A stretch of DNA of 64,000 bases from a virus. Numbering within the stretch: position 1 is the first letter of the stretch; the number at the start of each line of letters is the position of its first letter. This document shows positions 1-64,000 of this stretch, in pieces. The notes below the pieces were generated by a model that ran no database searches, had not been told where the DNA came from, and was given only the letters and a program-made list of their open reading frames with translations. The DNA lies in IMG/VR virus record IMGVR_UViG_3300021599_002733, one strand, 5' to 3'. Made by a program: the position numbers and the translations under genes.

Positions 1-393
1 TGTAACTGAAGGGAATTGGTTTCCATTAGGTGTGGATGTACCGTATAATCCTAATGGTTCTTGGTATAACCATTGTATTCCATTACTATTGGGAATAGTG
101 CTTTGAATGAGCTCAACGTGCTCATTTACAGTAGGGTATTTTTTAGTGTTAGAATTTGATGGAAGTGCTGTATATGTTTTCCCAAAGTTATTAGGTCTAG
201 TTCCATACCCTATTATTAAACCCAATGAATTTAAACCATATGTACCATTTTGAATCAATGGATGGTTTTCATCCATTATGATATCAGTAACCCGTACTAT
301 TAAGGGTTTTTTTCTTTCTCCGGAAAAATTCTTTGGTGCGTTCCCATTTGTAGCTCTATTAGTTAAAGCAGGAAAGCCAAACTTATGAGACAT
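1..393 (-). CDS. Partial ORF running off the window edge, possibly a baseplate/tail hub protein
   Basis: Own translation from ATG at 393: MSHKFGFPALTNR...IVRVTDIIMDENHP..., open to position 1. Function is a weak guess. Confidence 0.4.
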   Translation of the reverse strand, partial: MSHKFGFPALTNRATNGNAPKNFSGERKKPLIVRVTDIIMDENHPLIQNGTYGLNSLGLIIGYGTRPNNFGKTYTALPSNSNTKKYPTVNEHVELIQSTIPNSNGIQWLYQEPLGLYGTSTPNGNQFPSVT

Positions 394-733
394 CTTTTGA
401 TGGTGGGTTAAAATTTTTAACTTCAGCTAGTAGTTGTGCTTTTTCTTCTTCGGTCATTCCAAAATCAGCAGCATCTGATGACTCTGATGCTAAGGCACGT
501 TGAACAATAGTGGCCATTTTAATAAGTTGTTCATCATTTCGGATTCCCAACTCCATATATTCTTTAATTAATGGAACTACTAAAGTAGCATCTCCTATAT
601 CATTAATAAGGGGTTTAAGTTCATTGATAAGAGCAGAAATTTGCTCTTCTTTTTTCTTTTGGTTATTGTAAATTTCTTGGAAAATATCCGAAAGTTTTTT
701 CTTACCAAATATATTTTTATCTAGAGTACTCAT
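383..733 (-). CDS. Hypothetical coiled-coil phage protein
   Basis: 116-aa ORF with a late-type ATATTTATAA motif just upstream (about 746-755). Confidence 0.7.
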   Translation of the reverse strand: MSTLDKNIFGKKKLSDIFQEIYNNQKKKEEQISALINELKPLINDIGDATLVVPLIKEYMELGIRNDEQLIKMATIVQRALASESSDAADFGMTEEEKAQLLAEVKNFNPPSKDVS

Positions 734-745
734 AAAAAGATTTTG

Positions 746-1474
746 TTATAAATATCTTGCAGTACATTCTTTAAAATCTAGATAGTCATTTTCTAAATAA
801 AATACGTAATTCTTTTTAAATATGTCTTGTAGAACAGTTACTATTTTGGTTATTTTGGGAGTTTTTACATCTATCATCTCATGTATATAAATGTAAAGAG
901 CCTTTTTATTAAAAATATCTATACCATCTCTTTTACGGAATAACTCTAAGACTGCATCGGCAATTTGAGCATCATTACCTTTTGGAAAAATTGTATAAAT
1001 ATTCTCTGAAATGAAATCAACATAAGTATCTATAAAGTTAGATAACTTATCTTTGCTAGGACCACCCTCTAGAGTATAGGAATGGTTTTCATCTTTTTCA
1101 AGATCTTCAACAGATGATTTTTGGACTTTCTTCTTATAATTTTTCTCGTTATATAGAATTAACCATCGTTTTACGATAGTTCCAAAATAAGAATAGGCTT
1201 TGGCTCCATTTTCAGGATTAAATAAGTGGATTTTTGAAAGTAAAAATACTATAATCTCATGTTGAAGATGCTCTAAATCTTCTACTTCGGTATGGTAGAA
1301 TTTAAAGGTATGGATTATATTTTGAGTTAATTTGAAGAAAGCATAATGGATTTCTTCCTCATATATTTTATTTTTCTCGGATATAATAGAAGTGCTATTG
1401 TATCTAACAATAGCATCTTCTGTTTCTTGGGTAAAATATCTTCTTTTTTCCCTTACTTTTTTTGTTATCATCAT
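746..1474 (-). CDS. Phage RNA polymerase sigma-like factor (gp55-like late sigma candidate)
   Basis: YFTQETEDAIVRYN...FNPENGAKAYSYFGTIVKR resembles sigma region 2 of T4 gp55-type factors. Confidence 0.65.
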   Translation of the reverse strand: MMITKKVREKRRYFTQETEDAIVRYNSTSIISEKNKIYEEEIHYAFFKLTQNIIHTFKFYHTEVEDLEHLQHEIIVFLLSKIHLFNPENGAKAYSYFGTIVKRWLILYNEKNYKKKVQKSSVEDLEKDENHSYTLEGGPSKDKLSNFIDTYVDFISENIYTIFPKGNDAQIADAVLELFRKRDGIDIFNKKALYIYIHEMIDVKTPKITKIVTVLQDIFKKNYVFYLENDYLDFKECTARYL

Positions 1475-1755
1475 TGGATTCGAATCACCTTAAAGTCATT
1501 TAATATATCTTGTATTTGTTGTATAGATTCGAAAAAGAAACCAACTTCATCATCTGATTTAAAGGTTCCATTCCTATCTAATTCTTTTAATGTTTTATCC
1601 GAAATTTCAATAGCACGTGAAAGTCTATCAAGATACTCCATGTATGAAACCAGAACATCTTCTGCTTTTTCTTGCTTACGCATAAGATTAAATGTTGAAA
1701 ATCCAAAAAATACAACTAGTAAACTTAAAACAATTATTATAATATAAAGTATCAT
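1471..1755 (-). CDS. Membrane-anchored hypothetical protein
   Basis: N-terminal hydrophobic helix; overlaps both neighbours by 4 nt. Confidence 0.7.
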   Translation of the reverse strand: MILYIIIIVLSLLVVFFGFSTFNLMRKQEKAEDVLVSYMEYLDRLSRAIEISDKTLKELDRNGTFKSDDEVGFFFESIQQIQDILNDFKVIRIQ

Positions 1756-2546
1756 ATGTTATTTAATAAATTTTTTAAACCATTACTTTTAATTGAACCC
1801 AACGCTTTATCTTTGGTTGGAGTTTTCTTTACATTGGTTGGTTTATTCCCCAATGTATAATTTCCTTTCCCTCCATCCAAGTTCTTTTTTCCTTCTTTTA
1901 ACTTTGGTAACCATTCACGTTCAAATTCAATACGTGCTGCCATTAAGTCTGCCTGGTGTAAGATAAAAGGTAATGAAGTTCTTGGTTTTTGCTCGGGCAT
2001 AAAGTTCTTTAAATACTTGTTATTTGCCTCATCATATAAACCATCGTGAGTCTGGATAGCAATCATCTCATTAAATGTATATTGGATACCATGAGATTGT
2101 AAAAGGAATAACCCTCTATCTGGAACAGATGAAAATGGTACTTTAGTATTAAACATATAATCCTCACCTAACTTATCTTTACGCCATTGGTCTGTCTGGG
2201 GTATATAGGAATCCTCGGATTCATCACCCATTTTACCTAAATCATGGTTTAGTGCTGAGAATATCAATTCTTCAGTAGTAAAAGTAGACATATCACATCC
2301 TTCATCTTCCCATAATGTAGCTTGCTTGATAGCACATCGAATAACGCGTAAAACATGCTCTACATACCCTCCAGGGAAAGCATTATGGTATTCTTTCTTA
2401 TGCGCAGCAGGCATTAATATTAAACGATCAGCATATTTTTCATAAAATGCTAATAGTTTTTCTTTACGTGGTTCGGAAATATATTCATTAATATACCCCA
2501 TTAATTCATCCCAATTCTCTTGGATTTGTTCGGCTGTTAGATTCAT
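1752..2546 (-). CDS. HD-domain phosphohydrolase (YhaM/Cbf1-like)
   Basis: HNAFPGGYVEH...HDLGK...HDG...LHQAD motifs. Confidence 0.8.
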   Translation of the reverse strand: MNLTAEQIQENWDELMGYINEYISEPRKEKLLAFYEKYADRLILMPAAHKKEYHNAFPGGYVEHVLRVIRCAIKQATLWEDEGCDMSTFTTEELIFSALNHDLGKMGDESEDSYIPQTDQWRKDKLGEDYMFNTKVPFSSVPDRGLFLLQSHGIQYTFNEMIAIQTHDGLYDEANNKYLKNFMPEQKPRTSLPFILHQADLMAARIEFEREWLPKLKEGKKNLDGGKGNYTLGNKPTNVKKTPTKDKALGSIKSNGLKNLLNNI

Positions 2547-2562
2547 AACTTTTATTTATTTA

Positions 2563-2730
2563 TTAATTTTCTCTTTCAACAATAGATTGTAAATCATTTA
2601 TAAGTTCATTCAATTCTCTTAGAGCATTTACCCTTTCCTCCGAACTTCCTCTATTAACAATAAAATCTAATTGTTTTAAACGTCCTTGTATTGTTTGAAT
2701 ACGACGCAATGCTAACTCTTTATTTCTCAT
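2563..2730 (-). CDS. Small coiled-coil hypothetical protein
   Basis: ORF track; likely start at MRNKELAL. Confidence 0.6.
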   Translation of the reverse strand: MRNKELALRRIQTIQGRLKQLDFIVNRGSSEERVNALRELNELINDLQSIVEREN

Positions 2731-2830
2731 TTGATTTATATATAACCGGGACAACATTATCCCACATTTATCTAACTTTATTTCTCATATATCTAGGGTT
2801 TAAAAACCCCGTATGATCAATATACAAAAC

Positions 2831-3268
2831 CTATTTTACCACCTCCAAGTAATTTTCAACAAAATCTTGAATTTTCTTTATAAATGCACACTTTTCAAAC
2901 TCTTCATTCTCCTCAAAGTAATGTATGGAAAGTTTTAGGGCAGTTAAAAACTCATCATCACTAGATCTTCTTAAATCATTAAGCCATACTTCATCTGTTA
3001 AATCTGTCTGGCTTATCCAATACCAGGATCTATGGTACATCATAAACTCCCCAGCCAAATCAACACCATCCATGTCCATATCATCAGAAGATTTCTCAAA
3101 AAAAGCTATAACTTGCTTTTTAAAACTCATCCCATTCATAATCAGTTTGGTAAACATTCCAATTTTGAATAATGGAGTTTTCTTAAAAGTATCTAAATTC
3201 TCCGAAATCTCCTCTTCTTGGGGCCTGTTGTTAAAAAATGAAAAAAACCTACTTAAATCCATATCCAT
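2831..3268 (-). CDS. Hypothetical protein with C-terminal UVR-like motif
   Basis: ENEEFEKCAFIKK near the C-terminus. Confidence 0.6.
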   Translation of the reverse strand: MDMDLSRFFSFFNNRPQEEEISENLDTFKKTPLFKIGMFTKLIMNGMSFKKQVIAFFEKSSDDMDMDGVDLAGEFMMYHRSWYWISQTDLTDEVWLNDLRRSSDDEFLTALKLSIHYFEENEEFEKCAFIKKIQDFVENYLEVVK

Positions 3269-3273
3269 GACTT

Positions 3274-3486
3274 TTAATTTATTGAGTTTAATTTAAACTC
3301 TAATTCATCGATTTTGCGCTCAAGACTATTGATCTCAACATTTAAAGATTCATAAAGCGAAATAGGATTTATAAAGTATGGATTTGAAGGATGGTAAGCC
3401 CAAACCTCTTCTTTAACATAAGAAATTGCAATAAGTTGATTTTTCAAATCAATTAATTCGTCCTCTATATTTTGAATTTCACCCAT
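3274..3486 (-). CDS. Hypothetical protein
   Basis: 70-aa ORF packed against its neighbour. Confidence 0.6.
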   Translation of the reverse strand: MGEIQNIEDELIDLKNQLIAISYVKEEVWAYHPSNPYFINPISLYESLNVEINSLERKIDELEFKLNSIN

Positions 3487-3570
3487 GATTATTTTTTATT
3501 ACCCCACCTCACTCCTAATATACATATATACAAGATATGGTGGACAATTATTCGCCAATAAATATTATGA

Positions 3571-4044
3571 TTATTTGTATCTTTGACCTAACTCTAAAAT
3601 AGCCTCTTTAGCCTGTTCAATAGACATTTGAAAGAATTCCCTATCATTATTTACCCGATAATCCTTTAAATACTTATGAAGCTCAATCTCTAAAGCGTGA
3701 GCATTAAAGCATTTAAACGCGAATTCAACGTTAAACTTAACAGGTACGCCCGTTCCACGAGAAACCTGTTCTGCGCGTTTATCCGGTGTTTTTTCCGTAA
3801 AGCCTATTTTAACCAAATTTGGCATAGTTCTATTGGTTAATACATAAACCCAAGAATCACCATCACCTTCCCTATTTTCATACAGATTTTTCCTACGAGC
3901 AGTATAATACGTTACTTTATCCCATTCAGGTTTTTCAGAATCTGGTGTTAACGTATAAAAAGCTGGTTCTGATTTGGTAAAATCCTCTTCCACTGAAATA
4001 TAGGTGTGGGCTACGGATTCATCTATTCGTTTTATATTTGACAT
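3571..4044 (-). CDS. T5orf172/MUG113-type GIY-YIG domain protein
   Basis: WVYVLTN..MPNLVKIGFT..P..RA..S..TGVP..F...E.ELH..L..YRV...REFF. Confidence 0.85.
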   Translation of the reverse strand: MSNIKRIDESVAHTYISVEEDFTKSEPAFYTLTPDSEKPEWDKVTYYTARRKNLYENREGDGDSWVYVLTNRTMPNLVKIGFTEKTPDKRAEQVSRGTGVPVKFNVEFAFKCFNAHALEIELHKYLKDYRVNNDREFFQMSIEQAKEAILELGQRYK

Positions 4045-4056
4045 AACCTTTATTTT

Positions 4057-4245
4057 TTATTTTTTAATAATCGTAGCAACTATAATAAGTATTATTGTTG
4101 CAATAATGGGAATCCAAATTGGGGAAAACACCCACCACCAAGACCAATATTGAACAGGGCCTATTTGAGCTAACTTTAGGGTTAAGAATATTAAAAACAA
4201 TATTGTACCTAATCCTAGACTACTGTTTGATTTATTATTCTCCAT
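4057..4245 (-). CDS. Small two-TM membrane protein
   Basis: LFLIFLTLKL...WSWWWVFSPIWIP. Confidence 0.7.
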   Translation of the reverse strand: MENNKSNSSLGLGTILFLIFLTLKLAQIGPVQYWSWWWVFSPIWIPIIATIILIIVATIIKK

Positions 4246-4393
4246 CTTCTTGGTTATCTAGTTCTGAAAACAAAATATCTCCAAATGCATATCCAAAAAA
4301 GAAGAAAAATACTGGGTTTCCTGTTAGAGTACCTGTGATTAGGGAAACTATTCCAAAAATGACTTTAAACGGGTTTTTAAGTAACTTATCCAT
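4235..4393 (-). CDS. Small membrane protein (52 aa)
   Basis: Own translation MDKLLKNPFKVIFGIVSLITG...; AAGGTCATG start and promoter at about 4425. Confidence 0.6.
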   Translation of the reverse strand: MDKLLKNPFKVIFGIVSLITGTLTGNPVFFFFFGYAFGDILFSELDNQEDGE

Positions 4394-4768
4394 GACCTTT
4401 ATTTTTAATTATTAATATGATTAAATATACGAACAATATCTTGTATATCCAAATATACTTTGCTCTAAGGTGGAAAAATTTTAAAGATCTTCTTTTTGTG
4501 GATTTTGGATTTTTTAAAACTTTGGCAAAACCGGAAACGTGGATATATTTGTGGGTATGTATGTTTGGTATATAAGGATATATAAGTCGATGGGTAAAGA
4601 TTGTAAGAGTTATATGTGTGCATACAAGTCCACTCCCCCCACCACCCCCACCATATTGACACCGGCGCGCGTGGGGCCATACTACCTACTATATACCATA
4701 TATATACGCCCGGCGTACGTACCCCAGACCACCCCTATTAGGAGGGTGGATCTTGCGGGTCAATTTTT

Positions 4769-4930
4769 TTAAGAGCCAATTTTGCTATGAGTCAGCTCAC
4801 CATCTTCAAAGTAATAGAACGCCAAGCGCCCATCGGCTTGTTGGATGGTAATGTTAGCGGTTTCGGTTAGACACCCATCAATGTTGAGGATGGATTGTTG
4901 GTTTAATTCTACAAATGTGTATGCGCTCAT
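4769..4930 (-). CDS. Small hypothetical protein (53 aa)
   Basis: Own translation MSAYTFVELNQQSIL...IGS. Confidence 0.55.
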   Translation of the reverse strand: MSAYTFVELNQQSILNIDGCLTETANITIQQADGRLAFYYFEDGELTHSKIGS

Positions 4931-4965
4931 ATGGTTTGATTTTACGTTAGGTTATTTATGCTGGG

Positions 4966-5175
4966 TTAATCTATTAATTCATATTTTGAATCCTCAATTA
5001 TGACATAAGTTAATTTAACTTCATATCCATCCATTATATCAAAAGATTCAACTTCATATGTTGTTGGGGTTAAAACATCTATTATTGTACCCTCTATCAT
5101 GTAATGGAAAGATGGGTTAGGGTGGATGGTTTTTATCCTTTGACCTATTTTTAATATGTTGAAAATTAAATCCAT
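4966..5175 (-). CDS. Early-region hypothetical protein
   Basis: ORF track; cassette promoter at 5201. Confidence 0.65.
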   Translation of the reverse strand: MDLIFNILKIGQRIKTIHPNPSFHYMIEGTIIDVLTPTTYEVESFDIMDGYEVKLTYVIIEDSKYELID

Positions 5176-5306
5176 GTGTTTTATCTTTAATTATGGTTTT
5201 AATATACGAACTTACCTCCATAAACCATATTCCATAGCCACCGAAAGCCCGGTTGCTCGGGCTCCAAGTGGAAGATAAACGGTTATGAAGCGTTGTCTTT
5301 TAATTG

Positions 5307-5409
5307 TGGTCAGGACAGGATTCGAACCTGTAACCCCTTATTTATTTGAGTGATTTCTAGAGGAGCTCTCTCACTTGGGGAGTGCGTCTACCAATTCCGC
5401 CACCTGACC
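5307..5409 (-). ncRNA. tRNA-like RNA (Leu-type D arm) with non-canonical, expanded anticodon/variable region
   Basis: Acceptor GGTCAGG/CCTGACC+A, D arm GGCGGAATTGGTAGACGC, T arm ACAGG-TTCGAAT-CCTGT; about 50 nt between D and T arms with no U33-type anticodon loop. Confidence 0.75.
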
Positions 5410-5425
5410 ATATGTTGGGGGCTAT

Positions 5426-5797
5426 TTATTCTATACCACCATTGGCAGCTATTAATTCTACCAATTCAATGGATTCTGCCTCCACTTTAGCTTTAGCCGG
5501 GCGTCCACGCTTAACGGCTCCACCATTGGCTGCTGCTTTGGCTGCTAGTTCCGCTAATCGGATCTGTCTTACACTATCGGCTTTAACTGGTCGTCCAAGC
5601 TTAAGTTCACCATTGGCTTTTTTAGCCGCTAGTTCAGCTAGCCTTTGTTGTCTAACACTATCTGGATTAACTGGACGGCCTTGCTTACCCTCACCCGCTG
5701 CTTTTTTGGCTGCTAGTTCTGCCAAACGGATTTGACGAGCACTGTTTGAATTAACTGGACGACCTAATTTTGCTGTTTCTACATTTACATTTTTCAT
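5426..5797 (-). CDS. Basic protein with three ~28-aa GRP (AT-hook-like) repeats, Ala-rich paralog
   Basis: GRPVNxxSxRQxRLAELAAKKAxGExKx three times, plus a terminal KRGRP. Confidence 0.75.
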   Translation of the reverse strand: MKNVNVETAKLGRPVNSNSARQIRLAELAAKKAAGEGKQGRPVNPDSVRQQRLAELAAKKANGELKLGRPVKADSVRQIRLAELAAKAAANGGAVKRGRPAKAKVEAESIELVELIAANGGIE

Positions 5798-5817
5798 AAC
5801 CTTAATTTTTTGCTTTT

Positions 5818-6012
5818 TTAATTATACTTTAATATACGAAATTGATTTATTATCTCTAAGTCCTTATTGTCTAATTGAATAAATTTGGTTTTGGTTTCTC
5901 CCTCAAACATAACTATCCAACGTTTATTACTACCGTCTTCCCTTAAGATACTACTTACTTTTTTCAAAAACTTAATTTCAATTAAGCTAATAACATTTTT
6001 TAAATCAACCAT
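5818..6012 (-). CDS. Early hypothetical protein
   Basis: ORF track; cassette promoter at 6037. Confidence 0.6.
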   Translation of the reverse strand: MVDLKNVISLIEIKFLKKVSSILREDGSNKRWIVMFEGETKTKFIQLDNKDLEIINQFRILKYN

Positions 6013-6057
6013 TTTATCTATCTTTAATTATGGTTCAATATACGAACTCTATTTCAA

Positions 6058-6296
6058 TTAACATCTTCCCTTTAACACTATATATTTAATATAAGCAAGG
6101 GCAAAAACACATATCCACAATACCACTGTCATACTATTTCTTTAAAGTATATTTAATAATTCCACTCCACAAGACAACATTTAATCCAATCATCATTAAC
6201 AATACTACTGTCATATCAATCTAAAACATTAAATAAACACTCAATACATTTTACTACTCCAAGTAACAACAAAACATAAACTAAACCACTTATCAT
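6058..6296 (-). CDS. Three tandem hydrophobic micro-ORFs (6216-6296, 6134-6214, 6058-6132)
   Basis: MISGLVYVLLLLGVVKCIECLFNVLD / MTVVLLMMIGLNVVLWSGIIKYTLKK / MTVVLWICVFALAYIKYIVLKGRC; stop-T-ATG junctions; promoter at 6321. Confidence 0.6.
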
Positions 6297-6338
6297 ATCT
6301 TTTATCTTTAATTATGAATCAATATACGAAATGTTTAT

Positions 6339-7958
6339 TTAAACTGCTATTCCTTTTTTATCAAGAACCCCATTCAACATAAAAACCACATCACCAAGAT
6401 ACCCATCCCTAGCCAGGTCATCCAAATCATATATTTCCTCATCCCAATATGAACCACAACAATCACATCCAAAACTTTCCAGTTTACCTAACACAACATA
6501 GTTGCCTTCAAAATTAATCCATCTGATTTTTAGTTGTAGTACTGAATCAACTGTTTCATCAGCCAATTCATCATCAAAATCAATATCTTTAATTTTTCCA
6601 AATTGTTGGAACAAATCACATGCCTCTGCAAATTCTCTAGCTGTCATAACGTTTTATCTTTTTAATTATGGTTCAATATACGAACTTTATTTATTATCAC
6701 TAAGTCCTGAAATAAAATCCAAACATTTCTGTTTTACCTTAAAACTTACCTTACACCCATCCAGGTGAAAAAAGTAACCAATCTCATTATCAAACATTAC
6801 CAAAATTCCCTTATACACAAATGTATTATTCATAACCTTTATCTTTAAATATAATTCAATATACGAACTATCTATTTAAACCACTCGTCCTCATCACCAA
6901 ACCAGTTATCATCCTCCACCCGGGTGATATCACACCTTTCATACCCCTGACCTTCATATTCCATGGAACCCACAATTCGATCCACCACCCACTTGTTCTC
7001 CACCTCAAATGTTCTTCCATCGTGGGGTCCACCTATAACCTTTACAATATATTTTACCATATCCAATTAATTAAAAGCCACTTGGTACAACACTAAAGTG
7101 GCTGCGTTCACGTCAGGTATTTCACCTAAATCTTTATTCTGAAATTTTACAATGTTGATCAGGTCTCGTCCTGTGGTTTCGCCTGTTAAAGCATGTTTCA
7201 CTGCTGATTTGTAATCTTTTTTAACTTTTGTTTTCATAACCTTTATCTTTAAATATGTCTTAATATACGAAAGTAGCTTTAATTAGCTACTTCCTTTTAT
7301 TATTATTTTATTTAAAATTCATAAATTTCATTCCAATTCCCTTTAATATAATCAACTTCACTCATATCATCTATATAATTATAACAAAAATCAAAATAAT
7401 TCTCATATTTTATTTCTTTATCTTCCTCAAACTCATTTAAAAAATCATTTAATATTTCTTCATCTTCATAACTTTCAATAATTTCTTTTACAAAATTATA
7501 ATCTCTTACTTTAAATTTAACTTTCATAACTTTTATCTTTAAATATGTCTGAGTATACGAAAAGAGCTTTAATTAAGCTCTTCCTTTTTAGTAAATGTTT
7601 CAATAATTTCAATTTCAAATACCTCATAATTATGATGTTTTAATTGAGTTGTGAATTTAGGACCTGGTATATTTCTTCTTTTACCATCTTCATTTAATAT
7701 TAATTGAGAACGGTCAATAGTTGTAATATAATTTTCTAGTCCTAGATTTTCAAATGATTTAACTTGTTTAAAACGTTTTTTCTTTAAACCTGATAGGTCC
7801 CCCACTTGAAATTCTTTAAAATACCCCATAGAGATATTATGTTTATAATGATTATTTATTTCTTTAATACCTAATTCATTTAAACCATATAATTTAACCT
7901 CAATCTCTTTTTTCACTTTTCTCATAACCTTTATCTTTAAATATGTCTCAATATACAA
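6339..7958 (-). CDS. Run of early hypothetical ORFs (6339-6647, 6687-6833, 6872-7066, 7067-7237, 7312-7527, 7569-7925)
   Basis: ORF track plus own translations; nearly each has its own cassette promoter. Confidence 0.6.
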
Positions 7959-7966
7959 AAAGAGGC

Positions 7967-8284
7967 TTATTTAGCCTCTTCCTTTTTAGGTCTTCCTCTT
8001 TTAACTAAACCTAACTCTCTCTTACTCTCTAATTCCTTTAACCTAATCTGTCTTACACTATCTTCTTTAATAGGACGTCCTCTTCTAAGTTCTCCATTAT
8101 TTCTTTTTAATTCTAACTCTTTCAAACGTTTTTGTCTTTCACTATCTTCTTTTACAGGACGTCCTAACTTTAACTCTCCATTTTTTCTCTTACTTTCTAA
8201 CTCTTTAATCCTTTGTTGTCTTACACTGTTTTCATTAACAGGACGTCCTAATTTTTTTACTTCAATTACTTCTACTTTTTTCAT
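7967..8284 (-). CDS. Basic protein with three 28-aa GRP (AT-hook-like) repeats, Lys/Glu-rich paralog
   Basis: GRPVxExSxRQxRLKELExKRxNGELK three times, plus KRGRPKK. Confidence 0.75.
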   Translation of the reverse strand: MKKVEVIEVKKLGRPVNENSVRQQRIKELESKRKNGELKLGRPVKEDSERQKRLKELELKRNNGELRRGRPIKEDSVRQIRLKELESKRELGLVKRGRPKKEEAK

Positions 8285-8352
8285 AACTTTTATTATTTAT
8301 CTTTATTTATACTTTAATATACGAATTATATCTTAATTATCTTAGTCCTTAA

Positions 8353-9330
8353 TTATTTAGTTTGATCTTCTAAAAATGATATTAACATTTTAACTTCATT
8401 TTTATTTAACTTAGCAAGAAAAGTATCAACATCTACTGTTATTGAAATTTCAACCTCATCATTTTTATCAATTTTAGAAATATTTAACATATGAAATCCT
8501 TCATCAAAGTTAAAATTTAATTCATTTTCATTTAAAATAATTTCTTTCATAACCTTTATTATTTATTTATCTTTATTTATACTTTAATATACGAATAATA
8601 TTTTAATTTGCTTAGTCCTTAATTAAAACATACCTCCATTAATTACTAATCTTCTTCTATAAATAAAGTCATCACCTGTATCTATTCCAACATTCTCTAC
8701 ATTAACATCTGTTTTTTCAATTCTATTAACATAAACAAAGTCTGTAGGATCCATTCCTGTAACAACTACTTTCAAATTCTTATTCTCTACTTTCTCTAAT
8801 ACTTCAATCAATTCTTGTACTGTCATAACTTTTATCTTTTTAATTATATTTTAATATACGAATTTTATCTTACTTATTTTAGTCCTTAACTATTAAATTC
8901 TTCTTTAATCGAAAAAGTAACTAAAAATTCCCCATCCATACCATCGTAATCACTCATTTCAAAACCTAATTTTTCACCTAATTCTTTCAATTGTAAACAC
9001 AATTCAATGTTTGTTTCACTGATGTGATTCAATCGTAGTCCATTTACTAAATTTTCATTCTTCATAATTTTTATCTTTTAAATTTATACTGAAATATACG
9101 AACTTTAATTTAATCAACTTAGTCCATTATCTCTCCATAAACCACCCAATTAATATCCCATCCACTAAATGACTTACCTCAGTTAATGTTTCACAAGTTC
9201 CTAATGAAGTATTGTATACTTGATTAATAAATATTTCCTTCCTTTCATCACTTAAAATATAATCATCATAAAATTCATCAACTAATTGATTTATAAAATT
9301 CATCAATACAATTCCATCTAACTCTTTCAT
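8353..9330 (-). CDS. Four acidic early hypothetical ORFs (8353-8550, 8623-8826, 8886-9065, 9127-9330)
   Basis: ORF track and own translation; one promoter cassette each. Confidence 0.65.
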
Positions 9331-9372
9331 AACTTTTTATCTTTTTAATATGCTGAAATATACGAATAATTT

Positions 9373-9525
9373 TTAATCTAAACTATTCCTTTTGTGTTTG
9401 CGTTTACGTGTGTATTGTTTTTTAGACTGAATAGTCCTCTCAACAAAGCGACCATCAAAATAACCTTGTTGCTTCTGTGATTCTCTCGTCACACTTAAAT
9501 TCATCTTAATCGTTTGCTTTTTCAT
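9373..9525 (-). CDS. 50-aa basic protein with an ArfA-like C-terminal motif
   Basis: MKKQTIK...GYFDGRFVERTIQSKKQYTRKRKHKRNSLD; promoter at 9565. Confidence 0.5.
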   Translation of the reverse strand: MKKQTIKMNLSVTRESQKQQGYFDGRFVERTIQSKKQYTRKRKHKRNSLD

Positions 9526-10125
9526 AAGTAAATCTAATTGATTTAATTAGCTTTCATGATACTGAATATACGAAGGTATCCTCGCAAGTACTATTCCTCC
9601 TTGGCAGTATGATAGCCTACACAGTTGTGTCGGCTTTTAAATTTGGAGTGTAAATACCTAACCTCCTATGTTAGTTTTCTAACCTATCGTGTCGTTTTCT
9701 ACAGTAGTGGAGGGAATGCACTTGGCCTTTATCGCACCTACGCCGTAGCACTGTTACTAGCTTCACGTTTTGGTCCATTATACATATGTCAGGGTTCAGT
9801 TTCTCACCATTCTTTCCAACATTTCTCCCCCCACCCCCACGCTTCTATACGTGAGGGGGCGGGGGTTTGTATATACTTTTGAAGTTTTATGAAAGGGGGG
9901 TGGGGGGTGTGGGGGAGGGTTGTACCCTACCACCTCCTAATCCACTATTATAGGGTCCTACTCGACACATACACTCTTATTCTCCTATTCTTATTCCCCT
10001 CGTAATCTCTCGTTTTACACACGTTATATTCCTCCTAATCGCAGATCATCGCGTTTCACTCTTAATCCACTACACTATATACTCTTGATATTCTCCTAGT
10101 TATTTTCACGTTACTCTTAGTTGAT

Positions 10126-10379
10126 TTACACTATAATTCTCAACACTAAAGCAATAAAATGCAACACTATAACTCCTAATCCCACTATTACTGCTCCATA
10201 AAACACTACATCATCCCTCATAATCAAAATTGAATTAGTTCTATTACGTATTCTCCCGTTTTCTTTCCATTACGTGTTATCTCGTAATTCGGATCCATTC
10301 CACTCATCATCACATCATTTATCAACTCATCCACTGTGTTGAATTCTTTCTTGTAGTAATTACAATCTAAACTATACAT
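10126..10379 (-). CDS. Two small ORFs: 10224-10379 (51 aa) and TM micropeptide 10126-10221 (31 aa)
   Basis: Own translations MYSLDCNYYKKEF... and MRDDVVFYGAVIVGLGVIVLHFIALVLRIIV; promoter at 10401. Confidence 0.55.
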
Positions 10380-10450
10380 TTTCTTTCTTATTTATACTGA
10401 AATATACGATCTCTCCTTTATATCTTCTATTCCTCTATCTTTATTGCTTT

Positions 10451-13400
10451 TTATTTAAATGTTTTGTTATAGTATTCTTCTGCTGAATTATAATCGCCTT
10501 TAGTTAATGAGTTTATCCAAGCATCTTTTATTTGTTGTTTCTCCATTTCCTTAGCTTGATCAATAATGTCCTGCTTCATTGATTCAGGTAAATACCACCA
10601 ATCCGGAGCACTCATTTCATTTAGTAACCATTCTACTGCTGATATATTTTCCATAACTGTTTTTCTTTTATACCTGAATATACGAAATTTATTTTATATT
10701 TTCTATTCCTCAATTGATTCTATAAATTTGGTTTGAGTGAGTATTTCTGTTTCCCATTCCATACTTTCTTCTACTTCTTCTCCTTCACCACGTTCTTCTC
10801 CAAACATGATTATTTGCTCTGCTTCTTCTTTTGAATTAGCTTCAACAATATATTGTATTGTTTTTGTTGATTTTACTTCTGTTGTGATTCTAAATACTTT
10901 CATAACCTTTATCTTTATTTATACTTTAATATACGAAATTTTAATTAAAAAACTTAGTCCTTTAAATCTTTAATATAATCTCTAATTTCAATAGCACTTT
11001 CATAATCCTCTATATCTGAGAGTAATGCGTATTCTAATATATCGGTTAGTAGTGCTATAAAATCTCCTTTATGTTTATGTTCAAGTTGATCTTGCAAAAA
11101 TAATTTTTGTTTCCAAGGAATATTTGAGTTGTATATTTCCGGATGCATTTTATTTTTCCACAGTAATTTAATAGCCTCATCCATATTATCTACTTTTTAT
11201 TATTTCTCTACTTTCTATCTTTTATACCTTAATATACGATTTCTATTTTATGATTACTATTCCCTTCTCTATCATGCTATTGATCTTGGTTTTGATTTGC
11301 TCAATACCAAATGTTTCGTCTTGATATTCCGATCCTGCTATTTCTATAGCAAATTCCTCTATTGAATTAAACTCATTGTCACTATAACACTCATTAATGT
11401 ACATCCCCATATCTAAAATGTGTTGATCATTTTGGGATAGCTCGTGATAATCAACTTCATCTAAATTATTTGCATCTAAAAAATCAATATCAAACAAATT
11501 GTTTAATACGTCATGTTTTTCTTGGCCGATTTTTGTAAATTCTAATTTCATAACTTTTATCTCTTTAATTTGATTGAATATACGAAATTTATTTTAATTT
11601 TCTTCTTCCTTTTAACTGCTCCTCTACTGTGATTACTTCGGTTTGCCAATGTATGTTTTCTCTAAGGTTTATCCCTTCTTCTCTATGTTCCCCGGTTTGT
11701 AGTTGATATAGGGCTTCCTCTAACGAATTCGCTTCAATTTCATATTCAAATACTATTGTTTGCTCTACTTCTGTTTCGAATCTAAACTTTTTCATAACTA
11801 ATCTACTTTAACTATTACTATTTCTCCCTGGTGGAGTTCCACTGTGTTTCCTTCTACAAATGATTCGAATTCGTTTTGGTCGAGCAACATCCCAGTAATA
11901 CATCGTTCCCCATTTATCTCATATATTAGTTCAACTCCACTAATGTGAACTCCGTTCATATGAGGAATTACTTCCGTTACTACTAGATCATTAAATTCCC
12001 TTTTAACAATATCAATACTTAATACTTTCATAACCTTTATTTTTTCTTTTATACTTGAATATACGAAAGCCCCTTTAATTTGGGGCTTCCTTTTATCTAC
12101 TAATTACTTTTTCTATTACTGATGTTCCTGAATTGATCATTGTTTGAACTCTATCCCAATTCCCCTCATCTGATTGCCATTCCATTTCAAACGGTTCATA
12201 TCTAAATTGGAAATTACTTAGGGCAAATCCCATTCCATTCATTTTAAACTCACCTTCACCATTTTTCTTGAAACGTAGTGTATATCTATTATCACACATA
12301 CAACTCACAACATAAAAAATCACTTCCTTAGCGTCTTTTTTAATGTCCTTCAATACTGAAGGCGGGTTTACTCTTAATTCTTGATACTTGCTCATAACTT
12401 TTATTTTTTTAATTTGATTGAATATACGAAATTTATTTTAAATAACTTAGTCCTTAATTATATTTGCTAATCCATTCCCTGCATTTATTAGCCGTTTAGC
12501 TATTTCTTCTATACTTTCTGTTACTTTAAATCCACCATTGTTGTGTGTTGTTGTTCCTATAACAGTATGTTTTGCTTTTACTACACGTCCAACATTGTTA
12601 ATTTCTGCTTCTACTTCATAAAAATGACCTATCATATCTATGTTTATATAGATAGGTTGTTTGTCTTGTAATGATGTTACTTTAATTACCCACATAACTT
12701 TTATTTTTTATTTAATATAAACATTTTCATAAAATTCCTTCAACATTACTCCATGTTTTGTTTTAACATAATCTCTTCTTAGTTTAAACAAGTGTTGTAG
12801 TGTTCTGTTATATGTCCAAAACTTTTCTACTGATTTGTTTGTTGGTGTGTTGTAATATGATGTTGTTTTCTCACCCCATTCATCTACTAATGTTTGAACT
12901 ATTTCTGCTTTGGAATTAAATTCTACTTTCATTTTTTATTTCTTTTATACTTCAATATACGAAAGCCCTTTTACTTAAGGGCTTCCTTTTTAAAATTTAC
13001 TTGCAAACATTAGTTTTAGCTTATCTTCTATTTTCTCCTCCTTCAGTTCATCAATCTTTTCATCAATCAACTTATCTAAGTCAATACCTAACTTTAATAA
13101 ACTATCTTTAAATTCTTTATATGCTTTATAACCCGTTTCAATTTCAACTCCTAAAAATTTAACATCTGTAACATCCACACCTAGATCAGTATCAATTCCA
13201 TCTTCACTAATAAATGCTTGGTGTACCAATGTTAACTCAATTGCATCGTTTTTACCTAATTTTACTTCTGTTTCGAAGCTTACCATTAATGTTTTGCTTG
13301 TAATTTTCATAACCTTTATTTTTTAAATTTATATTTCAATATACGAAAGCCCCTTTAGATTGGGGCTTCCTTTGTTAAATTTTTATTTTGTTTTGTTTTC

Positions 13401-15429
13401 TTCATCTACTAGGCGTTGCATGGTCTGGACTAGTGGGTCTATTTCTTCCTCATCATCATCTTCCTCCAACACAACATATTCATCCATTATTGCTGTAACA
13501 TGTTCCATTATAGCATCAATATCAATTTCTACATTTTCTAGTTCAATTTCTCTACCACTATAACTCAATCTAAACTCAGCAGTATCCTCATTTACAAAAC
13601 TATTACTATTATTATCTAAACAACGCTCAATTCTATCTACAATTTCTCTACCTAACTCACCCGTGATTGTGGTTGGTGTTTCTAGTTGTTTAATCATTTC
13701 AATCACTTTATCAATATCAACTGTTGATGTTAGTGTTTTTGCTGATGTTAGTTGCTCAATTAATTCTTGCTTTCTCATAACTTTTATTTTTTAATTTGAT
13801 TGAATATACGAACTTTTTTTTATATCTTCTATTCCTCTATTAAGGTAACATCTTTATAATTGATTTTACATGTTATTTTATTTTCAAATATATCATAAGA
13901 ATATAACCACATACATGTTGGACCAAATCTATCTACATTCATTCCTTTTCCCATAAATGTATCTTCATTTACTGATGTTATGGTGTGATCATTTTTACAT
14001 TCAAGAACGTTTATTTTGAATGGTTTTGGTTCTTTTTTATATGTTGTGATTCCTTTGATTGTGAATCGTGTTCCGTCTTGTTGTAGCTTTTTAATAATTT
14101 CTTTCATAACTTTTATTTTTCTTTTATACCCGAAATATACGAAAGAGAGTTTACACTCTCTAGTCCTCTACTTTCAATACTATTAATGCTATTCCTAACA
14201 ATATTACAAACACTGCCATACTTACTGTTTTGAATCTTTTATTATTTTCAACACTTCTTCTAGTTCATTTAGAGTAAATTCAATCTGTTTTTTTATTTCT
14301 GGGTGTTTTATTCTTTCTATTCCTATTTTGAATCCCTTTATTTTACCCTCTAGTGTGGTTTGGGTTAGCTCTAGTATTGCTTTATCTTCTATCATAACTT
14401 TTAATTTAACTCTAATTCTTTAACGATTTCTTCCAACTTTGCTTCCATTTGAGCTGCATCTTGTTTTACTTGCTCACTAGCTGAATCTAGAGCAAATACA
14501 TCAAAATATGAACGGTGGTATGTAATAACATTATCATTAAAACCATTGTAATCTGCATTTACAATTGAGATATAACCACCCATCCCATCATCATCTAGTT
14601 CATAGTTTGGGAATGTTTCTTCAACAAATGTTAAAAATCGTTTTGTAACTTCTCTTTTTCTTTGTGTCTTTGTCATAACTTTTATTTTTTCTTTTCTTAT
14701 ACAATCAATATACGAAAGATATTTTAAAAACCTATGTCCCTTTTATCAAAATCTTCTTGCTCAAACTGCTCTACCACTGCTAGATCCTCTAGTGCATTTG
14801 TTACTAGTTTTTCTATTTGTTTTTGTAGTGTGATGGCATCTAAAATGTTAAGTTTACCAACACCATTTTCCAATCCAATTGCTTTAACATAGTCATCTAA
14901 TGCTATTAAACGCTCAATTCTGCTTTCTGTCATAACTGTTTATCCTTTTATTGTTAAATTCTCTAAAACTTTCAAACACTCAACACATCCAACCTCTACT
15001 ATACCTTCATAGTGAGCGTGGTTAGTTGATAATGCTGGGGTACCACACAAATTGCCTTTTCCTGATTTGTAGGCATGTGCTGTGTCTGTCCAAACATTTC
15101 CTTTGTTTCCAAAAATCATAAATCCACTACCTAGTTCTTTAATGTTTACTTTTTTCATAACCTTTATTTTTTAAATTTATACTACAATATACGAAATCTC
15201 TTTTACAAGAGCTATTCCTTTAATTTAATTCTTTTACTATGTGAAACGTTAATACACAATCAGATACACTCATGTTTGGGTTTTCATGTCGCATTTGCCA
15301 TTTAACAATATTGATAAAATCAATTGTACCTACTTGTTTTTTAGCAATGTTTTTGATTGTTCGTTTTATTCTAATTGCTGCTATTTTTTCTTGTAACTCG
15401 TTCATAACCTTTTTTCTTTTATACTTCAA
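10451..15429 (-). CDS. About 20 small early hypothetical ORFs, including paralogs 10703-10903 and 11589-11795 and micro-ORFs 14222-14395 and 14160-14219
   Basis: ORF track; repeated promoter/start cassettes; shared YxxEANSxEEA motif in the paralog pair. Confidence 0.65.
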
Positions 15430-15444
15430 TATACGAAAACTATT

Positions 15445-15798
15445 TTAATAGTCTTCGTCCTCTTTATCATCATACCAAAAACCTTGTCCTGAGCAATTTT
15501 CAGGTTCGTCTTCAACATATTCCCATCCTGTTTTCCTTTCAACCAAATTTGGTGATTTGAATTGTTTCCCACTGAATGCTAAGTTAATCCCGGCGCCACG
15601 ATCTGGTTCTAGTCCATTCATTTCAGCTAATAGCTCATAAAAATCTTTACCACCAAACTCGCCATAACCATCATAGTTATCTTCTACCCATGAATTGCCT
15701 TTATCATCCAACATAAACACGGTAAATGTAGGTCGGTTTGAATGTTGATTCGCAATTGATTTGTTTGTGTCTTGTGTGTGCCAACTAAAAAATCCCAT
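15445..15798 (-). CDS. Conserved phage hypothetical protein (MGFFSW...YDGYGEFGGKD type)
   Basis: ORF track; recognisable phage hypothetical family pattern. Confidence 0.65.
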   Translation of the reverse strand: MGFFSWHTQDTNKSIANQHSNRPTFTVFMLDDKGNSWVEDNYDGYGEFGGKDFYELLAEMNGLEPDRGAGINLAFSGKQFKSPNLVERKTGWEYVEDEPENCSGQGFWYDDKEDEDY

Positions 15799-15834
15799 AA
15801 CTTTTCTTTTTTATTTTAATATACGAAAGGCTCT

Positions 15835-16587
15835 TTAATTAGAACCTTCCTGTTTGCTAAATCTATTTAAAATTTCCTCTGTTGTTAAATCTTCAAATTC
15901 AGCATCATGTTTCTTATAGATTTGTTCTCGATCTATTTCATTTGGAATATGAAACTGAACATAGCTGCATGAAGGGAATTTAACTTTAATTATATCGAAA
16001 TGACCCATACCTCTAGTGTAATCACTTACTACTGTTACAGTTGCGTTTGGATACAACTTTTGATATTTTTCAATTGTATAATTTTTTATTTTATGTTTCT
16101 TATTGTAATTTTCACAAAATGCTTTTTGCATTTCGTTGTGTATATGAAGTTTTTCTAGCAATGTTGATGGTTTGATGTAGCGATATTGATCTTGAATTGA
16201 ATAACATTGTACTTTATCTCGTTCAAAATATAGATAAAACGATGATGTTTCAAGTTTACCATTATTATGGCGCAATCCTATCAACTCAACATCTCCACCA
16301 CACATATCAATTGTAACTTCTGCTTCAAATAGAGTCTTATCGTAACGACTTCCTAGTGTTACTGTTCTTGTATCTTTTCCTCGTTTAAATGTGTTTTTAA
16401 AATCAACACCTAAACGAAATCCATTTCTGATCAATAGATCAACACCATATTTATTTTTACTCTCAGATAAATCAGTACTATTTTTACAACGTTCAACATA
16501 GCTAGCTATCATTTTCTCTTGCTCAGGTGTAAAAAATATACCTGCAAATAGATCTAATTGGTTTGGGTCTTTAATTTCTTCACTCAT
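15835..16587 (-). CDS. Hypothetical protein (250 aa)
   Basis: ORF track; promoter at 16608. Confidence 0.7.
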   Translation of the reverse strand: MSEEIKDPNQLDLFAGIFFTPEQEKMIASYVERCKNSTDLSESKNKYGVDLLIRNGFRLGVDFKNTFKRGKDTRTVTLGSRYDKTLFEAEVTIDMCGGDVELIGLRHNNGKLETSSFYLYFERDKVQCYSIQDQYRYIKPSTLLEKLHIHNEMQKAFCENYNKKHKIKNYTIEKYQKLYPNATVTVVSDYTRGMGHFDIIKVKFPSCSYVQFHIPNEIDREQIYKKHDAEFEDLTTEEILNRFSKQEGSN

Positions 16588-16624
16588 AACTTTTTCTTTT
16601 ATACTTTAATATACGAAAGATATT

Positions 16625-16885
16625 TTAATTTTCTTTGTCCTCTTTAACATACTTTCTAATCAACTTAAATATCTCAGAGATATCTGTAAATTTCATTTGC
16701 TGATCGTTTCGTATGGGTAGGAATGCTATGGTAAAGCCATGATTAGCTTGGAATGTTTCTGTAACACGTTTACCGTTGATCTCGTTTAGGTAGATCCAAG
16801 GGTAGTTGCCTACGAGTTTTATATCTATTCCAATACGTTGCATTCGTTCTACAAATACTTTTAATATGTCTTGTTTTTTCTCCAT
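16625..16885 (-). CDS. Hypothetical protein
   Basis: Likely start MEKKQD, downstream of the 16903-16937 hairpin. Confidence 0.6.
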   Translation of the reverse strand: MEKKQDILKVFVERMQRIGIDIKLVGNYPWIYLNEINGKRVTETFQANHGFTIAFLPIRNDQQMKFTDISEIFKLIRKYVKEDKEN

Positions 16886-16957
16886 TTTACTTGTTTTAAA
16901 ATAACAATGCCAACCCACTTGAGGTTGGCAATGTTGTTTTGGTTATGAAAAAGCATC

Positions 16958-17332
16958 TTATAGTACGTCCTCTCCTGCTAGCGCTAGCTGTAATTCTGCT
17001 ACTGGTCCTCCGGTTGAGACTAGCCATTTATTATCTTTTGTAAACAAATAACCATATTCTTCTATATCACCACTGAAGAAATCCTCTACATCGTTATGTT
17101 GTTTTTGGTTGAGATCCTCTCCACGGTCACGAGCGTATGCTATTGTTTCATCTATATCTGATTCGAGTGAAGATATATCTCCTAGTGCAATTAGTTGCTC
17201 TACTTTCTCTCTATCTTGAAAGTGGTTTTGGAGTATCTCTCCATTACCTGATATGTAACCATCAAAATGACAATAAATTGATGTTACTGTTCCGTCTTGT
17301 TTTTCAATTGCGATTCTTGATCTAGTGCTCAT
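16958..17332 (-). CDS. Conserved phage protein (MSTRSRI...SIYCHxDGY family)
   Basis: Motifs SIYCHFDGY, LIALGDISSL, EEYGYLF. Confidence 0.7.
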   Translation of the reverse strand: MSTRSRIAIEKQDGTVTSIYCHFDGYISGNGEILQNHFQDREKVEQLIALGDISSLESDIDETIAYARDRGEDLNQKQHNDVEDFFSGDIEEYGYLFTKDNKWLVSTGGPVAELQLALAGEDVL

Positions 17333-17393
17333 AACTTTTATTTTTCTTATTTATACTACAATATACGAAAGATATTTCAAATATTCTATTCCT

Positions 17394-18655
17394 TTATTTC
17401 AGAAAACAATAACAAAAACTTTCATAATAGTCATAGTTATTAGCCATTTCTCTTAGTTTATCAGCTGTAATAGAATTATAGAATTTCTCTCCTCTGCCTA
17501 CTACCTCGTAAACTAGATCACTCCAACTATCATCACCAACATCAATACCTCCATTTCCATCTCTGCCTAGCCAAGCATCTTCATATGTTTTAGATAGTAG
17601 ACTTGCTTTTTTATTGACAAATTCTTTTAGTTCGTTAAAAGTATCTTTATCTAATTTGAATAGTTCTGGGCCAATTCTTCTATAATCGTGATCTATATCC
17701 CAATTAGTTGCCTCTATCAATTTCCAATTTTTACTTTCACTTGTCATAACCTTTATTTTTATACTTTAATATACGAAAGATATTTCAAATATTCTATTCC
17801 TCTATAAATTTTCAATTTCTTCTTTTACTTCTTGCCACCATTCCGCTTGTAAATGATATTCCCAAATTGTTTGTAAAACTTCTTCAATTGCAATCAAAGC
17901 ACATTGTTTAGCTTCTTTGTATCTAGATTCTACATTGTTGATTCCTGTATGACTACCATTGTTTGGTAACATATAGTAGAATCTATCAACTAGTTCTTTT
18001 GCTTTTTCTTGTGATGTCATCTTATTCATCTTCAAATTCCATACACACTACCATATATTCAGGTAGATATTCTACTTGTCCAGCACACTCATTGTACTTT
18101 GGATACTCCTCGTTTTCTAGCATTTCAAAATAACATTTTTCATCGTGTATGTACAGCAGTCTACCTTTTAGTGTTGGAAACACATTGCTATTTGTTACTT
18201 TTCCTATCACATCATGTGCTTTAGAGATAAGTTGGATACGTTCAGTTACTCCCCTCATCGTCTTCTTTATCTAAATTAATCCAACCTTTTGTTTCTATAT
18301 GTTTTAGAAACGCTCTAAATTCATCTATACCCTCTTGATCCATCATTTCACGAGCATCTATCATTGACTCTTCAACGTTATGAAATACACCTCTCATCCA
18401 TATAGGATTATCTGAGGAATCTTTTTTCCAATTATCATAATCACCACTTCGTTTATCTGTAAATTCAATGCTAACATCTGGATACAATGTTTCACAGTCA
18501 TCTCTGAATATCATTATTGCTTCAAAGCAATAGTTACTTGTTTCGTAGATACAGTTTATAGTGTTTGTGAGTTGATGTGGTTCTAGGGGTTTGATTTGTA
18601 GTTGTTCTTCTCGAACGTACCATACACCATCAATTTGAATTCTATCTTTACTCAT
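17394..18655 (-). CDS. Four early hypothetical ORFs (17394-17747, 17802-18035, 18022-18258, 18242-18655)
   Basis: ORF track. Confidence 0.65.
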
Positions 18656-18724
18656 AACTTTTATTTTTATACATTGAATATACGAAAGAGGAGATTACTC
18701 TCCTCTTCCTTTTATTCTATTTTT

Positions 18725-19477
18725 TTAAACTGCTAGAGCATATTGATCTGCTAGAGCAAACAATCGTTGATTTAACAATATATCTTGATTGAAATTTGAT
18801 ACATTTGCTGTTAGCGATTCTTGAATTCTGTTGAACACTGTCCACACATCATTACCTTCATCCTCTATTCGATTAACTCGTAGTATTTCTTCAACGTCTG
18901 CATCTGTAACATCATCAAAACGTAAACGAGCTGCTTGAAAAGCAAACTTCTTCATATCATCTATTGATAGTTGCTTGCGCTTCATCTCATTGATTTCTTC
19001 AGCTAATATAATTGCTTTATTATTTAATTTAGCAATGATTTGAGGTAGCTCTCTATAATTAATTTCAGTATGTTTAATTTGAGATTCAGCTGCTCTATCA
19101 AATCGAACTGCTCCGTTTGAACATACTAAACGAAATGCTCCTAAATCCATATTGAGTGGTTGAACTCCATTACAACTATTTGATAATGTAATAGATGCTA
19201 ATGCTTCTGTTTTACCTTTGTTGTTTAATATAGAAAAATCAGGATGATGCATCTGAACATAGTTGGAAGATACTTTACGATTTTTTCCTTTTTGTTCTGC
19301 TACACCTTTCAACTGCCAGCCCTCATTTTGTAGTCGCTGTACAACATCAAGAGTATCAATATAAAACGGTTTTTGTTTGATTCGTTGAACATTTTTAATG
19401 TTGTTTGAATCTAATGTGTTTGCGAACGCAATCGCTTTGTTGATATCGTTATCAACAGGAATAAATTTGTACTTCAT
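18725..19477 (-). CDS. DUF932/DUF945-family protein
   Basis: LSNSCNG....L...GAFRLVCSNG...KH and R.EDEGNDVWTVFNRIQE. Confidence 0.75.
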   Translation of the reverse strand: MKYKFIPVDNDINKAIAFANTLDSNNIKNVQRIKQKPFYIDTLDVVQRLQNEGWQLKGVAEQKGKNRKVSSNYVQMHHPDFSILNNKGKTEALASITLSNSCNGVQPLNMDLGAFRLVCSNGAVRFDRAAESQIKHTEINYRELPQIIAKLNNKAIILAEEINEMKRKQLSIDDMKKFAFQAARLRFDDVTDADVEEILRVNRIEDEGNDVWTVFNRIQESLTANVSNFNQDILLNQRLFALADQYALAV

Positions 19478-19539
19478 ATCATTTATCTTTTAAATTTATA
19501 CTTGAATATACGAAAGGGAGATTGCTCTCCCTATTCCTT

Positions 19540-20343
19540 TTATTCTTCTTCTTGATTAAAAGCGTAATGCACTCCGTCCTTGTAGATCGAAAAGAATATT
19601 TTAAAATCTTTATCGCAATCTCGATTCTTTTCAAAGTGTAGTGTTCTCTCAAGTCCATCTTTACTTCGTTCTACTTTACAAAACGCTTCCATCATATGCT
19701 TTAATCTTTGGGACCCTGCAAATTCATCGCTTTTAGTTACTTGTTGAATGTTGATAAATGATGTATAGTATCCAGGTTTGTTTTTACCTTTTTTAACATT
19801 GTCTTGTAGAGCTAAGAACCATGATTCTGCTTGTTTTGAAGTACCTCCGTTTTGATCTTTATACATATCTAAAATTTCAGCTACAGAATCAACTGCTATT
19901 ACATCATATCCTAAGTTAAAAACATGTTCAACTGTTTCTTTGATGTTTTCCATATAATCTTTCAAAAACAACGTTTGAACGCAACCAAACGCTGGCATTC
20001 TTCTACAGTATTTGTAATGTCCGATTTGATCCATTTCTCCTTGTACTAGCAAACATTTTAGTCCTTGCATTGTAAATTTAGATAACATATCCATTACTAG
20101 TGTTGATTTACCTGAACCTGGTCCTCCTGCTATCATCATTGAAGTGCCTGGCATTAAACCGCCTTCAGTAGATAAGATAATATCTATTTCTGTATTTGTT
20201 TTTAAAGGAACGAATAGCGATTCATTGAACTTTAAATCGTTTCCTCTAAATAGTTTGATTTGAGATAAATCAATTTCTTTTCTTTCTACTTGTTTTTTAG
20301 GACGTCCTCTTCTTTCCACTTTTAATACATTTACGTTTTTCAT
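19540..20343 (-). CDS. RecA-superfamily ATPase (RadA/Sms-like core) with N-terminal AT-hook
   Basis: GGLMPGT..IAGGPGSGKST (Walker A), IAVDS (Walker B), QVTK..FAG...LKH, KNR; N-terminal RRGRPKK. Confidence 0.8.
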   Translation of the reverse strand: MKNVNVLKVERRGRPKKQVERKEIDLSQIKLFRGNDLKFNESLFVPLKTNTEIDIILSTEGGLMPGTSMMIAGGPGSGKSTLVMDMLSKFTMQGLKCLLVQGEMDQIGHYKYCRRMPAFGCVQTLFLKDYMENIKETVEHVFNLGYDVIAVDSVAEILDMYKDQNGGTSKQAESWFLALQDNVKKGKNKPGYYTSFINIQQVTKSDEFAGSQRLKHMMEAFCKVERSKDGLERTLHFEKNRDCDKDFKIFFSIYKDGVHYAFNQEEE

Positions 20344-20408
20344 AACCTTTTGCTTTTTAAATTTATACTATAATATACGAACTTTCTTTTAAATCTTCTA
20401 TTCCTCTT

Positions 20409-20636
20409 TTATTTTCCATATGTTTGCTCCCACACCTCAGCGCCTGTTCTATTATCGTGTTGTGGCCAATTTTCGTTGTATCCTGGGTTGCTTAGGTGCA
20501 TTATAATAGCTATAATTGTGTTTAGCCAAAAGAAAATAAAGTATTTTCCGAAATGACCTTTGATATACCATTGAATGAACCAAACAAACAATGCTATTAC
20601 TATAAATGAGCTTATAAGATTCCAAATTGCTTTCAT
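20409..20636 (-). CDS. Two-TM membrane protein
   Basis: Two hydrophobic segments. Confidence 0.6.
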   Translation of the reverse strand: MKAIWNLISSFIVIALFVWFIQWYIKGHFGKYFIFFWLNTIIAIIMHLSNPGYNENWPQHDNRTGAEVWEQTYGK

Positions 20637-20683
20637 ATTCTAAATATACGAATTTTCTTTTAAATATTCTATTCCTTTTATAA

Positions 20684-20731
20684 AGACAACAATGGAGCAG
20701 CTGGCACTGCTCCTTTAGTTTGTTGTTGTCT
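20684..20731 (-). terminator. Long stem-loop downstream of the DUF932 gene
   Basis: agacaacaa..ggagcag/ctgctcc..ttgttgtct inverted repeat. Confidence 0.55.
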
Positions 20732-20735
20732 GCTT

Positions 20736-21536
20736 TTAATTTGCAAACTCAAGCGCCAATTCAAACAATTCTTTGTTTACTTTCAAGTCTTGATTGAAGT
20801 TTTTAATTCTTCGCGCTTTGCGGCTTTTGTTACCTGCATTATAGTTGAAATCACCTTCAATGATTTTTTCTTGTATTACATTGAATATTGACCATAGATC
20901 AGTTCCTTTATCCTCTGGTCGAGTTGGCTCAAGCAATAGCTTAGCATCAATTGTAATTCGTGTCATTTCCTCCTCTGTAAAGCGAGTAGCTAGAGCACGT
21001 GTTGCTAGCTCAACTGCTTGCTCTTCATCCAATTGAGTTTGTTTCATTTTATTCATTGATTCAACTGTTAGAGGTAAACGCTCAACCATCTCTTTGATTT
21101 TTGCTTGCAATTCCTCAAATGTATAGCCCATATGACGCAATTTTACATTTTCGAATTCTGTAGTGGAGATAACCAATCCATTTTCACATACCAAACGAAA
21201 CAAACCAGCTGTGAATGTAAATGAATTTTTTCCGTCATGGCTATTTGTCAATAGAATTTGTGGAAACACTGTATCACCATCAGAGCCATTGATTACAATA
21301 TCATTGTTTCTAAACACTACTAGGTGTTTTTGGAAGCCAACACCTTTTCTTGCTTTGACTTGTTTAGCATCTACAACTCCCCATCCAAGTTGAGCCATAT
21401 CATCAATCACTTGTGATGTTGGAATGTGTGTATAAGCAGATGATACATTTGTTGCTGCTGTAGCTGTAAATACACTTGGTGCTGCATTTTTAATGTCGCT
21501 TTTTGACAAGAATTCTGAATTTTCTAAATTTAACAT
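20736..21536 (-). CDS. DUF932/DUF945-family protein
   Basis: APSVF...S..YTHIPT; LLTNSHDG.NSF...AGLFRLVCENG; DLWSIFNVIQEK. Confidence 0.85.
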   Translation of the reverse strand: MLNLENSEFLSKSDIKNAAPSVFTATAATNVSSAYTHIPTSQVIDDMAQLGWGVVDAKQVKARKGVGFQKHLVVFRNNDIVINGSDGDTVFPQILLTNSHDGKNSFTFTAGLFRLVCENGLVISTTEFENVKLRHMGYTFEELQAKIKEMVERLPLTVESMNKMKQTQLDEEQAVELATRALATRFTEEEMTRITIDAKLLLEPTRPEDKGTDLWSIFNVIQEKIIEGDFNYNAGNKSRKARRIKNFNQDLKVNKELFELALEFAN

Positions 21537-21598
21537 ACCTTTATTTTTTTAATTATACTTCAATATACGAACTTTCTCCTGTGAATCCAATTCCTCTT

Positions 21599-23702
21599 TT
21601 AATCCCACCAACGATTTATTTGTTGGTTCAATATTTTGAATAGTAGTTTAAGGGAACGATCTTGGTTTTCAAGTGCCACTTCCATTGCTATCTCTTGTTT
21701 GTCTTTTTGCTCTATTGGTCTGTTAAAACGGTTTATCTCTCCTGTCATAACCCGCTTATGTTGTCTAGGATATTTGGCTAGATATTCATCGTAGTTTTCC
21801 CATATCAAAGTATCCTCCATTGAAAACCATTGTTGTGTCTCGTCTGTTGGAACAAATTCATATTCTTTTTTAAAGTAATCCATATACTCAGAATGGTATA
21901 GATCTTCCTGTTGTATTCTACATAGGCGAGCACACAATAACATCAATTCAGCATCTCGGTTTGCACTAACATGTATGCCTTTTTCCAAAATATATTTGGC
22001 TTGTTTTTCTAGTTTAACTCGTAGCACCTCGTAGATGTAGTGATGGTCATAGTCTCTATCTTTCCATATGGTTGGTAGCCAATGGATTATGTTTTTGATA
22101 CCTCTGTAGATATCTTTGTGGTAATATTTACCTTCAAATTTCCACCATCGTTGAATTCGTCCTAACATCTTATTCTGATTTAATTCTTTTTAATACATAA
22201 AATCCACCACTTGCTACATTATATCCAAACTCAAGATTGTTTTCAATAAGGAATGACATAACCATTTCTTTTTCTTCTGGTGTTAGATTAATGCATTCAT
22301 AGTTTTGAACATCTCTTAACTCATCTATTGCAGTTTGTGTCCCAACTCTTAATCCTGCTGAGTAGTTTGAATCTCTTATTGATTTTATATAATCATCAAC
22401 TACATTTGGCTTTGGCTTTCTATACTTTCCAAACATCTTATTCTGATTTAAAGGTTTCGTTGTAGTATTGTTCTGCATTTCCAACTGGATTTGATATTTT
22501 TTCAATTCTATCTCTTGTTCCTTTATCATATCCATCATCCCAAGCGTTATGCACTTCGTCTTTCTCCATTTCTAGGGCTTTCTCAAATAGTTCTTTATGA
22601 GTTATATCAATGTTTTTTAACTCTTGCATCAACCACTCTAGTGCTGTCTGTTTCATATTTGCTCTTTTAATTTGTGGTATAACCACGTTTTCAAATATCT
22701 CTTTTAATTTAGGTTTGAATTCTTCTGGGTCTAGAAAAGGCATGTTATTTTTTCTTTTTACTACAGTTTCCTCTTGCAAAATCATCTATTGATTTAACTC
22801 CACACTCACATTTTTGAGCATCAACATCAAACATACAACCTTTAATACCTGCTTTCTTGTTCTCTACCCAAACAGCTCGCTCTGCCTCTATTGGTGATAC
22901 GTTTCCTTCAGGATAAACGGTGTGAGATATTCTGATGCGTCGTTTTATCTCTACTGGTTTTTTACATAACATTCCTATATGTCTGAGCCAAAGTAGGAAT
23001 TTTGTTTTGATGTTTCGTTTTCTCATGTTAGTCGTTAAATGTTAAACCTTGTTCATTCATATTTCCACGTAAAAACTCTCTAACTTTCTCTAGAGCTTCA
23101 TATACTTCTCCTGTTACCTTGTCGTTGTATTTTAGCTCTGAGCGGAGATGTTGATCCACATCCCATGCTAACATTTGCCATTTCCAACCGTTGAGAGCAG
23201 ACTCCATGTCTATTCTATCTTCGTTTGGGTCAAATTCTAAAATTACTTTTGCCATTACTTTATCATTTTAATATTTCCTGTTGGTATTTGTATTTTCTTT
23301 CCCTCGCATGTAACAACGTATGTCATCCCATTCCGGTAAGATGTTGTCTCGTGAGCTTGAATGGATGTTTCATCGTGTAAAATCACTATTTTATCGCATT
23401 CTTTTTTACGTTTAATGGAATATATTCCTATCATTGTAAACACTCCCACTACAAGTGAAAATGCCATAATTGAAATTGCATCTTTCATAACTTTTATTTT
23501 AATTTAATATACGAAAACTATTTTATTTCTCCAATTCCTCCCAATCAGAGTATTTACCATTTACTTTTACTCTATATTTGTATTTACTTAATCTAGAGCA
23601 CATAGCTAAAAATTCCCCTTCAAACCAAATGTGGGTATATCTCTTTTCAAAATCAGAGAAACAATTTCTAACTTTCACTTTATCTCCTCGTTTCAAATCC
23701 AT
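21599..23702 (-). CDS. Hypothetical ORFs (21599-22168, 22170-22436, 22438-22785, 22745-23026, 23028-23255, 23255-23488, 23523-23702)
   Basis: ORF track and own translation; tightly packed. Confidence 0.6.
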
Positions 23703-24442
23703 TCTATCTCGTTTGTAATGTTATCCCACTCAAAATTAAATGGTGAATGTGCATATGAATATCTTTCATCCAACACAGATGCGTTTATAAAATGTGTGTG
23801 ACCATCAAAATAGTGTCCCCAACTTCCATGAATATGTCCAAACACATGTATTTTTGGTTTGATTTGATCCACTCGATATCGAAGCATTTCACAACCAACT
23901 CGAATTGTGCTTCCACCTGGTATATCTAGGTGTCCGTAAGGTGGTCCGTGTGTAATTAGTATGTCTGTATTTTCGGGTATAGCATCCCATTTTGTTTTCA
24001 TTTCTTCTCCGTTTCGAGGTAAATTGAAAGCCCAATTGAAGAATTCGGGTTGCCAAGGCGAGCCATAGATGCGAATATTTTCTTCTGGTATGTCTCCGTT
24101 TGGGCCATCATAGTATAGGGCTAGTTCCTCGTCTTGTAGATACTCTATTGTTTTATATCCTGTTAGTATACCTTTTGCCTCTTCTGGTTTGTCTTGCATC
24201 CAACGGTCGTGGTTTCCAGCGATAAATATTTTAGTGTTGTAGTTGTCTATTTCATCAAACCATTTGAAAAACATCATTGCCTCCATTGGATTATATCCAC
24301 TGTTCATAAAATCACCTGCGTGGATAAGAATATCTCCACCGGGTAGATCCAACGGTTGATTACTTTTACGTAACGATTTTGACGTTGTAAGTTGATTGTG
24401 TTTAGTGTGTGTGTCTGAAATTAATGTGATTTTTGTTTTCAT
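23693..24442 (-). CDS. Calcineurin-like metallophosphoesterase
   Basis: ISDTH, HAGD, IAGNHD, LITHGPP, HVFGHIH. Confidence 0.9.
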   Translation of the reverse strand: MKTKITLISDTHTKHNQLTTSKSLRKSNQPLDLPGGDILIHAGDFMNSGYNPMEAMMFFKWFDEIDNYNTKIFIAGNHDRWMQDKPEEAKGILTGYKTIEYLQDEELALYYDGPNGDIPEENIRIYGSPWQPEFFNWAFNLPRNGEEMKTKWDAIPENTDILITHGPPYGHLDIPGGSTIRVGCEMLRYRVDQIKPKIHVFGHIHGSWGHYFDGHTHFINASVLDERYSYAHSPFNFEWDNITNEIEWI

Positions 24443-24465
24443 AACCTAAATATATGAAATTTTAT

Positions 24466-25363
24466 TTAAATATCCTCTTCCTCCTCTAAGCCATCCATTA
24501 AAGTTACATCCCAAATGGATATATCATCATCATCTTCATCCCAATACCCATTTACATAAATTCTATATAACTCGAGTGTTGTATAGTATGTTCCTGTACC
24601 ATCAGGTACAACCCAACATGCAGATCTTTCTTCATCATACCCAGGTATAACATTTTTTTTCAAAATCCAATCTCCAAATTGTATAGCGGATTCTTGTCTA
24701 GCTCTAAACGTGTCTACTGTTTTGAATGCTTGTTTTGCTTCTGCTCTACGTTTGAGTTCATTCCATTCTTGCTCTGATAAAGCATCTATGAGTATGTCTA
24801 GAGTTTGTTTATCCATTTTACCTACATTTGTATGAAGTTAATCTCATTTTCTTTTTGTGGTGTTGATGCAAATATATAGTTTATACTCTGAATTTTTTGT
24901 TTTGAATGCAATACAACGGAAATCCCCCTCTGTAATATCACTTTCAATTTCCGTAATTGGGGTTGTTAGCCAAGTGTATTGGTAACCGTATTGTGGGTCA
25001 ATTATAACACTATAGCCAATTTGGGGTTCTTCGTGTAGTTCTTTTGCTCGGCTGCCTAGCTCTTCTGCTCCCCACTCTACAAATTTGAATTGTATTCCAA
25101 AGTGTTTTTCACCATTGCTTTTAATTAGTGTGATAGGCATATTTGTTGTATTACAAATATCGCAAATGTTTACAGATGTACGTAAACCTTTCTCGTGGTG
25201 TTTAGTGATACTATCACAATATCTACAATATATTTTCATTTTAAATAAATAATAACATTAATAACATAACTGTTGCCCAACCATCAAATCCGGTAAGAGC
25301 GAATATAACCATTCCAATAAACGAAAGCAATTGAAATATAAATTTTTGATTTCCTTTTTCCAT
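24466..25363 (-). CDS. Hypothetical ORFs 24466-24816, 24844-25239 (Zn-ribbon CxxC..CxxC) and 25241-25363 (membrane, 40 aa)
   Basis: ORF track and own translation. Confidence 0.6.
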
Positions 25364-25400
25364 ACTTTGAATATACGAAAGAAATCTTTGAAAGCCAAAT

Positions 25401-27914
25401 TTACTTGTAGACTTTTTTCATGGTACCATCGCTATACACTTCAATGTATATTCCGGTTGCTGTAAATTGGGATGGATCTACTTCTTGTCCTCTCAAGTTG
25501 ATATATTTTACAATGGTTTTTTCTGAGTCTAGATTTGTATTGTTAATAGAGATAGGTCCAAATGTTTCATACACACCATTCAAGTCATATTGCTGTAGTC
25601 TGTAGTAGTTGATGATTGGCTCAACTTTGTAATCTGTTACGTTATAGTCAATTTGGTTTGTTGAGTTACCTGCTGCATTTAATGTTGTGATAGTTGTCCA
25701 AGTTTCTCCATCTCTACTTTTCTGTAAATTAAAGTGGCTTGTGTTTTGCTCTGTTGCAGTTACCCAAAATAAATGGTTGTTGTTTCCTTTATTTACTCCA
25801 TCAAATGTAGATAGTTCAACTGGAAGGCCAAATGTGATGTTTATTCTATATTCCTCTATTTCACCCCAATCATACCCTAGTGAATAATAGGCATCGTTTG
25901 ATGGTGTTTCTGCCCATGAAGATAATATTCTTAAAGTAACAGTTCCTATATTTGTTGTTGATGGTACTGTAAAAGATTGTGAACGAGTTGCCCCGGGTGA
26001 TTGCTGCATTATGGTTTCAGTTGTTTCGAATAAACCATCATTGTCAAAATCAATCCATGCAACATACCCAGAATAATTTAAATATGTCATGGGGCTAGAT
26101 GCGGAAATTGTATATGTTGTTCCTCTATTTAATGTGGTTAAAATTGAGGTGAAATTTTGGTATGAATCGTATCCTTGTGGAGCGTCATATGTTGAATTGT
26201 TATTTATTGTGTTTAAAGTTACATTTGAGATATAATCTCCACTACTTGTTCCATAAATATATTCTGGTGCTAGATTTAATGTCACACTTACTGGGGTGTT
26301 GAAACTTGCAGGGCAAGTACCGTTAACTGAACGAGTTCTAACCCAAATTGTAGATAATTGAACGTTCAAAAATAGGGAGAAGGGATTGGCTGGGTTGTTT
26401 TGGAATCCATCCACCGTTGTAAAATTATCGGATGACCATTCAATTCTGTTGATGGTTCCTTCATTTCCTGTTGTGGTAAATACAATACCATCATTCACTG
26501 TTGTTGTGGTTACGTTTGCTGATATTGTGCCTGGGTTTGTTGGGGTTGAACAAGGTGTTGTAGCACAAATAGAGAAGGTACCTTGACCAGTCCCATTACC
26601 ATAACTATGTACCCTAACATAATATGTTACTCCATTAGTTAACCCCGTTACAGTTGTTGTTTCAGTGGATGAACCTGATGTATTGTCAACACAAGCAAGT
26701 GAGGTTAACCCAGCGCAAGTCCCACTATAAACTTGTAAAACAGCATCTGATAAAGTACCAGGTGTAACTGTAAGGGTTTGGCTTGTACCATTTGCCACAA
26801 AACTATACCATACATCATCATCCGCAGTTCCAACACATGCTGCTACAGATTGATTTGCTCCTACCGTTGTACCATTTGTTGAAGAACTACAGCTACTTCC
26901 TGAGTTTATTGTCAATGCAGGGGCACTTGAGCAGTTATTGTTTGATGGAGGGGTAACACATGTTCTAGATATAGTAAATGTACCTGTAGTTGTTGAATTG
27001 TAATGGCCTATATAAACAAAATAAACAGTTCCACTTGTGGCTGTAAATGTTGCAACTTCGTTTGAGCTTGTTATATTATCTACATTTGCAACTGTTGTAT
27101 ATGTTCCCCCACAAGCACCTGTATTACTTGTTAAAACTAATAATCTAGTATCAAATCCTTGCACTACAGTAAGTGTTGTTGTACTACCATCTCCTGTAAA
27201 TTTATACCACACACCCATTGTCCCTGTGGTGGATGAATTTGGTGCTGTTTCTGATACAGCATTTACTGTTGTTCCCGCTAAAGCAGATGTAGCACAAGGT
27301 AAACTTGTAGCACCGGAGCATTCATCGTTTGAGGGTGGTGAAGCTATTGTATATGTAACTGTAATGTTATCTATTAGAGCAGGTGGGTTCACACCACTAC
27401 TACCATCATTTCTCCAACTAAAAATAATTCTTCTGGTTGTCCCAGCAATTGTGTTTGGTAAGGTATAAGTAGTTGTAGCACAAGTGGTTTGGCCTTGAAT
27501 TGTCCCTAAAAGTACTCTATTTGTTCCACTAGCTGTTACTGCAGTACCTGCTGTTGGGGTTACAGTGTTAACACATGACCATACTCTTAAATCATCAAAA
27601 CTAGACTCCCCAGCAACTTTTCTATTAAAATTTAATGTAATGTTAGTTACAGAGGCAGGCACAACAATACTAAAATAAGCATGAACTATTGATACTGCTG
27701 TGTTTGTATATGAGTAGGCACTTGAATTGTTTGAAATATAAAGTGCTCCTGTTCCATCACATTGGTTAGCTGTTCCACGGAACCATTTGTTTGTTTGAGT
27801 TCCATTCACTAAAGTAAGTGAATTTCCAGTTTCAAATGTTTCTGAAAATAGGGTGGTTTGTGTGAAAGACACAAATGAGATCAACATGAACCATATTAAT
27901 AGTAGTCTTTTCAT
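25401..27914 (-). CDS. Secreted multi-domain protein with GEVED domain and T9SS-type C-terminus
   Basis: Signal peptide; two PPxNDxCxxA beta-sandwich repeats; WIDFDNDG...GEIEEY (GEVED-like); LPVELSTF Ig module; C-terminal KYINLRGQEV...GIYIEVYSDGTMKKVYK. Confidence 0.75.
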   Translation of the reverse strand: MKRLLLIWFMLISFVSFTQTTLFSETFETGNSLTLVNGTQTNKWFRGTANQCDGTGALYISNNSSAYSYTNTAVSIVHAYFSIVVPASVTNITLNFNRKVAGESSFDDLRVWSCVNTVTPTAGTAVTASGTNRVLLGTIQGQTTCATTTYTLPNTIAGTTRRIIFSWRNDGSSGVNPPALIDNITVTYTIASPPSNDECSGATSLPCATSALAGTTVNAVSETAPNSSTTGTMGVWYKFTGDGSTTTLTVVQGFDTRLLVLTSNTGACGGTYTTVANVDNITSSNEVATFTATSGTVYFVYIGHYNSTTTGTFTISRTCVTPPSNNNCSSAPALTINSGSSCSSSTNGTTVGANQSVAACVGTADDDVWYSFVANGTSQTLTVTPGTLSDAVLQVYSGTCAGLTSLACVDNTSGSSTETTTVTGLTNGVTYYVRVHSYGNGTGQGTFSICATTPCSTPTNPGTISANVTTTTVNDGIVFTTTGNEGTINRIEWSSDNFTTVDGFQNNPANPFSLFLNVQLSTIWVRTRSVNGTCPASFNTPVSVTLNLAPEYIYGTSSGDYISNVTLNTINNNSTYDAPQGYDSYQNFTSILTTLNRGTTYTISASSPMTYLNYSGYVAWIDFDNDGLFETTETIMQQSPGATRSQSFTVPSTTNIGTVTLRILSSWAETPSNDAYYSLGYDWGEIEEYRINITFGLPVELSTFDGVNKGNNNHLFWVTATEQNTSHFNLQKSRDGETWTTITTLNAAGNSTNQIDYNVTDYKVEPIINYYRLQQYDLNGVYETFGPISINNTNLDSEKTIVKYINLRGQEVDPSQFTATGIYIEVYSDGTMKKVYK

Positions 27915-27984
27915 GGTGTGTAAGTTTACTTATAAATATTCTAAATTATATTTTAGTATACAAAAAACAACTTGGAAAGACAAA

Positions 27985-28014
27985 GAAAACCTCACTATCT
28001 GTGAGGTTCTTTTT
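27985..28014 (-). terminator. Intrinsic terminator after the tRNA cluster
   Basis: AACCTCAC-loop-GTGAGGTT followed by a T-run on the minus strand. Confidence 0.7.
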
Positions 28015-28015
28015 G

Positions 28016-28089
28016 TGGAGGATAACGGAGTCGAACCGTTGACCCCTTGCGTGCAAGGCAAGTGCTCTAGCCAGCTGAGCTAATCCCCC
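28016..28089 (-). tRNA. tRNA-Ala(TGC)
   Basis: Cloverleaf GGGGGAT/ATCCTCC with G3:U70; anticodon loop CTTGCAC. Confidence 0.95.
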
Positions 28090-28102
28090 TTTTATGGTCT
28101 TG

Positions 28103-28187
28103 CAGAGGATGAGAGATTCGAACTCCCGGTACCTTTCGGTACAACAGTTTTCAAGACTGCCGCAATCGACCACTCTGCCAATCCTCT
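28103..28187 (-). tRNA. tRNA-Ser(TGA)
   Basis: Anticodon loop CTTGAAA, long variable arm GTACC-GAAA-GGTAC, G73. Confidence 0.95.
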
Positions 28188-28191
28188 AAAA

Positions 28192-28341
28192 TCAAACTTT
28201 GTTTATAGCGTAAACAGCAGCTTGTAGATGTGTGATAGCATCACTGAGATTTTTAGTTGGTGTTTCTTCATACTTCTGAGTGAGTTTCACTAGAGTAGTC
28301 TCTAGTGTTTTGATTTCAGATTGTATTTTTAACTTTTTCAT
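28192..28341 (-). CDS. 49-aa helical hypothetical protein
   Basis: Own translation MKKLKIQSEIKTLE...; AATATGTATAA motif upstream. Confidence 0.5.
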   Translation of the reverse strand: MKKLKIQSEIKTLETTLVKLTQKYEETPTKNLSDAITHLQAAVYAINKV

Positions 28342-28389
28342 CTCGTTTATACATATTAAAAAAATGTAAGAGTTCTTAACGGGTTAATA

Positions 28390-28707
28390 TTATCCTTTAA
28401 GTACTTGTTTTGACGCTAATTTATCTAATCTAGAGTCAACGTAGCGTCTAGTTTCCTCTATTTGGTTCATTATGGTTTTTTCTACCATTGTGACATCTCG
28501 TCCACATTTTTCGAACTCCCTCCAAATATTTTGGTGCATTTCATCAATATGACGATGTATATCTTCTACATCACGCATGTAGTTGTTTTTAAATGTATGT
28601 AAATCTGAGTTTAACTTACTGATCTTAACCATACCCACAACAATAACAGATATAATAATTACTGCTACAATCGTAAGCATACCTAAAACGAATGATGTTA
28701 TTTCCAT
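28390..28707 (-). CDS. Membrane-anchored coiled-coil protein
   Basis: N-terminal TM helix; flanked by a 15-bp inverted repeat. Confidence 0.75.
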   Translation of the reverse strand: MEITSFVLGMLTIVAVIIISVIVVGMVKISKLNSDLHTFKNNYMRDVEDIHRHIDEMHQNIWREFEKCGRDVTMVEKTIMNQIEETRRYVDSRLDKLASKQVLKG

Positions 28708-28757
28708 GTTTTCTAGTTTTTAAAATGTCAAAGAACTCTTACATTATTTTATTTATG

Positions 28758-28829
28758 TATTCGGTACGGGGTTCGAACCCGTGCCTCCGCCGTGAAAGGG
28801 CGGCGTGTTAACCACTTCACTAACCGAAC
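28758..28829 (-). tRNA. tRNA-Glu(TTC)
   Basis: Anticodon arm CCGCC-CTTTCAC-GGCGG; T arm ACGGG-TTCGAAC-CCCGT. Confidence 0.93.
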
Positions 28830-28830
28830 A

Positions 28831-29170
28831 TAACCCCTAGCAGTTTCTATTGATCAAGTAGACCATCTAGGGGTTGGTATTGGTTATATGAGTGTCTATA
28901 GAGGCAACGCGTTTGCACCTATAAAGCACCTCAACTTCCCAACACTCAAAAAGACCATCTGAGTGGGCAGATCTAACGGTATGCCCGATGGTACTTGACC
29001 TGTAGATTCTATCTACAGGGGGGTTCAAACTCTAGAACCGGAGAACTAGAGGGTTCCAACATTTTCATGTTGGTGAGGCAAAAGACCTACCCTGGTACGC
29101 TCGATCGCGGTCACCACAGTCCAGAAGCGTGGTAGGTACTGTTTTGGTATACGTATTGTACTCGGAGATG
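28831..29170 (-). ncRNA. Putative structured non-coding RNA (about 7 consecutive hairpins), family unknown
   Basis: No credible ORF, GC-richer than flanks, many adjacent inverted repeats, abuts the 5' end of tRNA-Glu. Confidence 0.6.
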
Positions 29171-29172
29171 GT

Positions 29173-29286
29173 TTAGTATTCTTCTTTTTTCTTTGTTTTA
29201 GCTTTTGGATATCCTTTTTGTTTAGATGCCCACGAAACCCAACTTTGGAGTGTTTCGATTCTTGCTTTAGCTGATGTTTTACTCAT
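29173..29286 (-). CDS. 37-aa basic peptide
   Basis: Own translation MSKTSAKARIETLQSWVSWASKQKGYPKAKTKKKEEY; promoter at about 29310. Confidence 0.5.
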   Translation of the reverse strand: MSKTSAKARIETLQSWVSWASKQKGYPKAKTKKKEEY

Positions 29287-29338
29287 TTGTTTCTGTTTTA
29301 ATATACTTTAATATAAGAAAAATTTATTGTTTATCCAA

Positions 29339-29752
29339 CTATTTTTTAAAAACTTGAATGGTATGTTCTTTTTCTATCAAGTCTGTAAATTGCCCCTCAT
29401 ATCGTGTTGCTCGAACAATATGGTTGTCTATCCAATGGTAGTTTCCACCACGTGGTTTACCCATCAATAAACCATGGTATTTGAAGCCATGTTTGGCTAA
29501 CCACTGTTCTGTTACCGCTCTATGTTCCTCTACTCGAGAGGTAAAGAAGGTGATGATATGTCCTTCATCAAACCACTTGTTTAAAATTTCAAGTGCATCT
29601 GGGTATAGTTTAGCGTCTATCATGCGTTCAGGTTCCTCGTTTGGAATGTCATCGCATATGGTTCCATCTATGTCTATCAGATAATTTTTAACGTTGTTAG
29701 AGAGGATAGGGGATATTCGTTTACCGTCTTTTTCTAAATTGTGTAATTCCAT
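29339..29752 (-). CDS. HAD-superfamily phosphatase
   Basis: LIDIDGT, FFTSR, MGKP..G..WIDN. Confidence 0.8.
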   Translation of the reverse strand: MELHNLEKDGKRISPILSNNVKNYLIDIDGTICDDIPNEEPERMIDAKLYPDALEILNKWFDEGHIITFFTSRVEEHRAVTEQWLAKHGFKYHGLLMGKPRGGNYHWIDNHIVRATRYEGQFTDLIEKEHTIQVFKK

Positions 29753-29781
29753 ATCTATAAATATGGGTTTTCAATTACCAT

Positions 29782-30759
29782 TTACTCTTCTTCTGCTAAT
29801 ATAGTTACGGTGTATAATTGATATTCATCATCTCTATGTAAATAGACTGTGCAATAGTATCCGTTTCCAAGATATGCTCCCCAATACGGATCTCCCAATT
29901 CATCTAATCCAATTACATCATCCATTAAAATACCCATATCATCCAATACTCCCCTCAATACCTCACCTGCAATTTCAGCATCGTATGTAGTGTAGTACAT
30001 TTGGTTTTCTCTACCTTTTTCTTGGATAGTGTACCACATTTCTGCGGGGATATTTTCTGTTTTCTTTTTTGTAACTATGCCTATTTGGGCATTTGTGGTA
30101 AGGCTACTTGCTAGTAGCGCTATTGTCAAAACTATTTTCTTCATCTTCTATTTTTTTTAGAACTATATCTTGTATTGCTTGCAGATCAGCTTCTGTTGCA
30201 TTAGCTGCGTTGTAGCATTCAAATTTTGTGTTGTCTAGGTCAGTATCACTGGTTATCAAAACATGATAGTCTGTTAATGTTGCTCGCAGATCATCTAGTG
30301 CTTGCATATACGTTTTGGGTTCGCTTTGAAAGTATCTGCGAGGTAATCTTACTACAAAAATTGGTTTTGCTGTCATTGTTTTCTCCTTTCTAAAACTTTT
30401 TGATATTCTTCATCACATAATGTTGTAATCCAACCAATATCGTTTCTTACTTTACCGGGTTTGCCTGTTCGCTCACATATTGTATAGCTATCATTTTCTG
30501 CTTTTGAGATACGATCATATATCTCATCTGAGCCAGAGGTAATATAGAAACGTAATCCACCAAATTTTTCTTTAACTTGGCATGTTTTCCTGTCCCATCC
30601 TAGCTCTATTAGATCCTCTATTAGCTCTTTGATCAGCGGAAACCAACCGTTACTACATTCAAATATCCAACAATCTTTGATTGGTTCTCTATCTGTGAAG
30701 TATCCATTTTCTAATCCACCAATGGATTCCAAAAATGCGTTCATTTCTTCATCTGTCAT
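29782..30759 (-). CDS. Hypothetical ORFs 29782-30144 (signal peptide), 30104-30376 and 30373-30759 (QVKEKFGGLRFY family)
   Basis: ORF track. Confidence 0.65.
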
Positions 30760-31917
30760 AACTTTCTATTATAGTGTCTTTATATGTTAGTGTGATTAGT
30801 TTGGTTGGTATTTTGAAAGGAGTGTTGTCCACATTTGTTGGCACCATCATATCAGCAAGTGGGCCATACTTTTCTTTCCATATAGGTAACGCTAATTGAT
30901 GTCTCTCTTCCAAACTCAACTCTCGTTCTTCAATCTTTAGTCCCCATGTTTCAGAGAACTCAGAATCTATTTTACAATTATTGATGAATTCTTCTTTTTT
31001 TAATGTCCATAAATCGCATCTACCTACAGTGTCATCATTTTGTTTAACATAATTTTCATACACCTCATTAATAATCTGATTGTATCTTTCTTTATTCATA
31101 ATTAATCTAGTCTAGTTAATTTATCGTGTATCTTAGAAATCATCTCAATTTTCTTACCCTGAATGAATTTAATATCACCCGTCTCATCATTTCTTACAAA
31201 AATACCAGCCTCAAGTCCTCGTTTCTTAAAACGTTCCTCTGAGTGAAGAAAATAAGTTTCTGTATTCAAAAAAGCGTCAATAATGACTTGACCGACTGAT
31301 TCCAATTCAATTTCCCCCAAAAAAGGGTCTTTGTGTTTTATTTTTTCGTTATTCATAATCTTTCTGTAAGGTCTTTTTTGTTTACTAACCAAGTATTAGG
31401 TTCTATTTCCCCATCAGTTGTTACAACTAAGTATCCATTACCTTTATCCTCAATACATCTCACAATCTTTCCATTTGGATGTAAATCAGTCCTATGACTT
31501 TCCGATAATCTCGTATAGTATTTTTTACCTATATCACTCATAACTTTCTATTGTTTCGTTGTTATATGTTAGTGTGATTAGTTTGGTTGATATGTTTTGT
31601 TCATCTAAAGATTCTTTTACCCTATCAGTACCTAAACTTTGCCAATTTACAAACTGAGTATGTTTATCATCCTCAATCAAATTGTATCTTTCTTCCAAAC
31701 TCAACTCTCGTTCTTCAATCTTCAGTCCCCACTTTTCAGAGAACTCAGTATCTTTTTTGATACAATGAATAAACATATCCTTAGGTAACGGTCTGTCACT
31801 AACTAACTCGTTTTCCAACCAATAATATTCATCTTCTACAACTGGTTGAGGTTTCCAATTTTTAAGATAATTCTCATAAGCCTCATCAATAATCTGATTG
31901 TATCTTTCTTTACTCAT
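30749..31917 (-). CDS. Paralog pair 30749-31099 and 31534-31917 bracketing two small ORFs
   Basis: Shared blocks KERYNQII.E.YENY, EFSE.WGLKIEERELSLEER and TKLITLTY....IESY. Confidence 0.7.
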
Positions 31918-31920
31918 AAC

Positions 31921-32145
31921 CTATATTTTTACAAAACGTGTGGTTGGAAAAATCCATTTATCTGTTCCTATAGTATCGTGCCACTCACTATACGGACGAG
32001 CATGAAATCCTCCAAATGAAAGTGAACGATAAATTACAAGTACTTCATTTGTGTCTGTATGATTACACATACAAACAATTTCGTATTGGCCACCTTTATA
32101 GTGTTTCCATTTTTCTCCGGGTTGGGGGTAGTGTATATTTACCAT
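31921..32145 (-). CDS. DUF1653-family protein
   Basis: KHYKGGQYEI...HTDT.E.LVIYRSL....ARP. Confidence 0.75.
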   Translation of the reverse strand: MVNIHYPQPGEKWKHYKGGQYEIVCMCNHTDTNEVLVIYRSLSFGGFHARPYSEWHDTIGTDKWIFPTTRFVKI

Positions 32146-32238
32146 ATTTTTTTCTTAAGTATGCTGCGTAACGATTTCGTTTGTTTGGGTTGGTAAACAA
32201 CCATCCCCAATTCATTTCAAACCATTTTACTATCCTTT

Positions 32239-32711
32239 TCATAACACAATTCCATTTGCCATTTGATATGCTGATAGGTCTGCTGGGCTTTTAGTGGTTT
32301 GGGATATTTCTTCGTGTTTACCATAGTACCACTCACTGTTGTAGTTTTTGCAAACGGTAACGTGCTCATATTTTACAACATCATCTAACCCACCTTCATA
32401 CCCTCTTATGTATACTTCTAGGTTTGGGTCTAGCTCGCTTAATTGCTCTATCAGTTCTGCTACTGTCATTTTATAACTCGTTTTTCTATTAAATTGATTA
32501 GTGCTTGTACTTCCTCAAATGAGGTAAAACGGATGTTTGGCCATGAATCAAAGAAATCCACATACCATTCCCCATCTTCTACTTCATCAGATGAACTTGA
32601 GATAAATCCAAACCCATCTGCTATCTGATATGAATAGTAGTGGTGGTCTCCTTCATAGTCACCATATTCTTCTCTTTCAAAACCAAGTAATTGTATTTGT
32701 TTTTCTGTCAT
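32239..32711 (-). CDS. Two hypothetical ORFs (32239-32469, 32466-32711)
   Basis: ORF track; promoter at 32729. Confidence 0.6.
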
Positions 32712-32754
32712 AACTTTTATTTTCCGATAATATACAAAACCTTTTTTATAGAGC

Positions 32755-33420
32755 CTATTCCCCTAAGAATTTTTTAGCATTTTCTTTTCCAATGGTTTGG
32801 ATTACTTGACGTAGGAATTCTTTTCTATCTGTGATTTTTCCATCCATGTATTGCTGAACTAGTGTTACAACTTCTTGTTCTTTGTCTCTGCCTAGCTTAA
32901 CTTTATAGTCTATAACATCAACTAAACTCATATAGTAGTACCCTTCAACTTTATTACTGCTTCGCATGATTTCTGGTGTAGAACGCACTTTAGTATCTGC
33001 ATATTCTCCCCCAGCTTTTGAAGGATCCCAATCAGTAAATACTTCAATAGAGCCGTCTGTGGTTGGTCTGTATATTCCTCCCTTTGCTAGTTCATCTTTC
33101 AAACCTGCTTTTATCCAAAGATTTTTGTCTGGGATTACTATATCTAGATCCCCTAATGTTCCTTTTAAGTTAAATACTTCTCTAAGTTCAGGGAACAAAT
33201 ATAGGCGAGCGGAACCAGCAATGAAATATTTTCCGGGTTGAGATGGGTCAATTCCAAATTTTTCAAATACAATTTTATCTGCTTCACCTAACAGTTTAGA
33301 TAGACCGGCATCAAGTACTTCATCTAGTTGAAGTTCTCCCTCCAACTCTTTCCATATTTCTTTCAAGATAACCTCTTTTACGTAAATTTCTGTTAAGTTC
33401 ATTTGTTTTGTTTTTCCCAT
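32755..33420 (-). CDS. Pol-beta-fold nucleotidyltransferase-like protein
   Basis: FIAGSARL...GDLDIVI...IEVF (hGS, DxD and a third acidic residue). Confidence 0.6.
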   Translation of the reverse strand: MGKTKQMNLTEIYVKEVILKEIWKELEGELQLDEVLDAGLSKLLGEADKIVFEKFGIDPSQPGKYFIAGSARLYLFPELREVFNLKGTLGDLDIVIPDKNLWIKAGLKDELAKGGIYRPTTDGSIEVFTDWDPSKAGGEYADTKVRSTPEIMRSSNKVEGYYYMSLVDVIDYKVKLGRDKEQEVVTLVQQYMDGKITDRKEFLRQVIQTIGKENAKKFLGE

Positions 33421-35422
33421 TCAAAATCCTCAAATACATGATATTCTGCTAGCTTATCCACTGCTTTTTTTCCATATTGTCCTTCAATATCAAGGATCTC
33501 AAATGAAAAAAACATTGAATATGGGCTAGGCCCTTTGAAAAACATCCACTTGTAAGCAGACCATTCTGCTGTTAAATGATAGTTTTCTTTTATGTATTCT
33601 AGAACTATTGAAATATTAGTATCACCATGTTCATTTATATAGTTCCTATCATAAATATTACAAAGTTTGCTTACTAATTTAAGAAATTTGTAAACTTGAA
33701 ATATTCTTGTAGCTATTGTTACTACTACTAAAATTGATAATATTATTAATGTTGTCATAACTTTTATTTTCTTTTAATATACGAAATTAACTTTCGGAAA
33801 CCACTTCCTCTGCCTCTTGGATAGTTTCACAAAACAGATAGTGTGTTTGGTCTCTCAAAACATGATCTGCTCCAATCCAATCACGATACATTTTAATATA
33901 TTCTATGTCTGGGGCTTGATCTAGTTTGGGGGTGAAATGTCCTTCCCATACTCGTTTTAAGATAAGATAAGCATTTCCCCCATGCATGTACAACTGTTTC
34001 ATGTTAGAATCTAGCTAGAGGGTCGGTTTGTTGGATACCTCCATCACGCTCACCTCGAGAGGTTAAAATTTGATCCGGTGGGACAACTCTAATTACTACT
34101 CCATTTGCTCTAAATGTTCCACCTTGTTTAAGGAGTTTTTTAAACATTGTTTCGTGTTTGGGTTCCCAAGATTTACTTGCCTCAAGTACAACTTGTTTTT
34201 CCACTATTGTACCATCAAATAGTATAATGGTTCCTTTTCTGATTGATTGTGGTGCTAGTGCCATAGTTAAAATATATCATTTAAATGTTCAGGGCAGTCA
34301 TCTACTATATTTCGTTTCCACCAAAGTTTAATCTTTTCTAGTAATTTTTTCATATATATACATTATTAGTGCTCCAATTATTGCAATTATGGAAAAACTC
34401 CATCCTATAGTGTTTAACATTTCAAACATAGTGTATCTCTAGTTTATGGCTAGTTCCATATTGTATGCTTCTAACTTGATTTGTATTGTATAGTGGTTTG
34501 GCTTCATCCCAATTGTCGCTAAAAACTGGGTAGCCACCTTTCAAACCAGAAAATACTTGAGCGTATTCGTTTAGTACGATAAATTCTGGTTCTTTAGGGT
34601 CGCGTAATTTTTTGTTTAAGATAGCCTTCATTTAGTCCTCGTCTGTGTACCATGTATCTACAATCTCTACAAACTTTGTATCATCTTCTTCATCTCTATA
34701 TTCAGGGAGCAAACCAGCATTTTCAATTAGATTCCAAACACGATCTTTCCATTTGTCAATGTGTAGCCCTTCAACCTCTACTACTCCAGCCATTGTACAC
34801 TCACCTAACAGGTTGATCAAATCCATTGATAGAGCATCAAACGCTTCAATGTCAAAACCATCTTTTTTACGGTTTTTGTACATTTGCTTAATTGTTTCAA
34901 AACGGTTTGAAATCGGAAATTTTGTTTTACTTTTCATAACTTTTATTTTTTTAAATTTATACTATAATATACGAATTCTTTTACCAAATTCAAATTCCTC
35001 TTTTAAATAGGCTTATAGTTGTAGATAGAAATTACTTTTCTATTAAAATTGTCTGGGTGGAGTTTCAAAAGTGTGTTTAATGATTCATCTTTGTTATCCT
35101 CTGTAACGTCAACTATGGTAGTATCTTGGGCAATCTCACCATACTCATCTTTTACTTTATAGAAAACTTCATATTGTCCAATAGCAAGGCCACCATCGCT
35201 TCTGAAATTGTCTTCTTTTACAACTCGGGTTAGTTGAGTGCGGTTTAACAATTTGATTTTACCTGTATCTGTTTTAACTTGTACTCCAACGTTTCCATTG
35301 TCATTTACTACTGTAAATCTTTGTCCTGCATGTAAAACTATTTCTCCGTTGTGGAATGTTTCCTCATTTAGCGCTTTTGATATTTCTTCTTTGATGAGTT
35401 TGCGTAATCCGTCTAATTTCAT
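33399..35422 (-). CDS. Hypothetical ORFs (33399-33758, 33787-34002, 34004-34264, micro-ORFs 34267-34353 and 34328-34420, 34422-34631, 34632-34937, 35003-35422)
   Basis: ORF track and own translation; 35003-35422 has a late motif and an LIKEEI..LNEE leader. Confidence 0.6.
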
Positions 35423-35439
35423 GTTTTTGTTTATAAATA

Positions 35440-35895
35440 TTATTTACTTTCTACTTCTTTGATATGTTTACATTTTCTATCCTTGGCTCTCCATACTCCA
35501 GGGCAATTACACTTTAGGGTACCATTTTTGTTTTCTGTAACAATATATGTTCCTCCTCCACTTGAGCTTTCAAATTTCCACTCTCGTTTTTCAACAGGTG
35601 TAACTATTTCTACTTTAGATTCTTTTTGAATTTGTTGTTCTGTTTGTATTTCCACTATATCCTCCAATGTGGTTTGTGGATGGCATTCTATACCTACTGG
35701 GTATATCATTGTTTTGTCGATGAATCGAATGATTGTTTTGGGGAGGATATTGTGTTTGGCTACTTTGTATTTAAAGCGCTTACAGCCCGAGTGCACAATA
35801 CCATCGCGTTGTGGATATATTTTAGCTTCTTCTGCGGTAACAATCGTTGTTTCTACGCGCCCGTCTTCAAATTCTAAATGTAGTTCAAATAACAT
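35440..35895 (-). CDS. SWIM zinc-finger protein
   Basis: SSSGGGTYIV...KCNCPG......CKHIK. Confidence 0.8.
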   Translation of the reverse strand: MLFELHLEFEDGRVETTIVTAEEAKIYPQRDGIVHSGCKRFKYKVAKHNILPKTIIRFIDKTMIYPVGIECHPQTTLEDIVEIQTEQQIQKESKVEIVTPVEKREWKFESSSGGGTYIVTENKNGTLKCNCPGVWRAKDRKCKHIKEVESK

Positions 35896-35950
35896 AACCT
35901 TTTTATTTGCTTGAATATACGAAAGAAGAATATAGAAGCCTATTCCCTTT

Positions 35951-37333
35951 TTAAGAGATTACTAGAGAGTACATTCCTGTTCCTCTTAAACGATAAGTAG
36001 TTCCTGTTACAGCTGGTGTTGGAGCAAAGGTAAAAGTAGAAGATCCAGGTTGCACTACAACAGAGGCAATATATGATGAGGTTATCAAGTTCATAGATTC
36101 GGATACACTATATGTTCCTTTAAAGTTTGTTGGAGCAGTCGCGTCATAGAAACCTTGATCATTTCTTACAGTCTCCATTGTGAAATAAGAGGAAGCGGAT
36201 GGGTTTGTAAAGGTAAATGTTTTTGTACCTGCTAGATTTTCTCCTATTGAGCCGGTTCCATATAACTGTTGGTAAGTGTAAGTTGCCATTAATCTCTAAA
36301 ATTGTTATAAAATATTGTGAATGATCCTTTAAATACCATCATACATATTAAAGCTATAATCCATCCACAAATAAGAGCAATAGCTCCAAATAGAAATAGG
36401 GTACGAATCATTTTAAATAAATGCCATCCTTCTGTAAAGCCAACTAGTAAAGTAGAGGATAAAAAGAAACGTTCACCTTGGTTTCTGTCTCCATTTTTCC
36501 ATTTGTTCCCTCCGGAAACAACAGGGTTCCAAAAGTTTGGGTTTGTATTTTTAAATATACTTTCCTCAAAACTGTGAGCTAAAGCATCCATTCCGGCTTC
36601 AGCTAAACCAGCTATAGTTAAAAACAATATAATCAAAAATACTCCAAGAAACATATCAAAAATATTTTTTGTTTAAAATATACCAAACCAAAGAACCAAT
36701 AAACCCTCCATAAGTAGCAACACCAGCTCCAATTCTAGGATACCAATCATCCAAATACCCACTGTCAAGCCATTCAGGGTAAAGAAAAATTCCAACATAT
36801 CCTAATCCAACTACGGGAATTAAATGAAATATATGTTTGAGGATTTTTGTCATTTTTTCTTCTTTTTTTCTTCTAGTTCATTTAAATATTTTATTGCCTT
36901 TACAATTTCAGCACATTTTTCATATAGTTCATGTGCTTCATATTTAGGTAAATTCGTTTCCAACACGTATACAAAATCTTGTCTATCCACGGTCACATCC
37001 AATATCATCTCTTCTTCCTCTAAAAAGACAGATAGAGCGGGGATATGGCGTTTTCTCCCTTTAAGGTTTTTCAAGATGGTTTCTACAAGAGCTTGGGCAA
37101 TTCGAATATCACCTTTCTCGACCATATTCTCAAATTCCTCACTGTTGTTAACTGAAAATTCTTCCATTTTTGTCATACTAAAATAATTTTAAAAACCCCG
37201 GGTCTATATCTTTTCCCTTTAGTTGTTGTAACTTCTCATCATTTTTCAAGATCTTGTCTGCTAAACGTTCCAAATGTTTGGATTTTTGTTTTTCATAGTC
37301 TTTAACGATCTTGTTATGTTTTTTGTTTTTCAT
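35951..37333 (-). CDS. Hypothetical ORFs (35951-36289 beta-rich; 36289-36654 and 36656-36853 membrane; 36850-37176; 37178-37333)
   Basis: ORF track and own translation. Confidence 0.6.
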
Positions 37334-37355
37334 TTCAATGATAAATATTGAAAAT

Positions 37356-38006
37356 CTACTTATAAGATACTAGTGAATATGGATCGTCACTATCATCTTT
37401 ATCTTGCAATCCAAGCTCGCGTAACATTTTCATTTGATAGTCATCTAGTTTCATTTTTTCCTCCTCTAATTTCATTGTAACTGAACCATGACCTTCAAGT
37501 TTTTTAATTTCATTTTCAGTAAATACTTGACCATAGAATAGGAAATAGCAATTATAGCAAAGGAGTTGAACATTGTTTAATCCGTAGTGTTTTGTGTTTC
37601 CATCTTTAAAATGCATTATGAGAGGCATCTTATAGTCAGTTACTCGCCTTTCTCTAAAATCACAGTTACTACAGCATTCCTCTATCAAACCAGCTTCAAC
37701 CATCCTATATTTTAGTTTTTCAGAGCTCCAATGCGAGGCATCTACTCTACCTTCAACAATATCTAGAATGGCTGGTTCTTTTTTATGGAAATTGGATTGT
37801 GTAATAAATTTTGGGATGCCTTTACCACTTTGGTTTTTGTGTATCTCAAACAAACTTAAACCCGTTTCCTCATCTGTGTAAAATTTCATCCAAGGTTTCA
37901 AATGCTGGTAGGAACAGTTCAGGTAGCGAGCTGCAGCCTTAACAGATTTTGTTTTTTCCATTGCACTCAAAATCTCAGGTTTGCTTAAGTCTCTTCTTTT
38001 AGGCAT
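37356..38006 (-). CDS. HTH plus degenerate HNH (Zn) domain protein
   Basis: SVKAAARYLNCSY HTH; CSNC...HFKDGN......NVQLLCYNC. Confidence 0.6.
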   Translation of the reverse strand: MPKRRDLSKPEILSAMEKTKSVKAAARYLNCSYQHLKPWMKFYTDEETGLSLFEIHKNQSGKGIPKFITQSNFHKKEPAILDIVEGRVDASHWSSEKLKYRMVEAGLIEECCSNCDFRERRVTDYKMPLIMHFKDGNTKHYGLNNVQLLCYNCYFLFYGQVFTENEIKKLEGHGSVTMKLEEEKMKLDDYQMKMLRELGLQDKDDSDDPYSLVSYK

Positions 38007-38284
38007 TATTCTTCGTCGGGGATATCGTTAATGTTGAGTTTGGATGGTTCTTCATCGTGTTCCTCTATTTTATCAAATCTTGCTTTTTGTTGAGATTTCA
38101 AATATTTTTCATATTGGTCATCCTCTAAAAACATCACTTCATTACATGTATGGTCTTTTTCTCCTAATGTAACAATAATTCCCTTTTTAGCTCCTGTTGT
38201 AGAACAATCAACACATGTTCTAGTTCCAGGTAGTGCTTTTAGGCGTAGTGGATTAATCTCATCTTGACAGTGGATACATTTCAT
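38006..38284 (-). CDS. DksA/TraR-type C4 zinc-finger protein
   Basis: CIHCQDEINPLRLKALPGTRTCVDC. Confidence 0.75.
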   Translation of the reverse strand: MKCIHCQDEINPLRLKALPGTRTCVDCSTTGAKKGIIVTLGEKDHTCNEVMFLEDDQYEKYLKSQQKARFDKIEEHDEEPSKLNINDIPDEE

Positions 38285-38289
38285 AACTT

Positions 38290-38835
38290 TTATTTTAATT
38301 TATTTAGGTAAGTGTATAATTGGTTTGTATTTGTTATAATGGTACCTTTTCCATTTTCATCTATCATATTGTATGCTTTCCCTTCCAATAATTTTCTTTC
38401 CCCACACCACCATAAAATGATTCCTCCTTTTAAAGGGCCATATGCTTTTACAATTAGGTTTTCTATTAGCTGGAAGTATGGGTCTTCATATCTTATCATA
38501 TCAACTCCCAAATCCAATAGGGCCTGTGAGCGATCATCCAATGTTGTAAGTGTATCAACCATAACCATAAAGAATTTTTTATCGCGTTTGGTAACGGATT
38601 TTTTATTTTCACTTACACTTACACCTTTCCCAGCAAATTCTTCTAGATTTTTGATATATATGTCCATAATCATGTTTTAGATTTCTTTGATTTCAAATAT
38701 TTGAAGGAATTCTTTTTGATCCAATTGTTTAATTTGAGATATTAAATGGATAGCTTCTTGGAGATTGCTTGCTTTTATTTTTCCTTGTGGTTCTCTTTTA
38801 GAATCAAATTTGCTATAATAAATATAAACTTTCAT
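38290..38835 (-). CDS. Two hypothetical ORFs (38290-38673, 38677-38835)
   Basis: ORF track and own translation. Confidence 0.6.
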
Positions 38836-38886
38836 AACTTTTAATTTTCTTCAATATACAAAAAATATTTTTAAAAGACAAGTCTT

Positions 38887-39642
38887 TTATATAAATTTTA
38901 AATTTGTTAAAGGATCATGTTTGATATGAGTTCCCCACTTATATTTAGCATACATATGACCGTTTTGCTCTGCTTGTTGTCTTTTTTCCCCATTTGTGGA
39001 GGCAGAGGCAAAATGATAGAAGTGGCAATTCCATGTTCGAATCATTTTAAGTCCACTCAATTGACATTTCAAAAAGAAATCCCAGTCAGCAACCATACCC
39101 ATCTGGTAGTTCTCATCCCATCCTCCTACTTTCAAGTAATCTATTTTAGACATAAAGATAGGTAAAGTAGAGCCACATTCCTCCACTTTACCACCAGAGG
39201 CGTAGTGGTATTCAAATAATCTAAATTTTTCCAAGTCAAATGTTTGTGGTTCTGTTCCAAGATCCTCTATGATGAATTGCTTGAACATTGAAGGGTAAGG
39301 CTCTATTTGATTAGGTGATATTACTGCTCCTTCTTGCCAATCATCCTCTAATGTTGTATCCCAAAAGCGAGGAAACACATTATCGTCATTCACTATTAAT
39401 ATTTTCTCGTGTTGAGCGTTGTATACACCCAAATTTGTTCCCCTACATAAGCCAACATTTTCCTCTAAATTTAGAATGTCTATATGTTCAGAATATTTTT
39501 CAAGTACTTCTTTGTTTATGTCATAAAAACCATCCACAACAACAATAATTTGGTTTTTGTTCTGTTGACCCTCAATTGCTGAACGTAAACACAAATCTAG
39601 CATTTCTGGTGATTTGTAAGTTGGTATAATTACAGATATCAT
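38887..39642 (-). CDS. GT2-family glycosyltransferase
   Basis: ISVIIPTY, VNDD, VGGWDE, DWDF. Confidence 0.9.
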   Translation of the reverse strand: MISVIIPTYKSPEMLDLCLRSAIEGQQNKNQIIVVVDGFYDINKEVLEKYSEHIDILNLEENVGLCRGTNLGVYNAQHEKILIVNDDNVFPRFWDTTLEDDWQEGAVISPNQIEPYPSMFKQFIIEDLGTEPQTFDLEKFRLFEYHYASGGKVEECGSTLPIFMSKIDYLKVGGWDENYQMGMVADWDFFLKCQLSGLKMIRTWNCHFYHFASASTNGEKRQQAEQNGHMYAKYKWGTHIKHDPLTNLKFI

Positions 39643-40331
39643 ATTTTACCCCAGTTTATGGTTGGTGAAAGCATATTCCCTTCTACGTGTGTTGAATATC
39701 CAGGAACACAAGATATTAAGTTGGATCCAATGCTCCAAAGGTGAGTAAATTTATCGTGGTCTTTTGTCCATTTTTCAACTAAATCGCAATATTGAACATG
39801 GATATCAAAATGTTGTTTTAACGTTTTAAATTTACAAGCATATGTGTTTGTGGTTGAGGGTGTTGTACGCCAATGAATTGTAGGGGTTGCTATGATTTTG
39901 GATTGTAGAGATTCATACATTGGGAGATAGTATTTGTCTGGGTGGTCATATAGGGTGTAGTAATCTGCTCCTATATATTCAAATCCTTCAAGTAAAATAT
40001 CTACCCATCCGGGTTTATGTAGGTAATCGTCTTCTAGAAAATATATAATATCTTCATCACTATAGTTTTGCTCTATAACATAGTTTAAAAGGTTTAAGAA
40101 TGATTGAGCATCGTTTCCTCCTTTTACAGATACTTTATTTACGTTTTTACCATTTAGAAAATGTTCTTCAATACTACCATTCCCCGAGTCATGGAATGCT
40201 GTATATTCTACTCTGTTATCTAGAGTTGAGATAAGCGAGTCAAATATTTTTTCCCTGTCAAACCAATCGGGGCGTGGTTTGTTGTGTGAGTTTGAGGAGA
40301 AATTACAGTGACGTTGAAATACTCGTATCAT
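39639..40331 (-). CDS. GT-A fold glycosyltransferase-like protein
   Basis: IYFLEDDYLH DxD-type motif; cluster context. Confidence 0.65.
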   Translation of the reverse strand: MIRVFQRHCNFSSNSHNKPRPDWFDREKIFDSLISTLDNRVEYTAFHDSGNGSIEEHFLNGKNVNKVSVKGGNDAQSFLNLLNYVIEQNYSDEDIIYFLEDDYLHKPGWVDILLEGFEYIGADYYTLYDHPDKYYLPMYESLQSKIIATPTIHWRTTPSTTNTYACKFKTLKQHFDIHVQYCDLVEKWTKDHDKFTHLWSIGSNLISCVPGYSTHVEGNMLSPTINWGKI

Positions 40332-41182
40332 AAATTAAAATATTTAAAAATTTTTTCAAAGGTTAATTTTACATCAGTTTGTTGTTGAGTTTCTAGATTT
40401 TGTAGGTGATCAATTAATAGATGCCTAGTTGAATTAGCATATTCTAAATCATCCATCCCATAAGCTATCCCATATTTAAAAGCAGGTTGTGTTTGAACGA
40501 TTGTTTCCTTTGAAACATCTTTATAAGGTACAATTATACTTTCACACCCACACTGAGCTGCTAAAACATTTAAATAAGTTTCAGTATCATAACTATAAAA
40601 TCTTTTACAAGTATTAAATAAATTTATTAAATTTTCATCAGAAGTGTTATATTGGATTTCTATTGAATTTGGGGGGTGAATTGGTTGGAGGGAATTTTTT
40701 TCGTTTGATTTTTTTCTGTAGGTAAAGCAAGCATCTATTTTTCGTTCTAGTCCGTAATCTTTAAAAGTATCTAGTTTAGGATCTATTATATGTAAGTAAT
40801 TTGGTTCCCTTAACCCATCATAAAAATGTTCATGGAAATACAACCAATAATCATTTTCACTCCAAGTAACAATATTGTTATCGTATTGTGGAAGGTGGTG
40901 GTGGTTTAAAATATATCTAACTATGTTTTCCCCCCCAAAAGGATTACCAGGTTCAATTTCGGGATATATTACTATATCAGTTTCTGGGTTTATAGAGTCT
41001 GCTATTTTAGTTGAGTAATTTTCATTTAAAATGAAGTAATCTATAGGACCGTTTAATTTTAAAGTAGGGTATAAACTAGCATCATATCCTAAATTATTCA
41101 ACATATGACACAGTTTATGAAGTACTATAACCCCACCAATGGAAGGGGAATATGAAGGTGCGGCTATTATTATTTTATTCAT
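40328..41182 (-). CDS. WavQ-like / GT-B glycosyltransferase-like protein
   Basis: GGVIVLHKLCH, IVIYPEI..GNP, FYSYD..T......AAQCGC. Confidence 0.55.
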   Translation of the reverse strand: MNKIIIAAPSYSPSIGGVIVLHKLCHMLNNLGYDASLYPTLKLNGPIDYFILNENYSTKIADSINPETDIVIYPEIEPGNPFGGENIVRYILNHHHLPQYDNNIVTWSENDYWLYFHEHFYDGLREPNYLHIIDPKLDTFKDYGLERKIDACFTYRKKSNEKNSLQPIHPPNSIEIQYNTSDENLINLFNTCKRFYSYDTETYLNVLAAQCGCESIIVPYKDVSKETIVQTQPAFKYGIAYGMDDLEYANSTRHLLIDHLQNLETQQQTDVKLTFEKIFKYFNL

Positions 41183-41183
41183 T

Positions 41184-41768
41184 TTATTTTTTAGCGGGAG
41201 TACCAACATAAACCCCAGATTCTACAATATCTTTTACTACTCCAGCATTTAAGCCAATAGTAGATAAATTATGTATAGATATTTTTTGTTTAATGGATGC
41301 ATTAGTTCCTATATAAACGCAATCATGTATTCTACAGTTACCTGATATTTTAGCTCCAGGAGCTGTAGTGAAATAGTCTCCTATTTCACAATCATGGCCT
41401 ATAGTGGTTTGAAGGTTCAGATGTGCATGATCTCCAACAACAATATTTGTTGTTAAAATACACCCAACACATACAATACTACCTTTTCCAATTTGTACAT
41501 CATTTCCCAAAATTTGAGCGGATTGATGTATAAAAGTAAAGTATTGAGTTTCTTTAGGTAAACGTTGAACCATATTAAACCTATCTTTAGGGTCACCAAT
41601 TGCAACTAAAGCTTCATGTCTTGTTGGATCAAATTCAGATAGAGGGAATATATGCTCACTATTTTCTTTCCAATACTGGTCATCTATAAAGCATTTCATG
41701 ATGGGATTTCCCATATGAGCCTTTATTTCTCTAGCAAACCCACCTGCTCCTATTAATACTTTTTCCAT
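41184..41768 (-). CDS. PglD/NeuD-type sugar acetyltransferase
   Basis: IGAGGFARE, AIGDP, hexapeptide repeats, TIGHDC, GTPAK. Confidence 0.9.
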   Translation of the reverse strand: MEKVLIGAGGFAREIKAHMGNPIMKCFIDDQYWKENSEHIFPLSEFDPTRHEALVAIGDPKDRFNMVQRLPKETQYFTFIHQSAQILGNDVQIGKGSIVCVGCILTTNIVVGDHAHLNLQTTIGHDCEIGDYFTTAPGAKISGNCRIHDCVYIGTNASIKQKISIHNLSTIGLNAGVVKDIVESGVYVGTPAKK

Positions 41769-42442
41769 TATCTGTTTGATTTAGTGTAAATTTCAAATTT
41801 AGATAAGTCTGGGTAGGGAAGCTCAAGGTCTTCATTGTGTTTTGGTTTCCCATTCATATCATAGAATTGGTTCATAAGCAACAATCCACGAGCAGCTAAT
41901 TCAGGCATCATGTAAAAATTCCACCCTAACATGTCTAAATTGTCATCGTGGTAAGAACATTCACGTCTACCACTATACCTTGCTCGTTTAAACCAAAGAT
42001 ATGCTTCGTGACTATCGGTTAAAATAGCTCCACCTTTAGATAGCTTAAAATGTTTGTATGGACCCGTAAATGAAACACACATATGAGTTCCTGGTTTGTA
42101 CATATTTGAAGTGAAAGATAAAGCAGAGTCCCAAACGTTAGTTGGTTCTAATTGGTAGGCACCCTTAATTGTTTTACCTTTAACTTCTCTAAATTTTACT
42201 TTAGCTCCGGCGTGTATGATTTCGCATGGTACTGAAGGATATGTACGGGATGGTATAGTGATTTCTGTCCCATTAACTTTCTCATACATTAATGCTAGAA
42301 ACAGAGCATTTGATTGGTTATCCACTGTTACAACATATGGTGCTCCTGTATAGTCAGATAAACGTTTTTCAAATTCATTTGTTATATCATATACATTTTT
42401 CATATTTCTATTACTTGTTGGTTTGGGTATTGGAAATGGCAT
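41768..42442 (-). CDS. DegT/DnrJ/EryC1/StrS PLP aminotransferase (short form)
   Basis: FEKRLSDYTGA.YVVTV, PSRTYPSV, DSA, SF...K....GGAILTD. Confidence 0.8.
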   Translation of the reverse strand: MPFPIPKPTSNRNMKNVYDITNEFEKRLSDYTGAPYVVTVDNQSNALFLALMYEKVNGTEITIPSRTYPSVPCEIIHAGAKVKFREVKGKTIKGAYQLEPTNVWDSALSFTSNMYKPGTHMCVSFTGPYKHFKLSKGGAILTDSHEAYLWFKRARYSGRRECSYHDDNLDMLGWNFYMMPELAARGLLLMNQFYDMNGKPKHNEDLELPYPDLSKFEIYTKSNR

Positions 42443-43191
42443 ATTCCCTCTACCATTATATTTTTATGACTACAATCTTGTATATTGTATTTTTTTACTA
42501 TTTGAAGTAAAGATACATATTTTTCTTGAGGGATCAAATGATATTTTGAAAGATTGTTTCTTTCTACACATTGTTTTAAAAAAGATTCACATGACCATCC
42601 TTCAATATATTCCCAAATTTTCCCACTATAATTTGAAATATTTTGAATATATTCATATGTTTCATCCATATATGTTTTATCACTAATATAATCGCATTTG
42701 GGGATGTTTAGAAAATAAAAGTTTCCTTGAGGGTAAAAATCTTCATCAATTATCCTTTTAAAATCAAAATCATATTGTACCATCCCACCATAACCAATCC
42801 CATTCAAATAATAAAAATCAGCTTCCTCTACTTGCTTATCTAAAATAGATTTTTGAATGATTACATCATTTGATACTTTACAAAGCCATTCTTCATTATT
42901 CTCTTTACACCAATCAAAAATTAAATTTTCTAAATCAATATACCCATGGTTATGTCCTCTATTTACTTTAGAATCTAAAATAACACAATTTGGGAAATAT
43001 TTTTTCCACATTTGAGTATTTTCTTTTTGAAGGGGAGAACTATAGTTAGTAGATACTATAACTTGCTTAAATTCTTTTAAAACTGGGAGGTTATAAAGGA
43101 TATATTGTTCTAAGAGATCTATATCATCTTGGGATGAAATATATCCCATACCCCCATAAATTGATTTGTTTATTAGTTCTTTTAAAACCAT
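42400..43191 (-). CDS. Putative glycosyltransferase-like protein
   Basis: Cluster context; NRGHNHG and KVSNDV. Confidence 0.45.
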   Translation of the reverse strand: MVLKELINKSIYGGMGYISSQDDIDLLEQYILYNLPVLKEFKQVIVSTNYSSPLQKENTQMWKKYFPNCVILDSKVNRGHNHGYIDLENLIFDWCKENNEEWLCKVSNDVIIQKSILDKQVEEADFYYLNGIGYGGMVQYDFDFKRIIDEDFYPQGNFYFLNIPKCDYISDKTYMDETYEYIQNISNYSGKIWEYIEGWSCESFLKQCVERNNLSKYHLIPQEKYVSLLQIVKKYNIQDCSHKNIMVEGICHFQYPNQQVIEI

Positions 43192-43192
43192 T

Positions 43193-43786
43193 TTATTTCT
43201 TTTTACCCCAAAACATTAAGTCACAGTGGTTGGTTTCTATTGAAAATTCATATGAATCGAAGATTCCATCAATATCACAAAATTCTCTAATATCTTCTTC
43301 TGTTACATTTTTATAGTATTCATTATCCCAATCTTCCCTTTCAACGTTTGGCATTGTTTTCCAATTATCTATTAGGTTTCCTTGAGATGTTTTCCCTTTT
43401 GCTTTATCGATAGCATCTTGTGTTGCAGTCCCATGCACAGGTCTTCCAGTTGTAGCGCAAGTCCATATAAAATAACCACCAGATTTTAACATACGAATAG
43501 CATTCATAATACTTTCTTTATAGAATGGATTATGTTCCCAACATTCACATGATATAATAGTGTCAAACGTTCCATCAGGAGCATCATATTCATTTGCGGG
43601 ACAAGCAACATCTACCCCAGGTCCTGGGAGCAAATCTAGTCCTATAAAGTCACAGTTATCAAACCATGGTTTTTCATTTCCATTAACATCGAATGAACCA
43701 ATATCCAATACTTTACAATTTTGAAATGAATTTGGAAATTGATTTTTCATCCTATCTAAATAATCTCGTTGTTCTTTATGTGCCAT
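43193..43786 (-). CDS. Class I SAM-dependent methyltransferase
   Basis: KVLDIGSFDVNG, FDTIISCECWEH, LKSGG. Confidence 0.85.
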   Translation of the reverse strand: MAHKEQRDYLDRMKNQFPNSFQNCKVLDIGSFDVNGNEKPWFDNCDFIGLDLLPGPGVDVACPANEYDAPDGTFDTIISCECWEHNPFYKESIMNAIRMLKSGGYFIWTCATTGRPVHGTATQDAIDKAKGKTSQGNLIDNWKTMPNVEREDWDNEYYKNVTEEDIREFCDIDGIFDSYEFSIETNHCDLMFWGKKK

Positions 43787-43792
43787 AGTTGT

Positions 43793-44416
43793 TTAAATTT
43801 CGTTATATAACTGGTTTTGTTTTTCTTGTTTCTCTATGGTTTTAGGGTGGTATAGGGCTAGTTCCTCCATTTCTGGCAGGTCTGTTATAGTTTTAAAACC
43901 AATTAAAGTTTCATGTACTTTATTTTCCCACTTGATTTCGGGGGTGTTTTTGTAGATGCGCATTTGCCTATCAGGCCAATTAATCCAACCATTTCCATTT
44001 ACTCTCCAACCCCATACTCGAATATGTTCTTCTGTAATACCTTTTACAGTATTAACTCTAGGAACTCTATAAACGTCAATATCTGGGTTTAGCTCTAGTA
44101 TGCTAGGTAGATTTTCAACTAGGTATTGGTTGGGGATTTCATCGGCATCAATGTTTACTATATAATCTCCACTACACAGACTGGTTAATTTATTCTTCCA
44201 GTCTGCAAAGTGTCGATCGAATTTCCCTTTATGCCAGGCAAATTCTCCATTAATTGAATGGGTCCTTAAAAAGGTTTCCACTTCCGAATCACCATTTGCT
44301 TCATCATATAGTATTACAATATTGTCTTGTGAACGTTTGTGTTGAAGCAAAAAGTGCACTAAACGTTGAATTTCTACAAATTCTCGACATACTGTAATTG
44401 CGTATGTTATTTTCAT
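43793..44416 (-). CDS. GT2-family glycosyltransferase
   Basis: FADWKN, NIDADE, WPD.Q.R, VHE. Confidence 0.85.
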   Translation of the reverse strand: MKITYAITVCREFVEIQRLVHFLLQHKRSQDNIVILYDEANGDSEVETFLRTHSINGEFAWHKGKFDRHFADWKNKLTSLCSGDYIVNIDADEIPNQYLVENLPSILELNPDIDVYRVPRVNTVKGITEEHIRVWGWRVNGNGWINWPDRQMRIYKNTPEIKWENKVHETLIGFKTITDLPEMEELALYHPKTIEKQEKQNQLYNEI

Positions 44417-44428
44417 ATAAATATTGGG

Positions 44429-45429
44429 TTACTCAGGTAATACTCCAATATACGAAAGAGCTTCTATATAATCACGCTCTTCAAAAACTTTCATATTTAC
44501 CATATCCATCTTGTGAGTTTGGGTTTTACCCATTACTTCTTTTCTTTCTCCCTCAGGTACCTCAATTGCTTTTACAGCACCCCATCCCCAACTTGAAGCA
44601 TTTGGACCATATGCAAACACCATACCTTGTTCAGGGATGTTGATTGTGTTTGGGAGCCATACAAGATTTGTTTCTGAATCTTTCCAAGCTAGTTCCTTGT
44701 ATAGTTCTGGGATGTCTTGCATTTGGGTTTCATAAAATTCTTCTCCTTCTTTCATAAAGGTATTTGTCCAAAACCCACAAGACAAGCTCAAATATGTTGC
44801 TATTTCAGGGTTAATTTGAGTTTTGTAGCAGAGGTCTCCTCCACTTTTAGGGCAATTGATTATTTCTTCTGTTGATATCATGGTGTTTATTTTTTTCTTA
44901 TTATAAATTCATTTGATCTTTTTTCTATATCAAATTGTTCTTTACTTACAAATTTATCAACTATTTTAGAAAATACTTTCATTCTTAAATTCCCATAACT
45001 GTCTTTGGAATATGCTTTAAAATACAATATAGGATATTGATTTTTTTCTATAAAAGGTAATATTTCATCTTTGCATATTTTGGAAACAGTATCTAAATAG
45101 TTTTTCCCTTTTAATTCTTTCTGCTTAGCAAACCCATCATCCTTTTCAGGAAAGTAAAAATCTAAGATCCAATAGTGGTTTTCATCGTATCCACCCTCTT
45201 TTAAAGTTACAACAAAATAAGGATCATCTTCATGTTTTATTTTAAACATCATCTCACCACTATCTCTTACAATTTTTTCATAATCGTAACTTAATTCAGG
45301 GTTTAGAAATTCTGTAAGTATAGTATTGGCAAAAAAATAATATTCTTGTAATCCTTTATTTTTTAATAGTTTTACATCTTCATGGAATAAGATCTCAATA
45401 AGTTTCCATTCGTTAAACTGTTTATCCAT
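44429..45429 (-). CDS. Two hypothetical ORFs (44429-44881, 44887-45429)
   Basis: ORF track. Confidence 0.65.
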
Positions 45430-46723
45430 TTACCTCTACTTTTTTAAGTTTTGGGAGCTCTATACGATTAAGTTGAGGTAATTTTAACTCTACACGTTTT
45501 GGAAAATCAGGTAACTTTTGTGTTAAAATAGTATCTAATTTTTCTTTCATTGTATCAAATGAGAATTTTGTTCTGCTGTGAAATCCTTGCCGTTTAGCAT
45601 TATCTGTATAGTTTTTATAGTTTTCAAACATATCTTTTAGATAGTGTCCAACATGACCATGATCCACTGAGAACCATTGTGCCTCTTTTAACAGCATACC
45701 ATTTGCTGCCGCAGGATGAATATTTGTTAGTTGACCGGGAAGAAGGGTAGTAAATTCAGGGTTAAGGTAATCTATATGTCCACTCCAATTTGTTGTGATG
45801 ATTGGTTTGTTGGTTAAAGAAAATTCAAGTAATGGACGTCCGAACCCTTCTCCCTTAGTCAAGCTAACCATAGCTTTTACTTTTGAATGATTATACAACT
45901 CATTCATTTCTGAATCTGTAAATTCACCATGAAGTAAATATATGTTAGGTAGGTTTTTAGAGTTTACGGTTGAGGCAATTGCTTTAATTCGTTTTACAAG
46001 CTCATTTCTATCCATATAAGAGGCTCCAACTTGTGTTGTTTTCAAAATCAACGCTGGTTTCTTTGTTTTGTTTTTAAATGTCTCGTAAAATGCTTTGATT
46101 AGCAACGTAATATTTTTTCTGTCTTCTCCAATTGGAGTATTTCCAATCCAATGTCCTACAAACAGATAAGCGAAGTCCTCTTTCATATCCTGTAGTTTAA
46201 AGTTAGATTTTACAGGTTTGTATACCTCTGTATTTGCTCCCTCAAACAATATCTCACCATCTCGAGTCCATTCAATATTTCCCATTGATTGGTTTGTTTG
46301 TTGGTCACGTTTTTCAAACTTTGAATTACGTAAAATATCAATTGTATGATTTGAAGAACCCAAAATCAGATCCATTCGTTGACATCCTTCAACCCACTCA
46401 GCAGGGGCAATCGTTGATTCTATACCTGCTGTAATTCCAATGTTGTATTTTCCGATTGGTTGAAATTCATTTGGTACAGTAATTTGACACCAAATTTCTG
46501 GTTGGGAAGATAATTGTGGGTTAGGTAAAATGTGGTTCTCCAAGAATTTCCATTCTGGGTTTGTTTCAATGAACCCAAATGGGGTATTTCCCCATCGTTG
46601 AGGCAATACTTTTACCTCGTATTTATCTAGCTCAATTATAGCTTTAACTACATCTCGCGAACGTGCTCCGTAACCACTAAAAGTATCTATTGGACACGAA
46701 ATTACAAATGTTGGTTTACTCAT
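45422..46723 (-). CDS. GT4-like (GT-B) glycosyltransferase
   Basis: SGYG, RKN, GEGFGRPLLE, TNWSGH. Confidence 0.85.
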   Translation of the reverse strand: MSKPTFVISCPIDTFSGYGARSRDVVKAIIELDKYEVKVLPQRWGNTPFGFIETNPEWKFLENHILPNPQLSSQPEIWCQITVPNEFQPIGKYNIGITAGIESTIAPAEWVEGCQRMDLILGSSNHTIDILRNSKFEKRDQQTNQSMGNIEWTRDGEILFEGANTEVYKPVKSNFKLQDMKEDFAYLFVGHWIGNTPIGEDRKNITLLIKAFYETFKNKTKKPALILKTTQVGASYMDRNELVKRIKAIASTVNSKNLPNIYLLHGEFTDSEMNELYNHSKVKAMVSLTKGEGFGRPLLEFSLTNKPIITTNWSGHIDYLNPEFTTLLPGQLTNIHPAAANGMLLKEAQWFSVDHGHVGHYLKDMFENYKNYTDNAKRQGFHSRTKFSFDTMKEKLDTILTQKLPDFPKRVELKLPQLNRIELPKLKKVEVNG

Positions 46724-46974
46724 ATAACTTGTTTTAATTTTATTTCAGGTATAAATTCGGTTGGTGATTGAACATATTCATATTGCTCGAGTTCTTCCTC
46801 ATGCAAACATATAAGTTCTGTAGTGTTTTTATTATCTTTTGTAAATGCAAACAATATGATTTCCCCAGGTTTAATTTCTCTTCCCGAAGTATACGCTTTA
46901 AGGGTTACTTTCTCAAGTGCCTCTTGTGTAACTATTTTATTTTCTGTAAATTGGTGTAAAAAATGCTCTCTCAT
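46720..46974 (-). CDS. Hypothetical protein
   Basis: ORF track. Confidence 0.55.
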   Translation of the reverse strand: MREHFLHQFTENKIVTQEALEKVTLKAYTSGREIKPGEIILFAFTKDNKNTTELICLHEEELEQYEYVQSPTEFIPEIKLKQVI

Positions 46975-46977
46975 ATT

Positions 46978-48411
46978 CTAGTACAATAACTCGTGACACA
47001 ATTCATCTTCTTCAACTTCATTAACGTTGATGAATTCATATTTTTCTCGTGGAGTCCACGTGTTAAATAATTGATCTATCGCGTTAATTGCTCTTTCTCC
47101 CATTCTTCCTCCAGTAAAACCTCCTTCATTTAAGGCAAATTCTCTACCTTTTAAACCAAGTACAGAACGTTCTTCTTTACTCATGTTGTACAATTGTTTG
47201 ATACAATCTGCTGCATCCTCTGGGTTGCATCTGTCATCCCAAATGTAAGGTGTGGTTGGTGAGCCTTGAATTGAGCGATTTGAAGGGTAAACTGGTAAAG
47301 CCCACGCACCGTGTTTTTTATAGTGACCTGTATGGTTTGAAGGTATTTGTGGAGATGGTACAAACCAATTTCCATTTTCATCTCTAAAGCCCATTTGGTC
47401 TTGCATTCCACCTGTAACGTTTGCTATGATTGGAGTTCCTGCAAGTATTGCCTCTGTTAGAGATAGGCCCCATCCTTCGTTAGAAGTTAACAAAATTTGA
47501 GCATCCGCTATATTGTATAACATGTTTAGTTGAGACGAATCAAGTTTATTTGTTGAAAAATATATTGCGTTTGGATAGTCTTTAAAGAATAGTTTACGTA
47601 CTGCCTCCAAATCCGTTCCATGCTCCGAAATAACTTCTGTGTGAAGTACAAAAGCACATTTATCTGCTTTTTCTTTCGGTAGTTTATCCAAAAAGTAACG
47701 AAACGCAAGCATAGTGTCCGGAATTTGTTTTCTACGAATGTTTCTTGAATTAAAGAACAATACAAAATCTTTTTGTTCTCCCTTAAACAATTGCTTTTTA
47801 AAGTCAACTAGCGTTGGATCTGCCTCGTTAAGCGGTTTAAAAATGTTCTCGTTTAGCCCGTGCGGAACATACTCAATCACTTTGTTTTTCGCTTTTTCCC
47901 CCAACACTAACTCGTTTATGAGTTTTGTTTGCTTTGAAATCGCTAACAACGCATCACACGACTCGTAAAATCCTTTGTTGTACAATGGTGTTGGTAAATC
48001 ATCCCAGATGTTCAAATAAATGATAGGGCATGTTTTTCTAATCTCGTTTTCAATGGCAAACAACCAATCAAAATACCTAGGATCCGTAATCAACATGATT
48101 GCATCTGGTTTTTCTACTTGCATCATTTGACGAATCAAATCTGCATCTCCATATCCATTAACAGGATATAGTGTAACGGAAGAATCTGTTAAGCCCGAGT
48201 TTGTGTTTGTGTCTTGGGACAGGTCAAAGCGTTTTCCTTGATCGGGATGTTGAATTGCTCCCCCTAAATTTACCCAATTGAAATGTTGAGCTGTGTTTAT
48301 AACTAGCTCACGTGCAACTGTTGCTACTCCCGAATGTACACGAATATCGTCACATATTAGGAGGATTTTTTTACGTTCGTTTTTTGGTAGATAACCGAAT
48401 TTTTCTTTCAT
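46978..48411 (-). CDS. GT4-like (GT-B) glycosyltransferase
   Basis: VPHG, RNIRRK, NEGWGLSLTEA, TGGMQDQ. Confidence 0.88.
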   Translation of the reverse strand: MKEKFGYLPKNERKKILLICDDIRVHSGVATVARELVINTAQHFNWVNLGGAIQHPDQGKRFDLSQDTNTNSGLTDSSVTLYPVNGYGDADLIRQMMQVEKPDAIMLITDPRYFDWLFAIENEIRKTCPIIYLNIWDDLPTPLYNKGFYESCDALLAISKQTKLINELVLGEKAKNKVIEYVPHGLNENIFKPLNEADPTLVDFKKQLFKGEQKDFVLFFNSRNIRRKQIPDTMLAFRYFLDKLPKEKADKCAFVLHTEVISEHGTDLEAVRKLFFKDYPNAIYFSTNKLDSSQLNMLYNIADAQILLTSNEGWGLSLTEAILAGTPIIANVTGGMQDQMGFRDENGNWFVPSPQIPSNHTGHYKKHGAWALPVYPSNRSIQGSPTTPYIWDDRCNPEDAADCIKQLYNMSKEERSVLGLKGREFALNEGGFTGGRMGERAINAIDQLFNTWTPREKYEFINVNEVEEDELCHELLY

Positions 48412-48468
48412 AACTAAAAAATGATTTTTTTAGGGTTTATTTATAACTTATTTTTGTAATATAACTAT

Positions 48469-48666
48469 TTAATCTTCATTTTCCAAGGATAGATCACTAT
48501 GGTTGTGAACTTTTTTTCTAAAATCCTCATCCGTTAAATACAAATGGATTGCTCGCTCGCTTAATTTTTGGAAACTGAATTTGCGTTTAATGCACTCTAC
48601 TCTAAAATTTTCAAACAAGTCTTTATCAATTTTGACGCTTGTTAATGTTTGGTTTTTTTCACTCAT
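48469..48666 (-). CDS. Ribbon-helix-helix-like DNA-binding protein
   Basis: LTSVKIDKDLFENFRVEC....SFQKL..RAIHLYL; likely start MSEKNQ. Confidence 0.6.
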   Translation of the reverse strand: MSEKNQTLTSVKIDKDLFENFRVECIKRKFSFQKLSERAIHLYLTDEDFRKKVHNHSDLSLENED

Positions 48667-48706
48667 ATACGTTTGGTTTATATTATCGTATATAAATATA
48701 TTAGTA

Positions 48707-49650
48707 TTAGTGGTAAGTCGCTGAGCAAAGATGAGTTTTGTGAAAAACACACCACTTGCAATTATCGTTTAGTTGTGGTTTGTGCTCTACTTTTTTGTAT
48801 CCGTTTGTATCAAACACTTCGTTTATAAACTTGTTTATTGATTCTGTTGCTTTTTTTATTTTGATTTTACCTGTTGCCGGTTTGAAAATTTGTATTCGTT
48901 TGATAACATAGTCTTCACTTTCGTATAACTTTCGTTTTACAATAAAGAATTCTACATCAATGTTTTCTTCGGGGAAATTGTATAGTTCGGAAAAATATTT
49001 TTTGTATAAAATAAGTTGAAACTGCTTGTTTTCGTCTTTTTTCTGCTTATCGTTCCATCCACTAGTGGATGTCTTCAAATCTATTATTTTGATTCTATTG
49101 GTTGGCTCATGATACATTACCACATCTAGATAACCTTGATAAACTATGTTGGGGTAGTTTGAGTTTGGAGATAGTACAATTGGAACTTCACACCCCACTA
49201 AATGCCATCCACGTTTGGAGAAATGTTTGCCTTTGTTTTTTGCAAAGTCACGGATGATAGCTTCCCCATCCTCATAGAATTCTCTAAGTTCCTCTGGGGA
49301 GGAAAAATGTTGTTTGTTGTTTGATTTGTATTGTTTGGTATATTCTTCACGTAATATGTCTTCGAACATTTCGGATGTGTTGATTTTGTCTGCTTCAACC
49401 ATGCTTTGCTCGTACATTACTGTTAGGTAATGTTGGATTACTTCATGTAATGCGGTTCCAAAAACAGTATGAATAGTGGAGGTGAATTGTTTATGTCCTT
49501 CAATGTATTGTAGAGAATATTTTTTGGGACATTCATTGTACATTGAGAGTTGAGAGTATGAAATTGATTTTTCACTTGCCCAATCTATGTCTCGTTTAAT
49601 TGCATTACGGATGTCTTTTACAATTTGAGGGATAACTTTCTTTTTAGCCA
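48707..49650 (-). CDS. PD-(D/E)XK nuclease (RecB/Cas4-like exonuclease)
   Basis: ISYSQL...CP, GTALHE, GYLD, IIDLKT, QLILY, CKWC...C. Confidence 0.85.
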
Positions 49651-49693
49651 TAACTTCAAGATACAAAAACTTTATTGCTTATCCAAGGAAAAA

Positions 49694-49750
49694 GAAACCC
49701 CCATGATAGCGAACGTTGGGGGTTTCGCCGTTACTGTTTGGTAACGGTCC
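49694..49750 (-). terminator. Double hairpin ending in an intrinsic terminator
   Basis: CCGTTAC/GTAACGG, then GAAACCCCCA/TGGGGGTTTC + TTTT. Confidence 0.7.
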
Positions 49751-49757
49751 TAAAATA

Positions 49758-50713
49758 TTATTTGATGATGCCAGCTAAACGCTGCATTTTTTTAATTTCC
49801 TCTATTTCTGTTCCATCACCCACTACAGCTTCATAGTCCATCATTCCCAATGTTCCTCCAAAGCGAGATAAATCGATTGCGTTTTCTGCTACGCGGTGTA
49901 GGTCCATATCATCGTTTGCATCCTCTCTAGCGTATTCTAGGAGACGGATGAATAGAGGAACGTCTAGTTTTATAGTGTCTTTTGGGTTCATAGGTCTTCT
50001 CCTGTTTCTTCTCTATATTTAGCTTTAGTAGCTTCAAGAGCTGTTTTAAGATTGGAAAGTGCTTCTTCATAGTTTTTCAAATTACTTTCTGAAAAATTTG
50101 ATGTGTCTTCGCTTTCAAGATCAGAGATAAGTCGAGCAAGAACCCCAGCATGGTTTTTAGTCATATAGCCTGGTCCTCCTTCTAGTGGGTTTGCTTCTTC
50201 TAGTTCTTCTTCTACTTCATTTAATGAAGTACCTTTGGTAAAATGCTCAAATGCAAGTTCGTAATCTGTTTTTTCACGATCGAAAATATTTCCAACCATT
50301 CCCATACCAACGAAGTTTTCGTTTAGAGAGGAAAATTTTCTTCTTTTTAAAGAATTTAACCACATTTTTACCCCAACAATAGGTTGATCTTCAGTATGAG
50401 TATCAAACCACCCTAATTTTTCATATTCATCAGGATTTTTTGATTTTTTAGAAGTTTTCATTGTTACCTTATCTAAATCTGTGGAGGGAGATATAGTTAT
50501 AGTAACAGTTGAAATATTTTCACCTGTTTGGGATGAGTTATTATCATATTGGAATGAAAAACTATCTCCCATATCTTTAAAAGTATCAAATGATGAGGCT
50601 AAAGTTTTTAAATCCTCAAAAGATGTTCCTTTATCTTCTTCTAATTTTGCTTTATATTCACTTTCTGTGATTACTCCTGAAAGCATTTGCATGCGTAGTG
50701 TTTCTTTATTCAT
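49758..50713 (-). CDS. Two putative late/virion proteins (49758-49991; 49988-50713) carrying the MQxLxG(I/V)I motif
   Basis: KMQRLAGIIK at a C-terminus; MNKETLRMQMLSGVITESEY at an N-terminus; late motif at about 50728. Confidence 0.65.
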
Positions 50714-50735
50714 TTTAAGTATTTTATTATAAATA

Positions 50736-50954
50736 TTATATATTTTTTGCTTCACGCAACACTTTTAGAGCTTTTTGCATGTACAAAATATCATCAAGTT
50801 TTTCCTGGATGGAGTGTTCTAACCATTCCTCTAAAGATAAATCGCCGCGATCCAAATCTGTTCCGTATTTTTGTTTTCCTATAGTGGCTCTATCAACGAA
50901 TTTGTCTATAATGGAATCTACAATTGAATCTGTAACCTTAATTTCTCTTGTCAT
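50736..50954 (-). CDS. Small all-alpha protein, possibly NTP-pyrophosphatase-like
   Basis: GKQKYGTDLDR.DL...WLEH..QE..D.ILY. Confidence 0.45.
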   Translation of the reverse strand: MTREIKVTDSIVDSIIDKFVDRATIGKQKYGTDLDRGDLSLEEWLEHSIQEKLDDILYMQKALKVLREAKNI

Positions 50955-51385
50955 TACTTTAATAGTTTATCTGCTTCTTTATCGGTTATTCCCATTTTGT
51001 ATAGGACTCCTCTCACACCATGTTCACGTAAAAGGTCCATATATTCTTCTGCTTCACCCAAACTACATTCAAAATGTTTAGCTACATAATCTATTGCTTG
51101 AAGGTTTTTCTTGCGCTTGCTTACCTTTAAATACTTGAAGAACGTTTTTTGTTTTGGGATCATCTCTCTATAAATTAAATATATTTGCTGTTTGTTATCG
51201 TATGGTATAGTTTGGATATAGTTTACAAGTTCAATGTAGCGTATATCCATCGATACGTATCTGTTGATCATGTAAGAGTTCCAACTATCCCACGATTCTT
51301 GCGAAATATTTTCAATTGGTGATTTATAGAGGGTGATTTCATTTAACCACCCCCATAAATCTTTTATTTCTTTCTGTTTACTCAC
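50954..51385 (-). CDS. Putative clamp loader small subunit (gp62-like)
   Basis: YMINRYVS..., FFKYLK, VAKHFECS..EA..Y; near the large subunit. Confidence 0.6.
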   Translation of the reverse strand: MSKQKEIKDLWGWLNEITLYKSPIENISQESWDSWNSYMINRYVSMDIRYIELVNYIQTIPYDNKQQIYLIYREMIPKQKTFFKYLKVSKRKKNLQAIDYVAKHFECSLGEAEEYMDLLREHGVRGVLYKMGITDKEADKLLK

Positions 51386-51618
51386 AGTGAAATATCTTTG
51401 TATTCCTCTCTAATTTCAGGTGGAAGAGAATCTGTTAGAATTTTCTTTGACTCTAGATCGTAAAATACAGGGATTGGAATAAGAGCATCCTCGTCTGCTC
51501 CAATTAGAAACTTAGAGATTTTACGAATGATAACTGCTTGTCCAAATAATTTTTCTCCGTTGAATCCTTCAACAGAGGTTGTTTGTTTGAAATCAATGTT
51601 TGGTGCTTGTGCTTGCAT
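51382..51618 (-). CDS. Hypothetical protein
   Basis: ORF track. Confidence 0.65.
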   Translation of the reverse strand: MQAQAPNIDFKQTTSVEGFNGEKLFGQAVIIRKISKFLIGADEDALIPIPVFYDLESKKILTDSLPPEIREEYKDISL

Positions 51619-51677
51619 TTTTAAAAGTTTTACATATCAATAAAGATAAGAAAAAGCCTGCTGGTAGGCAAGCTTTT

Positions 51678-52076
51678 CTATGAAGGTTTATATGTTCTAT
51701 CATCAATAACGTTCCTTCCATAGTTAATAGCTTCTTCTTTACTCTTATGATTAACAGATGTAAATAAATGGTCACCCTCAGTAAAATAAGCGGCTACTGA
51801 CCAAGTACCAAATGGGTCTTGTCTTACTATTATTATAACACCGTCTTTATATTCTTTGTAAATTTCCCCAACACCATCTGTTACCACTATATCGTCCATC
51901 CCTATATCTTTAAATCTACCATGGTATAGATCAGCTGCATCTTCTTTTTTCTTGGCTGCTTCACGAGCAACTCTTTCATCAAAATCTGGGTCAAAGGCCT
52001 CATTTAATTTAGCAGCATATTCACTTTCAGTGATAATACCAGCTAGTTTTTGCATGTAAAGAAATTCTTTGTTCAT
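51678..52076 (-). CDS. Putative late protein with MNKEFLYMQKLAGIITESEY leader
   Basis: Leader shared with 59556-59885; late motif at about 52097. Confidence 0.7.
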   Translation of the reverse strand: MNKEFLYMQKLAGIITESEYAAKLNEAFDPDFDERVAREAAKKKEDAADLYHGRFKDIGMDDIVVTDGVGEIYKEYKDGVIIIVRQDPFGTWSVAAYFTEGDHLFTSVNHKSKEEAINYGRNVIDDRTYKPS

Positions 52077-52111
52077 ATCGTTTTATTTTGTTTTATTATA
52101 AATATTATGGT

Positions 52112-52318
52112 TTATTTTTTAGTTACTTTTTCTTTTTTATATTCTATAAAATCATGTATAAAACCTGCTGCCACTATTAAGTTCATTCCAATAGAGGCTA
52201 ATATTTCATATATATCTTCATACACATTTGTGCTTAAGTGGATATGTCCTACCATCCAGAAAGGTACGGCTAAGTTTCCAGATACCCACGAAAGAGTATA
52301 TTTTAGGAAATATTTCAC
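52112..52318 (-). CDS. Small membrane protein
   Basis: Hydrophobic segments. Confidence 0.6.
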   Translation of the reverse strand: MKYFLKYTLSWVSGNLAVPFWMVGHIHLSTNVYEDIYEILASIGMNLIVAAGFIHDFIEYKKEKVTKK

Positions 52319-53241
52319 AGTACTTGAGGTTTTTTAGCCTCTATGATTTTAGCTATACAAGAAGCTATATTAATTTCTTTATCGATTCTGAAGTTTGCTT
52401 GGTATAGGTGCTCGTTCAATATAATTGCTATCATACCTTCCTTTCCGGGTGCATATTTGGAGCTATATTCAAACAAAGAGCGGTATAGTTCTTCAAAGTC
52501 TTTTACTCCACTATCTGCTATAGTTTGTCTAATGGCTTTCCAATCTGGTTTTGATTGGGCTAGCTCTTTCAAAACGGATTTAATGTAGTTGTTTGCTACT
52601 AGAACTGTTTTATCCAATTGAATACAATCATCTTTTACAGACATTTGTAAAACGTTTAACATTTTACGCATGTCAGGATAATATTGTACAATTAGTGTTT
52701 TAAGATCTTCTGGCTCATATGAAATGTTCAATTGATCAGCTAGTATCCAAGTTAAATGGTTGTAAACGTCTTGTTTAGTTGGTGGTACAATTTTAAGTAC
52801 CTGACATCTGGATTGTAGTGGGTCAATTATTCGCTCTACAAAGTTACAGGTTAAGATAAAGCGTGTTGAGCGAGAGAATGTCTCTATTACGTTTCGAAGA
52901 GCGGCTTGTCCTTGAATGGTGATAAAATCTGCCTCGTCTAGAATTACTACTTTGATGCTTTTCCAAGATGCAGCGCTTGCAAACCCCTTTACTTTCTCTC
53001 TAATAGTGTCAATTCCGTTTTCATCGGATGCGTTTAACATGAGATAATCGCAATCTAGGTTTTTAACTATAATTTTGGCTAGAGTTGTTTTTCCCGTTCC
53101 TGCCGGAGCATAGAAAAGCATATTTGGTATATCGTTTTGATCAAGAAAACGCTGGATTGTATCTTTAACATGTTGGCTACCAACAAAATGTTCTAGGGTT
53201 GTGGGGCGAAATTTTTCATTAAATAAGGTGTTTTCCTTCAT
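52315..53241 (-). CDS. Clamp loader large subunit (RFC/gp44-like AAA+ ATPase)
   Basis: EKFRP, APAGTGKTT, LNASDE, ILDEAD, SRC. Confidence 0.92.
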   Translation of the reverse strand: MKENTLFNEKFRPTTLEHFVGSQHVKDTIQRFLDQNDIPNMLFYAPAGTGKTTLAKIIVKNLDCDYLMLNASDENGIDTIREKVKGFASAASWKSIKVVILDEADFITIQGQAALRNVIETFSRSTRFILTCNFVERIIDPLQSRCQVLKIVPPTKQDVYNHLTWILADQLNISYEPEDLKTLIVQYYPDMRKMLNVLQMSVKDDCIQLDKTVLVANNYIKSVLKELAQSKPDWKAIRQTIADSGVKDFEELYRSLFEYSSKYAPGKEGMIAIILNEHLYQANFRIDKEINIASCIAKIIEAKKPQVL

Positions 53242-53978
53242 AGTTGCAACTTGTTTTTTATAACCTTTTCGTTTAATTCATCTTCCCATAATCTAATAAG
53301 AAGTTGATTATTTTCCAAACAGATTTTGTTTTTCTTTAAATCGTTTTTTCTGCTTTTAATTTGAGAAAGGTTTAATTCATGTTCCTCTAAATTTTTTCCA
53401 TGCCAATAATTTCCATCTATTTCTACTAAAACATCCATATCTGTAAGATAAAAATCAAAGTGATGGTGTTTGAATTTGTAATTTTGGATATAAGGTATTC
53501 CCCATTCTTCCAAGTATTGTTTAAATATTCTTTCAGGTTTTGTATTCGTCTTAATTTCAGATAACGTATAATATAATGAATTGGCACAACTTCTACATAA
53601 ATGTTTATTTGTGGTTTTTTGAATACTATTTAATTGGGTATCACTTAAATTTTTCCGTTTGTGTTTTTTAATATTTCCACAGTTTGAGCAGGTTGAGGTA
53701 AATATTCTATCTTGTTTTTCCCCGTATTTGCTAATATGCCATTTTTTTACAGCACAACTATTACATTCTCTATTATTTTTAACTGCTATCCTATATGGGT
53801 CTCTTTGTAGGAGAGAAATTTTATTACATGTTGGGCAAGTATATTCAAATGTTTGTTTATTTGAAGATAACATACATGGTTTACATGTATTTCCTTTTCC
53901 GAATTTTCCTTTTTTGTTGTTGTAATATTGATCTAAATGTTTTGATTGTTTACAAACATTACATGTTTTGGTTTCCAT
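53238..53978 (-). mobile_element. Free-standing homing endonuclease (Zn fingers plus Vsr/DUF559-like nuclease)
   Basis: Several CxxC pairs; DFYL...LVEIDGNYWHG...ND..KN....LIRLWE. Confidence 0.75.
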
Positions 53979-53990
53979 AGTATAGTTTTA

Positions 53991-54074
53991 TTATACATAT
54001 TGAAGGTAATCCCTTTTTCGCCAAAGGCATTGACCATTTTGAAAACGCTCTACATATAACGTATTTTCTTTCAT
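53991..54074 (-). pseudogene. Remnant of the original clamp-loader 5' end
   Basis: MKENTLYVERF... versus intact MKENTLFNEKFRP; retains GGTTATG start and promoter at 54081. Confidence 0.7.
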
Positions 54075-54127
54075 AACCGTAATATACAAAAAAAGCTTGC
54101 AATTTGCAAGCCTTTTAAGTTAAAATT

Positions 54128-54685
54128 TTATTCTCCTTGTTTAAACCACCCAATATACCTTAACCTATTTTCAGGCCAATATCTATCCAATGTTGCTTTA
54201 TCTACTGGGGTGTCAAGCCATTTGTCTCTTAGTTGATAGTCAGTGTATCCACTTTTTGGGTCGCTATGGGAAACATGTACATTCCCATCCCTATCAGTGT
54301 TATAATAAGTGTTAGCTAGTTCATAGTATGTTGGGTCTGGTCTTCCACTTCCATTATCTGTTGTTAATGGGAGAAGATTTTTACTGTAGCGTTCTCTTGC
54401 TGTTCTATCTTCTGCATCTGATTCTTCTCGGTATGTTCTTACCCAATATTCACTACGAAGTTTGTTGAAGATTTTTGTAACTTTACTTTTTTCTTGTGGG
54501 GTCAAAGGACGACCCATTTTATCTTCAATAAAGCTTTTAACTTCGTATTCTCCATGGTATTTGTTTTCTTCAGTAAAAGGATTATCTTTTACATATTGAG
54601 CTACTTCAGCGGAAATATCAATTTCTTCTTTTAAGATTTTTTGAATTTCCTCTTTAATGATTTGTTTTAGTTGTTCCTTTTTCAT
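54128..54685 (-). CDS. Putative late protein with IIKEEI..LKEE leader
   Basis: ORF track; leader similar to that of 35003-35422. Confidence 0.65.
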   Translation of the reverse strand: MKKEQLKQIIKEEIQKILKEEIDISAEVAQYVKDNPFTEENKYHGEYEVKSFIEDKMGRPLTPQEKSKVTKIFNKLRSEYWVRTYREESDAEDRTARERYSKNLLPLTTDNGSGRPDPTYYELANTYYNTDRDGNVHVSHSDPKSGYTDYQLRDKWLDTPVDKATLDRYWPENRLRYIGWFKQGE

Positions 54686-54691
54686 TTCATT

Positions 54692-55672
54692 TTATTTTAT
54701 AATTCCTGCTCGTCTTAGCATTTGATATCTTTCAAAATCAAAATCTAAAGATTCTTTCAGTTTTGTTTTAAAGTCAAAAGCTATTGGTTGTAGAGCTGCT
54801 CTTTGAGATGCTGTTATACCTGTTACAACTAGTTTGTATTTTCTTTCCTCACCTTCATCAACAGGGGAAATTTCAAATTTTGCATTTGGAACGTCTCCAA
54901 GTTTTGCTTGCAATTGTTTACGAAGTTTATCTGCTTGATCAGCTGTGTTTACAGTGGTAGAAAGTGGTGGAACTTCCTCTGCTTTTGGTTTTTCTATAGT
55001 TTGTGGTGTTTCTGTATCACCTGCTTCTATGCTGATTACTGTATAGCCTACTCCAGCGTTATCAAATACAGTTTTTAATACTTTTTCAAGGTATGCTTTT
55101 GTATTGAATGGATTTTCCATAGAGGAAGGAAATATGATTTTCCCATCTTCTACTTTGTAGTTTACATCCTTTTCCAATTTACCAGCATATTTTTTCAAGT
55201 TTGCTGGGGTTTTCATTGGAAAGTAATTTGCTCCGTAACGGCCAACTAGCTCTTTTGGTAAACTTTTTCCAGGGAGAGAAAACAAGTAATCATTTAAACT
55301 ACCATCGTTTCCTTCTGCTTGCCATTTTTCATAGCCTGCTTCTGCTTCTTTTTCAGTAGCTGTCCATGCTTGGGGTACTCTATTTTTGATGTCTATAAGT
55401 TTGAATGCTTTTTCATCTTCCGAGCGAGAATCCCAGTCTTTCCAAGCAGCGCCTGCTTTTTGTGCAGGGATAGAAGGACCAAATGCTTTTGCAATAGCTT
55501 TAGGGTCGCGCATATTTTGCGCATATATACCGTAATTTTCAATGTTGTCTAGTGCTTTTAGAGCATCATCTAGTGATTCTGGGTCAATGGCTAGATCATA
55601 TTTGACACGAAGTTGTTTTTGGTCTCCACCTTCTTCATCTTCTATTTCACGTAGTATATCTGTTAATTTCAT
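54692..55672 (-). CDS. Putative late protein (MKLTDILRE... start, C-terminal MLRRAGIIK)
   Basis: Late motif at about 55676. Confidence 0.7.
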   Translation of the reverse strand: MKLTDILREIEDEEGGDQKQLRVKYDLAIDPESLDDALKALDNIENYGIYAQNMRDPKAIAKAFGPSIPAQKAGAAWKDWDSRSEDEKAFKLIDIKNRVPQAWTATEKEAEAGYEKWQAEGNDGSLNDYLFSLPGKSLPKELVGRYGANYFPMKTPANLKKYAGKLEKDVNYKVEDGKIIFPSSMENPFNTKAYLEKVLKTVFDNAGVGYTVISIEAGDTETPQTIEKPKAEEVPPLSTTVNTADQADKLRKQLQAKLGDVPNAKFEISPVDEGEERKYKLVVTGITASQRAALQPIAFDFKTKLKESLDFDFERYQMLRRAGIIK

Positions 55673-55683
55673 ACCTATAAATA

Positions 55684-55950
55684 TTAATAGTCTCCGTAAA
55701 TGTTAAAACGTTTGGGTGGTTCAGGTGGAGCTACTGGGATTTCTTCTGTTTCGATTCGGATAACAAATAGTTCACTGTTTAAAGGTTCCAACCTAAAATG
55801 AGCATTTTCACCTGTTTTCTGGAACCATGCCTCTAGGGTTTCAGTTAGGGAGCCATGTTCTTCTGTCTCCCCAACCAAACACCACGTATCACCTTTTCCT
55901 TTTACGCGTGTGGCGATCAATTCGTTGTATTCTACTTCTTGTGTTTCCAT
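55684..55950 (-). CDS. Hypothetical protein
   Basis: ORF track. Confidence 0.65.
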   Translation of the reverse strand: METQEVEYNELIATRVKGKGDTWCLVGETEEHGSLTETLEAWFQKTGENAHFRLEPLNSELFVIRIETEEIPVAPPEPPKRFNIYGDY

Positions 55951-55951
55951 A

Positions 55952-57892
<1,941 letters not shown>

Positions 57893-57896
<4 letters not shown>

Positions 57897-58255
57897 ATTT
57901 CGATTGATTTTAATAGATTGTCTAATCCGGTTTTAACTTCTTTCCAAGTTGCAATATATCCTTTGATAGAGGAATATTCACCTTGGTTTTGATAGAATTT
58001 TTGTTTTGCAATACTGTTGAGGGCATTTGAAAAGCTACTGTAGTATCCAACAACTTTTTCTTGTTCTTTACCTGTTGCTTCTTTTCCTCCAAATCCACGA
58101 GTAGAAACAACTGTTTCCATTACGGTAAAGTTTGTAGCGTCTTTGACAATATAGAAAGGCTCCATTGAAGGATCCTTGATTGTGCAAAGTGTAGATTGTG
58201 GATCAACATTTTCGCCTCTAGCGGGACGACCGCGTCGTGTTTTTGTTTCTTGCAT
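57893..58255 (-). CDS. Hypothetical protein with N-terminal RRGRP (AT-hook-like)
   Basis: ORF track. Confidence 0.65.
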
Positions 58256-58316
58256 AACTATACTTTAAATTTATAACTGTAATATACGAAAACTATTTTA
58301 AATAGACAAGCTATTT

Positions 58317-58746
58317 TTATAAAGAATTTAAATATGATATAACTTCAAATAAAGTATCTCGTATTTCATTTTCCCATCTAGAATCAGGTTCAATATCAGG
58401 GAGATAATTAGATGCCATCCATAAATCTACAACACTAGTATATAATCTTTGTAAATCATTTATGGCTTTTGTGGATAATTTATTATTATTTTTAAATTCA
58501 ACAATTTTAGAATCAACATATTGAATTAAATCTAAAATAGATTTATTATCTTCTTGAAGATTAAACATCATACCCTTCATCTTTCATTGTATTTTTTAAA
58601 TTATTTAGGGCTTTTCGTACACCTTCAACATAATTTTTATACCATAGTTGGGATTTTTGATATGTATATTCTTCTTCAGTAATTACACCTGCCAATTTTT
58701 GCATTTGAAGATATTCTTCGTTTAATTGCTCTTCTTGGTTTTCCAT
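58317..58746 (-). CDS. Leader-motif protein, apparently split into 58561-58746 and 58317-58580
   Basis: LNEEYLQMQKLAGVITEEEY; overlapping frames. Confidence 0.55.
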
Positions 58747-58759
58747 TTTATTATACATA

Positions 58760-59494
58760 TTAAAAAGCTCTGTCTTCTTTTCTTACCATATAATATTCAC
58801 TGCGAGAATCTCCACTAGTGAATTCTAGTTTCATCAAACCACTAGCGTTCAAATATAATTTACCTTCTTTCAAATCCTTGTTTATATTCAATATGTTTTT
58901 AAACTGGTTAGAGTTGAATGGTAGTTTAATGTTGTCTTTTTCTATTTTACCATATAGCTGGTATGTAATTTTGTTGTTGTGGCCATTTTCATCTCCAAAT
59001 GTAAATAAGCACATTTTGTCTCCGTTCAAATCTATTTCGGTAGAAACTACCATATTGTCGATGTCTCCAAGTGCTGTTTTTGCTTTAACAAGGTTAAGCA
59101 AATCTTCCGAGTCAAGGGGAAATGTAGCATCCCATTCCATCTCTGTTACAGTTCCTACTTTGGATATTAAAAGCGGGTCTGCTAAAGCATATGTTAGGTT
59201 AAATTTGCTGTCTTGAAAATGTAGTTTGGTTGGTATGCTTTTGTGTTTTTCCAATTCAACAAGTAATTCACCTTGTGTGATGTTGAGCAAGCTCAAGAAT
59301 TTTTTAGTGTCAAAGATGGCTAGCTCACAATCCTCAATGTCAATGTTTTGACAGGTGATTTTACCTATAACTTCTTTGTTTATAGACATAAAGTCTATTG
59401 TGAGTGTTTTGTCTTTGATTATCCACTTGACGGATTCGTTTTCGCCCAAGTAGTATTTGTTGATTGCTGCTTGTAAAACTAATTTATTAACCAT
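58760..59494 (-). CDS. Sliding clamp (gp45-like)
   Basis: Size, AIFDTKKFLSLL...Y.LADP..I pattern and replication context. Confidence 0.65.
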   Translation of the reverse strand: MVNKLVLQAAINKYYLGENESVKWIIKDKTLTIDFMSINKEVIGKITCQNIDIEDCELAIFDTKKFLSLLNITQGELLVELEKHKSIPTKLHFQDSKFNLTYALADPLLISKVGTVTEMEWDATFPLDSEDLLNLVKAKTALGDIDNMVVSTEIDLNGDKMCLFTFGDENGHNNKITYQLYGKIEKDNIKLPFNSNQFKNILNINKDLKEGKLYLNASGLMKLEFTSGDSRSEYYMVRKEDRAF

Positions 59495-59555
59495 GTGTTA
59501 AAGATAAGAAAAAGCCTGTCGGTAGACAAGCTTTTCTATAAGATTTATTTATTGA

Positions 59556-59885
59556 TTAACGATAATCATTATAATAAACAGTTTTACCTGCTATATCCAT
59601 TGATTCTACTTTATTATATGGGTCCCCTTCAGGGAAAAGTTCTAACATATGTTCTTTATCAAAAGAAATATCTATACCTTCTTCTCCATCACCAGCAGTT
59701 GCTACTTTTGGATCACCCATAGTTTCAAAGTTAGAAAAAACATCACCTAATTTAGATGTAATTTCATCCATATTCTGATTTAGAAAATCAGCTATATTTC
59801 CTTCAGTTTCATTTAATTTTGCTTTGTATTCACTTTCAGTGATTAAACCAGCTAGTTTTTGCATGTGTAAAAATTCTTTGTTCAT
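59556..59885 (-). CDS. Putative late protein with MNKEFLHMQKLAGLITESEY leader
   Basis: Leader near-identical to that of 51678-52076. Confidence 0.7.
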   Translation of the reverse strand: MNKEFLHMQKLAGLITESEYKAKLNETEGNIADFLNQNMDEITSKLGDVFSNFETMGDPKVATAGDGEEGIDISFDKEHMLELFPEGDPYNKVESMDIAGKTVYYNDYR

Positions 59886-59932
59886 ATCGTTTTGTTTTAT
59901 TTTATTATATATATTATGAAATATAAGAAAAG

Positions 59933-60640
59933 TCACTTATACTTCCAAATAAAACCCCCAGCTTGTTTTTGTTTCCCCGAAAGGCACCCTGCTATGTCTC
60001 CAGATCCTAGCCATTTTTTTGCTTCTGCCCGGCTGGTCCATTCTTTTATAAAATTACCTTCTAGGTCATGTTGAGTTATAGGTTTATTGTTGCGGGTTTT
60101 TCCTCTACTTGAATTGCTTATGTTTTGTTTATGTTGTTCTGTTTTAGGGATACCTTGGAGTTTTATTCCAACTTGAGGTTTCTTTTTGCCTTTATTTCCC
60201 TCCCCTATTTTTTTATTTCTAGTGAGATGTGAAGATATTTTAGCTCCAAATTCTTTGGGTCGTTTTATCCCTTTAGGGTAACCATTTGTTCCCATTTTCT
60301 TTTGGGATATTTTCCTTGCCCATTCGGGTTTATATTCTCTTTCTAAGGTATATTTTTGAATTTTTCTTTTAGCTTCTTCGGTTTGAAATTCAGGCCCACC
60401 CCCACCTTTTTTTCTTAGGTTTACTACTTCGAACCCCCATTGTCTAAATTGTTCTATCCAATATGATTCAATAGGGCCCCAATCTTTACGATCTAAACTA
60501 TTTATTTCATCTATGTAAATATAAATAATTTGAGAACCGTAAGTTTTGATATGGTCATTCTTCCTTGAATTTTTTGTTTTTCCGATATAAACTTTGTTGG
60601 GGTCGCCGTAACAGTTTGTTACAAGGTATATTTTTGTCAT
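59933..60640 (-). mobile_element. GIY-YIG homing endonuclease with NUMOD3/NUMOD1-like DNA-binding modules
   Basis: KIYLVTN...VYIGKT, E.YWI, KTEQHKQNIS, QHDLEGNFIKEW...AGGFIWKY. Confidence 0.82.
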
Positions 60641-60687
60641 ATGTATTATCGTATTATTGTCCGATTATACATATTGAAAAATTACAG

Positions 60688-60716
60688 AAGAGCGCAAGAA
60701 ATTGCGCTCTTTTTTA
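60688..60716. terminator. Hairpin terminator after the DNA polymerase gene
   Basis: aagagcgcaa-gaaa-ttgcgctctt. Confidence 0.7.
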
Positions 60717-63443
60717 TGAAAATGCAAAGAATTGTGATCTATAAGGGTTTAAAGAGAGTTCCCATCCAATATCATCATACACAGTTTGAAGTTTGTTACG
60801 GATTACACTATCAAATAGTCCATCCCTATCTATATAGGTGTCTATTAACTGAGTGATTTCTGGTGGATCGTTATATCCGTTATAGCCTATAACATCTATT
60901 TTGTATGGGTTTGGTTTTAAATATGCTATATACATCTTATCTCCAATTGTAAATTCAGGGTATTTACGTTGGAGGTTTTTAAATTTAAGTAGATCATTAT
61001 ATATAATACTTGCTTTCGTATTGATTGGACATTTCAATTTGAGTTTAGAGAATAATTCACCAGCCATAGGCTTACGCTCAATATACTCGTCTAGTTTTTT
61101 CAATCCAGTTGGTTTAAGCAACTTTATCCACTCTATAGTGTGCATTGAATTTTTAAAGTCCATTACAAACTTGTCAATTTCGGTTTTGGATTTACCAAAC
61201 AGTATACTTTTGATTAGCTCTTCTCCAAAGTTTCTAAAGTATGGAGGGAAATTGGATTTCATGATGTCCAACCCTTTCATCTCTAGTTCCTCGATTTCTA
61301 CACCTTCTTTGTTTACAATGTAAATAGCGTAACGGCGTTTACCAGCCCAATATGCTTTTTCAGCAATTACTTCCTGCTTTAACACAAAGTGGTGTTTACC
61401 AGTCATATTGAACAGATCATGCGTTATACTGTTTAAGTTTGCATTTGCAACATCCTGTAGTTCCTCTGTTAATATCAACAATCGTTTAATTTTTTCTTCA
61501 CGATCATTGTAGTTTAGATCAGGGTTACGGTGTTTGAGCAGATCTGTAAGTTCCATGTAGAGCGAATCTGTATCTGATGCGATAACAAATTCCTTTGGTT
61601 CAATGTTTAATTGGTTGGATATATAGTTGTTTACAAATATGATTGACTCTTTCGTAAGTCTTTGTCCGCTGTTTGTAATAGCGGCAGAACATATTTTAAA
61701 TCCATCTGTAAAACGCCATGAATTAATAGCGTATGTACCGTACAATGCATTTTGTAAGATTTTAAATGCCATTTGGTACAAATCATATAGTTTGTAGTTT
61801 GCCCAATCTTCTGCTTTACCTGCTGTTTTCTTAAGTGCTCTATAGTGCTCTCTTTGATCGAACCAATCCTCTAATACCTCACATGCTATACTTTTTTTAT
61901 CTGTTCTGAATAAGGCTCCACTAGCTGATATGGTCCAATTGTTTTGTTCAATTAGTTCTATAAGGTTAGAGGTAGCAATGGTAGCATCCTTTAAAACATA
62001 TCGTTTTTTGTCTAGTTTTTGGATGTGTATTTTTTCTTCCGGATCACGTTTACGTAACTGCTCAAGTGAATTGTATTGTTCATAGTTGTTTTTTGTAACA
62101 ATTCTACCCATTAAAGTTTCAACACCCAAATTCAATGATTTGATAATTGAAGGATATAGCGAGGTAAAGTCAAGGTCAGATACATCCGAATATAGTCCTG
62201 GTTTAGGGTCAAGTAAATATCCTCCAGCGTACGAATCGTATTTACGGACTGTTTTGATGTTGCGCTGTAGATATTTGTTTGATAGGGTTTTAACAACTAC
62301 TGTTTTATCCTCTATACTGTAGATATGGCCTTCAATTGTTGGGGTTCCTCGTTGTTGTACAACATGATCTCCCACTTCCAATTCTCTAATGGTAGGGTTT
62401 GTGGTGGTTGGTTTGTTTGGCGCTACTATACCTTTACGTTTCAAGTATGTTAATATTGCACCTTCATTTAATGCAGTATTATAGTAGATAGATTCGTATG
62501 GTGTATGACATAGGTGGGAGATCAAGATAGTCAATTCAATGAATTTTTGTTTTTCCTCTAGCGCCTCTATAATTTCAACATCTCGAATGTTGTATTCAAC
62601 ATATTTGAGTGGGTCTTCTTTAAACAATGTATCTAAATTACCATTGTATTCTATTTTACCTAGTTTAGCATATTTTAAACCAACATCACCCAACTTGTAT
62701 GATGATTCTTCTTTCATGATATACTTTTTTAACAAAAGCATATAATCTAGGCTGTTAACTAGTCCAATTGAAATTGGAGAGTTCGGGTTATAGATATTTT
62801 CATTGATTTTACCCACAGGAGATAAACGAAATACTTCATCCCCCAAACGCTTTTTAATACGGTAGTATAGGTATGGAATATCAAAGAAATCACTGTTGTA
62901 TCCTACAACAATGGTTGGATCAATTTGTTCCCATTTGTTTAAAAACTTGCGGATAAGATCATCCTCGCTTTTACAAGATACAATTTGCTTACCTTCAACT
63001 GTTGTGGTTTGAATGTTTTGCTGTTTATCTAAGATAAAACATATTTTTTCCTTTGCTCTAACATCAATTAAAGCAATAGCGGTTATTTCAGCATTTGCTT
63101 CCCTGATGGTGGTTGGTGTAAGAGCACCTAAAATTTCAATCTCAATATCCAGATACACTGTGTTGTGGTATTCTGGCATATCATCTGTTTTGTAGTATAG
63201 ATCGCGTAGTAAAACTAGTTCACGGTCAATATCTTTCTCTAAGATGTTTGGATTTGTTTTATCATATTTGCCTTGGAAAGGGGAGCATCTTTCTCCAAAG
63301 AGCGTTTCACACTCCCCTTCATTGTCTATTTTGTAGAGTGTAGGCCAATATTGAAAGCAATTGATACCTTTTTTATCATCACGTATATAGTAATGGTATT
63401 GATCATCGCCAGGTTGGCGGTTATAGTAAATTGCTTGGTACAT
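60714..63443 (-). CDS. Family B DNA polymerase (gp43-like)
   Basis: ExoI DIEIE, ExoII YNSDFFD, ExoIII YNIRD, DFTSLYPS, KILQNALYG, SDTDS. Confidence 0.96.
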   Translation of the reverse strand: MYQAIYYNRQPGDDQYHYYIRDDKKGINCFQYWPTLYKIDNEGECETLFGERCSPFQGKYDKTNPNILEKDIDRELVLLRDLYYKTDDMPEYHNTVYLDIEIEILGALTPTTIREANAEITAIALIDVRAKEKICFILDKQQNIQTTTVEGKQIVSCKSEDDLIRKFLNKWEQIDPTIVVGYNSDFFDIPYLYYRIKKRLGDEVFRLSPVGKINENIYNPNSPISIGLVNSLDYMLLLKKYIMKEESSYKLGDVGLKYAKLGKIEYNGNLDTLFKEDPLKYVEYNIRDVEIIEALEEKQKFIELTILISHLCHTPYESIYYNTALNEGAILTYLKRKGIVAPNKPTTTNPTIRELEVGDHVVQQRGTPTIEGHIYSIEDKTVVVKTLSNKYLQRNIKTVRKYDSYAGGYLLDPKPGLYSDVSDLDFTSLYPSIIKSLNLGVETLMGRIVTKNNYEQYNSLEQLRKRDPEEKIHIQKLDKKRYVLKDATIATSNLIELIEQNNWTISASGALFRTDKKSIACEVLEDWFDQREHYRALKKTAGKAEDWANYKLYDLYQMAFKILQNALYGTYAINSWRFTDGFKICSAAITNSGQRLTKESIIFVNNYISNQLNIEPKEFVIASDTDSLYMELTDLLKHRNPDLNYNDREEKIKRLLILTEELQDVANANLNSITHDLFNMTGKHHFVLKQEVIAEKAYWAGKRRYAIYIVNKEGVEIEELEMKGLDIMKSNFPPYFRNFGEELIKSILFGKSKTEIDKFVMDFKNSMHTIEWIKLLKPTGLKKLDEYIERKPMAGELFSKLKLKCPINTKASIIYNDLLKFKNLQRKYPEFTIGDKMYIAYLKPNPYKIDVIGYNGYNDPPEITQLIDTYIDRDGLFDSVIRNKLQTVYDDIGWELSLNPYRSQFFAFS

Positions 63444-63463
63444 AACTTTTATTTAAAGTAAAA

Positions 63464-63712
63464 TTACTTTTTGGTTGTCTTTTTAACTACTTTAGTTTCA
63501 ACTGTTTCTTCCACAGCTGTATCTTCTACAACTACATCTTCTACAATTACTGCATCTTCAATAACCGGTGTTGATTTTTTAGCTACTGGTTGTGGGTTTA
63601 ATGTTGCTTCTAGTTCGTTAATCAAGTTAGACATTTCTGTAAAACGAATGTTTGGTTGAGACCAATTCAATTGGTGTTTCAATTCTTGGATGATTTCTTG
63701 TGCGTTTCTCAT
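63464..63712 (-). CDS. Hypothetical protein
   Basis: ORF track. Confidence 0.6.
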   Translation of the reverse strand: MRNAQEIIQELKHQLNWSQPNIRFTEMSNLINELEATLNPQPVAKKSTPVIEDAVIVEDVVVEDTAVEETVETKVVKKTTKK

Positions 63713-63715
63713 ATA

Positions 63716-64000
63716 TTATTGGTTTAAAAATTTACTTAAATCTGGTCTAAAGTAGTTGATGTTTTTCATCACTTTTTTGTCAGAGCTTCTATAGACGATA
63801 TAATATGACCCAACCTTTTCATAGTGACATGGTTCGCCTTGTTCTTTGGATCGTACCTCAACTGTAGTCTGCGCTTCTTCTTCACTTGTACAAGCTTTGC
63901 TAAGATTCGAGGCTTGTACTTCTTGATACGCGGGCCATACTTTATCCTTAAGGCCATGTAGCATAGCCCCATTACCAAGCGAGACATAGGTAATGTCACA
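63716..64000 (-). CDS. MazG/PRA-PH-like nucleotide pyrophosphohydrolase (C-terminal part)
   Basis: Frame open to the window edge: CDITYVSLG.G...EVQASNLSK...KVMK..NYF.PDL. Confidence 0.65.
   Translation of the reverse strand, partial: CDITYVSLGNGAMLHGLKDKVWPAYQEVQASNLSKACTSEEEAQTTVEVRSKEQGEPCHYEKVGSYYIVYRSSDKKVMKNINYFRPDLSKFLNQ

Follow-up and report, generated by a model that had tools for sequence, protein, structure and literature searches.

AbiF has reportedly been recognised only since 2025 as an RNA-neutralised toxin and as the ancestor of Cas13. It is the HEPN RNase toxin (Abi_2/AbiD/F) of a type III toxin-antitoxin, abortive-infection system, and is neutralised by a ncRNA encoded in cis, upstream of its gene, named AbiFr, or RCd22 in C. 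difficile (PMC12737573; PMC13064643; bioRxiv 10.1101/2025.04.15.648962). AbiFr and RCd22 neutralise AbiF by direct binding, with the AbiF dimer binding two RNAs, and RCd22, which is formed from two abiF motifs and a terminator, works in trans (PMC12737573; bioRxiv 10.1101/2025.04.15.648962). A structure of PbAbiF with its ncRNA (PDB 8VZ6), attributed to Zilberzwige-Tal et al. 2025, is referred to in PMC12737573, PMC13064643 and the C. difficile preprint. A phage hairpin, sk1 cos, inhibits AbiF (PMC13064643), and an orphan match to RF03085 has been listed, without interpretation, in a cyanophage paper (PMC9964418). For another type III system, phage phiTE escapes ToxIN via a pseudo-ToxI RNA, a phage look-alike of the host antitoxin RNA that is composed of 36-nt repeats, comes without a toxin and is proposed to hold the Abi toxin in its neutralised state (PMC3475682).

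A second group of relevant systems comprises structured RNAs found beside phage tRNAs. The T4 species 1 and 2 RNAs are stable RNAs encoded in a phage tRNA cluster, to which, to our knowledge, no function has been assigned. GOLLD and ROOL are phage-borne, tRNA-adjacent and of freshwater metagenome origin, traits shared by the RNA described here, and each is a single large fold of 580-800 nt.

The locus described here lies in a phage-like window (the whole stretch of DNA that was analysed, 64,000 nt, or 64 kb), in which the minus strand is the coding strand for all neighbouring genes and for three tRNAs. A preliminary description had drawn attention to an unexplained multi-hairpin RNA at 28831-29170. 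This stretch is best explained as encoding one composite minus-strand RNA of ~310 nt (28832-29142) at the head of a phage tRNA operon, and its two AGUACC...GGUCUUUU domains are homologous to the ncRNA directly upstream of Bacteroidota Abi_2/AbiF genes. The features of the locus, in the order in which they would be transcribed, are as follows.

29148..29155, minus strand: AT-rich promoter-like box TACGTATA, 5-7 nt before the first conserved base of the RNA
29077..29142, minus strand: module 1, AbiFr-like, class B; best match in the window to a bacterial-only covariance model, R1
29056..29073, minus strand: hairpin hA, CCAACA/UGUUGG; 3 of 5 pairs compensatory, absent in L083 and L145
29030..29051, minus strand: hairpin hB, CUCUAG/CUAGAG; 5 of 6 pairs compensatory
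28999..29024, minus strand: C-run and hairpin hC, CCUGUAGAU/AUCUACAGG; CCCCUG invariant, 4 of 8 stem pairs compensatory
28946..28997, minus strand: module 2, AbiFr-like, class A/C type; from pattern matches and model R1
28876..28947, minus strand: domain 3, a long hairpin with internal loop UUGGGAA / CAUAUAACC; helices 10-12 of the alignment, 8 compensatory pairs
28832..28875, minus strand: 3' hairpin AACCCCUAG/CUAGGGGUU with an inner hairpin; helix 13 of the alignment
28757..28829, minus strand: tRNA-Glu (UUC); ARAGORN, Rfam tRNA 68.7 bits
28102-28187, minus strand: tRNA-Ser; ARAGORN
28015-28089, minus strand: tRNA-Ala; ARAGORN
27986..28010, minus strand: intrinsic-terminator-like hairpin 3' of tRNA-Ala; from a consensus scan only

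The 3' end of the RNA is separated by 2 nt from tRNA-Glu on the same strand. Its position directly upstream of that tRNA, as originally noted, is therefore confirmed, and can be described more fully: the RNA forms one unit with the tRNAs of an operon, flush with their ends. The terminator-like hairpin is the probable end of this operon, the contents of which are probably the hairpin RNA, tRNA-Glu, two small ORFs, tRNA-Ser and tRNA-Ala. In this respect the window RNA resembles the T4 species 1 and 2 RNAs, being a structured non-tRNA RNA flush with tRNAs in one operon, for which maturation by the tRNA enzymes would be expected. The minimal relatives consist of a ~130-nt core exactly between two tRNAs, or of a lone ~45-nt hairpin; because the core lies flush between two tRNAs in relatives (2583-2716 in contig L265, for example), release of the RNA by tRNA-processing enzymes is plausible. 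At the other end, the TACGTATA box is a putative promoter: homologues have ATATTTATA or a similar sequence at this position, and bacterial AbiF ncRNAs begin at the same ACAGUAC, 6-7 nt past a TAnnTTTG box. A sigma-70 promoter scan upstream of the RNA, using a tool whose scope excludes Bacteroidota and phage promoters, gave nothing convincing.

The minus-strand RNA (28830-29175) has a predicted folding energy of -118.2 kcal/mol, compared with -90.2 +/- 5.5 for dinucleotide shuffles (z -5.1), and the plus strand of the stretch folds more weakly (z -3.2). All seven inverted repeats listed in the preliminary description exist where they were placed, on the minus strand, and its account of a GC-rich stretch with no credible ORF also holds, with a G+C of 0.45-0.48 against 0.26-0.35 in the flanks and overlap limited to TTG-start ORFs of 53 and 46 aa. 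The two domains that it had recognised by a shared AGTACC pattern are equally real, as the window has exactly two occurrences of AGTACC-N(20-50)-GGTCTTT, each on the minus strand (28950-28995 and 29081-29140), where 0.05 would be expected from shuffles. A reported repeat of AGATGGTCT fared differently: two copies are present, but the second is unconserved in homologues, so the repetition is probably due to chance.

Related IMG/VR loci were fetched via two neighbouring proteins and then searched for the RNA using nhmmer, which located it in 11 related loci, within tRNA clusters and on the same strand as the genes. A pattern for the second domain added 50 further viral loci, and homologues of the RNA are found in more than 40 distinct IMG/VR contigs from uncultured phages. 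A blastn search of 50,697 phage records matched the tRNA-Glu part only, so at that sensitivity no cultured phage carries the RNA. An alignment of 13 full-length homologues (A1; 70-92% identity) shows strong covariation. RNAalifold predicts 80 pairs in 13 helices, with 98.5% of cells paired and 28 pairs compensatory; sliding the partners by 1-3 columns leaves 34-46% paired and at most 5 compensatory pairs, and the observed covariation score was reached by no column shuffle.

Module 1 has an outer stem, P1 (ACCUACC/GGUAGGU), with a bulged U after AG, and an inner stem, P2 (ACGCUU/GAGCGU), followed by the 3' bulge ACCAG and the tail GUCUUUUGC; it is near-invariant in the 13 phage homologues, and an additional hairpin, which covaries, stands in place of its apical loop. 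Module 2 is built along the same lines, with P1 (ACCAUC/GAUGGU, again with a bulged U), P2 (GGGCA/UGCCC), a 12-nt loop UACCGUUAGAUC, the 3' bulge ACUCA and the tail GGUCUUUUU, and covaries by A-U to G-C and A-U to U-A exchanges. The 3' hairpin is terminator-like in most relatives, where U6 follows, and in the window tRNA-Glu begins 2 nt on. Among 401 Bacteroidota genomes, the pattern of this hairpin gave chance matches inside coding regions only, and no bacterial counterpart was found for hA-hC, domain 3 or the conserved inner part of the 3' hairpin. A role as a scaffold or in stability is possible for hA-hC and domain 3.

Multi-domain conservation, tRNA adjacency and a freshwater phage origin, all as for GOLLD, could be taken to indicate one large ornate RNA with its own function, such as a ribozyme or a GOLLD/ROOL-like assembly, of which the AbiFr-like parts would be merely two helices. 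The window RNA is, however, much shorter than GOLLD and ROOL and is modular: relatives lack module 1, or hA and hB, or have domain 3 reduced to a small stem capped by GAAUAGCCCAAGGCAUAAG (the short forms), or retain just the ~45-nt hairpin, and some carry a ~70-nt insert after hairpin hB. No long-range pairing between domains is conserved in the predicted consensus structure of A1. An Rfam search of the stretch at the gathering threshold and at E<=10 returned nothing, with RF03085, GOLLD, ROOL, tmRNA, RNase P, 6S and 5S all absent, and ARAGORN found no tmRNA. Taken together, these observations render the single ornate RNA very unlikely, and they uphold the earlier exclusion of tmRNA and RNase P RNA and the separation from GOLLD and ROOL. 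The initial proposal of a novel structured RNA was thus right in that the RNA is genuine, conserved and outside the Rfam models, and needs amending for its two signature domains, which are homologues of AbiF antitoxin RNAs. Two further resemblances were discarded. A Cas12a repeat in hairpin hC, suggested by its GUAGAU likeness, was rejected as the stem is conserved in homologues and the sequence is not, and module 1 as 5S rRNA helix IV/V was rejected with no 5S match at E<=10.

The relationship to AbiF emerged from a phage-derived pattern for module 2, AGTRCC-N5-GCWTNCCRTWAGATCWGC, scanned over one genome each of 185,579 species. This was present in 16 contigs (~0.3 expected, by our own estimate), all of them Bacteroidota MAGs, including Flavobacteriales, Crocinitomicaceae, Chitinophaga, Prevotellaceae, Sphingobacteriales and others. 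Each of the 16 matches lies ~25 nt upstream of an abiF-type ORF starting MANKTPYSIADQI, which is assigned to Abi_2 by Pfam (4.9e-57) and to AbiD by PADLOC (4e-70), and matches PDB 8VZ6 (PbAbiF, Prevotellaceae) at 3e-40; two of these ORFs (L160 and L168) diverge after ~20 residues, as if disrupted. As this first link used a pattern derived from the phages, Abi_2 genes were also sampled without reference to the RNA. Abi_2 (PF07751) is found in 26 of 301 Bacteroidota genomes, and, by our own reading of the upstream regions, RNAs of class B or C accompany 20 of 27 Abi_2 loci. Bacteroidota AbiF proteins beside such RNAs match 8VZ6 at E 3e-40 to 4e-72, the AbiF nearest to that structure (E 4e-72) being adjoined by a class C RNA. 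At all of the bacterial loci the RNA and abiF share a strand and lie less than ~100 nt apart.

The ncRNAs upstream of Bacteroidota abiF (L155-L203) form at least four classes that follow AbiF protein clades. In a maximum-likelihood tree of 33 AbiF proteins, RNA class tracks protein clade (support 100/99 for A, 99/97 for B and 96/97 for C), an agreement that is supportive of specificity and not proof of it, because relatedness among the rows inflates it. RF03085 (37-bit gathering threshold) matches only class D among the four (L182, for example, at 44.9 bits); it has no match among the class A-C bacterial RNAs, and none at E<=10 in the window RNA, on either 221 nt or 1.7 kb. Class B has the layout ACAGUAC-P1-ACGCU-loop-AGCGU(A/C)CCAGG-P1'-UCUUUUGC, a design to which module 1 conforms, with its conserved parts identical letter for letter. 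Most bacterial members keep the loop CCCGUAAGAUC, for which module 1, like the bacterial L178, has a hairpin instead.

Alignment of 18 bacterial RNAs showed P1 to covary, with 97.4% paired and 5 pairs compensatory. The covariance model R1, built from these 18 AbiF-linked RNAs only, was run over the whole window without filters (128 kb). Module 1 (29077-29142) was the best match, at 53.1 bits and E 2.8e-12, and module 2 (28946-28997) the second, at a modest 19.1 bits and E 0.012; nothing beyond the two modules fell below E 0.1 in the window. The same model gave 27 matches in related phage loci. The hairpins have the bulged-U P1, an inner stem of CGCU/AGCG or GCA/UGC, a 3' bulge and a U-rich tail, and the elements conserved across the bacteria (the bulged U, CGCU/AGCG, the CCAG bulge and GUCUUUUGC) are invariant in the phages. 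The apparent link of module 2 to bacterial class A rests on the phage-derived pattern. Elsewhere in IMG/VR, class B modules of phages (L209-L233) show P1 variants as in bacteria, such as CUUAUC/GGUAAG and CACACC/GGUGUG, and several keep a bacterial-type loop, (A/U)CCCAUAAGAAC, in place of the hairpin inserted in the window.

The window modules therefore share both hairpin architecture and conserved letters with the AbiFr-type RNAs upstream of Bacteroidota abiF. They differ from them in lacking an adjoining abiF, in being tandem modules of different classes inside a longer RNA of a tRNA operon, and, for module 1, in the extra hairpin where AbiFr has its usual loop. In overall layout the window RNA resembles RCd22, a single RNA in which a terminator-type hairpin comes after two hairpin motifs that bind AbiF; RCd22, however, adjoins its toxin gene, and RF03085 does not score the window.

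Well over 100 contigs from freshwater viruses and metagenomes carry AbiFr-like modules. A tRNA lies immediately 5' of the module or on both sides of it, or else a solitary hairpin follows the gene for the major head protein, and all of these would be positions with high expression. In L106, a lone AbiFr-like hairpin (7874-7920) directly follows a major head protein gene (phrog_11589, 2.1e-29) and precedes a small basic ORF of 61 aa (MAGNPKTPKS...); the head-gene hairpin also occurs in L113, L120, L128, L138, L141 and L148.

This variety of settings (within tRNA arrays, behind the major head gene, and ahead of terminators in places that resemble 3' UTRs), together with the usual joining of the hairpin to other conserved domains, such as GAAUAGCCCAAGGCAUAAG or the 3' hairpin, is what might be expected if the AbiFr-like hairpins did another job for the phage, serving as a site for a phage protein or in the stabilisation or processing of late and tRNA-operon transcripts. 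In that case common descent, or copying of a phage RNA by AbiF, would account for their resemblance to AbiFr, and AbiF would not be inhibited. We regard this as unlikely, given that the bacterial motif is found only at the 5' ends of abiF, among both the 16 pattern matches and the Pfam-anchored sample, and that the nucleotides conserved in bacteria are those that are invariant in phages. Phages do acquire host fragments near tRNA genes, and the locus could in principle be a functionless remnant of captured host DNA. A remnant is extremely improbable, as the RNA has been retained in well over 100 diverged contigs, both viral and metagenomic, in which compensatory substitutions occur and the key nucleotides do not vary.

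The window RNA does not lie directly upstream of a same-strand abiF. A tblastn search with seven AbiF proteins found no AbiF-like coding in the window (best E 0.15), which represents 64 kb of a larger genome. A PF07751 search gave no Abi_2 in any of ten whole contigs from related phages; CheckV puts the completeness of three of these at 96-100%, one has terminal repeats, and the complete ones measure 166, 123 and 114 kb. Likewise, no AbiF was found in 25 further viral loci with class B modules, nor among the matches listed for at least 120 metagenome loci with the short core. With no Abi_2 in the window or in the ten related contigs, the RNA appears to be an orphan copy and not a toxin-antitoxin locus. 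It would nevertheless be an ordinary cis antitoxin if a phage-borne AbiF module had its toxin gene outside the window, for instance to exclude superinfecting phages, as in the phi027 prophage of C. difficile. Phage and prophage AbiF/RCd22 modules do exist (bioRxiv 10.1101/2025.04.15.648962), and the window is only part of the phage genome. This arrangement is nonetheless highly improbable, since the bacterial RNAs all keep within ~100 nt of abiF, whereas here tRNA-Glu and small ORFs come next, and since the related contigs without Abi_2 include complete ones.

The host of this phage is probably a member of the Bacteroidota, as suggested by the exclusively Bacteroidota range of the bacterial RNAs and by an 837-aa protein encoded in the window (25401-27914, minus strand), which contains GEVED and T9SS-associated galactose-binding-like domains.

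Two core modules that copy an AbiF-silencing RNA suggest that the phage most likely makes the RNA to disarm AbiF defence. We consider it probable that the RNA is an orphan antitoxin decoy, bivalent in nature, that is expressed with and matured from the tRNA operon and keeps host AbiF inhibited during infection. The RNA may be bivalent because module 1 (class B) and module 2 (class A/C) are each like the RNAs of a different AbiF clade. As with pseudo-ToxI in phiTE, the RNA is homologous to a host type III antitoxin and is encoded without a toxin gene; the toxins differ, being ToxN in one case and the HEPN protein AbiF in the other, and the escape of phiTE was demonstrated by experiment (PMC3475682), that of the present phage being a proposal. 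Inhibition of AbiF by the sk1 cos hairpin is consistent with such a decoy mechanism (PMC13064643).

A possible sequence of events can be modelled on established type III toxin-antitoxin biology. A phage without abiF would transcribe AbiFr look-alikes at a high level together with its tRNAs. Cleavage by RNase P at the 5' end of tRNA-Glu would free the 3' end of the RNA, which the terminal 3' hairpin may shield, and in relatives 3'-end processing of the upstream tRNA would also free the RNA. The two modules would then occupy host AbiF, as a dimer with two RNAs bound, so that the HEPN site stays blocked; they may parallel the two RCd22 motifs on the AbiF dimer, or alternatively address two AbiF clades. 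As host transcription fails, the labile host antitoxin would run short, a depletion trigger borrowed from ToxIN, and the phage RNA would keep AbiF inhibited, so that the cell would not abort. For the window RNA itself, we infer expression, processing, AbiF binding and escape from AbiF.

The decoy model does not account for hA-hC, domain 3 and the 3' hairpin, which are conserved and together make up more than half of the RNA. These parts could be accommodated in a multivalent array of anti-defence RNAs matured by the tRNA machinery. In such an array each module would serve for its own AbiF clade, and additional defences under RNA control, such as a further type III toxin or Cas13 effectors derived from AbiF, would be met by domain 3 (or its GAAUAGCCCAAGGCAUAAG form) and the 3' hairpin as decoys. 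Effectors of the latter kind are common in Bacteroidota; we nevertheless consider an array of this breadth decidedly unlikely.

The principle of antitoxin-RNA mimicry is itself known, and what is new in the decoy reading is its direction at AbiF, its tandem form, and its incorporation into a tRNA operon. No report of a phage copying the AbiF antitoxin RNA to counter AbiF was found in the literature searched (of which the primary Cell paper was not part), nor a description of the Bacteroidota RNA classes A-C as a family. Should the decoy reading be true, mimicry of type III antitoxin RNAs, so far known from a single laboratory phage, phiTE, would be widespread in nature, and the tRNA arrays of phages would also be where anti-defence RNAs are expressed and matured. 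Three Bacteroidota AbiFr classes that are missing from Rfam would be defined, each tied to its own AbiF clade, and the phage RNAs would provide ready-made natural inhibitors of AbiF, and possibly of early Cas13-like nucleases. If the decoy reading fails, an abundant and well-supported new family of phage RNAs remains.

Several other features of the locus and its relatives are worth recording. A 105-aa protein without a family match, in which a coiled coil accompanies an N-terminal membrane helix, is encoded at 28390-28707 on the minus strand; many relatives keep its gene directly downstream of the RNA, preceded by a conserved GAGTTCTTTGACAT motif. Between this gene and tRNA-Ser is an ORF of 49 aa (28192-28341, minus strand) whose weak resemblance to the Acb2/Tad1 hairpin domain falls short of the cut-off (17.4 bits against 27; E 0.005); if real, this would be a second anti-defence gene in the operon of the RNA. 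The neighbouring HAD/PNKP-like gene (29339-29752) was considered as a functional partner and rejected, with an RNA match in 0 of 80 viral loci that carry the gene; a tblastn search of cultured phages with its HAD-like protein gave distant cyanophage matches only.

Further from the RNA, a 103-nt tRNA-like gene (5307-5409, minus strand; Rfam tRNA 44.7 bits) was missed by ARAGORN, and has a Leu-type D-arm and an insert of ~40 nt in place of the anticodon loop. Its 5' sequence, GTCAGGTGGCGGAAT, is also found directly 3' of the AbiFr-like core in many metagenome contigs. Two freshwater metagenome contigs (L265, 2200-6000, and L270, 5312-5529) contain arrays of more than 25 tRNA genes, which also carry the AbiFr-like core and the freshwater-1 RNA (RF02979, 74.3 bits), and the array of L270 includes a group I intron.
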